From positions 383,420 to 447,419 of the forward strand of contig JAVHQC010000022.1 in the NCBI GenBank assembly GCA_036170915.1: a stretch of 64,000 nucleotides of DNA. Direction: 5' to 3'. A program made the translations under genes and the position numbers. Shown here one piece after another: positions 1-64,000 of this stretch. The notes under the pieces were generated by a model. It was not told the origin of the DNA. It made no database searches and saw only the letters and a list, made by a program, of their open reading frames with translations. Numbering within the stretch: position 1 is the first letter of the stretch; each line of letters starts with the position of its first letter. Source of the stretch: Cyanobacteria bacterium auto_48_18. Its GTDB lineage: Bacteria > Cyanobacteriota > Vampirovibrionia > Obscuribacterales > Obscuribacteraceae.

Positions 1-1
1 C

Positions 2-139
2 AATGACTCTTTCAATGAAGGTTGGTTTAGCACCAGCGTAATTAAAACTGTGTTGAAAAAGGCACCAGCTGATTTGCGCGTTCACGTGATTCGACCTGCT
101 GAACAAGAAGGTCTCAAGTTTGGCATCAAATTGCGTTAG
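2..139 (+). CDS. 3' end of a gene cut by the window edge, possibly a universal stress protein-like C-terminus
   Basis: Frame 2 is open from the edge: NDSFNEGWFSTSVIKTVLKKAPADLRVHVIRPAEQEGLKFGIKLR*, TAG at 137-139. SV..VL..A...V.VI resembles USP C-termini. Confidence 0.45.
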   Translation, partial: NDSFNEGWFSTSVIKTVLKKAPADLRVHVIRPAEQEGLKFGIKLR

Positions 140-145
140 CTCGCA

Positions 146-1009
146 CTATTTTCTAGCAATTTGCCCCATACGGCCTGCTTGATAGTCGCTTACGGCAACT
201 CTAATTTCATCAGCGTTATTCATAACGAATGGACCATATCGAGCTATAGGTTCTTTCAATGGTTGGCCGGCCAGCAGTAAAAGACTGAGCGGCTTGTCAC
301 CTGTTGCAGTAAAGCCGACCTTGTCGTCATCGCTTGCGAAAATCACAAGTTGATCTATGCCTGCAGTTTCACCAGCCACGCATCCTTGCCCCTCAATGAC
401 GTAAGCCAGGGCTGTTTGATCAGCCGGAATAGCTTGCTCAAAGCTGGCACCAGGTTGAAGAATGACATGCAAATAAAGAATGGGAATGCGAGTGGCAATG
501 ACAGCTTCTTTACCCATGGCACTACCAGCGATTACTTTCACCCAGACCGCTTTGTCTTCGCTTTCGTATACGGGGATATTGGCCGACAGCGTATCTTGAT
601 AGCGCGGGGCGATCATTTTGTCGCTTTGTGGAAGATTGATCCAGAGTTGAAAGCCGTTTAGTCGCCCACCTTTTTTGCGGAAGTTTTCCTCCGGCATTTC
701 GGAGTGCACAAGACCCGAGCCTGCAGTCATCCATTGCACGTCTCCGGCTGCAATCACACCTTTGTTACCGGCTGAGTCTTCGTGCTGCAACGCCCCTTCC
801 AGCATGTAAGAAACAGTCTCGAAGCCCCGATGTGGGTGATCAGGAAAGCCTGAAGCTTGACCAGGCGCGTAGTCAATTGGACCCATATGGTCTAGCAGTA
901 AGAAGGGATCGATATTGTCTAAATTGTGAGTGGGGAATGGCCTGTGTACGGTCACCCCAGCGCCTTCTCTGGCGGTAATGGCGGTGACGATTGATTTTAC
1001 TGATCTCAT
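146..1009 (-). CDS. Pirin family protein (bicupin)
   Basis: DPFLLLDH, GFPDHPHRGFETVSY, QWMTAGSGLVHSE, FQLWINLP and YGPFVMN pirin motifs. Confidence 0.95.
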   Translation of the reverse strand: MRSVKSIVTAITAREGAGVTVHRPFPTHNLDNIDPFLLLDHMGPIDYAPGQASGFPDHPHRGFETVSYMLEGALQHEDSAGNKGVIAAGDVQWMTAGSGLVHSEMPEENFRKKGGRLNGFQLWINLPQSDKMIAPRYQDTLSANIPVYESEDKAVWVKVIAGSAMGKEAVIATRIPILYLHVILQPGASFEQAIPADQTALAYVIEGQGCVAGETAGIDQLVIFASDDDKVGFTATGDKPLSLLLLAGQPLKEPIARYGPFVMNNADEIRVAVSDYQAGRMGQIARK

Positions 1010-1036
1010 GATGACCTCTTTGCGTATTTCGCAAAT

Positions 1037-1091
1037 TACTTTGATATCAAACTATTGTAGTGCAAAGTTGAGATACTTTGATGTCAAAGTA
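1037..1091. promoter_or_regulatory. Two 18-bp palindromic operators, probably bound by the MarR protein, in the divergent pirin/marR intergenic region
   Basis: TACTTTGATATCAAACTA (1037-1054) and TACTTTGATGTCAAAGTA (1074-1091) are near-perfect inverted repeats and near-identical to each other. Confidence 0.75.
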
Positions 1092-1105
1092 AATTATGTT
1101 ACAAT
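1078..1105 (+). promoter_or_regulatory. Sigma70-type promoter for marR, probably giving a leaderless mRNA
   Basis: TTGATG (1078-1083), 16-nt spacer, extended -10 TGnTACAAT (1097-1105). ATG follows 6 nt later at 1112 with no Shine-Dalgarno. Confidence 0.55.
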
Positions 1106-1111
1106 CCGGTT

Positions 1112-1606
1112 ATGAGCAAATTGAAAACATCAGTGATCACGACAGCGAAAGCGCCTCAATTGTCCGCAGATAGTGAAGCTGCTCTGCATTTATTTCGCGT
1201 TTTATTTAAGGCTAATCGAGTGCTTGAGCAGTATTCTTTGCGCAGTACGGAGACGCTCAGTATTTGCCCCAGCGATTTCTATATTTTAGAGGCTTTACTG
1301 CACAAGGGGCCCATGCCCATGGGTGTTATCGCCGGCAAGGTACTGCTGACCCTCGGGTCGCTGTCAGTGGCTGTTGACCGTTTAGAAGAAAGAGGTCTCG
1401 TGGTGCGTCAGGCGCTTGCGCTTGATAAGCGCACCAAGCTTATTCATCTGACAAAGTCTGGCGAGAAGTTGGTCTCGGCACATTTTAAAGGTCATGCTGA
1501 GGAGCTTACAGCGGCAATGTCAGGTTTGAATATACAGGAACAAAAGAAAGCCACTCAGTTGATAAAAAAGTTGGGTTTGTCCGCAGCGGCTAAGTTGCAA
1601 GCTTAA
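1112..1606 (+). CDS. MarR family transcriptional regulator, MhqR-like
   Basis: LHLFRVLFKA...DFYILEALLHKGPMPMGVIAGKVLLTLGSLSVAVDRLEERGLV winged helix resembling Bacillus MhqR; divergent from pirin. Confidence 0.9.
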   Translation: MSKLKTSVITTAKAPQLSADSEAALHLFRVLFKANRVLEQYSLRSTETLSICPSDFYILEALLHKGPMPMGVIAGKVLLTLGSLSVAVDRLEERGLVVRQALALDKRTKLIHLTKSGEKLVSAHFKGHAEELTAAMSGLNIQEQKKATQLIKKLGLSAAAKLQA

Positions 1607-3927
1607 GCCGTCCCGCAATTTTTCGAGGCCAGAGGCAATTCAAACCAAAATGTACTACCAACATTGAGTTCGCTGTCCACGCCAATGGTGCCACCATGTG
1701 CTTCCACTATTGCTTTGCAAATCGCCAGTCCGAGACCGGCGCCCTTTTTTTCAATGCGATCGTCAGATTCAACCTGTTTAAAGCGCTGAAAAATTGACTT
1801 TCTGAATTCGATTGGTATGCCGCGTCCTTGATCTACGACCTTTATCAGCGTGCAGTCAAGATTTGATTCTGACGAAACTGTGATAGTGGAATCTGCTTGT
1901 GAAAATTTGATCGCATTAGATATGAGGTTAACCAACACTTGTAAGATTCGCTCTCTGTCCGCCCATAGTGATCCGCAATCGCCCACTATAAGGCTGACGT
2001 TTGCTTTCTCTGCAGAAATGCGCACCAGTTGAAAGGCAGCGTCAACTAATTCTTCTAGCTGCAGATCTGTTTTTTTCAGTTCGACGGTGCCTGATTCGAG
2101 TGATTCAAGTTGTAATAAATTTTCAATTAAACTCGACATGTAGTTCGCGCTGTTGTAAGCGATGCCGATTAGCTCGGCAACCTCAGGCTCGATATTGTAG
2201 AGTTGATCGTCCAGTAGAGCGAGAGAGCCCTTTATTGAGGTGAGCGGCGCGCGCAAATCGTGGCTAACCATTGATACCATTTCTGACTTGCGTAGGGATG
2301 CATCAAGAGCGCCGTCACGAGCCACGAGCAGTTCTTGGGAGAGCTCCGTTAGTTGACTGTTGAGTGCATCAAGTTCTTCTACCTGCTGTTGTAGCTCTAC
2401 AGCACGTTTTTTCGCCGCCGCAGATAGTGCAGCATCTAAAAGACCGTTGCGCAATTCCAATGCATTGCTAATTTCTGGGCTCGACCAGGGCTGCGACATA
2501 CCTGACACTTTCTCTTTCCACAGCTCAAATGACTTGCGTGGGTGAAGGTGTGCTTCGGCATCAGCCGATTTTTCTGGATTGCCTGCCCAGTGTATCTCTT
2601 TTTCTTGCTGGGGCCTAAACCAGAGCAACCATCTTGAGGCCGTGGTGCTGATGCGCACCGCCAGTAGACCGCTGGCGAGACCTTCCATTCCTTTTGCTGC
2701 TGGTATTATTTTTGCCAGCGAGTCAGTTGCGAACACAATGTCGCTCATGTTTTGCGATAGGCCCAAAGCCAAAAGGTTGACATCGTCTTTGCTAGGGGTT
2801 TCACCGACTAGATAAGTGGCATCATTCCAAATTACTGCTGCACCCTCTGCCCGTGCAATCTCAAGTAGCTTGCCAGAGCTGGCTATGGCAGCAGGTACAT
2901 CCTCCTGGGCGAAAACGTGCAGCAGCAAATCTTTCCGGTTGTGATTTAACTCGACAATAGTTTGATAGTTTTCTCGCTCTTCCAGCGTGTCTATTTGCAG
3001 TGAGACCAGGCGGGCGATAAACTCGCATGCTTGCCTGGTGCGATAGTCAACATGTCTTGGTGTGAAATGATGGCAGGCAATCAGGCCACGAAGAGAGTCA
3101 TTATTTACCAGAGAAAGCGACATGGAGGCAGCGACTTTCATGTTCTTCAAGTATTCAATATGTATTGGAGACATGCTGCGTAAAATCGATAAACTCAGAT
3201 CGAGCGGCGCGCCGGTGCTTGGATTGTTGGCCGGCAGTATTGCTGCCGGTTGAGCATTGACATCAACCAGCAGGCGAAGATAATTGCGTTTGTACAGCTC
3301 GCGAGCTTGAGCTGGAATGTCACTGGCCGGAAACTGCAGGTGCAGATAGCTTTCTACGCCGTCTGCTTTGCATTCGGCCTCTACTGTCCCGTTCCACTGT
3401 TTGTCAAACAGATACAACAGCACTCTGTCGAAGCCTGTAAAGCTTTGCACAAATTGCACGGAGGTTTCAAGCAGTTTTTGTTTGCTATCACAGGCGAGCA
3501 ACTGCGAAACAGCATCATTGCTGGTGCGAAAGAAATCTAACGATTGCTCGGCCTTACGACTTTCTGCTTCTTCTAGCTCAAGTACGAGAAGTTCTTCAGA
3601 GACATGAATCACTGCATCAAATGCTTTCGACGTTGGCCGGCAGTTTACCACCAAGCGTAATGGATTAAGCTGGGCTACACCTGTTAGCGAAAGCCTTGTG
3701 GTCAGCTCTGTTCTGGCAGTTTCGCCAATTAAGAATTGCAGCGGTTTGCCGATAATTTCGCTGGATGCGATACCAAATATGGTGGCAGCAGATTCGCTCA
3801 CTTGTAAAATCAATAGCTCAGAACGAGACATGGTGAGTAAAACGCCGTGTGGCTGAATCGCGCCAGGAATGTGGATTTTCTCGTCTTCGCAGAGTAACGG
3901 CTCTGTTCCCATTTGACGTTGTTGCAC
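1603..3927 (-). CDS. bphP: Bacteriophytochrome histidine kinase (PAS-GAF-PHY-HisKA-HATPase), biliverdin type
   Basis: N-terminal CEDEKIHIPGAIQPHG (Cys13), GFDRVLLY, PASDIPAQARELY, LRSMSPIHIEYLKNM, PRKSF tongue motif, H-box SHDLRAPL, N/G boxes. Confidence 0.93.
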   Translation of the reverse strand: MQQRQMGTEPLLCEDEKIHIPGAIQPHGVLLTMSRSELLILQVSESAATIFGIASSEIIGKPLQFLIGETARTELTTRLSLTGVAQLNPLRLVVNCRPTSKAFDAVIHVSEELLVLELEEAESRKAEQSLDFFRTSNDAVSQLLACDSKQKLLETSVQFVQSFTGFDRVLLYLFDKQWNGTVEAECKADGVESYLHLQFPASDIPAQARELYKRNYLRLLVDVNAQPAAILPANNPSTGAPLDLSLSILRSMSPIHIEYLKNMKVAASMSLSLVNNDSLRGLIACHHFTPRHVDYRTRQACEFIARLVSLQIDTLEERENYQTIVELNHNRKDLLLHVFAQEDVPAAIASSGKLLEIARAEGAAVIWNDATYLVGETPSKDDVNLLALGLSQNMSDIVFATDSLAKIIPAAKGMEGLASGLLAVRISTTASRWLLWFRPQQEKEIHWAGNPEKSADAEAHLHPRKSFELWKEKVSGMSQPWSSPEISNALELRNGLLDAALSAAAKKRAVELQQQVEELDALNSQLTELSQELLVARDGALDASLRKSEMVSMVSHDLRAPLTSIKGSLALLDDQLYNIEPEVAELIGIAYNSANYMSSLIENLLQLESLESGTVELKKTDLQLEELVDAAFQLVRISAEKANVSLIVGDCGSLWADRERILQVLVNLISNAIKFSQADSTITVSSESNLDCTLIKVVDQGRGIPIEFRKSIFQRFKQVESDDRIEKKGAGLGLAICKAIVEAHGGTIGVDSELNVGSTFWFELPLASKNCGTA

Positions 3928-4097
3928 CTGTAACCATTAGACATATATATCCAGATATCATACCCTCATTGGCAAAATTTTCGCCAGTCGAAGCTCATCA
4001 ACTGGTCAGTTAACCGTTCACTTTATTAAGTGACACGGTGCATCGTTTTGGCTCCGCTTAGCACTCTAAATTGAGATTAGTCAACAGGAGGCGAACT

Positions 4098-6071
4098 ATG
4101 CAAGTGCCCGACGAACCAATGCAGTTGGAAAATAAAATTGGTCTATTCTGGTTAAACAGGATAGGCATCGGAGCTCTAGTGCTCGGCTTTGCTTTCTTGA
4201 TGATGTATTCCATTCAGCAGATGGGCCCCCTACTTAAAATTGCCATTGGTTTGATTGTTTCTGCCGCCCTGGTACTGGGTGGTGAACTGATGGGGCGGCA
4301 AGATAATCGTCGCTGGTTTGGCCATGGCCTGGCGGCAGGTGGATGGTCGCTCGCTTATTTCGTCACTTATGCTGCTTATTACATTCAACAGTCACAGGTA
4401 ATTTATTCTTTACCGCTTGAAACTTTTTTATTGCTTAGCGTGGCCATAGGCTCGCTTGGTTGGGCCGTGCGCGCTCGTTCTGAGCCACTGGCCATACTTT
4501 CTCTGGCGCTGGCTGGGGTCTCTATTTTGTTTAGCGAACCCAGTCTCATGGCTGATAGCTCCTTTCTCATACTGGCTGCTCTAGCATCATTTTTGGGTTA
4601 TCGCCAGGGTTGGAAAATGCTTTTTGCATTTGCCCTGGGTGTTTGTTATTTCGGGCATTATTACTGCAGCCAGGGTCTTGTCTCCGGCGGCAGCGCCACG
4701 TCAGATCCGCTCTTATCTGCCCTGTTCATCTCGTGCATCTGGCTGTCATTTTCTATTGGACTGGGCTATTGCACAAAGCTTGATCAAGCCAAAAACACTT
4801 TTGTAATTTCAGTTTCTTACGCTAATGCTGCATTGTTTGCTTTCGGGCTCTGTGCTTTCGGTAACAGTCTCGATAAAAACGTGGTGGAGACAATCTTAGC
4901 GGCGTCAGGTGCAGTTTATTTGGCAATGGCCAGATGGTTGCATAAACGCCACTGCGCGAGCCTTGCCAACGTGCATTTCTTGCTCGGTCTGGCACTTCTG
5001 AACGGCGCTAAAGGCATGCGTTTTACAGGAATGGAAATGCTCAGCCTCGATATTATGCAGATTTGGCTATTGATGGTGCTGGGAATAAAGAACAATATTT
5101 CCGCCTTTAAATATTTTGCTTACTTTTTGCTGGTGGTCTTTACTGGACAGTGGCTTTTAGAATGTGGGAGATACGCAGGCGATGCAATCTATGGTTTTAC
5201 CTGTTTCCCTTGCGATAAAATGGCACTGGTAGCTGTTATAGCCTTTGCTCATGTGGCTTCCTTCAGCCGTAACCATCTAGAGGGAAACAGCCAGGATGCA
5301 AGCGAATTTGGGCCGCTAGGCGCTTTTACCGCCGTGAATTTTCACGAAAAAGCATTCTATCTGTTTGCCAATGTGATGTATTTCTTGCTCGCCCAGCATC
5401 TCGTCTCACTTTCTGCTCTCTGTTTGGCTTTAGCCGTGCAGTGTGCCATTGCACTACATCTTGGCGTGAAATTGAAAGACCAATTTTATTCTTCATTTGG
5501 TGTGGTCACGTTCATAGCTTGTGTTATGGCCACTTGTCAGTATTATTACCACTGGACAAGCCTGTTTACTGGTCTTGAAGTTGTAGTCTTCTACGCACTC
5601 TATTTTGCTTCGAGAAAACATCAAGCAGGAGATTGCTTCGAATCTGACTGCATCAAACTGCTCGCACCACATGCGGCGACCGGGCTTCTTACTGTGCTTT
5701 TGATAAAAGAGATCACTGGGACATATTTGACTTTTACTTTGGGTCTAGAAGGTTTGCTTTTGATGATCGTCGCCTTTTTACTCAAAGACAGAATTTTGCG
5801 AACTCATGCGTTTTCGGTTATTTTTGTTCTCGTGGCTAAATTGCTACTCTTTGATCTGGCTAACCGCGGCACTCTTGAGCGCATCGTTTCATTCATCGGC
5901 GCGGGTGTGACTTTATTGCTTTCGTCCTACGTATATGCATTGGGCACCCACGCGTTTAAGTCGAAAGAAGCTGACCAATCTTTAAAGCCGCCGTTAAAGC
6001 CTTCGGAGCAGCTTGAGCATTCTGAAGAAGCAGAGGTTGTGGCGGACAATTTCTGTGTGGAAGCTCCCTAG
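4098..6071 (+). CDS. DUF2339-like polytopic membrane protein
   Basis: LENKIGLFWLNRIG... N-terminus and KLLLFDL...ERIVSFIGAG C-terminus, many TM helices. ATG at 4098 follows AGGAGG (ORF track starts at 4071). Paralog of 48192-50486. Confidence 0.8.
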   Translation: MQVPDEPMQLENKIGLFWLNRIGIGALVLGFAFLMMYSIQQMGPLLKIAIGLIVSAALVLGGELMGRQDNRRWFGHGLAAGGWSLAYFVTYAAYYIQQSQVIYSLPLETFLLLSVAIGSLGWAVRARSEPLAILSLALAGVSILFSEPSLMADSSFLILAALASFLGYRQGWKMLFAFALGVCYFGHYYCSQGLVSGGSATSDPLLSALFISCIWLSFSIGLGYCTKLDQAKNTFVISVSYANAALFAFGLCAFGNSLDKNVVETILAASGAVYLAMARWLHKRHCASLANVHFLLGLALLNGAKGMRFTGMEMLSLDIMQIWLLMVLGIKNNISAFKYFAYFLLVVFTGQWLLECGRYAGDAIYGFTCFPCDKMALVAVIAFAHVASFSRNHLEGNSQDASEFGPLGAFTAVNFHEKAFYLFANVMYFLLAQHLVSLSALCLALAVQCAIALHLGVKLKDQFYSSFGVVTFIACVMATCQYYYHWTSLFTGLEVVVFYALYFASRKHQAGDCFESDCIKLLAPHAATGLLTVLLIKEITGTYLTFTLGLEGLLLMIVAFLLKDRILRTHAFSVIFVLVAKLLLFDLANRGTLERIVSFIGAGVTLLLSSYVYALGTHAFKSKEADQSLKPPLKPSEQLEHSEEAEVVADNFCVEAP

Positions 6072-6146
6072 AAACAGAAATGTTTTTTACTTAATTCTCT
6101 AACCGTTACTGCCATTATCATTTGCGGCATACATCAATACTGGAAT

Positions 6147-6653
6147 TTGATGGCAGCTCAAGCGGTGAAAGAGGCTATGTTGGAAAGTATTTTGATTTTG
6201 CAAGAAAAAATTGGTGAGCCTAACTATGCAGCGCAAGAGCTAGAGCACGCTGGATATCGCGTGGTAACGGTGCCTAAATTGTCTGTGGCCATAAGTTGGT
6301 TGAGGGTTAATACACCGATTTTGATTGTGGCCCCCGTGCATTTAATCGACGACAATGTTTTCGACTTGCTGCGCTTTGTGCGAAATGATTTTCAGCTAAA
6401 AGACACCAAAATTATGCTTTATTGCGTGACTGATTCGCCTTTCACAATGGGAATGAGTAATACGATTTCGTCGGCAGCGCGAGCCATGGGTGCCAATGCC
6501 GTTTTAATTGGCCATGATTTTGTTAGTAAGGCTTTCTGGCAGACGGTCAGTCCTTTGCTTCCTACTGCGAATGACAAACCGTTGCCCGTCTCTGATTCTG
6601 AAAAAATCCGTTTATTCATGGCTGATCAAGAAATCAGTCATAGTGACACGTAA
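6147..6653 (+). CDS. Atypical stand-alone receiver (REC)-like protein
   Basis: REC-like pattern (ILIL..., GYRVVTV, FDLLRFVR, ARAMGA) but with PILIVAPV where the phosphoacceptor motif PDLIILDV is expected. Confidence 0.6.
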   Translation: MMAAQAVKEAMLESILILQEKIGEPNYAAQELEHAGYRVVTVPKLSVAISWLRVNTPILIVAPVHLIDDNVFDLLRFVRNDFQLKDTKIMLYCVTDSPFTMGMSNTISSAARAMGANAVLIGHDFVSKAFWQTVSPLLPTANDKPLPVSDSEKIRLFMADQEISHSDT

Positions 6654-8213
6654 CTATACTTTTGCCGCTTTCAGTTTTATTTCGATTTCGAGGCCATGCG
6701 GCACTTTGTTGCGAATCACCATAGAGCCTTGACAGGCGGTGATGCACGATTTAACAATAGCCAAGCCGAGTCCTGCCCCACCATAACTGCGACTGCGAGA
6801 AGCTTCTGGTCTGAAGAATGGTTCGCCTAAATGTTTCAATGCTTCGGGGGGCACTCCCGGCCCCTGATCGGCAATGATCACTGTTATGTCTTCACCATTC
6901 AGTATTCCACTAATAGTAATTTTGTCTTCACTGCCTGCATAACGCACGCTATTGCGAAGCATATTGCCAATGGCGCGCTCAAGCAACATATGGTCTGCCA
7001 GAGGCACCACATCGTCGCCAATTTCAATCGAAATAGTTTCTGCAATGGCCAGTCGCAGGGCCAGATTTTGCACCAGTGGTTTGAGCGGTACTGCTACCAG
7101 GTCTTGCGTGGTGCCTTTTAGTTCTGCTTTTGAAAATGACAGCAATTCGTTCACAAGACTATTCATCTCGGTCACTTCTTCTTTAATGTCTTTGATCATG
7201 TTTTGTTGGTCGGCAGTGGATGACTCTTCTAAAAGCTCTAGTGCCATCTGCAACCGGGCAATTGGTGTACAGAGCTCGTGTGAAATATCACCCATCAGTC
7301 GCTTTTGCCCCACCACAAAAATACTGATGCGCTCCGCCATGGAATTTACCGCTTCAGCCAACCGCCCTAGTTCATCGTTGCGGTTGGTATTTAGTCTGGT
7401 GTCGAAATGCCCGTCTGCTATTTCTTCAGTGGCTCGGGTGAGGGTAGTGAGCGCCTTGGTAATCTGAAGAATAAATGGCAACCAGAAAAGCATGGAGAAA
7501 GTCAGAACCGTAGCCAGTGTCAGCGCCACCATTTTTAAATCAATCAGTAAGTTGCTTTGCCAAATATTGTCTGACATTGCCACAAGTGCCAGCGGCCTTG
7601 GCGGTTCACCGGGCATTGATGGCAATATTAAGTGCGTACCGAACCAGAAACAATCAGGATTATTTGTATGAATTAAAAAGCGACCATGAGGTGGAGGAGC
7701 TGGTGGTGGCCAACCGGGCAGCATATCAGATTGTGGTAGCGGGCGCGGGTGCGGTAGCGGGAGGGGGCGCGGTCGAGACATAGGGCCGAAATCAGGCTGA
7801 AAATCAGGTGGTGGGCCAGGTCTGTCTAGGGGGAACGGCGGGTGTGGACCCCCAAATAGTGGATGAAAACTGACCTTGTCTTGCACTTTTGCAGGCAAAG
7901 TCACAGCTTCGCCTGCCAGTTGCTTACCACCTGTATCGAATAAATAGAATTTGACCTGATAAATCTGGCCGAAATTAGTCAGAACATTTGTCCAGTTTTG
8001 TTTTGGAGTTAGCCGAATTTGATCGCCAATGGTTTGCGCGGCAGTGTCAATGCGACTTCCCGCAGGGCTCTTAAGCAGAGCGTCCCAGCCAAATCCAAAT
8101 TCGGCGTTGAAGCTTACAAATAAAACTGCCTGAAAAATACCTAAGTAGATCAGTAGCAGATAAAGAAATTTTGCAGTGAGGCTGCGTGTGTAGGACTGCA
8201 GTAAATTTTTCAT
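6654..8213 (-). CDS. HAMP sensor histidine kinase, CpxA/BaeS-like, with Pro-rich periplasmic insert
   Basis: Two TM segments, HAMP (DELGRLAEAVNSMA), H-box DISHELCTPIARL, DQGPG and GGAGLGL. Confidence 0.9.
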   Translation of the reverse strand: MKNLLQSYTRSLTAKFLYLLLIYLGIFQAVLFVSFNAEFGFGWDALLKSPAGSRIDTAAQTIGDQIRLTPKQNWTNVLTNFGQIYQVKFYLFDTGGKQLAGEAVTLPAKVQDKVSFHPLFGGPHPPFPLDRPGPPPDFQPDFGPMSRPRPLPLPHPRPLPQSDMLPGWPPPAPPPHGRFLIHTNNPDCFWFGTHLILPSMPGEPPRPLALVAMSDNIWQSNLLIDLKMVALTLATVLTFSMLFWLPFILQITKALTTLTRATEEIADGHFDTRLNTNRNDELGRLAEAVNSMAERISIFVVGQKRLMGDISHELCTPIARLQMALELLEESSTADQQNMIKDIKEEVTEMNSLVNELLSFSKAELKGTTQDLVAVPLKPLVQNLALRLAIAETISIEIGDDVVPLADHMLLERAIGNMLRNSVRYAGSEDKITISGILNGEDITVIIADQGPGVPPEALKHLGEPFFRPEASRSRSYGGAGLGLAIVKSCITACQGSMVIRNKVPHGLEIEIKLKAAKV

Positions 8214-8962
8214 GGCCTGCTATCTGTTGGGTCAATAAGCATGTAACCAGCTGCGCGGACGGTGCGAATGAAGCGAGGGTTTTTAGGATCGTCTTGCAAT
8301 TTTTTTCGCAGGGCAGATATGTGTACGTCTATGGTGCGATCGAAAATATCGAAATGGCGTTCTCTGATTTCGTTGAGTAATTGTTCTCGAGTTTTGACCC
8401 GATTTTTCGCTTGAGCAAGCACCACAAGTAAATCAAACTCGACTGGAGTCAATGAGACAATTTCTTCGTCTAGCGTGGCTTTGCGAGCTAGCAGATCAAT
8501 TAAAAGCGGACCCACTTTAATTTCTGTCTTTACGCTTGACTCCGCTGGCCGCGCACGTCTTAATACTGCACGCAAGCGCGCAAGTAGTTCTCGTGGTGAA
8601 AATGTTTTTGGCAAATAATCGTCGGCACCAATTTCAAGACCGACGATGCGATCTGTTTCATCACCAAGCGCTGTGAGCATGAGCACAGGAATTTCACTCT
8701 GTTCGCGCAGCTTGCGCAAAACGCCGTAGCCGTCCAAGCCAGGCAACATGACGTCTAAAATGATGGCATCGAAATTTTTTCCGTCACCGGTTTGCGCTGC
8801 CTGAAGGCCCGCCGCACCATCATGAACCGAGGTGACCAGATAGCCATAACGACCTAGATAGTCAGTGATCAGACGACAATATTTGATATCGTCGTCAATG
8901 ATTAAGAGGCGCAAGCCTGCGCCTGTTTGTAAATCGTTCGCTGTATTGCCGGGAATAATCAC
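8210..8962 (-). CDS. OmpR-family response regulator, CpxR-like
   Basis: LLIIDDD, IILDVMLPGLDG, GLEIGADDYLPK, DRTIDVHISALRKKL, IRTVRAAGY; ATGA overlap with the kinase. Confidence 0.93.
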   Translation of the reverse strand: MIIPGNTANDLQTGAGLRLLIIDDDIKYCRLITDYLGRYGYLVTSVHDGAAGLQAAQTGDGKNFDAIILDVMLPGLDGYGVLRKLREQSEIPVLMLTALGDETDRIVGLEIGADDYLPKTFSPRELLARLRAVLRRARPAESSVKTEIKVGPLLIDLLARKATLDEEIVSLTPVEFDLLVVLAQAKNRVKTREQLLNEIRERHFDIFDRTIDVHISALRKKLQDDPKNPRFIRTVRAAGYMLIDPTDSRP

Positions 8963-9133
8963 AACTTTTCCTTTGGTTATATCAATGGTAAACCATCGGT
9001 ATTAAGGCGCCTTTACAAATGCTTTAAGAAGTCTGGTTTTTCCTCATAAATGCTTAACTGCCATAGGCTTTGATAGAAGGGTTAGCGTTGGCTTTGAACG
9101 GGGCCGGCCCCAATCAAATCAAGGAGGAAAATT

Positions 9134-9877
9134 ATGAAAGCGTCTTACGCTTTATACCTGGCGATTTTAGCTTGCGCCATAGCAGGTGATGTTTCATTAG
9201 CTCAGTCGCCTGGGGGAGAGCGCAGTAAAGTGGAGGCTCAGCTCGGAGCACCACAGGCGATGCGCGGTGCTGCTGGTATGAGTAATATGAGTGGCATGGG
9301 TGGTCGCGGCATAATTGCAAGTGGCCCCGGACACTGTGGACCAGGCGGGCCAGGTGGATTCGGTGGAATTGGTGGCCATCACGGGCCTGGTGTGCCGGAT
9401 ATGGCTTTCATTAAGAGCCTTCAGCTGACTGACGCTCAACGCGAGCAATTGCACGCGATTCGTGAGCAAGTGCATCTTGCTGCTGCTTCTCGGCATGTGG
9501 AGATTATGAAATTGCAGCATCAGCTAATGGAAGGTGTTTCCAGCGGCGCTCTGGGAAAAACCCAGGCGCTGGATCTGCAGTCGCAGATAAATGTGCTGGA
9601 GAGTGCCGGTCGCAATGAGCGAGTTGCTTTAATGGTCGATATCGGTAATGTGTTTACTCCGGAGCAGCGCAAATTGATGCGCAAGCACATGCTCGAACAT
9701 GAGCCGATCATGCCTGGTGGACCTCCGATGGGACCGATGGGCGGGCCTCCTATGGGACCAATGGGGCTAATGGACGGGCCAATGGAAATGGCACCACCAC
9801 CTATGGCTATGGGCGGGCCTATGGGTGGACCTCCAATGGACGGGCTTCCAATGGGTGGGCCAATGGGCGAACCTTAG
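9134..9877 (+). CDS. Spy/CpxP-family periplasmic protein with Met/Gly/Pro-rich tails
   Basis: Signal peptide, two LTxxQ-type motifs (LTDAQREQL, FTPEQRKL), SD AAGGAGG; divergent from the response regulator/kinase pair. Confidence 0.8.
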   Translation: MKASYALYLAILACAIAGDVSLAQSPGGERSKVEAQLGAPQAMRGAAGMSNMSGMGGRGIIASGPGHCGPGGPGGFGGIGGHHGPGVPDMAFIKSLQLTDAQREQLHAIREQVHLAAASRHVEIMKLQHQLMEGVSSGALGKTQALDLQSQINVLESAGRNERVALMVDIGNVFTPEQRKLMRKHMLEHEPIMPGGPPMGPMGGPPMGPMGLMDGPMEMAPPPMAMGGPMGGPPMDGLPMGGPMGEP

Positions 9878-9916
9878 TAGAAAACCCAATTTAACTTTCG
9901 ACTTTAAGCATGCCTT

Positions 9917-9958
9917 GGCTGCCGGTCTCAATCAGCTCACTGAGCGAGACCGGTGGCT
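9917..9958 (+). terminator. Stable stem-loop after the CpxP-like gene (terminator or processing hairpin)
   Basis: GGCTGCCGGTCTC pairs with GAGACCGGTGGCT (with G-U pairs) around an inner GCTCA/TGAGC repeat; no clear U-tract. Confidence 0.4.
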
Positions 9959-10005
9959 TGCGCCTGCGCACAAGTAAATCGGCCGCATTAATTCAGAAAC
10001 ACACT

Positions 10006-11202
10006 ATGAGTATTTTGACGCAAGAACCTCCCATTAAGTTAGCTGCTGTTCGAACGGCTTCTACAGTCACTCAGAAGCAGCGCTTCGAGTGCCTCACCGC
10101 ACTCAGATTCTTTCCTCTTTTTTGTGTAGTTTTTCACCACAGCCAAGACACTTTCGCATGCTTAAAAACAGTTGGCGAATCTTACAATTTGTCGCAAGCT
10201 TCTGCCTTCTTCTTTGTCTTTTCGGGATTCATTCTTGCTCACAACTACATGCAGCTTGAAGGCACAAAAGACACCTGTCGATTCTATTTGTCTCGCTTGT
10301 CGCGCATCTGGCCATCACATGTTCTATGCCTGTTTTTGCTCATTGCCTTGTTGCCCGAAGTTTTTAAGGTGACGAATGCACAGCTGCCAATGTTCTTCAG
10401 CAACCTGTTCTTAGTGCAAGCATGGGTGCCATCATGGAACGTATATTTTTCGTATAACGCACCATCTTGGACATGCTCAACACTGGTTGCACTCTATCTT
10501 GGCTTCCCGTTTCTGGCTAAGGCTGTAAAGAAATGCTGGTATCTCGTAGTTGCTGGAGCCGCGGCTTTAGTGCTTTTGTCTATAGTTCTGTGCAATGTTC
10601 TTCAACTACCTGAGTGTCAGGCAAGAGGCTGGTCTGAACTTGGAGTTGTGCACATTCATCCGCTCTCTCGCCTGTTTGAGTTCGTCATCGGTATGGTTGC
10701 GGCCTTCTTTTTCAGATCCATTGCAAAACGAATCAGGCCCGGCGTTTTCTATGCTACAGCTCTGGAAGTAAGTGCCATAGCGCTAGTTTGGTGGTTAAAT
10801 CTGAACACAATAACTGTCAGATCGTTTTCTATTCCGTTGCTCACCAATGCCGGCTCTTTATGGCTGGCCAATAGCGGAATTCCCGTAATTCCCTGTGCCA
10901 TATTGATTATGATATTGGCGCTTCAACGCGGCCTGGTATCAAGTTTGCTAAACCACCGGGTTTTTGTTGTGCTTGGCGAAATCAGCTTTTCCATGTTCTT
11001 ACTGCACGGAGTATTCTTGGCACATCATCAAGTCAGGTATCCGCAGATGAATACATCACAAGATGCCGCCTTCTTCTTGCTTGGTCTACTGCTTGCTTCT
11101 TGCCTGATGACAGTACTGTTCGAAAAACCAGTGCGCAAGTTTTCATTGAAATTTGCTGATAACTTTCTATCGTTGAAAAAAGCAGAAAGTGGGGCGCTAT
11201 AA
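10006..11202 (+). CDS. Acyltransferase family 3 (OafA/YrhL-like membrane O-acyltransferase)
   Basis: LTALRFF...VVFHH, FFVFSGFIL, RLSRIWP, NAPSWT, LGEISFSMFLLH, FEKP motifs. Start at 10006 preferred over 9910. Confidence 0.88.
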   Translation: MSILTQEPPIKLAAVRTASTVTQKQRFECLTALRFFPLFCVVFHHSQDTFACLKTVGESYNLSQASAFFFVFSGFILAHNYMQLEGTKDTCRFYLSRLSRIWPSHVLCLFLLIALLPEVFKVTNAQLPMFFSNLFLVQAWVPSWNVYFSYNAPSWTCSTLVALYLGFPFLAKAVKKCWYLVVAGAAALVLLSIVLCNVLQLPECQARGWSELGVVHIHPLSRLFEFVIGMVAAFFFRSIAKRIRPGVFYATALEVSAIALVWWLNLNTITVRSFSIPLLTNAGSLWLANSGIPVIPCAILIMILALQRGLVSSLLNHRVFVVLGEISFSMFLLHGVFLAHHQVRYPQMNTSQDAAFFLLGLLLASCLMTVLFEKPVRKFSLKFADNFLSLKKAESGAL

Positions 11203-12180
11203 ACCTTTAGCAGAATAGCTTTTGGATGATTCAATGCTTTTGGTGTCCACTGCTTCAAAGGCTGCACCAGTTAAACGCTTAAATTGATTAAGCGTGTCGT
11301 TGTTCCAGCGTTCATCCGGAGTACCACTCAAAAACCAGTTACTGCCGTTGTCGGCAAGGATCATTCCATATTTCTTCAGTGTTCGAAGAATTACTTGGTT
11401 CTCTGGACTGTAGTTTTCAATTGAAAAGTCTTTTCTCAGCCGGAAGCGTTTACCCATTGGTGGCAGCTCCGAGCTCGTCTTATTGGAAGCGGCATGGGTG
11501 GCCGGCCAAACGTAAACATTGCGAGTATTTTGAACCGTAAATCTGATTGCGTGGCCCAGGTCGCCGCTCGTTTTGACAGCTTCCATAAGCTCATCATATT
11601 GCACCAGCCCTGGTGCAATTGGAAGCCCCGCAGCATCTGCAGATGTCCAACCGTCAGGTCGAGTGTCGTTCTTTGTCAAATCGAAAATGGCGCCGGAACC
11701 AGCTTCGAAACTTTTTGCACTGGGTCTGACGTCGAACATCTCATATAGCATTTTCTTAGCGGGATCAAGAACGATCGCATGGCGATCGCTTCCACCTTCG
11801 ATTTTCAAGTTTGCCGGAATCGGATAAGGTCCTTTGTCACTCTCATCGGAATAATCGAATTTTGGCTGAACCCACTTTACCGTTGCCCGTCCATCAAGCA
11901 CTGTAAGCACTGTAATTGGAATACCAATGGGAGAGCCGTCGTAAGTTCCGGAACCAAAATCAAGATGCAGGCCTTTATCAGCACCGATGGAACTAATGTA
12001 ATTGGCCGAATGAGAATCGACAGGCAAGCGATCGATTGGAACCTTCCAGACGTTATTGCTCGGCATTAGTGATGCAACTGACGACCTGGTTTGTAACCCC
12101 TCGCCTGGTGATGAAAAAGAAGGTGCGCAGGCACTGAATAGCGCCAACGTGATTGCTAAAGACAGTGACACCGGCCTCAC
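11197..12180 (-). CDS. Secreted conserved hypothetical protein
   Basis: Signal peptide or lipobox-like N-terminus; blocks ESDKGPYPIP, GSDRHAIV, WTSADAAGLPIAPGLVQYDE, HAIRFT, LKKYGMILADNG typical of a widespread uncharacterised family. Confidence 0.7.
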   Translation of the reverse strand: MRPVSLSLAITLALFSACAPSFSSPGEGLQTRSSVASLMPSNNVWKVPIDRLPVDSHSANYISSIGADKGLHLDFGSGTYDGSPIGIPITVLTVLDGRATVKWVQPKFDYSDESDKGPYPIPANLKIEGGSDRHAIVLDPAKKMLYEMFDVRPSAKSFEAGSGAIFDLTKNDTRPDGWTSADAAGLPIAPGLVQYDELMEAVKTSGDLGHAIRFTVQNTRNVYVWPATHAASNKTSSELPPMGKRFRLRKDFSIENYSPENQVILRTLKKYGMILADNGSNWFLSGTPDERWNNDTLNQFKRLTGAAFEAVDTKSIESSKSYSAKGL

Positions 12181-12938
12181 TTGGTTGGTGGCTTCTTAAA
12201 GCTGTAATCCAAAAGTTGCGACTCCGAATCCATCGTTGCTGATGTTGCTGCGGTCTTGACCAAGCCTATGTAGTTTGCATACCAATAGCTCATGTTGATT
12301 GGCTGCCCGCCCTGGGTTCCGGTGACATTCACCTTCATTGCCTGAAACTTTCCTGCGGGCGTAACTACTTCTTCCGGCCCAGAAACTGTAGACATGTTAT
12401 CGATCTCGACGCCCATGTTTCCTTTCCCCTTCCAGGGCCAGGTCTCATCTTTCTTGGGTGGGTTCGTCAACAGCACACGTTCAGGAGAGAACTGAACTTT
12501 CATTTTTTCATCGTCACTGTATTGTTCTTTGTTCCAGACAACCTTGCCCTTCGCCTTTGTATACCATTCGTGGATCGTTTTCATAGTAGGGCTAGTGGTA
12601 TCAAGCTGCCACAGGATTGTTTCATCGGGCTGCTTCTCAGCGTTGATCACTTGAATTTTGAAATCTTCAGGTTTCTTCTCTATTGGCTTGCCGTTGACGT
12701 TGCATTTAACGTACGTGTATTTCCACCACCACTCAATCGGCTTGCCTTCTGAATCTTTGATGCGCACTGGATAGTAATCTGGCGGCGGCGGCACTCTCTT
12801 TGTGACAACAGGCTTCGCTGCATTGGCGCTTACCGTCGTTATTGCGGATACTGCTAATGCTGAAATTAGGATTCGTTTGATCATAATTTTGCCACCTGAT
12901 GTTGAGAGCAATAAGTGAACTAGTGAAAGAGAAGTCAT
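12177..12938 (-). CDS. Secreted beta-rich hypothetical protein (TapB/DUF3108-like); real start probably MIKRIL at about 12884
   Basis: Signal peptide, EEVVTPAGKF and YWYANYIGLVK motifs; GTGA coupling to the downstream gene. Confidence 0.6.
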   Translation of the reverse strand: MTSLSLVHLLLSTSGGKIMIKRILISALAVSAITTVSANAAKPVVTKRVPPPPDYYPVRIKDSEGKPIEWWWKYTYVKCNVNGKPIEKKPEDFKIQVINAEKQPDETILWQLDTTSPTMKTIHEWYTKAKGKVVWNKEQYSDDEKMKVQFSPERVLLTNPPKKDETWPWKGKGNMGVEIDNMSTVSGPEEVVTPAGKFQAMKVNVTGTQGGQPINMSYWYANYIGLVKTAATSATMDSESQLLDYSFKKPPTK

Positions 12939-12944
12939 TCTACA

Positions 12945-14615
12945 TTGTTTGGTAAAATTGGCGAGATTCCTTCTGCAATGAACTCTCCAATTTTTATGTC
13001 ATTGACCAAACAAGACAAATCAGCTCTCCGCGCTACGATATTCCGCCATTTAGACGGCATAGCGACGGCGCCTACTGCCTACACCTTGCTTGAGAAGGGT
13101 GTTTTACAGCACCTGCTCGATCACAAATCGGCAGATGTGACTGAATTGGCTTCTAAATTCAAGGCCAATGAGGGATACCTCAATGTTGCTTTGCGCATAT
13201 TGTCCTCACAAGGCTGGCTCGATGCCAAAGTTGACAATGTCAACAATACGATTCAATACAGCGTCAATGCCAAGAGTGCCGTTGCCTTTGAATATTGCCG
13301 TCTCTACAAAGATGTAGTGACGCTGCTTCGCCTTTCTGGCCAGTTTCACAGGCGCAAATTCGAAAGAGCCCCCTTTACCGTGCTGGAGAGTATTTTTAAA
13401 AAATACAGAGAGAATTTTGGCATTGAATTTTCAAGCGACCCTGAGACCCGGTGCATTCAAGAACAAGTGTTGATGCATATTGAAGGCATTGCCATCGGCC
13501 CAACCATCGTCTCACTTGGCATGGGTGGAATGTTTCACAAGTACTTCATGGAAGCATCGTTTAAGGCAGAAGAGTTTCATGAAGACGCAGAAAGTTTCGG
13601 CAAGATTCTCGATTTCTTTGCCTTTTTAGGCTGGTTTGAGAAGAAGGCCGAGACATACAGATTCACCGAAAAGGGCTTATTTTTTGCCCGCAGGGCCAGC
13701 GCTTACGGCGTGACAGTTTCCTATATTCCTACTTTCCGCAATCTCGAAGAACTCATATTCGGCAATGCCGAAATTTTGACGAACACCAAACCCGAATTAC
13801 CCGAGCTACACGTAGACCGAGAAATGAACGTCTGGGGCAGTGGCGGGGCGCACATGAGTTATTTCAAAAAGATTGACGAGATCATCATCGAGTTGTTTAA
13901 CGGTCCTCTCGACGAGCAGCCAAAGGGCATTGTCGACATTGGCTGCGGTAATGGAGCATTTTTGCAGCATATTTTCGAGGTGATCTCTCAGCGCACGCTG
14001 CGCGGGAAGGTGCTTGAAGATTACCCTTTGCTGCTGGTTGGTGTCGACTACAACGAAGTCGCCCTTCGCGTTACTCGTGCCAACCTTTCCAAAGCCGATA
14101 TCTGGGCCAAAGTTACTTGGGGCGACATCGGCCGACCCGATCTTCTGGCCCGGGACCTCAAGGACAACTATGGAATCGCGCTCGAAGATCTGCTCAATGT
14201 GCGCACCTTCCTTGATCACAACCGACCATGGGAGCAACCTGCCCTGCCGCTGGAAGGTCGTGTCAGTCGATCTACCGGAGCCTTCTGTTTTCACGGTCGG
14301 AGGTTGAACAATAACGAAGTAGAAGCGGGCCTGTTAGAGCATTTCCGGCGCTGGGAGCCCTTTGTGCGTCGCTTTGGACTTCTGGTCATCGAACTGCACA
14401 CTGTCTCACCTGAGCTTGCTTCTACAAATATTGGTCTTACATCAGCCACTGCATATGATGCTACCCATGGGTTCTCAGATCAGTACATCCTTGAGGTTGA
14501 CGTCTTTAATCAAATCGCTGCCGAAGCAGGGCTGCACCCAGATCTAGCGCATTTTTGCACGTTTCCTCAATCAAATTTGGCCACGGTGAGCATCAATTTG
14601 TTGAAGGGCAAGTAA
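12945..14615 (+). CDS. Class I SAM-dependent methyltransferase resembling AprA MT1, with N-terminal winged-helix region
   Basis: SAM motif VDIGCGNG; HVDREMNVWGSG, RTFLDHNR, IELH and AYDATHGFSDQY blocks. Confidence 0.8.
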   Translation: MFGKIGEIPSAMNSPIFMSLTKQDKSALRATIFRHLDGIATAPTAYTLLEKGVLQHLLDHKSADVTELASKFKANEGYLNVALRILSSQGWLDAKVDNVNNTIQYSVNAKSAVAFEYCRLYKDVVTLLRLSGQFHRRKFERAPFTVLESIFKKYRENFGIEFSSDPETRCIQEQVLMHIEGIAIGPTIVSLGMGGMFHKYFMEASFKAEEFHEDAESFGKILDFFAFLGWFEKKAETYRFTEKGLFFARRASAYGVTVSYIPTFRNLEELIFGNAEILTNTKPELPELHVDREMNVWGSGGAHMSYFKKIDEIIIELFNGPLDEQPKGIVDIGCGNGAFLQHIFEVISQRTLRGKVLEDYPLLLVGVDYNEVALRVTRANLSKADIWAKVTWGDIGRPDLLARDLKDNYGIALEDLLNVRTFLDHNRPWEQPALPLEGRVSRSTGAFCFHGRRLNNNEVEAGLLEHFRRWEPFVRRFGLLVIELHTVSPELASTNIGLTSATAYDATHGFSDQYILEVDVFNQIAAEAGLHPDLAHFCTFPQSNLATVSINLLKGK

Positions 14616-14646
14616 GGCAAGGGTAAAGGGCGGTACTTTCCCTGCC
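14616..14646 (+). terminator. Putative terminator hairpin after the methyltransferase
   Basis: GGCAAGGGTAAAG...CTTTCCCTGCC imperfect inverted repeat right after TAA; a second hairpin ACCACC-AGC-GGTGGT follows. Confidence 0.4.
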
Positions 14647-14810
14647 TAGTGACACCACCAGCGGTGGTAACTACGGATGAAGTAGATCAGTTGCATCGAA
14701 CTTATTTCTTGAAGAATTTGGAACCTTTTCGTGTATTTTCGTGTGAAGTGGAACTGCGGTGATACAATTACCACTAAGTGACGTTTTAAAGAAGCTTTTG
14801 GAGCCGACAA

Positions 14811-16358
14811 ATGGAAATCAAACTCCAAAAACCGTCCATGTTTCAGGGATGTGCCCTCGCCTCGGGCACAAGTCTTGCCGGACTTGCAGCGCTTGTCCAT
14901 GCATTTGACGTTCAGGCGCCAGTTAGAAAACCTGCTTGTATTTCAGAGCAAAACATAAAAGGTCATATAAAGGAGATTCCTGGCTGGCAAATTTACAGCA
15001 AGCGATATGAGCTCGAACCCACCATTGAAGCCCATCTTAATTTTGCAATGCGATACGAAAGCCTGGATTTACTTGTTCTAAAGCGGATATTCTTGGCCCT
15101 GCCACCTCAAGCTGTAGAGAGCTATGTAAAGTCTGCTCCAACAAGCGTACTGACGCGTCGCGCTTGGTATTTGTATGAATTTCTGACGGGCAAGACGCTA
15201 AGTGTCACGGATGCGCCTAATGTCACCTCCGTTGACTTGCTTGATACAGACGAATACTTCACCAGATCTGGTGGCAAATTGTCACGCCGCCACAAGGTGC
15301 GTGACAATCTCTTAGGCACGGCTCGTTTTTGCCCAATAATCAGAAAGACTGATGTGCTGAGGTCTTACGTTGAAAGTGACCTTTCGAAAACCGCTCTGGC
15401 TGTGATTGGACGCGTGAGCAAAGCAATGGCAGGTAGAGCAGCTAGCTTTCTACTCTTAGCTGACAGTAAGGCAAGTTTTCAAATTGAAGGAGAACGGCCG
15501 CCGCGAAATCGAATCGAACGGTGGGGGCGAGCCGTAATGCAGGCAGGCAAAAACCCTTTAACTTTAGACGAACTGATTAGGCTTCACGGAATTCTTCTTG
15601 AGGACAACCGTTTTGTCATGGGCGGATTGCGTACCGAAGGCGTTTTTCTCGGCGAACATAGTCATGACGGTGAGCCGCTTCCTGAGTTCATCGGAGCCAA
15701 GTCAGAGGATCTTGTTGATTTGATGAACTCTTTAATTGAGACCAATGCAAGCATGAAGCAGGGTGGTTTGGATCCTGTCCTCCAAGCCGCGGTGACTGCC
15801 TTTGGATTTGTCTTCGTTCATCCCTTCGCTGACGGTAACGGAAGACTCCACCGATGTTTAATTCATCACACTCTCGCCGACCGACAGTTCACACCGCCTG
15901 AAATGTTGTTCCCTGTGTCATCAGTAATGCTTGATTGGATAGACAAATATCGCAAAACACTTCAAGAGCATTCTGCTCGTCTTATGAATTTCATTGAATG
16001 GAGTTCGACTGCAAAAGGCAACGTCGAAATTCTGAACGACACCGCTGATTTATATAGATTTTTCGATTGTACTCAAGCCGCAGAGTTCCTATACAGCTGC
16101 GTTCAGCGAACTATCGAGTCTGATCTTCCTCGAGAAATTGACTATTTAACGCGCAGGGACGAAGCAGTTAGGAATATTATGGATCTCGTTGAGATGCCGG
16201 ATCTTATGGCAGACCAGTTTGCAATTTTCGTGCACAGGAATCATGGCAAACTTCCTAGCAATCGACGGCAAAAAGAATTCGCAGCGTTAAAGGAAGAAGA
16301 GCTGTTGGAATTAGAAGAAATTGTTCGAACTGCTTTTGATGGTTTTAGCATCAGCTGA
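14811..16358 (+). CDS. Fic/DOC family protein with long N-terminal extension
   Basis: Canonical Fic motif HPFADGNGRLHR; SKASFQIEGE helix may be the autoinhibitory motif. Confidence 0.9.
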   Translation: MEIKLQKPSMFQGCALASGTSLAGLAALVHAFDVQAPVRKPACISEQNIKGHIKEIPGWQIYSKRYELEPTIEAHLNFAMRYESLDLLVLKRIFLALPPQAVESYVKSAPTSVLTRRAWYLYEFLTGKTLSVTDAPNVTSVDLLDTDEYFTRSGGKLSRRHKVRDNLLGTARFCPIIRKTDVLRSYVESDLSKTALAVIGRVSKAMAGRAASFLLLADSKASFQIEGERPPRNRIERWGRAVMQAGKNPLTLDELIRLHGILLEDNRFVMGGLRTEGVFLGEHSHDGEPLPEFIGAKSEDLVDLMNSLIETNASMKQGGLDPVLQAAVTAFGFVFVHPFADGNGRLHRCLIHHTLADRQFTPPEMLFPVSSVMLDWIDKYRKTLQEHSARLMNFIEWSSTAKGNVEILNDTADLYRFFDCTQAAEFLYSCVQRTIESDLPREIDYLTRRDEAVRNIMDLVEMPDLMADQFAIFVHRNHGKLPSNRRQKEFAALKEEELLELEEIVRTAFDGFSIS

Positions 16359-17444
16359 CTGTTGCCAACAGTCAAAGGCCAACCGGGCAAAGGCAGCAAT
16401 GGCTTTTTCGCGCTCCGCCAATGGCTTGGTGGAATTTTTGACGAAAACAGCGATGCATAAATGCCCTTTATGGTTGGGCAAAGTAATGATGCCAGCATCA
16501 TTGGTGGCGGCATTGATACCGTCTGTAGTGTCCCATGTACCGGTTTTGTGAGCGACGATGGTACCCGCCGGTAAATCGCCTTTGAGTCTGCCCGGACCTG
16601 TTGCCGTCTTCTCCATGATTGCTAGTAAATACTTTGTAGTCTCCGGCTTTAAAAGTTTGCCTTTGTATAATTTTTCCAGCAGGTCGGTTATTGCCGCTGG
16701 TGTCATTGTATTTTCTGGGTCTTCCCTAAATTTCTCTGCGGCCTTGCTTTTTTCTGCTTTCGGTATGGCTGCTACGAGTTTGTCAATTCTGTCTTTGTTC
16801 CACCATTCGGTTATCTTTTCTTTGACACCGCTATAGTCGAGAATGAGCTGGCACTCTGTGTTTTTAACATGTATCGATGTGCAACCTGCCGCGTCCAAGA
16901 ACGCTTGGACAGCTTTTGGGCCGCCGGCTTTCTCTAATAGAATGGCATCGGCAGTGGTATCACTCTGGCAAATTGATTGTTCAAGCAAATCGTTGTAGCT
17001 GACGTCTAAACCTGCGGCTGGAAAATTTTTGATTAGTGGGCTGTGAGCGACGGGAAATATGTCTTTGGCTGAGAGATGAATTATGTCTTTCAGCTTGTAC
17101 TTTCCCTCGTCTACCAATTTAAGAAATGCAATTGCTTCGACTAATTTGACCACGCTCGCCGTGGGAAAGACATCATCGGCTTTGTACTGCATCGACTGGC
17201 CCGATTCTAAATGCACCACCGATGCGCCAAGAATGCCACCGCTCTGTCGCTCAATTTTTAGAAATGGCGTCTTGAGCTCTGCACCTTTTGATTGCACTGA
17301 GCCGGTTGAGTCTGATTTTGCAGAGGTGTAAGCAGTGGTAGTCAGAACTATAATTCCGGCGGTCACACTGACTGTTAAGGCTTTCGATAAAGAGATCATC
17401 AGTTGCGTTTTGCACTCTTGCTTTGTTGGGTCTTTCCACCGCAT
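16311..17444 (-). CDS. Class A serine beta-lactamase-like protein; start probably at about 17399
   Basis: FPTASVVK (SxxK), SDT in place of SDN, Glu in KNTE, VAHKTG, ATNDAGII; signal peptide. Confidence 0.88.
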   Translation of the reverse strand: MRWKDPTKQECKTQLMISLSKALTVSVTAGIIVLTTTAYTSAKSDSTGSVQSKGAELKTPFLKIERQSGGILGASVVHLESGQSMQYKADDVFPTASVVKLVEAIAFLKLVDEGKYKLKDIIHLSAKDIFPVAHSPLIKNFPAAGLDVSYNDLLEQSICQSDTTADAILLEKAGGPKAVQAFLDAAGCTSIHVKNTECQLILDYSGVKEKITEWWNKDRIDKLVAAIPKAEKSKAAEKFREDPENTMTPAAITDLLEKLYKGKLLKPETTKYLLAIMEKTATGPGRLKGDLPAGTIVAHKTGTWDTTDGINAATNDAGIITLPNHKGHLCIAVFVKNSTKPLAEREKAIAAFARLAFDCWQQSADAKTIKSSSNNFF

Positions 17445-17470
17445 GATTCTAGCAATTTCGCCCAGGGTTA

Positions 17471-17531
17471 TTGACGCATGGCCAACTCATATCGTATAGT
17501 TAACTCATAGGTTAATTAACTCATTGGTAAA
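17471..17531 (+). promoter_or_regulatory. Sigma70 promoter plus tandem ArsR-type operators
   Basis: TTGACG (17471-17476), 18 nt, TATAGT (17495-17500); then TTAACTCATAGGTTAA (17500-17515) and TTAACTCATTGGTAAA (17516-17531), two imperfect palindromes ahead of the ATG. Confidence 0.7.
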
Positions 17532-17533
17532 CT

Positions 17534-17923
17534 ATGCTTGAAGACAGTCTCAGTCAAACTTTCTCGGCATTAGCTGATCCGACCAGGCGAGCAATGTTAG
17601 CTCAGTTAAGAGTGGGTGAGTCTAGCGTTTCTGAGCTAGCGAAGCCACACAACATGTCGCTGCCTGCTGTCACGAAGCACATCAAAGTTTTGGAGAAGGC
17701 TGGCCTGATCACTAAAACGAAAGAGGCTCAATGGCGGCCGTGCAAGTTAAAAGAAGATGGCTTAAAAGAAGCAGCCGATTGGATAGAAGAGTATCGAGTT
17801 TATTGGGAAGCGACTTTCGATCGTCTTGAGGTCTACCTCAAAACCGTGACTGCGGAAAATGACGTGAAAGACAATCACGAGAAGCAACGAAGGAAAGGAA
17901 AGAAAGATGTCCGCAAAAAATGA
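17534..17923 (+). CDS. ArsR/SmtB family HTH regulator
   Basis: FSALADPTRRAML...SVSELAKPHNMSLPAVTKHIKVLEKAGLI. Confidence 0.92.
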   Translation: MLEDSLSQTFSALADPTRRAMLAQLRVGESSVSELAKPHNMSLPAVTKHIKVLEKAGLITKTKEAQWRPCKLKEDGLKEAADWIEEYRVYWEATFDRLEVYLKTVTAENDVKDNHEKQRRKGKKDVRKK

Positions 17924-18881
17924 AACTGTTAAAAGCAAGACTAACGAATTGAGACTAATCCGGCTGTATGACGCGCCGATTCAGGTCGTTTGGGATGCGT
18001 GGACAGACCCTGCGAAAGCTGCTCAATGGTGGGGACCACGCGGATTTACCATCACCACTCATAGCAAAGATTTGCGCGTCGGTGGGCATTGGCATTACAC
18101 AATGCATGGTCCTGATGGTGTCGACTTTCCGAATAAAACAAAGTATCTGGAGGTAGAAGACTGCGCAAAGTTAGTCTACGACCACGGTGCAAATGATGAT
18201 CGGCCTCCGATGTTTCGTGTCACCGTGCTTTTTTCTGAAAGCAACGGTAAGACAAAGATGGACATGTGCATGACTTTGCCGACGCCAGAAGCGGCCGAAG
18301 CGACTCGCAAATTTGTTAAAAAGGCAGGTGGTAATGCCACGTGGGATCGCCTCGCCGAATATCTGGAGCAGGCCTCGTCTGACAAAGCAATATTTGTCAT
18401 CAACCGCTCATTTGACGCTTCAATCGATACGGTTTTTGAGATGTGGATTAACCCCGATCATTTGTCAAAGTGGTTGCCACCACCCGGATTTGACATGAGA
18501 TGGCTCAAGTGTGACATCAAAACTGGTGGCAACTCTTTCTATTGCATGAGTAACGATGCAGGGATGAAAATGTATGGTCGTTCGCACTATTTAAAAATTG
18601 AAAAACCTCAATGCATTGCATACACGCAACATTTTTGTGACGAGAACGAGAATGTTTCTCGGCATCCCATGGCTCCAACCTGGCCAGCTACAATGCTGAC
18701 CACTATTTGTTTTGCCGAAGAAGGTCCTGAGCAAACCCGCGTCACTATTTCGACCGAATGTTATGGTGATACAACCCCAGAAGAACTTGCGACTTTCGTT
18801 AACGGACGAGGCGGCATGACTATCGGTTGGACAGCTTCATTCGATAAGCTTGAAGAATATTTGGTGACTGCTATCTCGTAG
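17907..18881 (+). CDS. Tandem SRPBCC (AHSA1/START-like) domain protein
   Basis: Two repeats: R.YDAP...VWDAWTDP..AAQWWGP and RSFDA....VFEMW..PDHLSKW, each ending W..DRL/DKL; typical ArsR-SRPBCC operon. Confidence 0.9.
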   Translation: MSAKNETVKSKTNELRLIRLYDAPIQVVWDAWTDPAKAAQWWGPRGFTITTHSKDLRVGGHWHYTMHGPDGVDFPNKTKYLEVEDCAKLVYDHGANDDRPPMFRVTVLFSESNGKTKMDMCMTLPTPEAAEATRKFVKKAGGNATWDRLAEYLEQASSDKAIFVINRSFDASIDTVFEMWINPDHLSKWLPPPGFDMRWLKCDIKTGGNSFYCMSNDAGMKMYGRSHYLKIEKPQCIAYTQHFCDENENVSRHPMAPTWPATMLTTICFAEEGPEQTRVTISTECYGDTTPEELATFVNGRGGMTIGWTASFDKLEEYLVTAIS

Positions 18882-18896
18882 TCAAAGAAATTGAGG

Positions 18897-20282
18897 TTAG
18901 CGCTCGAACAGCAAATTCACTTCTGTAGTGTCTTGCGAAGAATTTGGTGCGGCTGGGTAAGGTTCGGCTGACATGCAAGCATTCAGCGCAGCATTGTCGA
19001 ATGCCTCGTCTCCGCTCGACTGAGCTATTACAAGATGCGCGATGCTTCCGTTGTTTCTGATTCCAACTACCACCTCTGCTTTGCCAGTGCCCTTAACTTT
19101 CCAGGCTGCATGAGCCTTTTGACTAACTGTGACAATCCACGGCTCTAGATTCGGATCAGTAACTTTTGGCGTAGCAGTTTTATATTTGGCCAGGTCTCGC
19201 ATCATTTCGTCTGGGGATGGCTCCTCTATTGACTGGAGCCACTCGTCAGATTGACGCGAATCGGGCTCGATATAAGGCACCACCCAACCGTCTGAGCGAA
19301 ATTTCATTGCTACAGGTGTCTTTGACCATTTGTTTTTTCGCAGTTTGTCAGAAGGCGGCGGCAAAGGCACTGCCGACAACAAGGCTGACAAGACTTTCTG
19401 ATCAAATTCGTCATTTGTTGATGTTTGAAAGATTCGGTAATTGCCAATATTTCCTGTGGAATCTACAAGAAAGCGCACGCTGCATTCAAGCATAGGCCTG
19501 GCAGAAAAAGGTTTGAAATTTTGAATTAACCTGGCAACTAATTTTCTTGTATACGCGTCATAGTCTTCACTTGAGAGGGCGATAAGGCCGAAGGGGTAGT
19601 TGGGATCCACTTCCCGACGTTCCAGTTTTAGTATTGCATCTGGTGGTCGAAACTCATACAGCAGATGCATCGTATTAATGTCTCTTGCTGACAGCGATTT
19701 TTGTTGTCCCAGATATGGATACATAATGTCATGCGGATCCAGGCTGTGCTCGACAAGGCCAAGGGCATGACCGATTTCGTGCAAACAAATGGCGCGCATT
19801 AAGTTGTCTGTCAGAGGCCTTATGCTGCAATTTGTTTTTATGGAAATAACAGCAGAATCCATGTGGTGTGGGCTGGTTTGATAGCTAGTTAGCCCGGCTA
19901 CTGAATGCTTTTCTTTGGGAAATTCTTCAACAAATTGGCAGGTGATATCGACTGGCGGTTCAGTGACATATTTAAACTTGATTTTGGATTTTGAATTGTC
20001 CTCCCATTCGGAAAAACTATTTCGCAGAATTTCTTCAAACTTTGGATTGAAGTTTGGAACGCTTGAGCTTGGCTTGATCAGGACTCTGACAGCCATATCT
20101 CGATCAAACCACCTGAATGGATGGCCTCGGGTGACTTGTTGAAAGTAATCATCTTTAGGAGCCGTATATGTTCGTGTTCTAGGAGACGGACTAACATTTT
20201 CTGCTAAGCAGAAATTTGTCGCAGTTAGTCCACCTGAGGTGAGCACTATAAAAAGCCAGTAGATTTTCCAGGTCTTTATCAA
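18897..20282 (-). CDS. Matrixin (M10-like) zinc metalloprotease fused to two TonB C-terminal-like domains
   Basis: HEIGHALGLVEHS and Met-turn DIMYP; two TonB_C-like repeats (TSTNDEFDQKVL...PLPPP, SSGDEAFDNAAL...PYPAAP); signal peptide. Confidence 0.85.
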   Translation of the reverse strand: MIKTWKIYWLFIVLTSGGLTATNFCLAENVSPSPRTRTYTAPKDDYFQQVTRGHPFRWFDRDMAVRVLIKPSSSVPNFNPKFEEILRNSFSEWEDNSKSKIKFKYVTEPPVDITCQFVEEFPKEKHSVAGLTSYQTSPHHMDSAVISIKTNCSIRPLTDNLMRAICLHEIGHALGLVEHSLDPHDIMYPYLGQQKSLSARDINTMHLLYEFRPPDAILKLERREVDPNYPFGLIALSSEDYDAYTRKLVARLIQNFKPFSARPMLECSVRFLVDSTGNIGNYRIFQTSTNDEFDQKVLSALLSAVPLPPPSDKLRKNKWSKTPVAMKFRSDGWVVPYIEPDSRQSDEWLQSIEEPSPDEMMRDLAKYKTATPKVTDPNLEPWIVTVSQKAHAAWKVKGTGKAEVVVGIRNNGSIAHLVIAQSSGDEAFDNAALNACMSAEPYPAAPNSSQDTTEVNLLFER

Positions 20283-20286
20283 ATAA

Positions 20287-22137
20287 CTAATTCACCTTCG
20301 CTTCTAAACAAGCCCTGACTGCCGGTTTTGACATCAGTTCGTTTAAGGTCAGCGGTGTCTTTTCCACACGAGACAAAATCGCCCCGCAGTAAATCCACTG
20401 CTCCTCGTTGGTTAATCCGAGATTATCGTCAAGCAGCGCAAATTCATTTTGTAAGTCATCAAGTTCTTTAGCATTGTCATTCAGCGGTGGTCTGCGCATG
20501 CGTTGAACGACATCTAGTACCAGCTTGCGCCGCTCATCGAGAGTGCTCTGAAACTTCGGGCCAATATAACTGCTTTTGTCTGCAATCATCTTGGCATAGA
20601 CTTGTTCCAGCCAGCGTTCAAATTCAGAGCTGAAATTCGAAGTTTGCAATATCTTTCGCAAGCTTTCTTCAGTGACTATGCGTGGTGCAGGAGCACCCGG
20701 ATAAACGTAACTGATTGCCTGACCAGCAAGCATTTTGGCAAAGCTGTCATAGTAACCCCAGGTGTTTTCTTGGCCAAGTTGCTGAGATAGTGACGCGTTA
20801 GTTGGCGCCAGGTCTCGCAGCAGTGCGTCTCTAATAACAAATACTTCGTGCGGATTGTCATTGCAGTTGGCGATTGCTTTCAGTTTATTCTGTACGCCGG
20901 CATGTTCACCCTTATCGATCAACAGTCCGACAACAAAACCTGAAGTTGCTTCCACCACAGTATCTCCTGCCACCCAGTAGTGCTCAGATGTGGGTGAGAT
21001 TTTGTCGAAACTGGCTGCCCAGGTGGGGTCACCTGGTATCGGCTGCGCGTAGGCCATAAGTTTAGTATTGTTCCATGGCCAGCTTTTGACTTCGTTGCGC
21101 AATTGATCGCCATAATTTCCTAGAAGTACGGCGCTGACAAATTGACTGCCGAGACCAGCTCCCAGGCTGTGACCGGTGACGTAAATGTGCTCGGGGGCCG
21201 GATATTTTTGCTCAAGATATTTGCAGCATGCGGCAATTGGTCCAAGCATTGTTGGCAGTGCCTCAGCAAATCCTTCGGTCACCTTGCCGACTTTGCTTAT
21301 CAAAGGCTTTTCGGTTTGTTTGCCGCCCCGAAGGTCAGTGATCCAGTCTGGGTTGCCTCGCGCCTCACCAATAAAATCTTGCGCTTTCCAAACTGTTTTG
21401 CTCAGCGCTGAACCGCTGCGGCTGCCGCGAAAGACAATATGAGCGTCATAGCCTGTCGCGGTCTTTTTCATCAGCACAAAGCCCATGGGGCTCCAGGCCG
21501 GTTCAGACTTTCCAGCAATGCCGGTGCCGCCCTCAAAGACAATCAGGTGGTCTTCACCTGTCGGGTATTCGCGAATTTGAAAGCGCTCTACATCGTTATA
21601 AGGATAACCGGTCGGCTGTGAGCGGTAGCGAATGCCTTCCACTGATTTGATGTTGCTGGTTATGTACGCAGGGGCAAGAACAGCTAAAAATCTTTCACCG
21701 TCGCGGTTGAAGGTTGGAAGTTTGACGTCAATCTGCTTGTAGTTCGTCAAAATTGGGTCGAGTTTTGTATTACTGTTTTGCCAGTTTCGCGCCGCATTTG
21801 GACCCGTGTAGAATCCCTGGCCAGTAGGGTTTGGCGCGCTGGCTAGCGTGGCCGCATATTCATGAGTGAAACGGCAGATGTTGTCGCGACGGTCGCTGCC
21901 CACGCGAGACATAATGTCGTACCAGGGGTCTAGTGGCAGGCACAGAGACTGGTGATAGAGCTGATAGGCTAGCGTGCATAAGTCAAGATTAAGAACAGAC
22001 TCAGGCACGGCCTGTCTCGTTGACCTGGTGTCGTCTGCCGCGGCAGGGGAAGTGACACACAGGGCGAGCACTGCCCAAAACACAATGGCAAGACTTTTAT
22101 ATCGCTCAAGCCTGTGCAGATGAATTGTTGTGAACAT
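20287..22137 (-). CDS. Secreted lipase class 3-like alpha/beta hydrolase
   Basis: IVFRGS, DWITDL, YVTGHSLG nucleophile elbow, candidate Asp (GDTV) and His (PHE); signal peptide. Confidence 0.8.
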   Translation of the reverse strand: MFTTIHLHRLERYKSLAIVFWAVLALCVTSPAAADDTRSTRQAVPESVLNLDLCTLAYQLYHQSLCLPLDPWYDIMSRVGSDRRDNICRFTHEYAATLASAPNPTGQGFYTGPNAARNWQNSNTKLDPILTNYKQIDVKLPTFNRDGERFLAVLAPAYITSNIKSVEGIRYRSQPTGYPYNDVERFQIREYPTGEDHLIVFEGGTGIAGKSEPAWSPMGFVLMKKTATGYDAHIVFRGSRSGSALSKTVWKAQDFIGEARGNPDWITDLRGGKQTEKPLISKVGKVTEGFAEALPTMLGPIAACCKYLEQKYPAPEHIYVTGHSLGAGLGSQFVSAVLLGNYGDQLRNEVKSWPWNNTKLMAYAQPIPGDPTWAASFDKISPTSEHYWVAGDTVVEATSGFVVGLLIDKGEHAGVQNKLKAIANCNDNPHEVFVIRDALLRDLAPTNASLSQQLGQENTWGYYDSFAKMLAGQAISYVYPGAPAPRIVTEESLRKILQTSNFSSEFERWLEQVYAKMIADKSSYIGPKFQSTLDERRKLVLDVVQRMRRPPLNDNAKELDDLQNEFALLDDNLGLTNEEQWIYCGAILSRVEKTPLTLNELMSKPAVRACLEAKVN

Positions 22138-22183
22138 CGTAGTCTTCCGTGATTAGAAACAATAATTTAGCAAGCGTTACCAA

Positions 22184-24781
22184 CTAAAAACCCTTTTGCT
22201 TCTCCGCGAATGCCATAGCTACTTTTAGTTTCTCTAGATGTTGATCTACTGTTTTTTGTCCACCGGCAAATTCGTAGCCATCAAAGAAAGCAAAGACTTC
22301 TTTGGCCAGGTCGGCGTCAATCAAACCGGTGACACCTTCAACCAGCCTGGTGATAATCAAGCTGGGGTAGGTTTTGTTAATTTGCTCCCAGTTGCCTTTA
22401 ACAAATTTCCAGCTCACTTGCCTGCCCCGAGGGTTGAGCATAATGTTGCGCACCAGATATGGAGCGTTCTGCCCTTTAACTTCACCGGCAAGAGTTTTGG
22501 CCATTGTTTTTTGCAGCAGTTCTTCTTGCTGGAATTGACCCAGGGCGTACATATAACGCTCTTGCTCTTGTGGCGAGCTGCCGTTCTTGAATAGAGTTTC
22601 AAATTGCTCATAGCGCTTTTGGTCGCCTGTGTGAGCAAGAATTGTCACTACCGAAGAAAGCACATCTGGCGGCAAAATCTTCTCGCCACTCAAGTGCTTG
22701 TCGTATAGCAGGGCCGCTTGCTCTTGAATGGCTGTGTCACCACCAGTAGTGCCGAGAGTCAAAATGGCGATGCCTCTTAGTTGTTTAGTCAGCTCACTTT
22801 CGCCGTCGGTTGCTTCCCAGCCCAGGCGCTTGTAGGTAGGGCCAAGGAGCTCCCTGGCCAGCTCTTTAACTTTCGCATTCTGCTGAGGGTTTGCATCAAA
22901 TATTCTCTCGCAATATTGAAGCGCTGAAACTATGACTGTCCAGACATTTTTGTCTGGTTCATCTTTAAATAGCTTGACCAACTGGAAGAAATCATTCAGC
23001 GCCACGGTGCCATTGATAGTCAGTGCCCACAAATCGCTCACCAGATTAAAGCGCTCCAGTGTACTCAAACTGTTGCCAGCGCCTGTGCTGTCGCTATAGC
23101 TGTTTGCCAGCAGAGTCTTCATGGCAGCAAGCAAGTCGCTACTGTAATCTACGCGATAAAATCCGCTGCCGCCGGCGTTGACGATTACCCATTCAATGGC
23201 ACCACTGCCTATAGTTACTTCTGTCTTTTTCTCTGTTAAAAGCAAACGCTGCTCCACCAGAGTGCTGTCACCTTTCATTTTCGCTTTCAGTAGTATCGGC
23301 ACCTGATAGCATTCTTTAGCATCACCATCAAGATACAAAAATCGTCTCTGGCTGATTGTCAGTTTATTATTTTCACCGGCTAAAGTTACGCTGATGAGCG
23401 GGTAGCCCTCCTGGAAGATCCATGAGTTCATAATTTCTTGCACAGGCTCTTGAGACGCAGAAGCAAGGGCCAGCCAGAGATCGTTAGTTTCAGTATTAGC
23501 GTGTTTGTGCTTATTCAGATAACTGTTGACACCGCTTTTGAATTTCTCGGCACCGATATACTGTTCCAGCATGCGCAATACTGATGCGCCTTTTTCATAA
23601 GTAAGCACATCAAACATGCCATTGGCTTCTTCAGGTGCGCGCACCGGAAATTCAATTGGTCTGGTTGCGCGCAGGCCGTCTGTGGCAAATGCCATGGCGC
23701 GTGATACACCAAAAGTTTCCCATCTTTTCCATTGTGGTTTGAAATTATCTACTGCCACCAGTTCCATAAAAGTAGCAAATGCTTCGTTCAACCAGATGCC
23801 ATTCCACCATTTCATAGTGGTTAGATTGCCGAACCACATGTGCGCGAGTTCATGCGCCACTACGTCGGCAATGCGCTCTAGTTCAGCGTGAGAGGCCTGT
23901 TCTGTGTCAACCAGCAAGGCGCTTTCGCGATAGATAACAGCGCCTAAATTTTCCATGGCACCAAAGGCAAAATCAGGTACTGCGATCATATCCATTTTAT
24001 CGCCTGGATATTTGATGCCATAATATTTGTTGAAAAATGACAGAGCCGCCGCACCAATTTCTAAGGCAAATTTGGTCAAGTGCAGTTTACCCATAGGCGA
24101 GTAAATGCGCATAGGAATGCCATCTACCATCACCGCTTCGCTTGCCTCTAATTTTCCGACAATGAATGCCACTATATAAGTGGACATTTTCATGGTTTCT
24201 TTGAAGGTTATAGTTTTCTTGCCGTAGTCATCGACAGTTTCATTTTCAACGGCAGTATTCGACAGAGCTGTCAAATCTTGGTCGACATACAAAGTTAGCT
24301 TGAATGTGGCCTTGAAAGCCGGTTCATCAAAGCAAGGAAAGGCACGTCTGGCGTCGGTTGCTTCAAATTGCGTCAGCGCTATCCAGCTTTTTTCACCATC
24401 GCTTAGTGTTTGGGCGCTGCGATAAAATCCGCGCAATTTGTCATTTATTTCGCCCGCAAATTGAATATTTAATTGCCAGCTGCCGGCACTCAATTCGGCG
24501 TTGAAAGTTAGAGTCGCTCTCTCGGTCGCAGTGTCAATTTGAGCAACACCCGGCACGATGACGCCGTCTTGTTCGGCCGTGACACTGTCGATGGTGAGAT
24601 CAAGAGCATTGAGCAAAATTGTTTTTGTTGCCGATGCAACGTTGACCTCGATAGTTTCGCTACCGGTAAAAGTGAAAGTCGCAAGATCAGGCTTGAGGCT
24701 AATGGCATAGCGCTCTGGTATCACCACCGACGGAAGGCGATATGACTTTTCTTTTTCCAGCGTGGCTTGATCTTTCGACAT
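22184..24781 (-). CDS. pepN: M1 family alanyl aminopeptidase with ERAP1-like C-terminal domain
   Basis: TQFEATDARRAFPCFDEP, GAMEN, HELAHMWFGN...WLNEAFA, YEKG. Confidence 0.95.
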   Translation of the reverse strand: MSKDQATLEKEKSYRLPSVVIPERYAISLKPDLATFTFTGSETIEVNVASATKTILLNALDLTIDSVTAEQDGVIVPGVAQIDTATERATLTFNAELSAGSWQLNIQFAGEINDKLRGFYRSAQTLSDGEKSWIALTQFEATDARRAFPCFDEPAFKATFKLTLYVDQDLTALSNTAVENETVDDYGKKTITFKETMKMSTYIVAFIVGKLEASEAVMVDGIPMRIYSPMGKLHLTKFALEIGAAALSFFNKYYGIKYPGDKMDMIAVPDFAFGAMENLGAVIYRESALLVDTEQASHAELERIADVVAHELAHMWFGNLTTMKWWNGIWLNEAFATFMELVAVDNFKPQWKRWETFGVSRAMAFATDGLRATRPIEFPVRAPEEANGMFDVLTYEKGASVLRMLEQYIGAEKFKSGVNSYLNKHKHANTETNDLWLALASASQEPVQEIMNSWIFQEGYPLISVTLAGENNKLTISQRRFLYLDGDAKECYQVPILLKAKMKGDSTLVEQRLLLTEKKTEVTIGSGAIEWVIVNAGGSGFYRVDYSSDLLAAMKTLLANSYSDSTGAGNSLSTLERFNLVSDLWALTINGTVALNDFFQLVKLFKDEPDKNVWTVIVSALQYCERIFDANPQQNAKVKELARELLGPTYKRLGWEATDGESELTKQLRGIAILTLGTTGGDTAIQEQAALLYDKHLSGEKILPPDVLSSVVTILAHTGDQKRYEQFETLFKNGSSPQEQERYMYALGQFQQEELLQKTMAKTLAGEVKGQNAPYLVRNIMLNPRGRQVSWKFVKGNWEQINKTYPSLIITRLVEGVTGLIDADLAKEVFAFFDGYEFAGGQKTVDQHLEKLKVAMAFAEKQKGF

Positions 24782-24878
24782 TTAAACAGTTCTCCCTCAA
24801 TAGCGGAAGGCATGATATCACGCCGTTTTAGCTATCGAGGGAGAACCTTGAATTATTTGATTGAAAAAGGCGAGTTAA

Positions 24879-25322
24879 TTAAATACCCAGATATCTGCGC
24901 ACTTGTGTGAATACGCCTGGGTTGTTGGTGTGAACATAATCTAGAAATTCTGGATTGTTGTAAGTTCTCCAGCTGTAGTCGCCGTAGTAGTTATTGTGGT
25001 GATAAGAATTCCACTGAGCTCTGAGCTGGTCATTCATGGCCTTGCGCTCGGCTTTGGACAAACGAGCTGAAGAGTAGCGGTTCCAGTGGTTGGCAAGGTA
25101 AGCTTTTTGCTCGTTCCAATCTGATGGATAAGCGGCGAGATGGTGGCGCTTGTATGCTTCTTTAAGTTCTTTGCGTTGCCAATGCTTCATTTGACCGCGT
25201 TTATAGCCATAGTGGTCATAATCGCGGTGATCCCAGTCGTCATGATCGGCCATTGCCGGAGCAATTGCTCCACCAAACACCAATACTGTGGCAATCAATT
25301 TGATAGTTACTTTGTACAACAT
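24879..25322 (-). CDS. Secreted His/Asp-rich protein, paralog 1 of 3
   Basis: Signal peptide ending PAMA, mature start DHDD, C-terminus YNNPEFLDYVHTNNPGVFTQVRRYLGI. Confidence 0.85.
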   Translation of the reverse strand: MLYKVTIKLIATVLVFGGAIAPAMADHDDWDHRDYDHYGYKRGQMKHWQRKELKEAYKRHHLAAYPSDWNEQKAYLANHWNRYSSARLSKAERKAMNDQLRAQWNSYHHNNYYGDYSWRTYNNPEFLDYVHTNNPGVFTQVRRYLGI

Positions 25323-25423
25323 GTTTACTCCAGAGAAGTTTGAAATAATTGAGTTTCAAAGCGTTAGCCGAAATTGTCTGGTTATTCTAACCTGCACAGT
25401 CAAATACTTAATTGCCGCACCAA

Positions 25424-25458
25424 AATCCCTCAATGATGCATTCGATCATTGAGGGATT
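25424..25458 (-). terminator. Rho-independent terminator after paralog 2
   Basis: 14-bp perfect stem AATCCCTCAATGAT / ATCATTGAGGGATT, 7-nt loop, short T run on the minus strand. Confidence 0.75.
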
Positions 25459-25502
25459 ACTGACTTTGACCGCTGGGCGATCAATTTCTATTATGCGGTG
25501 AA

Positions 25503-25943
25503 CTAAAATCCTAGATACGAGCGCACTTGCGTGAACGTACTAGGATTGTTGTTGTGCATATAGTCTAAGAACTGCGGATTGTTATAAGTGTTCCAATTGT
25601 AGGAGCCATGATAGTTCGGATTGAATGAGCTGTATTGGGTGCGCATTTGTTGTTCAAGAGCTCGGCGTTGAGCGGCGGAATAACTGTTATTGCGGTGACT
25701 CCAATTTCTGGAATAAAACGATCTTTGACTATTCCAATCGCTGGGAAAATTATTGTTGTTGTTACGGGCAGCGCGTCTCATTTGTTGTTTGTATTTTTGT
25801 TTATGCCAGCCGCGGTGATTGCCATTGCCATTGCCATTGTTCCAACGGCGATCATCATCATCGTGGTCGGCCATTGCTGGTGTAATTGATGCTGCAAGCA
25901 TAATTACGCTGGCGAATATCTTCAGTGTTCCAAATTTAGACAT
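25503..25943 (-). CDS. Secreted His/Asp/Asn-rich protein, paralog 2 of 3
   Basis: MSKFGTLK...PAMA|DHDDDD; C-terminus YNNPQFLDYMHNNNPSTFTQVRSYLGF; SD GGAGG. Confidence 0.85.
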   Translation of the reverse strand: MSKFGTLKIFASVIMLAASITPAMADHDDDDRRWNNGNGNGNHRGWHKQKYKQQMRRAARNNNNNFPSDWNSQRSFYSRNWSHRNNSYSAAQRRALEQQMRTQYSSFNPNYHGSYNWNTYNNPQFLDYMHNNNPSTFTQVRSYLGF

Positions 25944-26011
25944 GTGTCCTCCAGATAGTTACTTAGTTGTCAAACGAGTGGTCGATTTGATGTTTTGGTT
26001 GTTATGTTTTT

Positions 26012-26037
26012 GACGGCAGTCCAGACAGTAAGGTTCC
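26012..26037 (-). promoter_or_regulatory. ECF-sigma-like promoter upstream of paralog 2
   Basis: Minus strand GGAAC-N17-CGTC; the same motif lies upstream of paralog 3. Confidence 0.6.
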
Positions 26038-26068
26038 TGTCGGCACTGCTTGTGAAAAATTAAAAATC

Positions 26069-26512
26069 TTAATTGCTGATGTAGCGCCTTACTTGCGTGA
26101 ACAGGTTCGGATTATTAGTGTGCACATAGTCAAAGAATTCCGGATTGTTGTAAGTGTTCCAGTCATATGAGCCCGTGTAAGTGTTTTTGTGATAGGCATT
26201 CCAGGAATTTTTCATTTCTAGCTCAAGCGCTGCGCTGTCTGCGGCCGCGAAACTAGGATTGCGATGACCCCAGTTGTTAGAGAAATAAACTCTCTGACCG
26301 TTCCAGTCGTGTGGATAGACTGTTGTGGTGGTGACAGTGCCGTTGGATTGTTGCATGCGTGCTTGTTTATGCCAAAAGTGTTTACTGTGGCGGCGCTCGT
26401 GATGGTCGCGATGATCATTGTCGTCATGGTCATGATCGGCCATGGCGGGTGTGACAGAGGCGGCAAGCACCAGAGCTGCAGCAACCATCTTCAATGTTTC
26501 AAATTTAGACAT
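26069..26512 (-). CDS. Secreted His-rich protein, paralog 3 of 3
   Basis: MSKFETLK...PAMA|DHDHDDNDHRDHH; C-terminus YNNPEFFDYVHTNNPNLFTQVRRYISN. Confidence 0.85.
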   Translation of the reverse strand: MSKFETLKMVAAALVLAASVTPAMADHDHDDNDHRDHHERRHSKHFWHKQARMQQSNGTVTTTTVYPHDWNGQRVYFSNNWGHRNPSFAAADSAALELEMKNSWNAYHKNTYTGSYDWNTYNNPEFFDYVHTNNPNLFTQVRRYISN

Positions 26513-26584
26513 GTAATCTCCAACGTGAATTAACAGTTGTCAAACTATCCGCTTGCGCGGTATTTGCTTTATGTTTTGCACGCC

Positions 26585-26609
26585 GACGGCCCATACGCTC
26601 GAACGTTCC
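26585..26609 (-). promoter_or_regulatory. ECF-sigma-like promoter upstream of paralog 3
   Basis: Minus strand GGAAC-N16-CGTC, followed by leader blocks AAAACATAA and GTTTGACAACT shared with paralog 2. Confidence 0.6.
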
Positions 26610-26729
26610 GTAAACTTTGATGTCTCTGCCGCGAAGATAACCTTTAAGGCTTAAAGCAATAAAGGGCTTAAAGCGTTAGCATAGAGGCCGCGTATATTCG
26701 TCTTTAATCAGTCAGGAGCTAGTAAAGCT

Positions 26730-28631
26730 ATGGTAGAAGTGCAGGCAAACGCCGTTGCAACCATCAAGGAATTGGCCAGTCAACTCAGAGTCGACAGCAT
26801 TCGCTGCACCACCGAAGCCGGCTCCGGTCACCCAACATCTTCAATGTCAGCAGCCGACATTATGGCCGTGCTGATGACCAAATATCTGAAATACGATTTC
26901 AGCAAACCTGAGCATCCGGTCAATGACCGCCTGATTTTCTCTAAAGGTCATGCCTGCCCTTTGCTTTATTCAATGTACAAAGCCGCCGGAGCGATTACCG
27001 ATAACGAACTGATGAGCTTGCGCAAGTTTGGCTCACGGTTGGAAGGTCACCCGATACCTAAGCTTTTGCCCTGGGTAGACGTCGCCACCGGCTCACTCGG
27101 CCAGGGATTGCCCATGGGTGTGGGTATGGCGCTGGCCGGCAAATACTTGGATAAATTGCCTTATAAAGTCTGGGTTTTGTTGGGCGACAGTGAAATGGCC
27201 GAAGGTTCTGTTTGGGAAGCCATGTCATGTGCGTCTCACTACAAGCTCGACAATATGGTGGCCATTCTTGACATGAATCGCCTTGGTCAGCGCGGCGAGA
27301 CTGCTTTTGGTTGGAATTCTTCTTTATATGCCGATCGTGCCAAAGCATTTGGTTTCCACGTTATTGAAATTGCCGGACACGACTTTGATCAAATTGATGA
27401 AGCGCTGCAAGAAGCCAGTGCAGTAACTGGTCAACCAACAATCATCATTGCTAAGACTGAAAAAGGTCATGGCATTCCTCTTACAGCTAACCAAGATAAC
27501 TGGCACGGTAAGCCGCTTTCTAAAGAGCAAGCTGAAGAAGCGGTGAAGTTGCTAGGTGGTATCACCAGCATGAAAGTGGCTGTACAAAAGCCATCAGATC
27601 CACCAGTAGCGAAGAAAGTCACATCAGAAATCACCGGTTCGGGCAAGTTTATTACACCTGCCTATTCTAACCCTGCGGCCACTAGAGAAGCTTACGGCGA
27701 CGCGCTGAAAGCGTTGGGTGGAGCTCATAGCGACGTAGTTGTGCTCGACGCTGAAGTGGGCAATTCTACTTATTCAGATAAGTTTGCCAAAGCGTACCTC
27801 GATCGTTTCTTCGAAATGTATATCGCAGAGCAACTGATGGTTGGTGTGGCAATCGGCTTGTCTACTCGCGGTAAGAAAGTATTTTCTTCCACCTTTGCCG
27901 CCTTCCTCTGCCGTGCCTATGATTTCATTCGTATGGCGGCCATCTCACGTGCCACCATTAAACTTTGCGGCTCCCATGCCGGCTGCTCCATAGGAGCAGA
28001 TGGCCCATCACAAATGGCTCTCGAAGATCTGGCCATGATGCGTGCCATTCATGGCAGTACCGTTCTCTATCCATCAGATCCAATTTCTACCGCTAAACTG
28101 GTAGAAAAAATGTATGGTGTGGAAGGTGTTTCATACATGCGCACCACCCGCGAAAAGACTCGCGTGCTCTACAAAGAAGACGATGTCTTTGAGCTTGGTG
28201 GCAGCAAAACATTGCGCACCTCTGCCGACGACATGGTCACCTTAATTGGTGCTGGTATCACGTTACATGAGTGTCTCAAAGCTTATGACGAGCTGAAAAG
28301 CCAGGGTATTGCAGTACGCGTCATTGACCTTTATTCAATCAAGCCAATCGATGCTAAAACTCTCCAAACTGCTGCACGTGAAACAGGCACATTGATTGTA
28401 GTTGAAGATCATTGGCCTGAAGGTGGTATGGGTGACGCGGTGCTTGATGTATTTGCACCAAAAGGTCCACCAGCTCGCGGTAGCAAAATTGCGGCATTCG
28501 ACAAGCTGCCGAAGGTTGTAAAAATTGCTGTGCGTGACATGCCCGGCAGCGGCTCACCAGAAGAGCTGATGGAAGCGGCCGGCATCACAGCCAGTCACAT
28601 TGTTGCTACTGTGAAATCTCTAATTCAATAA
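26730..28631 (+). CDS. tkt: Transketolase, short single-chain type resembling animal TKT
   Basis: GSGHPTSSMS, SKGHA, LEGHP, ATGSLGQG, TPP motif GDSE...N, IAEQ, SIGADGPSQM, VEDH. Confidence 0.93.
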   Translation: MVEVQANAVATIKELASQLRVDSIRCTTEAGSGHPTSSMSAADIMAVLMTKYLKYDFSKPEHPVNDRLIFSKGHACPLLYSMYKAAGAITDNELMSLRKFGSRLEGHPIPKLLPWVDVATGSLGQGLPMGVGMALAGKYLDKLPYKVWVLLGDSEMAEGSVWEAMSCASHYKLDNMVAILDMNRLGQRGETAFGWNSSLYADRAKAFGFHVIEIAGHDFDQIDEALQEASAVTGQPTIIIAKTEKGHGIPLTANQDNWHGKPLSKEQAEEAVKLLGGITSMKVAVQKPSDPPVAKKVTSEITGSGKFITPAYSNPAATREAYGDALKALGGAHSDVVVLDAEVGNSTYSDKFAKAYLDRFFEMYIAEQLMVGVAIGLSTRGKKVFSSTFAAFLCRAYDFIRMAAISRATIKLCGSHAGCSIGADGPSQMALEDLAMMRAIHGSTVLYPSDPISTAKLVEKMYGVEGVSYMRTTREKTRVLYKEDDVFELGGSKTLRTSADDMVTLIGAGITLHECLKAYDELKSQGIAVRVIDLYSIKPIDAKTLQTAARETGTLIVVEDHWPEGGMGDAVLDVFAPKGPPARGSKIAAFDKLPKVVKIAVRDMPGSGSPEELMEAAGITASHIVATVKSLIQ

Positions 28632-28652
28632 GTGCTTCAAATTTAGACCATG

Positions 28653-28691
28653 AAAAAACTCCTCCAGCAGTAAAATTGTTGGAGGAGTTTT
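28653..28691. terminator. Bidirectional rho-independent terminator between convergent genes
   Basis: AAAACTCCTCCAGCA / TGTTGGAGGAGTTTT stem with an A tract on the left and a T tract on the right. Confidence 0.85.
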
Positions 28692-28715
28692 GATTTGCAG
28701 CCGGCTTCGTTTAAA

Positions 28716-29072
28716 TTATTCGGGGCTAGCAGTGCGCTTGTTCAGCGAATCTTTAGTGATCTTCAGGCTAACTTTATTGAGGTCTTTTTCAATTTTATTT
28801 TCGTCGGCATAGCTAAGTTTGCCACCATTTTTTTCTTTGGCTTTTTCAATTTTGGCATTGATATCGGCAAGATCTTCTCGCAGATGATCTGCTTCCTTTA
28901 GAGTCAATTCGTTTGCTTTTTGGCCCTTGTTGATTTTAGCGGTCAATCTTTCGATGCGCATAGTGATGGTAACCTTCTGCTTTGCTGAAGCTTCAGCTAC
29001 AGAAATCATTGTGCTCATTCCGGTTGCCATCATCAGGCTCAAGCAAAAGCTTGCCACTTTAGTAAAATTCAT
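28716..29072 (-). CDS. Small secreted alpha-helical hypothetical protein
   Basis: Signal peptide; I..G.KANELTLKEA..L repeat-like motif; SD GGAGG. Confidence 0.7.
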   Translation of the reverse strand: MNFTKVASFCLSLMMATGMSTMISVAEASAKQKVTITMRIERLTAKINKGQKANELTLKEADHLREDLADINAKIEKAKEKNGGKLSYADENKIEKDLNKVSLKITKDSLNKRTASPE

Positions 29073-29238
29073 TGATTATCCTCCAGAACGTAAATACTGG
29101 CGACAATCTTAGCGCAATTGCTGACAGCTATAGTCACCAAGCACAAATAGTGTTGAAAGTCGGCTCACAAGGTATATACAGCTAGTGATAAGGCCTGTTA
29201 TTGACGTATAATCCTGCAAACCATTGAAGGACATAGAT

Positions 29239-30012
29239 ATGAAGGAATTCGCTGCCTATAAGGCACCATTTTATACATTCTTCTCGGCGCCTTTTTACCG
29301 CGACCTTTTGAAGAATGGCAAGGGCCTCGGCATTCTCTACCTCCTCATTTTATCTGCCATTTTCTGGTCGTTGCAGACGGCTAAAATATTTGCGGTGATG
29401 CAAATGGGCATCAATGGGCCTGAAGTAAGCGAAATGGTCGCCCAGGTGCCTGAAATGAAGTGGAAACAAGGCAAGCTCAGTATTGATAAACCATCACCCT
29501 ATATTATTCTCGACGACAAAAAGCAGCCGGGCATTATCTTTGATATCAATGGCAAAATGAAAACCCTGGCTGATGCAAAGGGCGCCAAGGTGCTTGTTAC
29601 GGAAGATTTTCTGGTAGCTAAGAAATCCTCAGGAGTAGAAGAATCTATTCCGTGGGCAAAAATTGAAGACTTTGCCGTAACCAGAGCCATGGTTGAAGAT
29701 TGGCGCAGCAAGGTAGTGCCCATTGGCACCACAATTATCTGGACCATGGGAATTTTTGTCTGGTTCGGACATGTTGTGATGGCTCTGATTTACGGGCTGA
29801 TTGGTCTGATTTTTGACAAACGCAAAGTCGGTTTTCAGGCCATGATGAGGCTGGCTGCTTTTGCCATGACGCCCAGCATTATTATTTCAGTGCTGCAACA
29901 GTTAACCGGTTTTGAAATTCCGTTATATCCGCTGATTTCGATCATCATGCAGATCGGCTTCATGTATTTCGCTTATCAGGCGTTTGAAAAAGGTGAAGAA
30001 GCCCAAGTCTAG
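29239..30012 (+). CDS. DUF1189-like membrane protein
   Basis: FFSAPFYRDL...GILYLLIL N-terminal TM, VPEMKWKQGKL soluble domain, three C-terminal TMs with AFAMTP; ATG at 29239 after AAGGA. Confidence 0.65.
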   Translation: MKEFAAYKAPFYTFFSAPFYRDLLKNGKGLGILYLLILSAIFWSLQTAKIFAVMQMGINGPEVSEMVAQVPEMKWKQGKLSIDKPSPYIILDDKKQPGIIFDINGKMKTLADAKGAKVLVTEDFLVAKKSSGVEESIPWAKIEDFAVTRAMVEDWRSKVVPIGTTIIWTMGIFVWFGHVVMALIYGLIGLIFDKRKVGFQAMMRLAAFAMTPSIIISVLQQLTGFEIPLYPLISIIMQIGFMYFAYQAFEKGEEAQV

Positions 30013-30019
30013 TCTAATG

Positions 30020-30709
30020 CTAACGGTCTAGAAGCGGACTGCGCAAACGTTTAGATGTAGTTTGAGTTTCAACTTCTGCCACCTCAGTTGCACCACTGGC
30101 GGTTACACCGCTGATGGCACCAATGGCGCCTAATTGCTGCAAGACGCTGAAAACAATATCGTAAGCGTTTTGCAGATGGTGCAGCTTGTCCATCACACCG
30201 TCGTAATGGTAGACAACCGCATTGGCATGTTCAGGAATGCGCAACTTGGGATAAGTCTGTGCTGCTTTAGTTTCGATATGCAAGAGTGTTGGCGGTTGCA
30301 AAAGTATTAATTCGCGCATTTGCACGTCTAGAAAAAGTTCTTGGATTTTCTGAGGATCTGTGCCTTGAATCATAAATTTGCTGTCGAATAAGGCGTCTTG
30401 AACTTGCAAATCTTGCATGCCCATAGCTTTGCCGATTTTATGATGGTCTTTTTCTTGGAAAATAGAAAAAGCGAAATCGTCAGCAGGCGGATAGCAGACC
30501 AAAACGCTATTGCTTGCGCCTTTTTTGCCATAACGAGATTCGGGAGAATAAACGATTCTAAGGCTGGTATCTTCCAGCGGTACCGAAAGCGCAATCAGTT
30601 TGCCTTCGTCTTCACCGCTGTCAGTTAAGACTTTGCCCTTTTTTTCGTCAGCGAAATTTCTCCAAACATACTCCCAACCAAAGAGGTCGCTGTGAAATTT
30701 CATGGTCAT
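30020..30709 (-). CDS. Hypothetical protein, DUF3137-like
   Basis: 229-aa ORF with GMQDLQVQDALFDSKFMIQG block. Confidence 0.55.
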   Translation of the reverse strand: MTMKFHSDLFGWEYVWRNFADEKKGKVLTDSGEDEGKLIALSVPLEDTSLRIVYSPESRYGKKGASNSVLVCYPPADDFAFSIFQEKDHHKIGKAMGMQDLQVQDALFDSKFMIQGTDPQKIQELFLDVQMRELILLQPPTLLHIETKAAQTYPKLRIPEHANAVVYHYDGVMDKLHHLQNAYDIVFSVLQQLGAIGAISGVTASGATEVAEVETQTTSKRLRSPLLDR

Positions 30710-30828
30710 TCTCCGCTTTTAAAACTTAGAGTTGATTTTAGCCAAATTGCCTGCCGCTTTGCAAGGGTGTGTGTCTTATCTGATTACAACTCTCGTGCGA
30801 TAGGATATTGAAACGATAGGATATTGAA

Positions 30829-31728
30829 ATGCTCTTGCCAAATCGCAGAGAAATTTTGCCAAAATTTCTCTGCGATTTGGAAATGAGCTTAGAAGACCCC
30901 AGAAGACCCCAGAAGAATGGAGCTAATATCGATATCGCCGCAACAATGTGGATAAGAGACGGTGTGCTTGTGGACCGCATGCACATTAACGCTGTGGCCT
31001 TCGCCTATGCGGCTTATCTCACGCTTGAACCGGCCAGAATGAGCGCTAGTTTGGCCGAACTGGTAAATTTTTCCCTGGCCAAATCGGGCATGTCTTGCCT
31101 GGAAAAAATACTCAGTTTGGAGATCAATGCTTCACTTGAAGATGCTCAGGTTGCTGCCCGATTTTATAACCAAATTGCCACTGAAGCCGCGGCTTCTGCC
31201 AGCTATTTTAGCGGCGCACTGGAGACCCTGTGCAAGCTAAAAGCGTCAGGCACTAAGAACTTCATTACATCAGCTGTGGAGCAGCAGATTTTAGACCAGT
31301 GGCTCACGAGCAAACAGGGCCTGGAGGCAGCTCCTTATCTGGAAGAAACTCTTGGTCGGCGAAATAATTTTGTTAAAGGAGCCGATCATTTTGAATACGT
31401 GCGAAAAATCGTAGATTGGGCGCCTATTTATTATATTGCCGACGCCGAATTCGAAATCAAACAGGCCGCAAGCATCAAGCAAGCTAATAACCTGGTGCCC
31501 CTGGGCTTTGCTCATTGCACTGATAGCGACCAAATCAGGCAAGCTCAGTCACTAGTGCGCACGGCTTGCAGTGTCGTGGCTTCGCAGTGGCAATTTGCGT
31601 TTCTTGATACCATCGACTGCAATAATTTGATCTTGCCAACGCAAGAAGCTATAAGAGAAAATCTGCTGAAAGCCGGTGCAGTAGCTGTAGTAGCCGACTT
31701 TGCCGAACTTGCCGAATATCTTTTCTAA
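30829..31728 (+). CDS. HAD-superfamily-like protein with degenerate catalytic motif
   Basis: WIRDGVLVD (motif I with the first Asp missing), FITSA (II), K in FVKG (III), YIADAEFE (IV). Confidence 0.6.
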   Translation: MLLPNRREILPKFLCDLEMSLEDPRRPQKNGANIDIAATMWIRDGVLVDRMHINAVAFAYAAYLTLEPARMSASLAELVNFSLAKSGMSCLEKILSLEINASLEDAQVAARFYNQIATEAAASASYFSGALETLCKLKASGTKNFITSAVEQQILDQWLTSKQGLEAAPYLEETLGRRNNFVKGADHFEYVRKIVDWAPIYYIADAEFEIKQAASIKQANNLVPLGFAHCTDSDQIRQAQSLVRTACSVVASQWQFAFLDTIDCNNLILPTQEAIRENLLKAGAVAVVADFAELAEYLF

Positions 31729-32699
31729 TGCATCGGCTCAAAAATAGCGGCGTCTTCACCAAGTGACTTTGTTCCATGACCGACAATAATTTTGGCACGA
31801 GGAAATAGTGCTTTAATGGTGGCCACCTGGGGGTGACCTAAGCTAAGTGGCAATCTGAGTTGCGTGATGGGCAAGCCTTTCAATGAAGCCATTCCACGCT
31901 CAGTAACCCTCGTGCCTGCTACATCTAAAAAATGAAGTTTTTTCAAGCGTGCGAGAAATTTTATAGTCTCGTCGGTGATGTTTTGATTGCCCCCCAAATG
32001 CAGCTCGTTTATGTTTGTACATGCACCTACGTATTTAAGCGCTTCTGCGTTGGGGTGGCACCGGGTTAAGTTCAGCCTTTCCAGCTTAGGCAAACTGACC
32101 AGATATGCATAGCTGGCCGGCTTCAGCGAATTGTGCCCCATTTTCAAAATTGAAAGCTTTTTCAAATTTGTTAGAGATTTAAAGGAGCTGCCGTTTACCA
32201 GTGTTGAAAATAGCGAAAGGCTTTCGAGATTGGTCAGGTATTTGACATTAGCCAGGCCGATGTCGCTCACTTCCGAACGGTCCAATATCAAATTTTTGAG
32301 CCCGGTCATATGGCCCACGTAAACCATGGCTTTGTCGCATAGCCCATCTTCACTATCAGCAAACGAAGAAAATCGCATGCGTAGTGATTCAACGCAATCT
32401 GGTGGAAGATTTTTCAAGACTTCAGGGTGAAGAAAAAATTTGTGATTGGCGTCGAGTAAAATCTCACTGTCGGCATCGAAGGTAACTGTGCCTTGAGCTG
32501 GCCCAACTGGTGTTTTGTCGTCAGGTCCGCGCATGGCCTTTTTAGCTGTGAGAATACCAATGGAAAAATCTTTGGGGAAGTTGACCACTCGTTTTGCACC
32601 AGCCGCTGACACCACTGCTGGTGTTAGCTCTAAGCAGCCTGCTGCTAATGCTGCGATCACACAGAGAGTTTTGCCTAATCTGTTGTCAGTGAAAAACAT
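31725..32699 (-). CDS. Secreted leucine-rich repeat protein
   Basis: Signal peptide; ~24-aa repeats LKNLILDRSEVSD, LESLSLFSTLVNG, LERLNLTRC, LHFLDVAGTRVT. Confidence 0.85.
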   Translation of the reverse strand: MFFTDNRLGKTLCVIAALAAGCLELTPAVVSAAGAKRVVNFPKDFSIGILTAKKAMRGPDDKTPVGPAQGTVTFDADSEILLDANHKFFLHPEVLKNLPPDCVESLRMRFSSFADSEDGLCDKAMVYVGHMTGLKNLILDRSEVSDIGLANVKYLTNLESLSLFSTLVNGSSFKSLTNLKKLSILKMGHNSLKPASYAYLVSLPKLERLNLTRCHPNAEALKYVGACTNINELHLGGNQNITDETIKFLARLKKLHFLDVAGTRVTERGMASLKGLPITQLRLPLSLGHPQVATIKALFPRAKIIVGHGTKSLGEDAAIFEPMH

Positions 32700-32714
32700 C
32701 TTTAATATCTATTC

Positions 32715-34292
32715 TTAGCTGTAGAACCACTGTTCGGCTCGTAAGAGCTCTACGGCAATTTCTCTGATTCTTTTGGCGAAGGCAAATTGCGTCAACTCGT
32801 GATGGGTCAATGTGCTCAATATCTGTTCGCCATTTTCACCGCGACGCGGATACTTCAGTGGCACATTCCAGAAGGGCAGGCGGCCTGGGCCCGGCTCTAC
32901 AAGCCCTGTTGGCCTGGGGCTGTATGGAATATCGCCATACTCGTTTTGCCACTCTTGCAGAATAGCCCCGACTCTTTGCATGGAGCGATTGCGATATTCA
33001 TGACCCATGGCCGAACTGAACGCGGCATCGCTGTGGAAAACGTCTGGTTGTTTGTGACGCGCTCGCTGCATGGCTAGTTCTACTCTTTCGCTACCTGTAA
33101 TCATATGGATGCTGTCGCGAGGCCCCACAGTGACGCCGCTGAGTAACTCTGTCATGATTCGCAAGACTCTTATCACTGCCATTTGCGTACGTCTAATGCC
33201 ACGCAATGCAAGGTTTTTTACTTCTGGCAAAAGTATGTTGAAAGAATCTGCGAAGCTAGCCATGGCTGATTCGAGCGAATCATATATGGTGGCATCTTCA
33301 AACATCGACTCGGTACCTGGCCCGCGAATTAAGGCAATTTTGGCAAAGCCGTCGGGATTGTTGTAATTGATTGAGTGGTCGCCGGCAATGAGAGCGTGTG
33401 CGATTTTAGAGCCTGTAACTTCAGGGTGGGGCACATACCATTCGTCGATGGAAATCAGTTTCAGAGCTTCGCGTTCATCTTTGGTAAAGTCAATTAGCCC
33501 CAGATCGCTAGTCAAATGTTCTTTGGCAAATGGATTGGTTATCTTTGAGTAGATTGAGCAAACCGTGTGCTGATCACGGTTGCGCTGCAGGTCGTGACTG
33601 GTCGGATTATGGTGATAGCGTTCAAAGGCTTCAAGATTGAGTTTGGCGCTCAGCATCTTTGCCACTGTTGTTGCCATAAATTTTGGTGGTGCAATCTGGT
33701 GTTGCTTAATAGCCAGGACAATGCGTTCAATTGATTTCATATTTTCAGCATTGTCAACTTCCCAGAGATAAGACAGTGCCTGGGCTGCGGCCTGTGAGCC
33801 GTGAATGTTGTGAATGATAAAATTAGTGCGGGTTTTAACGGCGTCTGAAAATATTGAGGCAATGATGGCATCGCGCATTTCGTCTGAGGTGAGCTGCAGA
33901 ATTTTAGAAGCTTCATAAACTTGATCAAGCTCTGCTCGGGTGTGCTTCCAGTTCATGTTCCACTGATAGCCCCGGTGGGCACCGCCGGTTTCTTCCGCTT
34001 CTAATTTTAAGTATGCTTCGCGCACCAGAGTAAGACAGCGCCAGATAATATCTTTGTCTTCTTTTTTGAGTAAATGTTCTGATTCGATTTTGTCGTAGAC
34101 ATGAGTTACCTGGCCATCACCGGCGAGAACGGGTACGTCGGCCAGGTCAGCAATTAAGTCAGCAAGCGATTTGCTTTCATCAGCTAGTGGTGGAAATAAA
34201 TCTTTCCACTTGCCGTTGTCTGACAATTCGAGCAATCTAGTTTGGTTCTGATTTGCGTTACCGCTCTTTTTAGCGCTCGATTTGGCCATCAC
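32715..34292 (-). CDS. Hypothetical protein with divergent HD-domain-like fold
   Basis: WKHT...IIASIFSDAVK...HNIHGS...AIKQHQ...IAGDH follows the HD-domain spacing with SD replacing HD. Confidence 0.45.
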   Translation of the reverse strand: MMAKSSAKKSGNANQNQTRLLELSDNGKWKDLFPPLADESKSLADLIADLADVPVLAGDGQVTHVYDKIESEHLLKKEDKDIIWRCLTLVREAYLKLEAEETGGAHRGYQWNMNWKHTRAELDQVYEASKILQLTSDEMRDAIIASIFSDAVKTRTNFIIHNIHGSQAAAQALSYLWEVDNAENMKSIERIVLAIKQHQIAPPKFMATTVAKMLSAKLNLEAFERYHHNPTSHDLQRNRDQHTVCSIYSKITNPFAKEHLTSDLGLIDFTKDEREALKLISIDEWYVPHPEVTGSKIAHALIAGDHSINYNNPDGFAKIALIRGPGTESMFEDATIYDSLESAMASFADSFNILLPEVKNLALRGIRRTQMAVIRVLRIMTELLSGVTVGPRDSIHMITGSERVELAMQRARHKQPDVFHSDAAFSSAMGHEYRNRSMQRVGAILQEWQNEYGDIPYSPRPTGLVEPGPGRLPFWNVPLKYPRRGENGEQILSTLTHHELTQFAFAKRIREIAVELLRAEQWFYS

Positions 34293-34320
34293 TCGTCTCC
34301 GTTACTTGCTAAGGGCATGT

Positions 34321-35376
34321 TTATATTGTTTGGCCGCGCTCTAAAATCCACTTGATGCTGCGCCTCATACCCTCTGCCAAAGCGACTTTGGGATTGTACC
34401 CGAGTTCGGCTTTTGCCAGATCAATTTTGCAGGCGATATTCTTGTTCATCTCTGAAAGTACGTGAAATTTCTGGTGATAAAGACCGAGACCTTGCAAAGT
34501 GCCGTCAACTAAAAATGCCACATCGCTGGCTATTGAAGGTAAACGCATACGTTTGTGAGCACAGCTAATGTTGAAATCTTTTTCTAGAACACTTTCTACC
34601 GTGTCAACTATTTCGTTCATGGTATACGGCCGCTCATCAGCGATCCAGTAGGTTTTGCCATTGGCCCTGTCGATGGTCTCACAAAGCATCAGGCCCTGAC
34701 AAATGTTGTCTACATAAGCCATGGAGCGAAGGTTTTCGCCGCTGCCAACAATAGGCATTTTGCCATTCTTAATCATTGAGAAAAATAGGGTTTGCCGTGG
34801 CGGCTGGCGTGGCCCATAGAACCATGGTGGCCTGATAATCACTGTTTCCATGCCGCCTGCGTGCGCCTCATTGACAAGATCTTCGGCCATTTTTTTCGAC
34901 AGACCGTAATGCATGTAGGGGTTATATTTTGATTTTTCATCAAAACTATCTTTGATGTCGGCGCTGCCATTGCAACCAATAGGCGAGTTAGAGGAGACAT
35001 GTACGAAACGTTTAACCCCTGCAGCTTGAGCGGCTTTAAGCATGTGGCGAGTGCCTTCCAGGTTGACTTGATAAAACTCTTTGCGACCGCTGTTCGGATG
35101 GATCACACCAGCAATATGGAAAACAGTTGCTCCTTTTGCGCCCTCCATAAGCTTGTCTAAGCCGGCACCAGTGGCCAGGTTTCCTTCTACAAACGTCAAC
35201 TGCTTCGATAGTGCCTGAAGTTCGCTGACATCGCTTCCGGGCAGAGTGAAAGCACGCACTGGACGGTCGGCTGGTGTGGAGAGGCTGGCAACTTCAGGAA
35301 GGCCGCCTATTAACGCTTCCACCAGGCTAGAGCCGAGCCAACCGGGAACACCTGTGACAATGGCAAGCTCAGACAT
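34321..35376 (-). CDS. NAD-dependent epimerase/dehydratase (extended SDR, 3-beta-HSD-like)
   Basis: VTGVPGWLG, VNLEGT, YGLSK, IRPPWFYGP. Confidence 0.9.
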   Translation of the reverse strand: MSELAIVTGVPGWLGSSLVEALIGGLPEVASLSTPADRPVRAFTLPGSDVSELQALSKQLTFVEGNLATGAGLDKLMEGAKGATVFHIAGVIHPNSGRKEFYQVNLEGTRHMLKAAQAAGVKRFVHVSSNSPIGCNGSADIKDSFDEKSKYNPYMHYGLSKKMAEDLVNEAHAGGMETVIIRPPWFYGPRQPPRQTLFFSMIKNGKMPIVGSGENLRSMAYVDNICQGLMLCETIDRANGKTYWIADERPYTMNEIVDTVESVLEKDFNISCAHKRMRLPSIASDVAFLVDGTLQGLGLYHQKFHVLSEMNKNIACKIDLAKAELGYNPKVALAEGMRRSIKWILERGQTI

Positions 35377-35401
35377 GGTTACTCCTTAGTAGTATTGAAT
35401 T

Positions 35402-36985
35402 TCATGGTTTGTGCAGCTCCGCAAAATGGAGGGCATTGCGCCGTGCCATTGCCATAATTGTGCCTTGCGGATTGATGCCTGGAGAGTCGGGCAACATGCT
35501 GGCATCATTAACATAGAGATTGCTAAATCCATGCACTTTACCAAATGAGTCAGCGGCACAGCTTTCTGCTTTTTCTCCAATTGGGCAGGTAGAGAACGCG
35601 TGCACAGTGGTCAAACTAAGGGCGTTGCGCGGCAGATTTTCGTCGAGCCAGCGCACTGCTTCGAGTTCTGAGCTAATTTTTGGTAAACCCTGAACGCAAG
35701 GATAGACAGCTTTAGCACCTGCCGAAAGCAGCAATGAAGATAGCCTTGCCAGGCCCTGACTGAGATGGCGAATATCAGTATCTGAAAGCTCGTATTTTAA
35801 AACTGGTTCGCCGTCGCCCAGTAGTGATGTGCGCACGGTACCACTGCCGGTGCCGCGCACCGCTACATAGTAAGTAGCCATCTGCCGATAATCGGCAATC
35901 AAATCGTGGTTAGTGAGCCAGTTGTCTCCCAGGTTTAACGCCAGGTGACCAACTGAAAAGAATGAGCCACCCATAGAAATATCGGGCCAAAATTCTTTCA
36001 CTTGCAAAAGCGGCATGACACTTTTATGAGCGTCGATATCTTCATCAAACAGAGCTGATACTTTGAGCATTGGGTGAATTTGAAAAGTATCACCTACGTG
36101 TTCTTTAATGCCGCTTTTGCGCAAAAGGCCAGGGGTTTGGGTGGGCCCGGCGCAAACAAAAACATGATCGGCGTCAATGCGAACAAGGTCGCTTGTGCGG
36201 TCCGCTTTGTGTATTTCAGCGAGAACACCTGTGATTTTTCCTCTAGATTTGAGCAGCAACTTGGCCTTGCAGCCAGTGATGAAGCGTGCGCCATGGGCCT
36301 GAGCTTGAGGAATCAGTTTTACGCTAACTCCCTGCTTGGCTCCTTTCGGACAGCCGGTTGAGCAAGTATTGGTGTTGACGCAATCGGCCGCCGCTCGTTT
36401 AACTTCTTGTGCCGACCATTGCATGGCTTCTACGCCGCGATTAAATACGGCAGTTGATTTTGGCCACGGGCCAGGATGATTGCTTACGCTCAGCATAGTT
36501 TCGGCCCAGTCAAAATGCTGATCGAGCGATTCTTGAGTAAAGTCGGCCAGGCCGAATCTGGCCTGCCAGCGCATGAGAAATTCTGGTGGCAATCTGTGCC
36601 AGAAACCGCTATTAATTTCAGTGCTGCCACCCAGGCAACGGCCTTCCACATAGCCAATCGGTACGCTGCCCATCACCGGCATGATGCCGCGATTGCGATA
36701 GAGCAAACTCATGGCTTTTGCTGGTGACTGACCATAGTCTGCAAAACCATGACGCTCACCTTCTTCAAGAACTACAACTTCAAAACCTTGTTCAGCTAAA
36801 ATGCTGGCGGTTGTGGCACCACCTGCGCCACTGCCGATGATGAGCACTTGCACGCGAATGGGCTGACCGGTAGCGTTTTCGCGCGTGCTTGTAGAAGTAT
36901 TGATGCCGGTACTAACACCGGTGATAACAGTACTGCTGGTAGTGCTGCTAGTGCTAGTACTGCTAGTAGTGTCACCTGCTGTCAT
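35402..36985 (-). CDS. GMC family FAD oxidoreductase with Thr/Ser-rich N-terminal extension
   Basis: IIGSGAGG, GRCLGGSTEINSG, CxxxxxCxxGC, HAFSTC, NLYVNDAS..P...GINPQGTIMA. Confidence 0.92.
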   Translation of the reverse strand: MTAGDTTSSTSTSSTTSSTVITGVSTGINTSTSTRENATGQPIRVQVLIIGSGAGGATTASILAEQGFEVVVLEEGERHGFADYGQSPAKAMSLLYRNRGIMPVMGSVPIGYVEGRCLGGSTEINSGFWHRLPPEFLMRWQARFGLADFTQESLDQHFDWAETMLSVSNHPGPWPKSTAVFNRGVEAMQWSAQEVKRAAADCVNTNTCSTGCPKGAKQGVSVKLIPQAQAHGARFITGCKAKLLLKSRGKITGVLAEIHKADRTSDLVRIDADHVFVCAGPTQTPGLLRKSGIKEHVGDTFQIHPMLKVSALFDEDIDAHKSVMPLLQVKEFWPDISMGGSFFSVGHLALNLGDNWLTNHDLIADYRQMATYYVAVRGTGSGTVRTSLLGDGEPVLKYELSDTDIRHLSQGLARLSSLLLSAGAKAVYPCVQGLPKISSELEAVRWLDENLPRNALSLTTVHAFSTCPIGEKAESCAADSFGKVHGFSNLYVNDASMLPDSPGINPQGTIMAMARRNALHFAELHKP

Positions 36986-38622
36986 AGGTTGCTGCCTTGA
37001 ATTTGTATTTGAGTTTTACCGTCAATCACGGCAATCACCGCCGGATATTCGAAGAATGCCAGCAGCGCCAGGCTGCGCAATGGTTTAAACAGTTTTCTAG
37101 CGATTGGTATGGGGCCGTATGACCAGGCATTAATCACTTTTTCTTGTTGCCTGGCAGCAAGATTTTCAAACGGGCTAAAATTGGTCAGAATGGTAATGGT
37201 GCGAAAACCAAATATTCCCACTTTGAATAAAAAGCGCAATTTCGTCGGCAGTGAGCCGAGTTCAGAGCAGGCAAATTCTGTGGCGTAACGTATTGCTGCT
37301 GCTCTTTGCTCGTTTGTGAGCACAAGGGCTCCGGTGGGTAAAGATGCTGAAACCACAGCCAACCAGAAAGCGTCGACCTTGAAGCAATGATTGATATTGC
37401 TTTGTGTTGGCACCGACGTGATTACTGATAAAGAGCTTTCAGTAGAAACTAAATTGGTGGCTGGTTTCGCTTCCCAGGCTAGAGCGGCTGTGGTGCCTAG
37501 TTCCAGGCCATAGCGGGCCATGGCGATCACTCCCCAGATGGTCACTGTGGAGTAGAATACCAGGTGCACCACCACAGCATACGATAGGGCCGTAGACTCA
37601 GAAACTTGGCCAATACTTTCGTTGATAAGTAGTCCGAGATTGTCTAGATTGCTGGGCAATTGATAGTGGTGAGGCAATATGTGGCTCTCGCCGGCTGTCA
37701 CCGCCCGCAGTGCCGTACTGCAACAAATCTGGTACGGCCCGACATAACCAGGGGTGGACGGAATAAGAATGCCGAGATTGGTAAACGCCATCACAGCAAC
37801 AGCTTTGACGATGTTAATGGGCAAATTGAAACATGGCATCACCATGGCAAACATCAGACCTTCCACGATCCAGATAAGAAAGCTGTTGCACAGAACAGAC
37901 AGCGCCGTAGAGGCGTCACGCAAGCAGCTGAGACCACGGGTGACTTGAGTAACCAGGGCGAGGGCGCGGTTGTGCCACTTGCGACCAAGGGGAATGCTCA
38001 GTTGCGATGCCAGTGAAAGTGACAGTTGAGGCGAGAAAGCCAGAATCATCACACAGGGAATGGCACAACCAAAGATGACTGCGGCCACTGCAGCCGCGGT
38101 TTTCATCCACTGGTCTGTGGGGGTGACGAAGCTGGCCAGGACAAAAAGCGAAAGGATGGTCAGGCCGTCGAGCAGCCGCTCGAGGAAGGTGACAGTCAAT
38201 GAAAGCGCGTATGGTAAACCGGTGCGTTCGGCTAACATGCCTGCTCTGGCAAATTCGCCTAAACGAGCCGGCAAAATGTTATTGGTGGCATAGCCCACGG
38301 CGATGATGTTGCTGGCTGTGGCCACAGTCAAATTAGCCTCAGTGCTGACTAGCTGTTTGAGCCGCCAACCGCGCAAAAGCATTCCCACCAGATAGGTCAA
38401 AACTGCAAGAGGTAACCACGGCAGCCAGGTGGCTGTGGTAAAGGCATCTTCTACCAGGTGCCAATTAATCTTTTTGGCGGTCATGACAAGCAGTAAGAGG
38501 CTGATAATAAAGCCGCCAGCCACCACGGCTCCTCGCGACTTGATAATTCTTGTGAGAGTTACCGAGTGACTTTTGCCCTCTGGTTGTGTGCTTTCGGGGC
38601 CTTCGCCCGGCTCGTTCATCAA
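36982..38622 (-). CDS. Lysylphosphatidylglycerol synthase TM (UPF0104, flippase-like) protein with fused C-terminal soluble domain
   Basis: RGWRLK, GYATNNILPARLGEFARA, ERLLDG, IPSTPGYVGPY; extra ~130-aa tail ending FENL....QEKVINAW......RKLFKPLRSLALLAFFE; ATGA-coupled to the GMC gene. Confidence 0.8.
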   Translation of the reverse strand: MMNEPGEGPESTQPEGKSHSVTLTRIIKSRGAVVAGGFIISLLLLVMTAKKINWHLVEDAFTTATWLPWLPLAVLTYLVGMLLRGWRLKQLVSTEANLTVATASNIIAVGYATNNILPARLGEFARAGMLAERTGLPYALSLTVTFLERLLDGLTILSLFVLASFVTPTDQWMKTAAAVAAVIFGCAIPCVMILAFSPQLSLSLASQLSIPLGRKWHNRALALVTQVTRGLSCLRDASTALSVLCNSFLIWIVEGLMFAMVMPCFNLPINIVKAVAVMAFTNLGILIPSTPGYVGPYQICCSTALRAVTAGESHILPHHYQLPSNLDNLGLLINESIGQVSESTALSYAVVVHLVFYSTVTIWGVIAMARYGLELGTTAALAWEAKPATNLVSTESSLSVITSVPTQSNINHCFKVDAFWLAVVSASLPTGALVLTNEQRAAAIRYATEFACSELGSLPTKLRFLFKVGIFGFRTITILTNFSPFENLAARQQEKVINAWSYGPIPIARKLFKPLRSLALLAFFEYPAVIAVIDGKTQIQIQGSNL

Positions 38623-38748
38623 ATGCGCAACCGTACTGATAGCTAGTAAACAGAAAGCCTGCCAGCTAAAATCTTCCCATTATTGAGGGCTTTAATGCAC
38701 CTGATCTTAATTAGCTTGCATAACTACATAGTTATTAGAGAGTAAAAA

Positions 38749-40266
38749 GTGGACGAGTCGACGCTCAGAATTTATCTAAGAAGGGTGCTGGCGGTGCCGG
38801 CAGGAGCTTCACGCAAGGTTTTGCGTTCTGCTCGTGATCGCCGGTCGGGGCTTTGGCGAGAAAAGCTGCTTGCTGCGCCTGCTTCTGAAAAACAGCTATT
38901 TGAGCAGCGGCTGGCAATTACCAATACTGCGTACGATGTGCTGAGCGACGCAGTGCGTTTTCGCACTTTCTACACCCGCCTGGAGGCCGGCGAAGAAGTG
39001 TTGCCGGAGCTTGAGCTGCTGCTCGCCGGTTTGGGTGAGTCAAGCCCTAAGCCGCTGCCGGCCAGGGTAGTCGAGAAGCGTTTGGCAGCGGTGCACGAGC
39101 GCATGCAGCGCACGCAAACTTTAATCGAGAGCGCCATTCGTGAGGCGGTGGATAACGAAGCAAAGCGTTTGCAAGAGCAAAGCGTGCCCGATGCAGACGA
39201 GTTTTATGATGCTGTTTATGCGTGTGGCATTGCCGCGGGCACACGGGTCAAAGAAGATGAAATTGCCAACTCAGGCAAGAACAAAATTTTAGACGAAAAT
39301 TGCCTGGCCGAACTCGACGCCACCATCACCGACACTTCAGAAATGGCTGCCCACAAGGCTTATGACAAGCTTGAAGCTAAAGTTGCCACCAGTACCGCCG
39401 AAGAAGCCACACCAGCGAACCGTTCTACCGCCCTGGCCTTAAGTTTGATTATTCTGGTGCTTGTTTTTGGTGCCGCTTATTTTACGCTCAGTCGCGACCC
39501 CTCATCATTTCTAGCTGCTCCAGCTCCTGTAGTCACTCTAACCGAAGCAGAAGCATTAGCTTGTGAGAGTCCTCAAGACGCAAAAATTTTGGCCAGCCCT
39601 GATCAAAAAATTGCTGGTGGCGCTGGTCTTATTGCTACAGCAGGAGCGGCTGGACTGGCCGGCAGCATCAATAATGACACTGAAGACGGCCAAATTAGCT
39701 ATCACGAAGGCATTCAAGCTGCCATCTCAGGTGATACCACTCAAGCGTTGGCAGATTTTGATAAGGCTTACCAGGCCAATGCCAATTTAAAAGTGGCTTT
39801 ATACAATAAAGGCAATCTACTGGCTCTTACAGGTCGGCCTGTGGAGGCCATCGCTAGCTATTCGGAATTTCTCAAATTTAAACCAAATCTTGCTCAGGCT
39901 TATTACAATCGTGGCCTGGCGCATCAGACGCTGGCATTACAGGCGGTATCAAATCAGTCTGACGAAAATAGGCGTGCCACTGCTGGTCAGGAATTGCAAA
40001 AGGCAATTGCCAACTACAATTGCTGCTTGAAGATCAATCCGCGTTGCGCCCAGGCCTATTACAACCGTGGCTTTGCCGGCTATTGTCTTGGTCAGTTTGA
40101 GCAGGCCCTATCTGATTTTGAAAAGGCCCAGAGTTTGCTGCCCATACTGGAAGCGGCTAATTTCAACAAAAATGCAGTGGCTGCGCAGTTGCACAGGCCT
40201 GTTGAGCCTATAGCTAAAGTGCCACCAACAGCGCCTATTGGACCGGTTGGTCCGCCTGGGTCTTAG
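38749..40266 (+). CDS. Membrane protein with degenerate J-domain-like N-terminus, one TM helix and C-terminal TPRs
   Basis: VLAVPAGAS...AITNTAYDVLSD resembles J-domain helices but has no HPD; TPRs AQAYYNRG twice and ALYNKG. Confidence 0.7.
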   Translation: MDESTLRIYLRRVLAVPAGASRKVLRSARDRRSGLWREKLLAAPASEKQLFEQRLAITNTAYDVLSDAVRFRTFYTRLEAGEEVLPELELLLAGLGESSPKPLPARVVEKRLAAVHERMQRTQTLIESAIREAVDNEAKRLQEQSVPDADEFYDAVYACGIAAGTRVKEDEIANSGKNKILDENCLAELDATITDTSEMAAHKAYDKLEAKVATSTAEEATPANRSTALALSLIILVLVFGAAYFTLSRDPSSFLAAPAPVVTLTEAEALACESPQDAKILASPDQKIAGGAGLIATAGAAGLAGSINNDTEDGQISYHEGIQAAISGDTTQALADFDKAYQANANLKVALYNKGNLLALTGRPVEAIASYSEFLKFKPNLAQAYYNRGLAHQTLALQAVSNQSDENRRATAGQELQKAIANYNCCLKINPRCAQAYYNRGFAGYCLGQFEQALSDFEKAQSLLPILEAANFNKNAVAAQLHRPVEPIAKVPPTAPIGPVGPPGS

Positions 40267-40304
40267 CCCTATTTAGCTTTATTTTTAAGCTCTACTTCTT
40301 AGCT

Positions 40305-40805
40305 CTATTTGCCGGCTCGTTTTTGTAAAATTGCTTGTGAAGCGCCGCCGTGCTGTACACCCTTACTGTCTACAAATGCCCAGTCTTCAATATCAGGCGT
40401 TTTGACAGTGACGGCCATACCAGCCTTAATGCCGGGCAGATAGACTGAATCTTTTTCAAGATGGCCGACGATTTCGTTGTCATAGACTCTATCTACTTCA
40501 ATCCACTTAAATTCAGATTTGCCGCTGTCGTAAAGGCATGAATTGACTGCGAATTTTTCACCTTTTTGTTTGACATTGAATGCTTCCACAAATTCTTTCC
40601 AATTAGCTTGAGCGTCGGCTTTAACTTTGGCCAATTCAGGATCGACGGTCTTGCCGTTGACAAAACCTTCAGGCGCTTTGGGCACCTGAGCTTGAGGTGT
40701 GGAGCACGCCGCTAGAGAAACCATGGCCACCATCATCAGGCTTGCAGTCAAAGCATGAGTGTTGAACCGGGAAAGCGTTGCTGGCATCAAAAATTTGTCT
40801 GACAT
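40305..40805 (-). CDS. DUF2314 (YegJ-like) lipoprotein
   Basis: Lipobox LAAC; AQANWKEF, SEFKWIEV, IVGHL, IEDW...GG pattern. Confidence 0.7.
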   Translation of the reverse strand: MSDKFLMPATLSRFNTHALTASLMMVAMVSLAACSTPQAQVPKAPEGFVNGKTVDPELAKVKADAQANWKEFVEAFNVKQKGEKFAVNSCLYDSGKSEFKWIEVDRVYDNEIVGHLEKDSVYLPGIKAGMAVTVKTPDIEDWAFVDSKGVQHGGASQAILQKRAGK

Positions 40806-40887
40806 GTTTTCTCTCGAATTGGAACTTAAGCGGTGGTAACAGTCAGATTGTAGCAGGCTCTAGAGCGCGTGGTCGTCAGTGATGAGC

Positions 40888-42930
40888 TTAGTCGTTAATT
40901 AAGCTTGAAGCCTGGTTAATCTCTTCATTAACGCTTTTGCGCTCTTCTTTGGTTAATCGAGGGACGCTGGTTTCAATTTTAATTTGCTTGGCTAGCAGTC
41001 GAGGATCTCTGACGTTAATGGACGGTTGTTCGGTGAGGCGTACTAGTGTTTTTTGTGGCAATGCGGCGAGCACGGGTAGACAATCTGGTGTCAGGTCTGA
41101 AAATCTGATGTCGAGCTCCCGCAACGTCTTTATTTTTGTCAGCAGTTTGAGGCTTTCCAACGTAATGATATTGCGTGGAATAAACAATTCTTGCAAATGC
41201 CGCATGCGAGCAATTTTTTTGAAATCATCCAACTCCAGTTCAGAACTCTCTAGAGCCAGCCGGCGCAGATGTTTGTGGTCAATTAAGTGATCTAAGAGAT
41301 CGGATGCATCGGCGCAGTTAGAGAATTCAAGAGTTTGGAGCGTCTCAAACATGGGAAGTTTGTACACTTGATCAGGTGTGATCGTGGTTTGATTGAGCAG
41401 CAAGTCGGTTAACCTGGGCATCTTGTTTAGCACCATAAGGCTTTTACCATCGCAATCAGTGCTTGTGAGATTAACACGCTGCAGACCTGTAAGGTGCTGA
41501 CACTGTTGCAAAGTTTTAGAGCAGTTCCAGCCGCAGTCTGACAGGTCTAAGCAATACAGATCGTTTGGGCCGAAACCTTTCAGCAAGTAAGCCTTTTCGG
41601 TTAAATCATGATGTGCGATAAAAATTAGAGCGGCACCCGGCGGAACCGAAAGCACGCCATCTCTTACAGTTGCGACCTCGGGAACGCCTTTGACTAAGAA
41701 CTCAAAGCGACCTTTCGTAATAGCGGCTGGAAACTTGAAGATTCTGTTTTTGCCATCAATGTGTGAAAGAAAAGGCTTCAGCGGAGCGGGTTTCGCTGGT
41801 GGCTCCGTCTTTGTAGCCGAAATTTTGGTAGTTTTGATTTCACCTTTGGTGGCCAGTAGAGTGGTGGCGCTTGTGGTGGCGAGGCCAAGAATTACTATAA
41901 CCAGTGCTCCAACAAGTGCTAAGTTTCTACGCTTAGTTTGCAGAGAAATTTGCGCAAATTTCTCTATGGTTGAACTGTCGCTGCCAGATTCGTGCTGATT
42001 ACCATGATCTTGGGGCCGCAAGCGCCGCAGCGGCTGCCCGACTCGATTGTCGGCGTGCCCCGCGTTTTGCGCTTGTAACTTACCTAGATCGTCTATCAGT
42101 CTGGTGGCGCTTCGATAACGATCAGCGGGATCTTTTTTCAGCAGTTTGGCCACAATTTTTTCTATCTCGGGCGAAAACTCGCTGCCTTCAGATGCCATGC
42201 TGGCCAGTGTCGGCGCCGGTGCGCTTTGATGCATCAGCAAAGTCTGTACGGCATTTTGTCCTTTAAACGGTACTGTGCCTGTAAGCGCTTCAAACAGGCT
42301 GACGCCGATGCTATAGAGATCGCTTGCATAACCAAGGGATGCGCCGGACGTTTGCTCTGGGCTCATATAATATGGCGAGCCTAAAATCTCGCCCGTGGCA
42401 GTGAGCTTCTGCACCATATCTCCCACTGATTTCACCAGGCCGAAATCTACCAGTTTGATGTCGGCGCCACTGAGCATGATATTGGCCGGTTTTATATCGC
42501 GGTGAATAATCTCAAATTGGTGGGCATGCTCAAGGCCACAGCAGACCGCCAAAAATATTCTGATTGCCTCAGCTTCGTCCAGCGGCCCTTCGCGCAGAAT
42601 GCGCTCTCGCAGGCTTTCTCCTGCCAGTAAATCCATCACATAGTACGGCACACGTTTCTGGTAAATGCCCATATTGTGCACTTTGACCAGATTCGGATGC
42701 GAAAGTTTAGCAATAGCGCGGGCTTCGGCTTGAAAACGCCGCCAGTGAACCTGATTTTCTTCCCCTAATCTAAGAGCTTTAAGGGCGTAGCGACTTTTTA
42801 AGATGATATGTTCGCACAGATAAACTTTGCCCATGCCGCCCTGGCCGAGCAACGAGATGATTTCATAGGCATCGTCGACGATTACACCTGGCTGTAAATC
42901 GTCACTTAGATAGTCATCATGGTAGGTCAA
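40888..42930 (-). CDS. Hanks-type Ser/Thr kinase - TM - leucine-rich repeat protein
   Basis: LGQGGMG, ALK, HRDIKPAN, DFG, GSPYYMSPE, DLYS; TM LALVGALVIVILGLA; C-terminal LRRs. Confidence 0.93.
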   Translation of the reverse strand: MTYHDDYLSDDLQPGVIVDDAYEIISLLGQGGMGKVYLCEHIILKSRYALKALRLGEENQVHWRRFQAEARAIAKLSHPNLVKVHNMGIYQKRVPYYVMDLLAGESLRERILREGPLDEAEAIRIFLAVCCGLEHAHQFEIIHRDIKPANIMLSGADIKLVDFGLVKSVGDMVQKLTATGEILGSPYYMSPEQTSGASLGYASDLYSIGVSLFEALTGTVPFKGQNAVQTLLMHQSAPAPTLASMASEGSEFSPEIEKIVAKLLKKDPADRYRSATRLIDDLGKLQAQNAGHADNRVGQPLRRLRPQDHGNQHESGSDSSTIEKFAQISLQTKRRNLALVGALVIVILGLATTSATTLLATKGEIKTTKISATKTEPPAKPAPLKPFLSHIDGKNRIFKFPAAITKGRFEFLVKGVPEVATVRDGVLSVPPGAALIFIAHHDLTEKAYLLKGFGPNDLYCLDLSDCGWNCSKTLQQCQHLTGLQRVNLTSTDCDGKSLMVLNKMPRLTDLLLNQTTITPDQVYKLPMFETLQTLEFSNCADASDLLDHLIDHKHLRRLALESSELELDDFKKIARMRHLQELFIPRNIITLESLKLLTKIKTLRELDIRFSDLTPDCLPVLAALPQKTLVRLTEQPSINVRDPRLLAKQIKIETSVPRLTKEERKSVNEEINQASSLIND

Positions 42931-43073
42931 TGGTCAATTGCTTTCCTGGCGCAGCTACCCTGCCTATATACCCTGATATAAGCACATGGCAGCCATTAAT
43001 CTAGGCCTTTTCATTAGCCGTCACTCGTGGCAGTTAAATTTTGCTACCGAGCCAAGCGAATCATTTAAACTGA

Positions 43074-44135
43074 TTAGCCAAACCGTGACACCAGCTTTAA
43101 TACCGTTAAAATTTGTTCTTTAAGCGGTTTGCGGTGGGCTGATATAGATTTTGTCGCCATTAGCTGATCATAGTTAGCTATGAAAGAATCGTAGCTGGCG
43201 GCGAGCATTTCGTCATTAGAGTATTTTGGCTGCCAACCCAGTTGCTTCAGTGGTTCTACATCAAAGTAGAAATCTTCGCCATATGTCAAATAGTGCCAGG
43301 GCGCCAGTGGTGATAACTTGACGGCATCAAGAGTTTGCAATGTACCCACGGTCAGTGCGTGCGGCAGGCGTTTGACTTTTGATTTGGAGCCGGCGTGTGC
43401 AATCAGATTTTCCAGGCACTGTCCGATGGGGTTGAAGCGGTCTGTGCCGACGTTGTAGAGACCAGGTTTGTTTAATTCAACCAGCATCAAATAACAATCA
43501 ATCAGATCTTGAGCATGCAGGAACTGGATTTGATTTTTGCCCGAGCCAATCACGTAGACATTGATGTCGCTTTTGATCCAGTCAAATAATAGTTGAAAAA
43601 TTCCCAGGCGACCGTCAGCAATAATGGTGCGCGGCCGCACCGCTATTAGTGGCATACCTGCTTGAGCAGCAATTTGTCTGGCGACAAGTTCGCCCTCTAA
43701 TTTGCTTTCGCCATAAATTTCAACCGGTTTTGTAGCAGTGTCGTTGGTAATTGGGCAAGGCGCGCAGCCAAAAATGGCTGAAGAACTGGTGTGAATAAAA
43801 CATTGCACGTTGGCTTTGACCGCTTCTTCGGCCACAATTCTGGTGCCTTCCACATTAACCTTTTGAAACTGGTCGCCGGCTTTAGTGAGCGGCACCAGGG
43901 CAGCTGTGTGGTGGACGATATGAACGCCCTGCATGGCGCGCGCCACCGCATCTCGGTCAAGCACGCTGGCCAGCACAAATTCTGCTTTTTGCGGCCGCTC
44001 ACGGTCTTCCCAGATGTCGAGAATGCGCACATCTTCGCCACGTGCTACCAGATGTATCGCAATTAAATTGCCAAGAAAACCCGACCCGCCAGTTACTAAA
44101 TGTTTCATGGTACTTTTTGTTGCTAGAGTTACCAA
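43074..44135 (-). CDS. NAD-dependent epimerase/dehydratase (extended SDR, 3-beta-HSD-like)
   Basis: LVTGGSGFLG, VNVEGT, YGESK. Confidence 0.9.
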   Translation of the reverse strand: MVTLATKSTMKHLVTGGSGFLGNLIAIHLVARGEDVRILDIWEDRERPQKAEFVLASVLDRDAVARAMQGVHIVHHTAALVPLTKAGDQFQKVNVEGTRIVAEEAVKANVQCFIHTSSSAIFGCAPCPITNDTATKPVEIYGESKLEGELVARQIAAQAGMPLIAVRPRTIIADGRLGIFQLLFDWIKSDINVYVIGSGKNQIQFLHAQDLIDCYLMLVELNKPGLYNVGTDRFNPIGQCLENLIAHAGSKSKVKRLPHALTVGTLQTLDAVKLSPLAPWHYLTYGEDFYFDVEPLKQLGWQPKYSNDEMLAASYDSFIANYDQLMATKSISAHRKPLKEQILTVLKLVSRFG

Positions 44136-44187
44136 TATTTTGGCAGCTTCGGCATTGTTTAGGTGGAATCTGGGATATTAAGTTGCC

Positions 44188-45165
44188 ATGGCCGACATAG
44201 AAAATAAACTAAATCAGGCACGCAAATTTAGCCTCAGGCTACCAGGTACGACGAGCAATCTCGGGCCAGGTCTAGATTGCCTCGGTCTGGCTCTCAACAT
44301 CTACAGCAAAATGTCCTTTTTCGTTTTAGACCAGAACGATCCCGGCATTCCCCTGATAACCTTTAAGGGCAGTATTGCCAAGAGCGGAATGGCTCAAGAT
44401 CAAGGCCGCCTCACATACACGATTTTGAGCAAGCTCTGGCAACGTGACCACGATCTTTTGCAGCGCGTGCGCATCGTGGTAGATTCTGAAATTCCACTTG
44501 GTGTCGGCCTTGGCTCGAGTGCCACAGCCATTCTAGGTGCTCTCTGGGCGGCCAGTGTGCTCACCGATCGAATTCCGAGCACGGCAGGTTTGCTGGCTGA
44601 GGCCTGTGCTCTTGAGGGTCATCCTGAAACTTTTTCTGCCTGCCTGCTTGGTGGTCTGGTGGTGTCGAGCCCCATGAACGACGGCACCAAGATTGTGACG
44701 CAGAAGCTGGTTTGGCCCTCTGACTGGCATTTCTTAGTAGTTTCGCCTCAATACTCACTGAACACTGCCAGCTCCCGCTCAATTTTGCCAGCCACTGTAA
44801 AAATGCAAGATGCCATTCACAATGTGCAAAAAGTAGCCTTGCTTGTGGCCGCCGTGGCGCGAGCAGATGAAGCGGCTTTTCGAGACGCCCTTGATGACAG
44901 ATTGCACGAGCCTTATCGCATGCATCTGGTGCCTGAATTAGCCAAGTTGAGACGAGAGTTGATGAATGAACCGATTCTAGGTTGCACCTTATCTGGTGCC
45001 GGGTCGTCGGTGCTCATAATTGTGCATGAGAAACGCAAAGCACAGGTGTTGGAACGTCTTCAATATTGGGTGGCAACTGAAGCTAAGCCGCCGCGCATTT
45101 TGGATTGCCAGGTGGACGACCAGGGTGTGCAGGAATTTGAGTATAGTTCGGGCCCTGCGCGCTAG
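44188..45165 (+). CDS. thrB: Homoserine kinase
   Basis: PGTTSNLGPGLDCLGLAL, GHMP motif IPLGVGLGSSA, EGHP, DRLHEPYR, LSGAG. Confidence 0.92.
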   Translation: MADIENKLNQARKFSLRLPGTTSNLGPGLDCLGLALNIYSKMSFFVLDQNDPGIPLITFKGSIAKSGMAQDQGRLTYTILSKLWQRDHDLLQRVRIVVDSEIPLGVGLGSSATAILGALWAASVLTDRIPSTAGLLAEACALEGHPETFSACLLGGLVVSSPMNDGTKIVTQKLVWPSDWHFLVVSPQYSLNTASSRSILPATVKMQDAIHNVQKVALLVAAVARADEAAFRDALDDRLHEPYRMHLVPELAKLRRELMNEPILGCTLSGAGSSVLIIVHEKRKAQVLERLQYWVATEAKPPRILDCQVDDQGVQEFEYSSGPAR

Positions 45166-45190
45166 CTAGCTTCAGATGCACCTCTTCGTG

Positions 45191-46129
45191 CTACCTGTTC
45201 GTCACCGGTTTGTGCTGGCTGTTTTTAGTCATAGACTCAAGGTAGCTTTTAATTTGATCGAAGAATCCAATGCCAGATTTGCCGTTGTTAGTTTTTTGCT
45301 GAATTTCTGTGATCTGCTTGTGGAAAGAATCAAAATCACTCTTGGTTCCGTAACCGAGCGCTTCGGCAAGCTGTATGTCTCTGTCTGATCTGCTGACAAG
45401 ATCTGATAGTTCTTTGTTTTGTGCTGCACTGCGATTTTTTGTGGCTGCTAACTTTTCGGCGTTTTGTAGCGAAATTTTCGCTTCAACAACAGGTAATGGC
45501 ACCACTAGCTCCGTTATCACCAGGGTATTTAAAGCAGTCTGCAATACCTCTTTTGCCTCTACCGGCTTGTTGTCGTCGATTAGTTTGGCCGCTTTTTTAA
45601 GCGCGCCCGGATAGGTAGCTAGTGGAAGATTAGTAGTACTAATGACACTTTCGCTAGCTAGATTCATTAGGATGGCTCTGGCTTCTTGTATGCGACCCTC
45701 GTTTAATAGCTTTTGCGCTTCTTTGCGTGCATTTTTAATTGCCTCAATCGAAGCTGATACGTTGGTTGTGACAACTCTAACGTCAATGGGTACTAGTGCG
45801 GCTTTAGGGTCACGAGCCAGAACAATCTCTAATTTTCCAGTTGCTCTTTCCAGCCCCGCCAGGGCTTCTTTGTTCTTGCCGTTATCTAGTGCCCTCAAAG
45901 CGTCTTGGGTTTCGCGCAAAGTACTAACTGCCTCAGCGACAATTTCTTTTCTTTTATCTGTCGTTTTCTGGATAGCTTGTTTGCTCACCTCGGCCTTGGT
46001 TGCAGACTTTTGCGTAGCTCGAGTTTGTGGACCGGGTAGCGCTTGCGCCTGAGTTAGTGCCGTAGATACGGCTACGGAGACACTGAGTGCTGCAGCTGTT
46101 TTTAGTTGTGTTTTTCTCCTGTAAAGCAT
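45191..46129 (-). CDS. YfdX family periplasmic protein
   Basis: TGKLEIVLARDP, LASE....TNLPLATYP, ALNTLV...VVPLP, LAEALGYG blocks; ATG at 46129 after GGAGG. Confidence 0.85.
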   Translation of the reverse strand: MLYRRKTQLKTAAALSVSVAVSTALTQAQALPGPQTRATQKSATKAEVSKQAIQKTTDKRKEIVAEAVSTLRETQDALRALDNGKNKEALAGLERATGKLEIVLARDPKAALVPIDVRVVTTNVSASIEAIKNARKEAQKLLNEGRIQEARAILMNLASESVISTTNLPLATYPGALKKAAKLIDDNKPVEAKEVLQTALNTLVITELVVPLPVVEAKISLQNAEKLAATKNRSAAQNKELSDLVSRSDRDIQLAEALGYGTKSDFDSFHKQITEIQQKTNNGKSGIGFFDQIKSYLESMTKNSQHKPVTNR

Positions 46130-46201
46130 AACTTTCCTCCTGGTAGCTTGCAAAAGTTTCGTTATAGTTGCTCGCTGGCGGATCTAGAAAACCGCAGACA
46201 G

Positions 46202-46738
46202 CTAGTTATTGCCGCCCTTGCTTTGCACTGCCGGCCTGCTCGACACGACTGGAATTTTTTTGACGGACTCTTTGTAATGGGCTGTTTTTGGTAGTGTGAT
46301 TGTCACCACTCCGTTTTTGAATGAGGCCTGCACTTTTTCGGTGTCGAAACAGTTTTGAGCCAGCGGAATATGTCGAGTGAATGCCCCATAGCGGCGTTCC
46401 GTTCGATAAACACCTTGAGCGTTTTCTCGTCTCTCTTCTTTCTTTTCGCCGCTTATGGTGAGCATGTCGCGAGACATTGAAATGTCGATATCTTTCTCTT
46501 CCATGCCTGGCACTTCCAAGCTAATTTGAAACTCTTTATCGGTTTCGTGCATGTCTAGATTTGGGCAAAAGCGGCTTTCAAGGCTGTTTAAAGCACTCAT
46601 GTGTGAGTCGGAAAATCCGAGAAAGCGATTAAACATTTGGTCGAAGTCGCTCCACAGTGCCGGCACATCGTTGATGTTATCTTCACGCCGAATAGGTAGA
46701 TTTTTACGGCTCCATGGCAACAATTTAGTTAGTGACAT
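46202..46738 (-). CDS. Hsp20/alpha-crystallin small heat shock protein
   Basis: PNLDMHET, LEVPG, LTISGEK, ERRYGAFTR, ASFKNGVVTITLPK; SD GGAGG. Confidence 0.95.
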   Translation of the reverse strand: MSLTKLLPWSRKNLPIRREDNINDVPALWSDFDQMFNRFLGFSDSHMSALNSLESRFCPNLDMHETDKEFQISLEVPGMEEKDIDISMSRDMLTISGEKKEERRENAQGVYRTERRYGAFTRHIPLAQNCFDTEKVQASFKNGVVTITLPKTAHYKESVKKIPVVSSRPAVQSKGGNN

Positions 46739-46786
46739 TGTGCTAACCTCCTCTGTGAATGATAAGTATTTGGAGATGCGGGCGAA

Positions 46787-46831
46787 TTAGTTTGCAGCCT
46801 GCGCCTTGTTTTTATCTGTTGTTCCATCCAT
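46787..46831 (-). CDS. Candidate 14-aa small ORF (MDGTTDKNKAQAAN) upstream of hsp20
   Basis: Strong SD GAGGTGA 6 nt before ATG; TAA 48 nt before the hsp20 start. Confidence 0.3.
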   Translation of the reverse strand: MDGTTDKNKAQAAN

Positions 46832-46993
46832 AAGGCATCACCTCGATTTAAAAAATTCGAAAGTGCTACGTTATTAAATGCAAAATTGGTTTAGCAGAGC
46901 CAAGCGATGACTGCGCCTTTGCTCTATGCTTTTTTTATAACAATTTCCTTCTATGGCGCCTGTTTGTTTAATGATTTTTTCAACAAACTTTTA

Positions 46994-47062
46994 TCGCAAT
47001 TAAATCCCGCCCTTCAGCTTTTGCAAATCAGCTAAATCAGCCGCACGGCCTATCAACTGTTT
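46994..47062 (-). repeat. Orphan diverged copy of the 3' end of gene 47697-48179 (direct repeat with 47691-47759)
   Basis: Encodes KQLIGRAADLADLQKLKGGI* versus KKLIGREADLADLQTLKSAN*; same stop position, shared TCGCAA flank, shared core TTTGCA(A/G)ATCAGCTAAATCAGC. Confidence 0.85.
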
Positions 47063-47090
47063 GCTGAGGGCCGGATGGGTGTGCTATAGT
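47061..47090 (+). promoter_or_regulatory. Sigma70 promoter driving the small RNA/NYN cassette
   Basis: TTGCTG (47061-47066), 18 nt, extended -10 TGcTATAGT (TATAGT at 47085-47090). Confidence 0.6.
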
Positions 47091-47096
47091 ATCGAC

Positions 47097-47166
47097 ACTA
47101 CCCCATGTGGTTTACCTGCATGGCCCCACCCGGAAGACTGCAAGGTTTGCCGGGTGGATTTTTTTT
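47097..47166 (+). ncRNA. Putative ~70-nt two-hairpin small RNA or leader ending in an intrinsic terminator
   Basis: Hairpin CCATGTGG/CTGCATGG (47103-47123); hairpin CCACCCGG...GCAA loop...CCGGGTGG (47126-47157) followed by T8 (47159-47166). Confidence 0.55.
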
Positions 47167-47215
47167 GGTTTCGACCGCCTAGTTATTTGAGGATCAAGCC
47201 ATCCGAGTCAACTAC

Positions 47216-47677
47216 ATGATCGACGGTTTCAATGTCTATTATTCTGTGGCCACTTGTATCAGCAAGGGTAACATTGCACACGGGAAGTGGTTTGACTATC
47301 GTGGTTATTGTGAGTGGGTAACAGCACATAATCCGAACTTCTCGGCCGGGTCGAAAGTGCACCGTGTCCGGCTTTATTCTGCCCTTGCTCACCATGATCC
47401 AGATCCTTCGGTGGTATCACGACACCTAGTGCTGAACCAGGCGATGACTGCTACGAATGTTGAAGTCACGCTGGGAAATTTTAAGCGTAAGCGTATTCGT
47501 TGCAAGCTTCCTTCATGTGGTGGATCGTTCGACAAGCACGAAGAGAAGGAGACCGATATAAACGTGGCCATGGGTGTAATTGAATCCCTTCTGGTCGACA
47601 ACGTTGAACAGCACCAGCTGCCAGCAGCAATCCGGCTGCCCAGTGGGATTAATCTACTCAAGCCCACCTCCTGGTGA
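47216..47677 (+). pseudogene. NYN-domain (LabA/DUF88, PIN-like) RNase gene, apparently with an internal in-frame deletion
   Basis: IDGFN, KWFD, LYSA, LGNFK, CxxxxC and EEKETDINVA present; the GDxD catalytic block is absent and the sequence jumps to the family-type end QLP...G....KP.SW*. Confidence 0.75.
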
Positions 47678-47696
47678 GCCTCATTCCAAGTCGCAA

Positions 47697-48179
47697 CTAA
47701 TTTGCGCTTTTCAATGTTTGCAGATCAGCTAAATCAGCTTCTCTTCCAATCAGTTTTTTATAAGCGATCAAATCATCCAGTGGTTGAACACTCACTTTCA
47801 TTCCTTGCCATACATGCAGCTCGGCTTTCTTTAAATCGAAGTTGTAAGCCAGCCACTGCCCATTAGAAAACATTTGCTGGGCTTCGGTTTGATTGATGTC
47901 TACGAGGGTCGAGCCGATTTTCAATTTGAGCATCACCATCTGAAATTCACTGTCCTGGTAAAAGTGCAAAGGCTCGATTATGTGCTTGCGCAGCAGGTAA
48001 GCAACCAGTTCAATATGTGCGCGCGGCAGCTCTAAATCAATGTCTTGCAAAGGCCATTTTGAGCCGTGAATATTTCCGGCCAGGCCGCCCGTAAACTGAT
48101 ATGGCACCTTGTGCTCATGCAAAAGCGCGACCAAAAATTTGATGGCCTCAAGCTTTTCGTCATCGACAATGGCATTCAT
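47697..48179 (-). CDS. Minimal nucleotidyltransferase-fold protein (often annotated MazG-related)
   Basis: YQFTGGLA...HG....LQDIDL (GG...DxD), VDI, LIAYK..IGR..DLAD. Confidence 0.7.
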   Translation of the reverse strand: MNAIVDDEKLEAIKFLVALLHEHKVPYQFTGGLAGNIHGSKWPLQDIDLELPRAHIELVAYLLRKHIIEPLHFYQDSEFQMVMLKLKIGSTLVDINQTEAQQMFSNGQWLAYNFDLKKAELHVWQGMKVSVQPLDDLIAYKKLIGREADLADLQTLKSAN

Positions 48180-48191
48180 CGTATTTTGATC

Positions 48192-50486
48192 TTAGTCTTT
48201 ATTGCCACTATTGGAAAGTTTTTGCGCAAACTTAGAATAGGCGTACGACGAGATCAGCAGTATCACTCCAGCGCCGATGAAGGAGAGAATTCTTTGAATG
48301 GTTTCGGCACCGGCAAGATCCACCAGCAGAAGCTTACCGGCCACCAGACCAAATACACAAAGGCCCATGACTCTAAAGGCTTTTTGAGGTAGGTTAAAGC
48401 CTGCCACCAATAGGAACATGCCTTCGATCGCCCAACCGGCGCTCACCAGACCAGGCTGCAATTTGACGCCCAGCAGCATAGTCACCACAATGGTGGCCGT
48501 AATGCTGTAAATAAGGCCAATAAAGCGCTCTGGACTATTCTTGATAATATCGAGGCGATGCTTTTGATATTGGTAACTGCTGCCATAAATCAGTGCGGCA
48601 GAAATGAGCGTGCCGGGCCAGCTCCAGTTTTGGTTGAGACTCATAAGTGTGCAACAGGCTACGAAGTAGAACAGCAAACCAGTAAAGCGAATCAGACGGC
48701 TATTGACTTGAAATCCGAGTGCCACTACCGATGATGCCTGTGCTACCCACAGCAGTGGCAGCCAGTGATTGGCAACATCGTTGCCATGTTGATCAAGCGC
48801 TGGGTTATAGAGCACTTGCGACGGAATCAGTGCATAAAGCAAAATGCCGCCGAGAAAATATGAAGCAAAGAAAAACCTGCGCTCACCGTACGATTGCACT
48901 GCGGCAAACTGTTCGCTGCGCTGGAACAAACCAGCGGCAACAAAAGCAATGGCACCAAACAGGCAGGTAATGATGCTTCCGCGAATAGGATAGGGGCCGA
49001 TATTTTGCTGATAGGTATTGTTAGAATCAAACAAAATCGCCGCTCCTACCACTAAACAAAGTGCATAGGCAAACCAGCGCAGTGATTTTATTTGATTTTG
49101 CAGACCGAGGAATGTCAGAGCCAGTACTTCGAGCGCGAGCAAACAATTAGTGGTTTGACCGTCGTGAAACAGCTGCGGAATTGTCAAAGTAGCAAATGCA
49201 GTGCCTAGAGTCAGGTAAGTAGTGCTTTGCGCCGGTGCATCTCTCAGGGCCAGCTGCTTGGCCATGACAAGATAAACGGCACAGAGCAATAATGGAAACA
49301 GAAATTCGTTAGCCCCAAGGGCCAGATAGACGCTGCCTTGCGTGCCAAAATAAAAGCAAAGTGCTGAAATAATGGCCCCAGCGATTAGACGCGCACGGCC
49401 TTTTTTGATAACTTCGGGCAGATAGAGTGAAACTGCACCAAAGGCAAGCCAGTTAGTGAGCAAGAAAGCAACTCTCATGGCATTGAACGAAGTTGGCGAC
49501 ACTGGCACGTGCGCCGATGCCGTGGCCTGAAGCAATGTGGCAAAAGCCGAAGTGTAAGCGGCGCATAGCCCCCAGAAATAGAGCACGCGCCAGTGCATGC
49601 GGGTACACAGATAGGCGGTGGTAAGGGTCAAGATGCCGGCGGCGGTGGTGGTCAGCACCGTGGGTTCGGTCAGTGGAATGGTTATGAAACCAAGCACCAC
49701 CGCCAGGGTGGCCATAATTTCTGAACGCTTGTGCAGAGAATGAGCAATTGCCATACCTGCCACGGCAAGCAGCAGGCAGACTGCGGTGATGGGCTCGCCA
49801 ATTAGCTGCACTGAGGCGATAAAATGCATGGCGTAGACACTGAAGTATGCCAGCGACCATCCGCCGCCCATGAGGCCACGCGCGTACCATGAGACGCTTT
49901 TGTTGCGGTGCTCTAGCCATTCGCCGAGCCCCAGCATACTGGCGGCGATGATAAGCCCGGTAGCGATTTTTGCAGCTGGCCCAAAATATTGAAAAGAGTA
50001 GATAATCAGTAAAGCTATACCAATAACAAGGCTACCGACACCCAGGGTATTGAGCCAGTAGAGGCCAATGCGAGTCTCTAAATTCTTTTTTGTACCTGGT
50101 GCCGCATCTGCCGCATCACCAGCGGTGCCTGCTGCAGTCTCTGGGGCAGGGCCCGAGCTACTGGTGTGAGATTGGGCGTCTTGAGGACCATTCTGTGAGC
50201 CTGTCTGAGTGCCTGCCTCGGGGTCTAGCGGTGCGTCGGCCACCGGGGCACTGTCGGCAATTCTTTCAATTATTAGCAAATCTGGTGCATTTTGCTGAGC
50301 GGCTTGAGCATGCTCCACTTTTATGTGTTCATGTTTTAAGAGGGCAGCATTTGCTTCTGTAAGTTGCGAAATTTCTTCTGTGGCAGGGGCCGAAAGCTCG
50401 AGCCTGGCTTCGATTGCCGTCAGTCGCGAATTGATTGCCACGATGGCCTGGCGCAGGCTGGAAATTTCATCTTCTTGCACTTTCAA
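48192..50486 (-). CDS. DUF2339-like polytopic membrane protein with coiled-coil/low-complexity N-terminus
   Basis: LETRIGLYWLNTLG, GGWSLAYF, KLLLVDL...QRILSFIGAG; paralog of 4098-6071. Confidence 0.82.
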   Translation of the reverse strand: MKVQEDEISSLRQAIVAINSRLTAIEARLELSAPATEEISQLTEANAALLKHEHIKVEHAQAAQQNAPDLLIIERIADSAPVADAPLDPEAGTQTGSQNGPQDAQSHTSSSGPAPETAAGTAGDAADAAPGTKKNLETRIGLYWLNTLGVGSLVIGIALLIIYSFQYFGPAAKIATGLIIAASMLGLGEWLEHRNKSVSWYARGLMGGGWSLAYFSVYAMHFIASVQLIGEPITAVCLLLAVAGMAIAHSLHKRSEIMATLAVVLGFITIPLTEPTVLTTTAAGILTLTTAYLCTRMHWRVLYFWGLCAAYTSAFATLLQATASAHVPVSPTSFNAMRVAFLLTNWLAFGAVSLYLPEVIKKGRARLIAGAIISALCFYFGTQGSVYLALGANEFLFPLLLCAVYLVMAKQLALRDAPAQSTTYLTLGTAFATLTIPQLFHDGQTTNCLLALEVLALTFLGLQNQIKSLRWFAYALCLVVGAAILFDSNNTYQQNIGPYPIRGSIITCLFGAIAFVAAGLFQRSEQFAAVQSYGERRFFFASYFLGGILLYALIPSQVLYNPALDQHGNDVANHWLPLLWVAQASSVVALGFQVNSRLIRFTGLLFYFVACCTLMSLNQNWSWPGTLISAALIYGSSYQYQKHRLDIIKNSPERFIGLIYSITATIVVTMLLGVKLQPGLVSAGWAIEGMFLLVAGFNLPQKAFRVMGLCVFGLVAGKLLLVDLAGAETIQRILSFIGAGVILLISSYAYSKFAQKLSNSGNKD

Positions 50487-50673
50487 CCTGCCTATTTGGT
50501 TAGATCTCGCTGCTTTTTATCGCAAATGTCTCAGGCTATCACAACTTTGCACCAGATCGCGTTTTTTACTCTGGCTAACATGAACGGTCACTTCTCGATC
50601 ACATTCGGAGCGTAAGTTGAAGATATGGGTGGTGCCGAGATGCGAAAAACGCGGCCCAAATGGGAGGCTCAAA

Positions 50674-51087
50674 ATGACAAGAGATGCGAAACAGTACACG
50701 GAACACGATTCATTGAATAATCCGCTGGCTAGCGGTCTACTTCACCGGCTTTGCAAGCACGCCGATGTAAAAGTTAGATTGCATCTAGCGGAAAATAGAC
50801 ACACACCGATCGAACTATTGATGGCACTAAGTGCTGACAATGATGCGGCGGTGAGATTAGCGGTGGCTGAGAATGCAAGCGCTCACCACTGTTTAATTGA
50901 ACGTGCAGTCAATGATGAAAGTGTTGATGTGCGCTACGGGCTAGCGGAAAATCCGCATGTGCCCTCGCATCTTTTGAAAATTTTGGCCCTCGATGAAAAT
51001 CCATATGTGGCCATGCGTGCTGAGCAAACCTTGGCGCGAGTAGTGAGAGAGTGCCTGGCACTCCACTGCTTGAAAAATCGCAATTAG
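50674..51087 (+). CDS. Leucine-rich repeat variant (LRV/HEAT-like) protein
   Basis: 24-aa repeats VRLHLAENRHTP, VRLAVAENASA, VRYGLAENPHVP; ATG at 50674 after GGGAGG. Confidence 0.75.
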   Translation: MTRDAKQYTEHDSLNNPLASGLLHRLCKHADVKVRLHLAENRHTPIELLMALSADNDAAVRLAVAENASAHHCLIERAVNDESVDVRYGLAENPHVPSHLLKILALDENPYVAMRAEQTLARVVRECLALHCLKNRN

Positions 51088-51113
51088 AATTTTTCCGGAT
51101 AAATTCGATTGTT

Positions 51114-51309
51114 GCAGAAGATCTGGTGGAGAATCCAGCTCTTATCGGATCTTCTGCGCCACCCATAATTTTTTAAAGAAATACTTTTTCGAAAGTATTT
51201 CTTGGAATTAAGCTGCCAGGGGCGAACAGCTCTCTTTTAAAAAAAATACCTCCGGAGGTATTTTTTTCAGATCTGAGCCGCCGTACTCCCCCCAGTATGG
51301 CCCGCGGCT
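51114..51309. other. Intergenic run of five consecutive hairpins/palindromes
   Basis: Stems at 51114-51157, 51176-51203 (TTCG loop), 51211-51231, 51240-51267 (perfect 28-bp palindrome) and 51276-51309. Confidence 0.6.
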
Positions 51310-51413
51310 GGCTTATATCAACGATTTTTTGCAATTTGATTATTTCCCTGCCATGAAATATGGTGCCATCCGTGACATGCTGCTTATGATGATAAGTAGT
51401 CAGGAGGTTTCCT

Positions 51414-53390
51414 TTGATTAATCGTTATGTAGGGCATATCGGGCCAGTTTTGAGCCTGTCTTTAACTCTCGTGGTGGCGTCAGCAGTATCACCGCTACAA
51501 TCCGCCAGTGCAGCGCCAACAGCAACTAAAGCAAAGACCCTGAGTCTGCAGTCTACTCGGGTTAGTCCTAATGCTTTTCGCGCCAGACTTTTAAAGGGCA
51601 AACTTTCGGCAGATGTGGCCGCGGCTGAAAAACTATTGCTTGCCGGAAAATATGTTCCTGCTCAAGACGCTTTTCGCGCGGCTTTAAACAAAAATTCAAA
51701 AGACACAGCCGCTATGACCGGTCTGGGATTCGCCCTGGCGCAGCAATATAAACTTGACGCAGCCAACGAGCAATTTACAAAAGCATTGAAAATCAATGCC
51801 AAAACACCTCTGGCCATGGTTGGTCAGTCGCTGGTGAAACTATATCGATTGCAGTCATCATCAATGACCGTCATTTCGCAAAGGCAGGCATCATTAACCT
51901 CAGCCGAAGCTGGTTGTAAGCAAGCATTAAAGCTTGATCCCCAGGCTGCAGAAGCCTATATCGTGCTAGGTCTGGTGCAGAGAGAGCAGGGTCGTTTGAA
52001 TGAAGCGCGCAATAGCCTTTCTATGGCTATTAAATTAGACCCGCAATATGCTTCGGCCTTTGTTCAGCGTGGCTTAATCGATTTAAAAATGGGTGATACA
52101 GCTGCTGCCCTGACTGATTTTAATTCGGCTATCACCCTTCGCCCTGACAATGCTTCTGCCTATTATGGCCTCGGACAGGCCTACCTCAATCAAGGAATGT
52201 ATGACGACGCCTACAAGGCCTTGAACACTTCCCTCTCTAAAAATCAGAATAGCGCGCCGGCGCACATTGCAATGGGTGACGTTTACTTCAAGCAAAATAA
52301 CCGCGTTGCCGCCATAAAAGAGTATCAAAAGGCAATCAGCATTAAAGCAGAAAATGAAGTTGCTTATTTGCGCATGGCCGACATTCGCGAATCGCGCGGC
52401 GATTTGGAACTGGCGCTGGGTGATTTGCGCTCAGGACTGGCTTTGAACCCCAATAGCGTAGATTTGCACCGCAGAACCGGCGATATTAATTTGCGACTTG
52501 AAAAAACTGATGATGCATTGAAGGAGTACACAACGGTGCTGGGCTTCATGCCGGGCGACGTTGCAGCCGTAAAAGGCATGACTCGCGCGCTCATGATCAA
52601 AGCGCAGAAAGAAGCCAATGGTGCTTTCTTTGTTGCCAACAACTTCGAATCAGCTGAGCACTTCATTCAACGGGCTATTCAGTTAAATCCAAATGATATG
52701 GAATTGCGCCTGGCTGATGCCAAACTGCGTGCTCTTTCTGGTAAACCGGTTGATTTATCCAATATTGGAACGCCCACTACTGACCCTCAGCGTATTGCCT
52801 ATGCTGAGGCATGCCTGGCACAATTTAAGTATCAGGAAGCCACAGATAATTTCGCCATAGTTATCGCTAACTGCACCACCGCCGCTCAAGCGTTTGCTGT
52901 AGCCGACATGGCGCTGATGATTCGCGACCTTGATAGCGCCGATGCTGCTTACAAGCGTGGTGGCACATTTACTGAAGAAGACGCTGCCGCTCGCTCTAAA
53001 CGTGGGCTAGGCAGGGTGGCCACAGCTCGCGATAAAGCTCGTCAGGCGCTAACTCTGGGGCAAGATCTCGAGCGTAAAAAACAGTTGACCAGCGCTATTG
53101 ATCAATATCGTGATGCCGCTTATCAAAATCCTAGACTGTCGGCAGCACACCTTGGCTTGGCTGATACTTTGCAAAAGCTGTATAACAAGTCAGCTCCGCC
53201 TTTGCGCGAAGCTGCTTTGCACTATCGCGCATACGCATCGCTAGAGCCAGGTTTGCCCGAAAAGCAATCAGAGAAAATTGCTAAGAAGGCAGCAAAATGT
53301 GATGAGCTCGCATTCAAAATTGAGCAGGGCAAATCTACAAGCAAATTGTCTTCCATTTTTAGTTCAGTAGAGAAATTCTTCAAAAACTAA
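51414..53390 (+). CDS. Secreted multi-TPR protein
   Basis: Signal peptide; many TPRs (AEAYIVLG, ASAFVQRG, ASAYYGLG, APAHIAMG); SD AGGAGG before TTG. Confidence 0.88.
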   Translation: MINRYVGHIGPVLSLSLTLVVASAVSPLQSASAAPTATKAKTLSLQSTRVSPNAFRARLLKGKLSADVAAAEKLLLAGKYVPAQDAFRAALNKNSKDTAAMTGLGFALAQQYKLDAANEQFTKALKINAKTPLAMVGQSLVKLYRLQSSSMTVISQRQASLTSAEAGCKQALKLDPQAAEAYIVLGLVQREQGRLNEARNSLSMAIKLDPQYASAFVQRGLIDLKMGDTAAALTDFNSAITLRPDNASAYYGLGQAYLNQGMYDDAYKALNTSLSKNQNSAPAHIAMGDVYFKQNNRVAAIKEYQKAISIKAENEVAYLRMADIRESRGDLELALGDLRSGLALNPNSVDLHRRTGDINLRLEKTDDALKEYTTVLGFMPGDVAAVKGMTRALMIKAQKEANGAFFVANNFESAEHFIQRAIQLNPNDMELRLADAKLRALSGKPVDLSNIGTPTTDPQRIAYAEACLAQFKYQEATDNFAIVIANCTTAAQAFAVADMALMIRDLDSADAAYKRGGTFTEEDAAARSKRGLGRVATARDKARQALTLGQDLERKKQLTSAIDQYRDAAYQNPRLSAAHLGLADTLQKLYNKSAPPLREAALHYRAYASLEPGLPEKQSEKIAKKAAKCDELAFKIEQGKSTSKLSSIFSSVEKFFKN

Positions 53391-53423
53391 ATCGGTAAAT
53401 CAAAATCAAACCAACGGAAGACC

Positions 53424-54845
53424 CTACTGCGGAGTGCCATCTGTAGTAGGGTCTTTACTCATGGTCAGGCTAGGTGGAGAAATGGCGTGTGGACTGGCTT
53501 CTGGCACTTCTTGTACTTTGGCCACGGCCTCATCGTCAGTCAATACATCGTCTCTGCTGCTTTCAGCAATAATGCGAGCGCGCTCTTTTAACTGAGCCAC
53601 CTGTTCGCGTGAGTCGAGATAATATAATGCGTAAGCATAACGCTCAAGATATGGCACTAGAGCCACTGAGTCGGGACCGTGGTGCACCTCGGCTAAGCGC
53701 AAAGCTTGCTCGAACAATGGTGCAGCTTCTGCATATTTTTTCTCTTGAGCATAGACATTGGCTAAAGCAAACATTGCCCGCCCTTCGTTGCCGTTGCGAG
53801 AAGGTGCAGCTTGCCAGAGGCCTTGAGCGCGAAGATATAGTGCTTCGGCCTCGGCCAATTTGCCCTGCTGTATCAGGCATCTGCCAAGTTTATCTAAGCG
53901 CGCATATACCTGATAGTGTTCAGGTGGTTGAATGCGTTCGGTTATATCGAGCGCGTCTTTTAAGTATGATTCGGCATCTTCGTTGTCTTTGCGCGCTAAA
54001 GCCAGGCTACCGAGGCTGTCATAGCTGTTGGCAAGCGATAAATGCTGCTTGCCAAGCACGGTTGATTTGATATTGAGCGCAGCCTTAAACAATCTTTCGG
54101 CCATGGCAAAATCTTCCCGGGCACCGTATATGTTGCCGATATCGTCGCAGGCGATGGCCCATTCAATCAACGGGTCGCGCATCACCGGTGATGCCTCTCC
54201 GGCCCATGCCTGTAGGGGCATTCCGGCCTTGAGAGTAATTTTGCCTTGAGCTTGAGTGCTGGCCTGACTAAGCTTGCCTTCCACAAAAGCGAGAATTTTT
54301 TCTGCCAGCGGAGTGGCCTTACCGGCGGTGCCATGATTTAAATAAAAATGCACCAGTGACGACATGGCCGGAATTAACTGTTCATCTTCACTGCCGCAAG
54401 CCACTGTTTTGACGGCCAACTCTTCTTCTAAATAGGGTTCTGCTTCAGCGAAGCGGCCGCGAATAGTAAGCAAGCGCCCTAATTCGCCATCACTTTTAGC
54501 CAGTCGCACATCTCCAGCTGGAAACGTACGGGCCAGATTAACGGCATATTTCAAAAGCCGTTCAGCATCACCGTATTCGCAGGCGTAGGCGGCTTTTTCG
54601 CCTTTTGACTGCACTTGCTCCCATGATCCTGGCGGCAAGGCAGAACAGGGCGTTAACAATTGGCTTGATAGGGCCAGGGTTAATGACGATGCTAGAATTA
54701 GCGATTTAGCTGTTTTTTTCATGTTTGGCTTTCTAACTGACTCTTCTTGATAGTACCGGATTTGGGGCCTCAGTGCACCTGCAAAGGTAGATAAATTCCA
54801 GGAAAAATCGGTTTGGCGATTGACCTTTGGCGGCATTTGACGCAC
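53424..54845 (-). CDS. Secreted TPR protein (kinesin light chain-like 42-aa repeats); start probably MKKTAK at 54722
   Basis: AERLFKAALNIKSTVLGKQHLSLANSYDSLG-type repeats; signal peptide after MKKTAK. Confidence 0.85.
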   Translation of the reverse strand: MRQMPPKVNRQTDFSWNLSTFAGALRPQIRYYQEESVRKPNMKKTAKSLILASSLTLALSSQLLTPCSALPPGSWEQVQSKGEKAAYACEYGDAERLLKYAVNLARTFPAGDVRLAKSDGELGRLLTIRGRFAEAEPYLEEELAVKTVACGSEDEQLIPAMSSLVHFYLNHGTAGKATPLAEKILAFVEGKLSQASTQAQGKITLKAGMPLQAWAGEASPVMRDPLIEWAIACDDIGNIYGAREDFAMAERLFKAALNIKSTVLGKQHLSLANSYDSLGSLALARKDNEDAESYLKDALDITERIQPPEHYQVYARLDKLGRCLIQQGKLAEAEALYLRAQGLWQAAPSRNGNEGRAMFALANVYAQEKKYAEAAPLFEQALRLAEVHHGPDSVALVPYLERYAYALYYLDSREQVAQLKERARIIAESSRDDVLTDDEAVAKVQEVPEASPHAISPPSLTMSKDPTTDGTPQ

Positions 54846-54880
54846 AGTAGCAAGGATAATTTATTTGGGCAATCAGTAAA

Positions 54881-57112
54881 TTGGCATCCCCTACTCAATC
54901 CGACGATAATCGTGAACCTGGCCAGCGCTCAGACAGCGCTGGCACTACTTCTGGCCATGCTCCTGGTAGTGTTCCGGGCCATGCACCAGGTATCGAAGGA
55001 CAGCTAAGGCCTGGCGACAAAGTAGACGACTACGAAATCGTGTCGCTTCTGGGTGTAGGCGGCATGGGCTACGTCTACAAAGTGCATCACACCATTTTGC
55101 AAAAAGACTATGCCCTCAAGACTCTTAGCCCCGACAAAATAACTGAGAATTCCTGGTATAGATTGCAGCAAGAGGCTCAGGCCATTGCGCGCATGACGCA
55201 TCCAAATGTGATTGCCATTCACAATTTAGGTATGCATCTGGGCATTTTGCCGTTTTATGTAATGGATTTGCTCGAAGGCGAAAATCTAGCTGATTTAATC
55301 GAACGCACAGGACCGCTGCCTTTAGAAACTGCTTTGCCTATTTTTATCGCAGTCAGTAAGGGTCTGGGTTACGCACATAAAAAAGGAATTGTGCATCGCG
55401 ACGTCAAGCCAGGCAATATTGTTTTACTCGATGCCCCAGACGCCAGCGGTTCAAGAGTGAAGCTTGTAGACTTCGGCGTGGCCAAGCTTTCTGGAGGCAC
55501 GGCCGACAAGCAAAATCTCACTGCTGCCGGAGAAATTTTTGGCAGTCCATATTATATGAGCCCCGAACAGTGTGAAGGAAAAAAGGTTGACGGGCGCTCG
55601 GACATTTACTCTCTGGGTTGTACATTCTTTGAGATTTTGACCGGGGCTCCGCCTTTTCGCGGCGCAAACCCCATTCAAACCATGATGATGCACCAGACGC
55701 AGACGCCGCCGACCTTGACGCAAGTGACCGGCGGCAAATATTTTCCTGAGCCCATGGAAACATTGATTGCTGAAATGTTAGCCAAGGCGCCCATGGATCG
55801 TTATCAAAATCTCGACGAGGTAGTGAACGAGCTTTGTTTAATTGAAGAAGAGAAAGACTTCAAGCCGCAGCCGGAAGTTACCGGTGGGCGCAATCGAAGC
55901 AATAAAGATCGCGATAGAGACAACGAAAATGGCTCAGATAGTGGCAACCCGCATAACCTTACTGTGTTGGTGTTGAAAATTTGTCTTTCGCTGATCATAA
56001 TTTTTTCGGTGTCAGGAACGATTATTTACCTGATGACTAACAATTTTCAGGTGCCATTCCGTGATGGTGAAAGCCGCTCTGTGAGCGTGGCTCCGAGTGT
56101 GCCGGAAACTACGTCTTCTCCTTCTACAACTTCTTCTAGCGCAAGTTCTGATGATGACAAAGCTGAGGATTCAACTGCGAATGCTACTGCAAATGCTACT
56201 GCAAATGCCACTGCAAATGCCACTCCGAGCGCTACTCTAAGCACTACTCTAGGCACCGCCACTGGTGCCACTTCTCAGGCAAGTCCAAGCAAGCCTTACT
56301 ATGCGGGTATTGAAGAGCATGGCGATGTTAAGTATAAGATTTTTGAATTTCCCAATGCTCGTAGCTTCGGCAAATTAATTTCACGCAATTATGACAGTAT
56401 TGAGCAAGAGGCTAAGGGGCGTCAGCTCGTGCATGCCGACGCTGAGTTGCTATTGCGTTGTAATAACGAGGTGACCCTGAATCCTTCGCTATTGGATGGT
56501 TTTGGTCCATCAGATTTATTTGAAATTGAGTGTATAGACCTCTTTCGTGTCCGCAATGAGTTTATTCAACATGTGGCCAGGCTGAGCAATTTAAGGGGCT
56601 TACGTATTGAGACCGGCGAAATTGATGATGAGAGCTTGAAGTATATTGATCAGTTGAGTGAACTTAAAGCCTTGCATTTAAATCAGACGAAAATTCTCGG
56701 TAGCAATCTGGCCAAGCTTGGCCGCATTCATAAATTGAAACGAGTCACTTTTGCTGCGGGCTATGAGACCTCGGCTCTCCTGGCCGCTCTAGCTAACTCG
56801 CAGTCCCTGACTGAATTAAATGTCGAAAACGCACTTTTAAGTCCGCAAGATTTTAAGGCAATTGCCACAATGACTCGTCTTACAGATTTGACTGTTAATG
56901 CCACGGGGCTTACTAACGCCGACATGGAAGTAATTTCAACTTTGCCTCGATTGAAAATTCTCGATGCTGGCTTCTGTTTGATCGATGCTAATTGTCTTAA
57001 ATCGTGCAAAAAAATGAAAGCTCTGGTGCAGCTGCAATTGAGTGGCGATAACTGGCGTGAGGGTGATACAGCCGCTTTTGCGTCAGCTCTCAAGTCGGTT
57101 ACGGTACGCTAG
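54881..57112 (+). CDS. Hanks-type Ser/Thr kinase - TM - Ser/Thr/Ala linker - leucine-rich repeat protein
   Basis: LGVGGMG, ALK, HRDVKPGN, DFG, GSPYYMSPE, DIYSLG; TM segment; LRRs; paralog of 40888-42930. Confidence 0.93.
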   Translation: MASPTQSDDNREPGQRSDSAGTTSGHAPGSVPGHAPGIEGQLRPGDKVDDYEIVSLLGVGGMGYVYKVHHTILQKDYALKTLSPDKITENSWYRLQQEAQAIARMTHPNVIAIHNLGMHLGILPFYVMDLLEGENLADLIERTGPLPLETALPIFIAVSKGLGYAHKKGIVHRDVKPGNIVLLDAPDASGSRVKLVDFGVAKLSGGTADKQNLTAAGEIFGSPYYMSPEQCEGKKVDGRSDIYSLGCTFFEILTGAPPFRGANPIQTMMMHQTQTPPTLTQVTGGKYFPEPMETLIAEMLAKAPMDRYQNLDEVVNELCLIEEEKDFKPQPEVTGGRNRSNKDRDRDNENGSDSGNPHNLTVLVLKICLSLIIIFSVSGTIIYLMTNNFQVPFRDGESRSVSVAPSVPETTSSPSTTSSSASSDDDKAEDSTANATANATANATANATPSATLSTTLGTATGATSQASPSKPYYAGIEEHGDVKYKIFEFPNARSFGKLISRNYDSIEQEAKGRQLVHADAELLLRCNNEVTLNPSLLDGFGPSDLFEIECIDLFRVRNEFIQHVARLSNLRGLRIETGEIDDESLKYIDQLSELKALHLNQTKILGSNLAKLGRIHKLKRVTFAAGYETSALLAALANSQSLTELNVENALLSPQDFKAIATMTRLTDLTVNATGLTNADMEVISTLPRLKILDAGFCLIDANCLKSCKKMKALVQLQLSGDNWREGDTAAFASALKSVTVR
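56174..56221 (+). repeat. In-frame 12-bp tandem repeat x4 encoding (TANA)4
   Basis: ACTGCGAATGCT ACTGCAAATGCT ACTGCAAATGCC ACTGCAAATGCC. Confidence 0.9.
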
Positions 57113-57117
57113 AGAAG

Positions 57118-57600
57118 TTGAATCAAACGGGTGGGGATCTAGATAGAAGGTCAATGATTGATTTCGAAGAATTGATTGCCGAACGGGGTTCGTCAAACTG
57201 GCAAAAGGAAAGTCCTGGTTCGCCTTCGTCCATTCAACTTCTCCAACAGGAATGTCCGTTTCCACTCCCGGCGGAATATGTCGAGTTCCTGCTATATAGT
57301 GATGGAGCCTATGCCGAGCTACCCGTTGACCCGCTCTGGTGTGTTCTTTTTCCTGCGAACAAAGTTATGAGTACAAATATTTTGTGGGGAACTTTTGATG
57401 ACCTACCTGGCTATTTGGTCATTGGAACAAATGGAGGCGGATGCGCTCTATTATTTAAAGTGTCAGAAGGCTCTTGGCCCGTTTATTGGACTGATGAAAT
57501 CTATTTTGGGCTAGAACCAGAACTCGTAGCAAACAGTTTCATTGAATTTGTTTGTATGTTAGGAAGGTCTGAGGACTCGGTAGTAAATGCTGCTGAATAG
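57118..57600 (+). CDS. SMI1/KNR4 (SUKH) family protein
   Basis: PLPAEYVEFLLYSDG, LVIGTNGGG, VYW, VANSFIEF; ATG alternative at 57154. Confidence 0.85.
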   Translation: MNQTGGDLDRRSMIDFEELIAERGSSNWQKESPGSPSSIQLLQQECPFPLPAEYVEFLLYSDGAYAELPVDPLWCVLFPANKVMSTNILWGTFDDLPGYLVIGTNGGGCALLFKVSEGSWPVYWTDEIYFGLEPELVANSFIEFVCMLGRSEDSVVNAAE

Positions 57601-57640
57601 CGGTTTCAACTGTTATGTGCCTGATGCAGCTCTCTACGAT

Positions 57641-59002
57641 TTAAACAGCTGGTCCAACGCCCGCTAGTTTTTTCTCGGCCAATTTTTTCGCAGCCGGAGT
57701 TTTCAAATAACTAGCAGCGCTGTTGCGCAAAATCGTTGCCGTTGCGTGTTTAGAACCGAGCCAGAGAGCCCTTGAGGCATCGTTGTACGATTGTTGATAA
57801 AGCCCAAGCTTTAGCGCTGCCAGGCTGCGCATTTCGTAGCCGCCAGGTTTAGTAAATTGTTGTTTGATATATTTGTCGGCACAGGCAAAGGCCTCTTGCC
57901 ACCGCTGTTGTTTTGCCAGCTGCACAAATTGGTCAGGCGCGCTGGTGGCAACTTTAGCACCAGAGTTATTTTTTGACTTGTCTAAAACTATGGCTGAAGC
58001 GACAACAGCCGTTGGTTTCGTCAACGTGCGTAAACTCTTACCTTTAATTGCCAGAGCTGTAGAAGGCCTTGTGCCCTCTGCGATTTCCATTTCGTTTTCG
58101 CCTTTATCGTAATGAGAGCAACCATAGCTGGTGTAAGCAGCTGTGTCGAAATTGCTGTAGTCGGCAAAAATAAAAGCTTTGCTGGCCATGCGCTCATGCA
58201 TGATTTTGTCAGTTGTTTTAAAAGCTGCGTAGGGCAAATCATGGTGCGGATCTTCCACCGCCTTAATTGCTTCTTTATCGCTGATGCAATCGGCCAGATC
58301 TTTTCTATTCTTATAAATGTGCTGAGCATCAAAGCCTTGTAAGTGGCTGCGGGCAACGGTTTCTTGTGAGTGCGTGGCCAGATGTTCCAGGTGCAAACGC
58401 TTAAATAATTCAGCTTTGTGCGCAGGCGTGATCGCCTTATCTTCCCAAATATAATTGAGCTTTTCGGCTAGTGCCAGTTCGCAAGATAGGTCGGCAGAGT
58501 TCCAGAACCCGGGCAGGCAATGAAGAACGGTGCCATCGGCGGTCATGACAAAAGTTTGCAAATTATGCGGGCCGGCACCATTGGTGGTGTTAACCGCTGT
58601 GCCGTCGATAGGGTGCACCCCTGAATCTCCGGCATAACCTTCTTGCATAATGTTTTTATAGCCGCAAACGAAACGATTGCGCAATGTTGTAAAAGTGGGT
58701 TCTTGTGAAAGCGACACGGCTCTCAAGCTATTGCCGGCACTTCACGTAAAGCCGTCGATGTTGCCGAGCATGTGAATCCATACGATCAGCTTATGTTCTT
58801 TTTTTGCCTGTTCTTTGGCTGCATCTAGTGACGTCAGCCAGTTGATTTTTGAGCAGACAAGTTTTGATTGCGTCTGCGCTACACTGCCGGGCAAAACCGC
58901 AGGCAGCGCCGCCAGATTCTCAGCGGCAACAACCGGCGCTGTAATTTGCCAGGCGACTAAACCCAGACTGAGTGACAATGACGCTATCTTGTTGGTCAGC
59001 AT
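57641..59002 (-). CDS. Probable secreted selenoprotein (SelN-like thioredoxin fold plus C-terminal TPR-like region), 453 aa, in-frame UGA at 58742-58744
   Basis: Two track ORFs share a frame separated by one TGA: WLTSLDAAKEQAKKEHKLIVWIHMLGNIDGFT-U-SAGNSLRAVSLSQEPTFTTLRNRFV; hairpin directly 3' of the UGA. Confidence 0.75.
58706..58744 (-). promoter_or_regulatory. Candidate bacterial SECIS element
   Basis: UGAAGUG pairs with CGCUUUCA; upper stem CGGC/GCCG, or GCU-[UGAG]-AGC with the loop starting 16 nt after the UGA and G at loop position 2. Confidence 0.5.
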
Positions 59003-59041
59003 GACCTTAGTATAAGGCCAATCGCCAGATAGTCTATGTTG

Positions 59042-60859
59042 CTAGAAACCATTTTGTGGAGCCAACACGGGCGCCGGCACATTAATGTCTGGGCGCGCAG
59101 TCAATCGCAGCAGTTCAGGATTTTGAATATACGGATGCGGTGCAACCGGTTTGAAGTATTGTTGCAAGGCCTCGACTGAGATTCCGGCAGCGCGAGCGGC
59201 TTCTAGTTTTTCACCGGCAATCAAATTGGCTTTGGCAAACTGTTCGATGCCAGCGCGGTATCCCGAAAGTATGGCTTCATCTTTCTGATTGGCGTTCAAC
59301 AAAAATTTGAGAGAGTGAAAACTGTTGACCTCAGGGCGAATGACGATACCGGCGCTTTCGGCCAGACCGTTCTGACCTTTCTCAAAATTTCCGCTCAAAT
59401 ATTTGGCAAATAAATAGAGGCCCTTGTTCACGTATGACATAGCGCCTACAGGCAAACTGGCAATAACGTTGTCTGTGTGCACACCAAAGTGGGTGCTGAC
59501 CATCTGTGTGGGGCATTTGCCGAAGCGACCAAGGGCACCGTCAAACAAGCGCCGCCCGAGATATGTGACCGATTCGAGCAGAGCGGGAATGGCACAGGTG
59601 GCACGTATGGCGTCGCCTACCTGAGCTGGCTGGTTGGAAATTAAATGGCGATTGTGGCCCCTGGTGTATTCGACAACACCGTTTTTGGTGAACATCACTT
59701 CGCTTTCGCGGCCAACGGCCATGGTCCAGAATTTTGCGGGCCATTCTTTGACGTGCAACTCGGTCAATTCGCCAAGTTTGCTCGACCCATAAATGCCGTC
59801 TTGCAGTAAGTCGATTTTTTTGTTCTCGCGTAGCAGTGGCGTGAGCAATTTCTTTTTGTCGATCAGACCAGAGAAGTCTGTCATCTTGGCCAGTTCGATC
59901 ATTTTGTAGGAAGGTAATTCAGCGGCAGCCATAACCGCAGGTATAGCCCCGCCACTGACACCACCAATGGTGTCAAGTTTAATTTCGGCGGCGCGGCAGG
60001 CTAAAATTACACCAGTGCTGGTCAGGCCCGCTTTTGAGCCGCCACTGCCGCAGACCAGGTGCCATCCTCGTTCTGTAGATTGTCCAGCTGTGGCTACAGC
60101 CTGTCTGTCTTTGATAATAGCGCTGGTGAGCGATGCATGGTCAGCTGAGCGCGAACGCTCACCCAGGGTGGAAAAGCCTTTGCTGAATGCCATTCCCACG
60201 CCGTGAAAAGCTGCATTGGTGAGGCCGAATCCGGCAGCGGCCATGGCCGTGCGCTCCAGGCTGGCGGCCTCTCCTGTTTTAATCAGTGAGTTGGCTTGCT
60301 CTGTCACCACTCCACCTAAGATGCCTGAGGTGAGCGCGGCGCTGATGCCTTTTTCTGAAGCGATCAGACCAGTTTTGGTCAGCAGCTTGGGGCCGTATTC
60401 GAAAGCGGCTATGGCGCTTGCGCCAGTAACTGCATGGGCAAGTCTGTCTTTGTTGTCTTGGCCCTGTTTCAGTGGTTCTACGGCTCCTATTAAGCCACCG
60501 GCGGCCACTGGGGCAAAACTGCTCACTCCAGGAGCCCGCTTAATCAGTGCTGTGGCGGCGATGAAGACTGTGGCACTGCCCACCAATTCGCCGGCGATGT
60601 AGGCCTTTGATTGCGCTTGTTTGGCTTGTTCGGCCATTTCTTGCGGCGAGTCGGTTTTTCCGGTGATGAGCTGGCTTGTGCCTTTGAAGGGAGCCACTAG
60701 CTTGTGTGCCACGCCCGAGCCAAAGTTAGAAAGCACACCGGCTTCGGTGTCACTGTCATTGGAGTTTTGTCTATTCTCAGGTGCGGGGCGGTCGATGGGC
60801 ATTTTTTGAGCGGAAATAATGGGGGACATTCCCATAGTAGTTAAATATTGACAAGTCAC
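59042..60859 (-). CDS. Patatin-like phospholipase with Gly/Ala-rich hydrophobic N-terminal region
   Basis: GSGGSKAG oxyanion loop, GVSGG nucleophile, AIRATCAIP, FDGA; no classical signal peptide. Confidence 0.85.
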   Translation of the reverse strand: MTCQYLTTMGMSPIISAQKMPIDRPAPENRQNSNDSDTEAGVLSNFGSGVAHKLVAPFKGTSQLITGKTDSPQEMAEQAKQAQSKAYIAGELVGSATVFIAATALIKRAPGVSSFAPVAAGGLIGAVEPLKQGQDNKDRLAHAVTGASAIAAFEYGPKLLTKTGLIASEKGISAALTSGILGGVVTEQANSLIKTGEAASLERTAMAAAGFGLTNAAFHGVGMAFSKGFSTLGERSRSADHASLTSAIIKDRQAVATAGQSTERGWHLVCGSGGSKAGLTSTGVILACRAAEIKLDTIGGVSGGAIPAVMAAAELPSYKMIELAKMTDFSGLIDKKKLLTPLLRENKKIDLLQDGIYGSSKLGELTELHVKEWPAKFWTMAVGRESEVMFTKNGVVEYTRGHNRHLISNQPAQVGDAIRATCAIPALLESVTYLGRRLFDGALGRFGKCPTQMVSTHFGVHTDNVIASLPVGAMSYVNKGLYLFAKYLSGNFEKGQNGLAESAGIVIRPEVNSFHSLKFLLNANQKDEAILSGYRAGIEQFAKANLIAGEKLEAARAAGISVEALQQYFKPVAPHPYIQNPELLRLTARPDINVPAPVLAPQNGF

Positions 60860-60869
60860 AACACGGTTA

Positions 60870-62531
60870 TTACGGGCCCGCTGGGGCAGTGCCGCGCAGC
60901 GGCAGCGTCACCGGGGTGAGACCAGCTAGAGAAATCTTGTGTTTTTTGATGAAGAGCCTGAATGCAGCCTGATTGGGCAAAATCGCCGACACCGGATACG
61001 CGGTCACCGCCGGCAGCCGCTTGGCCAAATTTTTAATATAGTTACTAAAGAAAGGGTCGAGCTCAGCGGCCGGGAGATCAAATGCCGCTTCCACGTAAGT
61101 GTCATATTTGCCTTTGAGCTGAAGTTGCCCGAGGTCGAGGTAGCGCTTTAACTTGCCGCGCTCTAAAAGAAATGATCCGGCTAGCGCCTGAGCGCCTTGC
61201 TGGCGGTTAGAGGGTGTGCGGCAGATGATGTCAGAAAATTTCCAGTCAATAAATTCAGGCGGAAGTTGACGAGCCATGGTGGGAGCCTCAAAGCCGCTGT
61301 ACAGCACGGCATGGCCACCTTGGCGATAACCATAGACCGTCTCGAGCGCTCGAGGGATGCCTTCTTGCGCCCAGGGGTAAAAGCGCAAGCCGTAGTCTAG
61401 CAGAGCGTTGTGCGTCAATTCATGAAAGAGGGTGCTGCGATAAGAGAGCCCGCAAGTAGAAATTAAATTGAGGCGTTCACTGGTTTGACCGAGATTGCTG
61501 GTTGATACTCGCCTTTCGGTTTTGTTGGCAATGTATTTTTGATGCTGTTTGCAGTTGTCCCAGGCGTAGACGCAAACAGGATATTGAGCGGTGAGCTTGC
61601 ATACTTTTTTGTCTAGGAACCGCAAGAACAGCTCAGCGTCTTCACCATAGCTCTTAAGTGCGGCACCCCCTGTGTTAGACAAAATAATCAAATGGCGAGT
61701 GTCTAAGCGGTGTTTGAACGACTGGTGGTCAGGCGAAAACGAATTATTTAAACAAACCGAAAGTGGCTGATTTTCGGTGCCGCTTTGATAACCGAGGTCG
61801 ATTGACTCTTGTGCGGCTGCAGCGGACGATTTGTGGTCGCTGATAGCCTTGAACTCTTTTACCTGATGGGCTTGTACTATGCCGCCGGCACCTCTAGGAT
61901 CAAGGGCCAGAGCGGCTTTGAGATTTTTTAATGCCTCAGCGTGATCACCTTTGGCACTGCAGATTTGGGCCAGGCCATCATAGATAACTGCTTTAGCGAT
62001 GGGCAATTGCGGCGGCACTGTGTTCAATGCGCGCAGCAAATTTGACTTAGCCTGGTCATATTGTTTTTCAATCAAACCCAGCTGACCAGCCGCTAAATGT
62101 AAATCGTAGCGATCGGCTTTGAGTAAGGCTTTGCGGCAAAGTTCAAGGGCTTCTTTGGGGCGGCGCAATCTTTGCAAAATGTCGACTTTTAGGGCCATCA
62201 AGTCAATGTTTTCAGGCTCGCCGGCCAGGGCGGCATCGACCACAGGGAGCGCGTTTTCAGGCTCGTTGCAGGCCACGTATGAGCGCGCTAATATCCAGCG
62301 GGCCTCGCGTACGTGATTGTTGTTTTTAATATAGACAGGCGCTTTGCGAATGCAGCGCGCCCACTGATTATGCTGATAGAGGTCCACAACTTCGCCGAAG
62401 CGGTCAATTTTTTCTGCTGCCGGTTTTATTGTCGGAGCGGGTGCAGGTACCTTGGTAGGCAGGTTGGTGCAACCACCTGTTGCCAGGCAAAGGGCGGCAA
62501 CTAATGGCAGAAGCGATATTTGACGCAGCAA
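60870..62531 (-). CDS. Lipoprotein with TPRs and C-terminal gluzincin-like peptidase domain
   Basis: Lipobox-like GGC; TPR helices; HELTH...PWAQEG (HExxH plus downstream E). Confidence 0.75.
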   Translation of the reverse strand: MLRQISLLPLVAALCLATGGCTNLPTKVPAPAPTIKPAAEKIDRFGEVVDLYQHNQWARCIRKAPVYIKNNNHVREARWILARSYVACNEPENALPVVDAALAGEPENIDLMALKVDILQRLRRPKEALELCRKALLKADRYDLHLAAGQLGLIEKQYDQAKSNLLRALNTVPPQLPIAKAVIYDGLAQICSAKGDHAEALKNLKAALALDPRGAGGIVQAHQVKEFKAISDHKSSAAAAQESIDLGYQSGTENQPLSVCLNNSFSPDHQSFKHRLDTRHLIILSNTGGAALKSYGEDAELFLRFLDKKVCKLTAQYPVCVYAWDNCKQHQKYIANKTERRVSTSNLGQTSERLNLISTCGLSYRSTLFHELTHNALLDYGLRFYPWAQEGIPRALETVYGYRQGGHAVLYSGFEAPTMARQLPPEFIDWKFSDIICRTPSNRQQGAQALAGSFLLERGKLKRYLDLGQLQLKGKYDTYVEAAFDLPAAELDPFFSNYIKNLAKRLPAVTAYPVSAILPNQAAFRLFIKKHKISLAGLTPVTLPLRGTAPAGP

Positions 62532-62633
62532 TTCTTTGTTCTGGAGACTTATTACTCGCTTATCTTATCTTGCTTGACAGAATAAGAGTAAGAGCATTAG
62601 CTTTAAGCCGCTAGCTTAGCTTTTCAGGATTCA

Positions 62634-63230
62634 ATGACAGATACTCAGCCTTCGCCAATTTCTGCCAGCGCCGAAGATGTGGCGCGTCAAAAGTTGGTTC
62701 ATATTTTGCAGCTGGCTTACTCGGGCGAAAAAGCTGCCACCATGGCCTATGCCGGTCACTGGCGGTCGCTTAAGGCGGGCACCGAGCGTGATACCATAAA
62801 ACGCATCGAGAAAGAAGAGATTGAGCATAGGCAAGCGGTGGGTCGCATGCTAAAAATGCTCAACGCCAGCCCTGCCTGGTGGCGCGAGATTTTGATGAGC
62901 GTCATTGGCTCTGTGGCGGCAATTGGTTGCTTTTTTAGTGGCTGGTTTTTGCCCATGTATTTTGCCGGCAAGCTAGAAAACGAAAACGTCAGAGAATACG
63001 ATGTTGCTGCCGGTTACGCTCACACAATCAAGCTAGACGAGCTTTTGCCTGAGCTACACGAGATGTCGCGCACAGAAGCCGAACACGAGTTGTTTTTCAG
63101 TAGTTGTGTCGCTAACCACTGGATGCTTAAGCCCGCCAGGCGGCTTTTTGGCTGGGATCCGTTGCTGGTTATTGAGAGCCATAAAACTAACGCCGCCGAA
63201 GCCTTTGACGGCTCGCAGCTCGATAGTTAA
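62634..63230 (+). CDS. Ferritin-like di-iron protein (COQ7/demethoxyubiquinone hydroxylase-like family)
   Basis: AYSGEKAA..AY.GH, EIEH, KLE...VREY, EAEH: two E...ExxH pairs. Confidence 0.8.
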   Translation: MTDTQPSPISASAEDVARQKLVHILQLAYSGEKAATMAYAGHWRSLKAGTERDTIKRIEKEEIEHRQAVGRMLKMLNASPAWWREILMSVIGSVAAIGCFFSGWFLPMYFAGKLENENVREYDVAAGYAHTIKLDELLPELHEMSRTEAEHELFFSSCVANHWMLKPARRLFGWDPLLVIESHKTNAAEAFDGSQLDS

Positions 63231-63311
63231 AGCCAAATTAAGAACTTGCGGGCTTGTCAAGCGATTGGCTAAGATAGTGAAACTCTGTTAGTTTGGCGGT
63301 AATTTTAGACA

Positions 63312-63689
63312 ATGGATCCTCTGGTGCTTTTCTTAGTTTTTGCCATTTGCGGCTTCTTTGTGGTGCACAAGCTCTCAGATGCCTGCGAGACGTTCGACGT
63401 CTTTTCGGGTCGCATTTTTGACACCAGACACAGCGCTGAACACATCAACTTTGAATTTAACGGCATCTTTCATGTGCTTCTTGGCTCAGTGGTTCTGGTC
63501 TTTCTCATATTTGTCGTATCAGCCTTTTCCGAATTAGGTACTCCGTCGCGTGTTTTCGTGCCTATTGATCACTCCCACTCACACTCGCACTCACATACCG
63601 CCAGCCATCACCACAACCACAAAACTGTAGTGGCGGCTAAGCATAAAGCGGCTGCGCCTCACGTTGTGCATCCGAAAGTAAGTAAATGA
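63312..63689 (+). CDS. Small two-TM membrane protein with His-rich C-terminal tail
   Basis: Two hydrophobic segments, then DHSHSHSHSHTASHHHNH. Confidence 0.65.
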   Translation: MDPLVLFLVFAICGFFVVHKLSDACETFDVFSGRIFDTRHSAEHINFEFNGIFHVLLGSVVLVFLIFVVSAFSELGTPSRVFVPIDHSHSHSHSHTASHHHNHKTVVAAKHKAAAPHVVHPKVSK

Positions 63690-63704
63690 GCTTTGCTCTT
63701 GGCG

Positions 63705-63734
63705 TGATCATCAACCGTTAACGGTTGATGATCA
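63705..63734. repeat. Perfect 30-bp palindrome
   Basis: TGATCATCAACCGTT|AACGGTTGATGATCA with no spacer. Confidence 0.9.
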
Positions 63735-63757
63735 TCGATGGGTATATGAAATAGACC

Positions 63758-64000
63758 ATGAGCGAGCTTTCTGACAATACCGTCGCGTTTCAGACCGGCT
63801 CTGAAGCTTCAGTAATTTATGAGCCTGGCGATATCGTGGGCGAAGACTATATTTTGCTCGCTGTTCTAGCGCGCGGTGGCATGGGAGTTTTGTTTACGGC
63901 GCGCCACCGGCAAATGGATACAGATCGTATTTTCGCCCTAAAGCTTTTAGAGCCGTCACAGTTGACAGGCGTCAACTGGCGTCGCTTCGAGATTGAGGGC
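63758..64000 (+). CDS. Ser/Thr kinase N-terminus, cut by the window edge (not in the ORF track)
   Basis: MSELSDN...EPGDIVGEDYILLAVLARGGMG...FALKLL...NWRRFEIEG, open to the end; matches the N-lobes of the other two kinases. Confidence 0.85.
   Translation, partial: MSELSDNTVAFQTGSEASVIYEPGDIVGEDYILLAVLARGGMGVLFTARHRQMDTDRIFALKLLEPSQLTGVNWRRFEIEG

Follow-up and report, generated by a model that had tools for sequence, protein, structure and literature searches.

An exported thioredoxin-like protein of Obscuribacterales with a predicted selenocysteine at a conserved in-frame UGA

Results

Gene layout and the in-frame TGA

The window analyzed here is a stretch of 64,000 nucleotides from the genome of Cyanobacteria bacterium auto_48_18 (assembly GCA_036170915.1, contig JAVHQC010000022.1, positions 383,420 to 447,419). 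Positions 57641-59002 of its minus strand translate to 453 residues with a single internal stop, at codon 87, where the frame reads ...GNIDGFT*SAGNSLRAVSLS (asterisk, TGA). A preliminary description of the locus had reported two minus-strand ORFs of one frame split by one TGA and five sense codons, and this was confirmed with all coordinates right; the two ORFs, of 86 and 361 aa, are both in the ORF list of the window, and the longer one is opened by a TTG (58724-58726) directly after the five sense codons. No Shine-Dalgarno-like run was observed in the 30 bases upstream of this TTG, as also described, and the TTG overlaps the 5' arm of a hairpin (see below). The features of the locus are as follows.

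57641..59002 (-): whole gene, 453 aa, UGA predicted to be read as Sec87 (translation and comparison of loci)
58922..59002 (-): likely cleavable signal peptide covering residues 1 to about 27, its cleavage site placed by eye
58442..58864 (-): thioredoxin-like core of DsbH/Thioredoxin_7/AGR type, residues about 47-187
58742..58744 (-): in-frame TGA, the predicted Sec codon, at the start of the active-site helix (T-U-S-A-G; conservation across loci, Cys in homologs)
58706..58725 (-): SECIS-like hairpin, +20 to +39 from the U of UGA, with a 7-bp stem and a 6-nt loop (folding and comparison)
58100..58441 (-): family-specific helical subdomain, residues about 188-301 (conservation and model; barely tested by fold search)
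57701..57940 (-): TPR tail, residues about 355-434, after a low-confidence linker (Pfam, model, Foldseek)
59042..60859 (-): patatin-like gene, upstream on the same strand, 39 nt away (ORF list, Pfam, neighbor comparison)

The N-terminus has a basic start followed by a hydrophobic stretch (best 12-residue Kyte-Doolittle mean 2.06). All 145 non-redundant loci whose upstream part is complete likewise have a hydrophobic stretch ahead of the core, at a permissive threshold and with no control. TGA is an ordinary stop in this organism, ending 5 of the 36 window ORFs of at least 250 codons and, genome-wide, 902 of the 3,346 open frames that reach 200 codons (spurious frames included). One paralog of the gene (L005) itself terminates at a TGA, and the genome encodes RF2, whose gene prfB contains a TGA that is the usual frameshift site. 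These observations bear out the earlier argument that other genes here stop at TGA and that any recoding would hence be site-specific.

The patatin-like gene is adjacent in the closest orthologs only and is therefore not a family-wide partner; a comparison of the neighborhoods of family loci, from which a kinase neighbor was left out, found no neighbor gene common to the whole family. This patatin-like phospholipase has a long low-complexity N-terminal half, and the other flank (57118-57600, plus strand) encodes an SMI1/KNR4 (SUKH) protein. No RNA sequencing data carrying the window stretch were listed, and one DNA sequencing run carries it unchanged and may be its source.

Conservation of the TGA and database homologs

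We pooled three overlapping sets of loci, giving 190 loci that span the codon (158 non-redundant), and all 190 have TGA at the codon-87 column and never TAA or TAG. TGA was observed in 31 of 31 spanning loci from related genomes (32 examined), in 79 of 79 from named genome contigs (80 examined, the best 80 of 219) and in 80 of 80 from metagenome contigs (the best 80 of 269). The patterns used to find the loci lay downstream of the codon or were such as would have favored Cys. The protein is conserved on both sides of the TGA, synonymous variation is present upstream of it, and the GC content of the loci ranges from about 33% to 74%. Recurring at the same column in every spanning locus of each set, the in-frame TGA is neither chance nor sequencing error.

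Two further paralogs in the same genome (44-47% identity) both have TGA at this column. The family is carried by 26 of 41 related genomes, with one to four strong copies each, and all 67 strong matches spanning residue 87 in those 26 genomes list a TGA. The named relatives belong to the Obscuribacterales / Melainabacteria. With a GC content of up to 74% among the metagenome loci, and with Planctomycetota and Brocadiia as the names given to split relatives, the family extends to other phyla. Viral contigs did not yield the family. In the ortholog L010, a further in-frame TAG lies 194 codons past the TGA, a mutation or assembly error that would cut the helical subdomain and the tail.

In the sequence databases, none of the best 120 of 398 matches spans codon 87, in keeping with the prediction that gene callers would split the gene in two. 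A profile search of 1.84 billion representatives gave 781 matches, the best 150 of which were considered. Among the matches listed, 15 full-length proteins span the column, with Cys in nine, Trp in two, Ser in one and Ala or Pro in three. Homologs with Cys or UGA at this column and conservation on both sides had been anticipated, and both kinds were thus found.

A SECIS-like hairpin 3' of the codon

The hairpin (-7.8 kcal/mol) presents the loop CGUGUC (58713-58718) 23 nt after the UGA. A published bacterial SECIS model specifies a loop of 3-9 nt with G in the first two loop positions, a UGA-to-loop distance of 16-37 nt, a stem of 4-16 bp and an MFE of at most -7.5 kcal/mol (PMC13188914), and the hairpin satisfies all four constraints as given there. 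Unusual stability relative to shuffled sequences was not seen (z -0.04 to +0.84, -1.60 at best); since stability alone matches the shuffles, the support for the hairpin is comparative.

Third-base entropy at codons +8, +9 and +10 was 0.00, 0.06 and 0.14 bits across the 158 loci, compared with a mean of 1.62 and a minimum of 1.21 bits at 14 control codons. Pairing holds in 98.8% of stem cells across 28 distinct close sequences, where one two-sided change provides weak covariation. Four of six pairs showed two-sided changes in a hand-picked set of 14 related sequences that includes distant thioredoxin-like TGA genes; 79.8% of its cells pair, a level reached by 0 of 500 shuffles, and given how the sequences were chosen and how related they are, we regard this covariation as suggestive only. 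Across the genome, the hairpin pattern at this offset, which was derived from this same family, follows 21 of 195,436 TGA triplets. Only the three paralogs among those 21 sites have long open frames on both sides, and the pattern follows 0 of the 902 long ORFs that end in TGA. Rfam gave no match on 57400-59400 at E 1. The proposed site-specific recoding through a 3' hairpin is supported by the fit to the SECIS model and by the nearly frozen synonymous positions.

Selenocysteine machinery

A search for the Sec genes, as proposed in the preliminary description, recovered selB, selC and selD. The tRNA-Sec scored 75.8 bits and is the sole UCA-anticodon tRNA in the genome, SelB and SelD are both above their cut-offs, and SelD is of the Cys type and adjoins YedF. 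A selenouridine synthase is also present. The remaining gene, selA, was not found in this 86% complete assembly (G000), but 13 of 14 genomes of the same genus have it. In a close relative, the selA locus begins with 74 bases that match positions 27-100 of contig C27, from which we infer that the selA locus runs off the contig end and that its absence is probably due to a contig break.

Among the 26 family-positive genomes, selA was found in 24 and a tRNA-Sec with a high score likewise in 24, and no genome lacked both, while selA exceeded the cut-off in 2 of the 15 family-negative genomes. The objection that the genome and its relatives might be without Sec machinery therefore falls, apart from the missing selA. 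An eukaryote/archaea-type Sec synthase was not found in the genome, and none of the Fdh-alpha-like matches in 31 genomes has a TGA. Two genomes from another family of the class (G028 and G034) have selA yet no match to the window protein, and the Fdh-alpha match of G034 likewise has no TGA.

Fold, domains and tail

The predicted model has a thioredoxin fold of the DsbH/AGR type in which the redox residue begins the active-site helix; model and fold search together agree with the thioredoxin-like fold first suggested from the sequence. The core includes a loop before the Sec that is five residues longer and an invariant NGAGP-x-N loop. Its Sec column aligns with the CxxS cysteine of AGR2 (E 0.03), and the TGA break falls inside this one domain, at the catalytic position. 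A resolving Cys at +3 is absent from the family (G in 120, A in 27, N in 6 and F in 5 of the 158 loci). The window protein reads F-T-U-S with Gly at +3, consistent with the earlier remark that it has no adjacent resolving Cys (TU rather than CU).

Many polar and aromatic residues of the helical subdomain are invariant or nearly invariant, and the insert and the subdomain together are dense in invariant His, Asp, Gln, Ser and Tyr. The C-terminal tail is confined to this paralog group. Pfam TPR matches, below cut-off, were obtained in seven of nine tails, helical hairpins are present in the model, and Foldseek aligned the tail with the TPR domains of CHIP, RPAP3 and OM64 (rmsd 1.1-1.9 over 75-82 columns, E about 0.01). 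Each of these lines is weak alone, but together they support the TPR-like tail of the preliminary description, modeled as paired antiparallel helices. Foldseek at E 0.001 gave no match for either model, a PDB sequence search with the close alignment gave none at E 10, and Pfam with NCBIfam release 20 assigned no family to the read-through protein at E 1.

Comparison with known families

Several predicted selenoproteins, namely VPGUxxT (NF041383, NF041382), Trx7/PDZ (NF041199) and TsoB (NF045694), also have a Thioredoxin_7/DsbH-type N-terminus, and like the window protein they have Sec at the first CxxC-equivalent position and an in-ORF SECIS. The window protein differs from them by its T-U-S-A-G motif, longer loop, helical subdomain and optional TPR tail. 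Cys homologs of the window family gave weak NF041383 matches (E 0.005-0.07) and scored weakly with the Thioredoxin_7, DUF255, VPGUxxT and Trx7/PDZ models. Against the NCBIfam selenoprotein models the homologs reach about 16 bits versus cut-offs of 275-350, and the window protein is unmatched at E 1.

The matches obtained for the family were to DsbH/DUF255, Thioredoxin_7 and AGR2/3-type proteins. AGR2/AGR3, DUF255 (Thioredox_DsbH, PF03190) and Thioredoxin_7 (PF13899) have Cys where the window protein has Sec and are without the five-residue loop insertion and the helical subdomain; the window protein also adds an insert of about 30 residues after the second strand, and identities are 7-18%. A distant, uncharacterized Cys family of oxygenic cyanobacteria (about 410-470 aa, annotated as hypothetical or thioredoxin family) aligns to the window family by hhalign (probability 96.8, E 2e-10). 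It shares the N-terminal domain with the extended loop and places one lone Cys at the Sec column, but has a Cys codon and a different C-terminal region. This family was observed in at least 14 genomes of the phylum sample. Widespread frames of 390-535 aa with a single Cys at the Sec column were also observed, mostly in oxygenic cyanobacteria (L129-L142), and their culturable hosts offer the easiest genetic handle on the domain.

A 2026 table of 119 prokaryotic selenoprotein families (PMC13188914) has no SelN-like entry and none that we could assign to the window family. The BSepDB main text (PMC13326102), in its accessible part, names neither SELENON nor Cyanobacteria, and its supplement may list the family under another name. 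The accessible portions of PMC5029168, PMC6627142, PMC4807772 and PMC3316567 contain nothing on the family. We found no description of the family in the literature searched, outside which most subscription papers lay, and no publication pairing Sec with Obscuribacterales. This is a real selenoprotein family of a known kind, uncatalogued as far as the databases and literature searched reach.

Discussion

Proposed decoding and function

The reading of the locus as one 453-aa read-through selenoprotein is borne out by the TGA in all loci, the Cys homologs, the hairpin and the machinery. Judged from sequence comparison, UGA87 is almost certainly decoded as Sec by SelB-dependent insertion, and the gene very likely encodes an exported, thioredoxin-fold, single-selenol oxidoreductase. 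SelB would bind the hairpin just 3' of the UGA and deliver Sec-tRNA, and the ribosome would insert Sec87 and go on; otherwise RF2 would release an 86-aa stub. The signal peptide is predicted to direct the protein to the periplasm.

By analogy with related folds, a thiol-redox function in the envelope with a single-selenol cycle is probable. From the fold and the position of the residue, the Sec87 selenolate would attack a substrate disulfide or an oxidized cysteine to form a mixed Se-S bond. An outside thiol would have to resolve this bond because Gly replaces the second Cys of CxxC. That thiol may come from another Thioredoxin_7-type protein of the genome, in which nine Thioredoxin_7 matches are possible donors, or from a small thiol, as in the CxxS monothiol AGR2. 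The choice of substrate probably lies with the helical subdomain and the NGAGP loop, and the TPR tail of this paralog may bind a protein client.

The question of kinship to selenoprotein N

Animal selenoprotein N (SELENON) may have a specific bacterial relative in the window protein, the two sharing an extended-loop, single-Sec thioredoxin domain through closer common descent than other thioredoxin-like proteins have. The Sec motif of SELENON has Gly three residues after Sec, and so does the window protein. The loop before the Sec is longer than in AGR2, C-U is found in 10 of the 158 non-redundant loci (a sister subfamily), and a C-U gene elsewhere in the genome (C36 +94430, see below) aligns to the family (hhalign E 5e-4, probability 30). 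SELENON also has a single Sec in a redox protein of the secretory pathway, and it may act as a monothiol thioredoxin-fold protein, the way proposed here for the window protein.

Other features point away from this kinship. T-U occurs in 147 of the 158 loci, and Ser rather than Gly directly follows the U. In its accessible text, PMC8584023 describes SELENON as an ER transmembrane protein with an EF-hand and the motif SCUG. SCUG is absent from the window protein, which has F-T-U-S, while 10 of 158 relatives have C-U-S; no EF-hand was detected by Pfam (E 1) or evident in the models; and the window protein, unlike transmembrane SELENON, has a cleavable-looking signal peptide and a SECIS inside the ORF. 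No eukaryotic or SELENON-named protein was present among the matches listed in the sequence and profile searches, a weak argument against. In a wider profile search the best 120 of 4,683 matches were taken up by the cyanobacterial Cys family, the ESM Atlas queried with a Cys homolog (P0129) returned clusters without names, most commonly from Cyanobacteriota and Myxococcota, and a motif scan of viral contigs for SELENON found none. These blank searches bear on neither kinship nor its absence. A SELENON homolog of Poribacteria is reportedly treated in a thesis. We consider the kinship plausible but unproven, and on balance somewhat doubtful.

A joint reading can be offered, more tentatively still. 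Obscuribacterales might keep the Sec machinery mainly for expanded, exported, extended-loop single-selenol thioredoxins with one SECIS position, and the superfamily might be the source of animal selenoprotein N; Sec would then be ancestral and lost to Cys or Ser several times, the oxygenic cyanobacteria having kept the Cys relative only.

Alternative readings of the residue and the codon

In the main rival reading of its function, the protein is again a selenoprotein, but a small molecule would take the place of protein disulfides, with Sec as its ligand or nucleophile, in metal or metalloid binding or in deiodinase-like reductive chemistry. The lack of a resolving Cys would suit such a role, the invariant polar and aromatic set in the insert and subdomain suggests a defined pocket, and metal-ligand roles are on record for some bacterial Sec residues (PMC13188914). 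However, the closest folds are Dsb and thioredoxin-type disulfide proteins, Pfam and NCBIfam gave no match to a deiodinase model, the TPR tail points to protein clients, and no metal-resistance neighbors were found. We regard this alternative as unlikely and retain the envelope thiol-redox function.

A reading of the UGA as Trp or Cys, by a reassigned code or leaky suppression, is highly improbable. The preliminary description held that homologs with Trp, Arg or Gly at the column would speak for a simple mutation or sequencing error; these are mostly lacking, and two database proteins (P0121 and P0130) do show Trp. The Trp of P0121 is most likely a table-4 translation because P0121 equals L030, whose DNA has TGA, at 319 of 323 positions, a comparison that rests on the DNA of L030; the P0121 cluster also contains split 237-aa members. 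Alternative-code translation thus explains one of the two. Conserved Trp codons are TGG in 29 of 29 cases, the anticodon of tRNA-Trp is CCA, RF2 is present, and the only UCA tRNA is the tRNA-Sec.

Two separate genes or a pseudogene with TGA as a true stop, a reading that could appeal to the database annotation of the downstream half as its own protein and to the extra TAG of L010, is scarcely credible, since neither TAA nor TAG ever takes the place of the TGA, every one of the 190 loci has the two halves side by side in one frame rather than as independent genes elsewhere, as had been considered, the break lies inside one domain at the catalytic position, uninterrupted Cys homologs exist and the hairpin constraint is conserved.

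Significance

UGA decoding as Sec adds a large, almost always Sec-encoded family of which annotation pipelines store fragments without the signal peptide, and it calls for the correction of hundreds of database entries. The family stands out for its near-total use of Sec, its expansion into paralogs and the lineage that hosts it. The accessible part of a 2022 review lists Cyanobacteria among lineages that appear to lack Sec (PMC9312934); contrary to that phylum-level listing, Obscuribacterales have a full Sec system, and our results suggest that it is kept there for envelope redox proteins rather than for formate dehydrogenase. Variants of one scaffold with T-U, C-U, Cys or Ser form a natural series on a neighboring Cys versus a lone Sec. 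If the SELENON link is true, small soluble bacterial versions would help the study of a poorly understood muscle-disease protein.

Further Sec candidates in the genome and phylum

Among the best 70 of 77 candidates from a de novo genome scan are the three paralogs and three more Sec candidates; five of these six are exported thioredoxin-like proteins. The sixth (G000:C37 +25221; L232:2928-3506, plus strand) is an AhpD/CMD-like peroxidase-related protein of a known type with CxxU, over the TIGR01926 cut-off, and TGA was observed in 8 of 8 matches, which come from 7 of 25 genomes.

The exported thioredoxin-like candidate at G000:C36 +94430 (L229:5035-5961, plus strand) has its in-frame TGA in C-U-P-G-G-R, a motif closer to the SELENON motif given in the preliminary description than that of the window gene, and its hairpin loop lies at the offset of the window family. 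All 6 of its matches, from 5 of 41 genomes, have TGA, and no family scored over cut-off. The other candidate of this kind (G000:C5 +71483; L230:4214-5242, plus strand) has an in-frame TGA in W-U-P-G-K and a 7-bp hairpin. Eight of its nine matches have TGA and one short fragment has TAA; a relative (L242) has another stem with the same loop, and membership in VPGUxxT was rejected by score.

UxxC thioredoxin-like TGA genes were also observed in other families of the same phylum (L143, L144, L145 and L147); Sec use in the phylum is wider than one order. In L144 and L147 a loop CGUGAC lies at the offset of the window family but tops a different stem. All three genomes of the sister family (G025:C91, G026:C46, G027:C291) carry a short Thioredoxin_7 gene that contains a single in-frame TGA. 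At G000:C29 +302811, HemC-like and HemD-like frames, named by eye, lie in one frame separated by a TGA only. No obvious start right after this TGA and no SECIS-like hairpin were found, and the locus may be a broken fusion, a read-through or adjacent genes. The genome also has two tRNA gene arrays of nine genes each (G000:C33 15652-16458 and 164122-165603).
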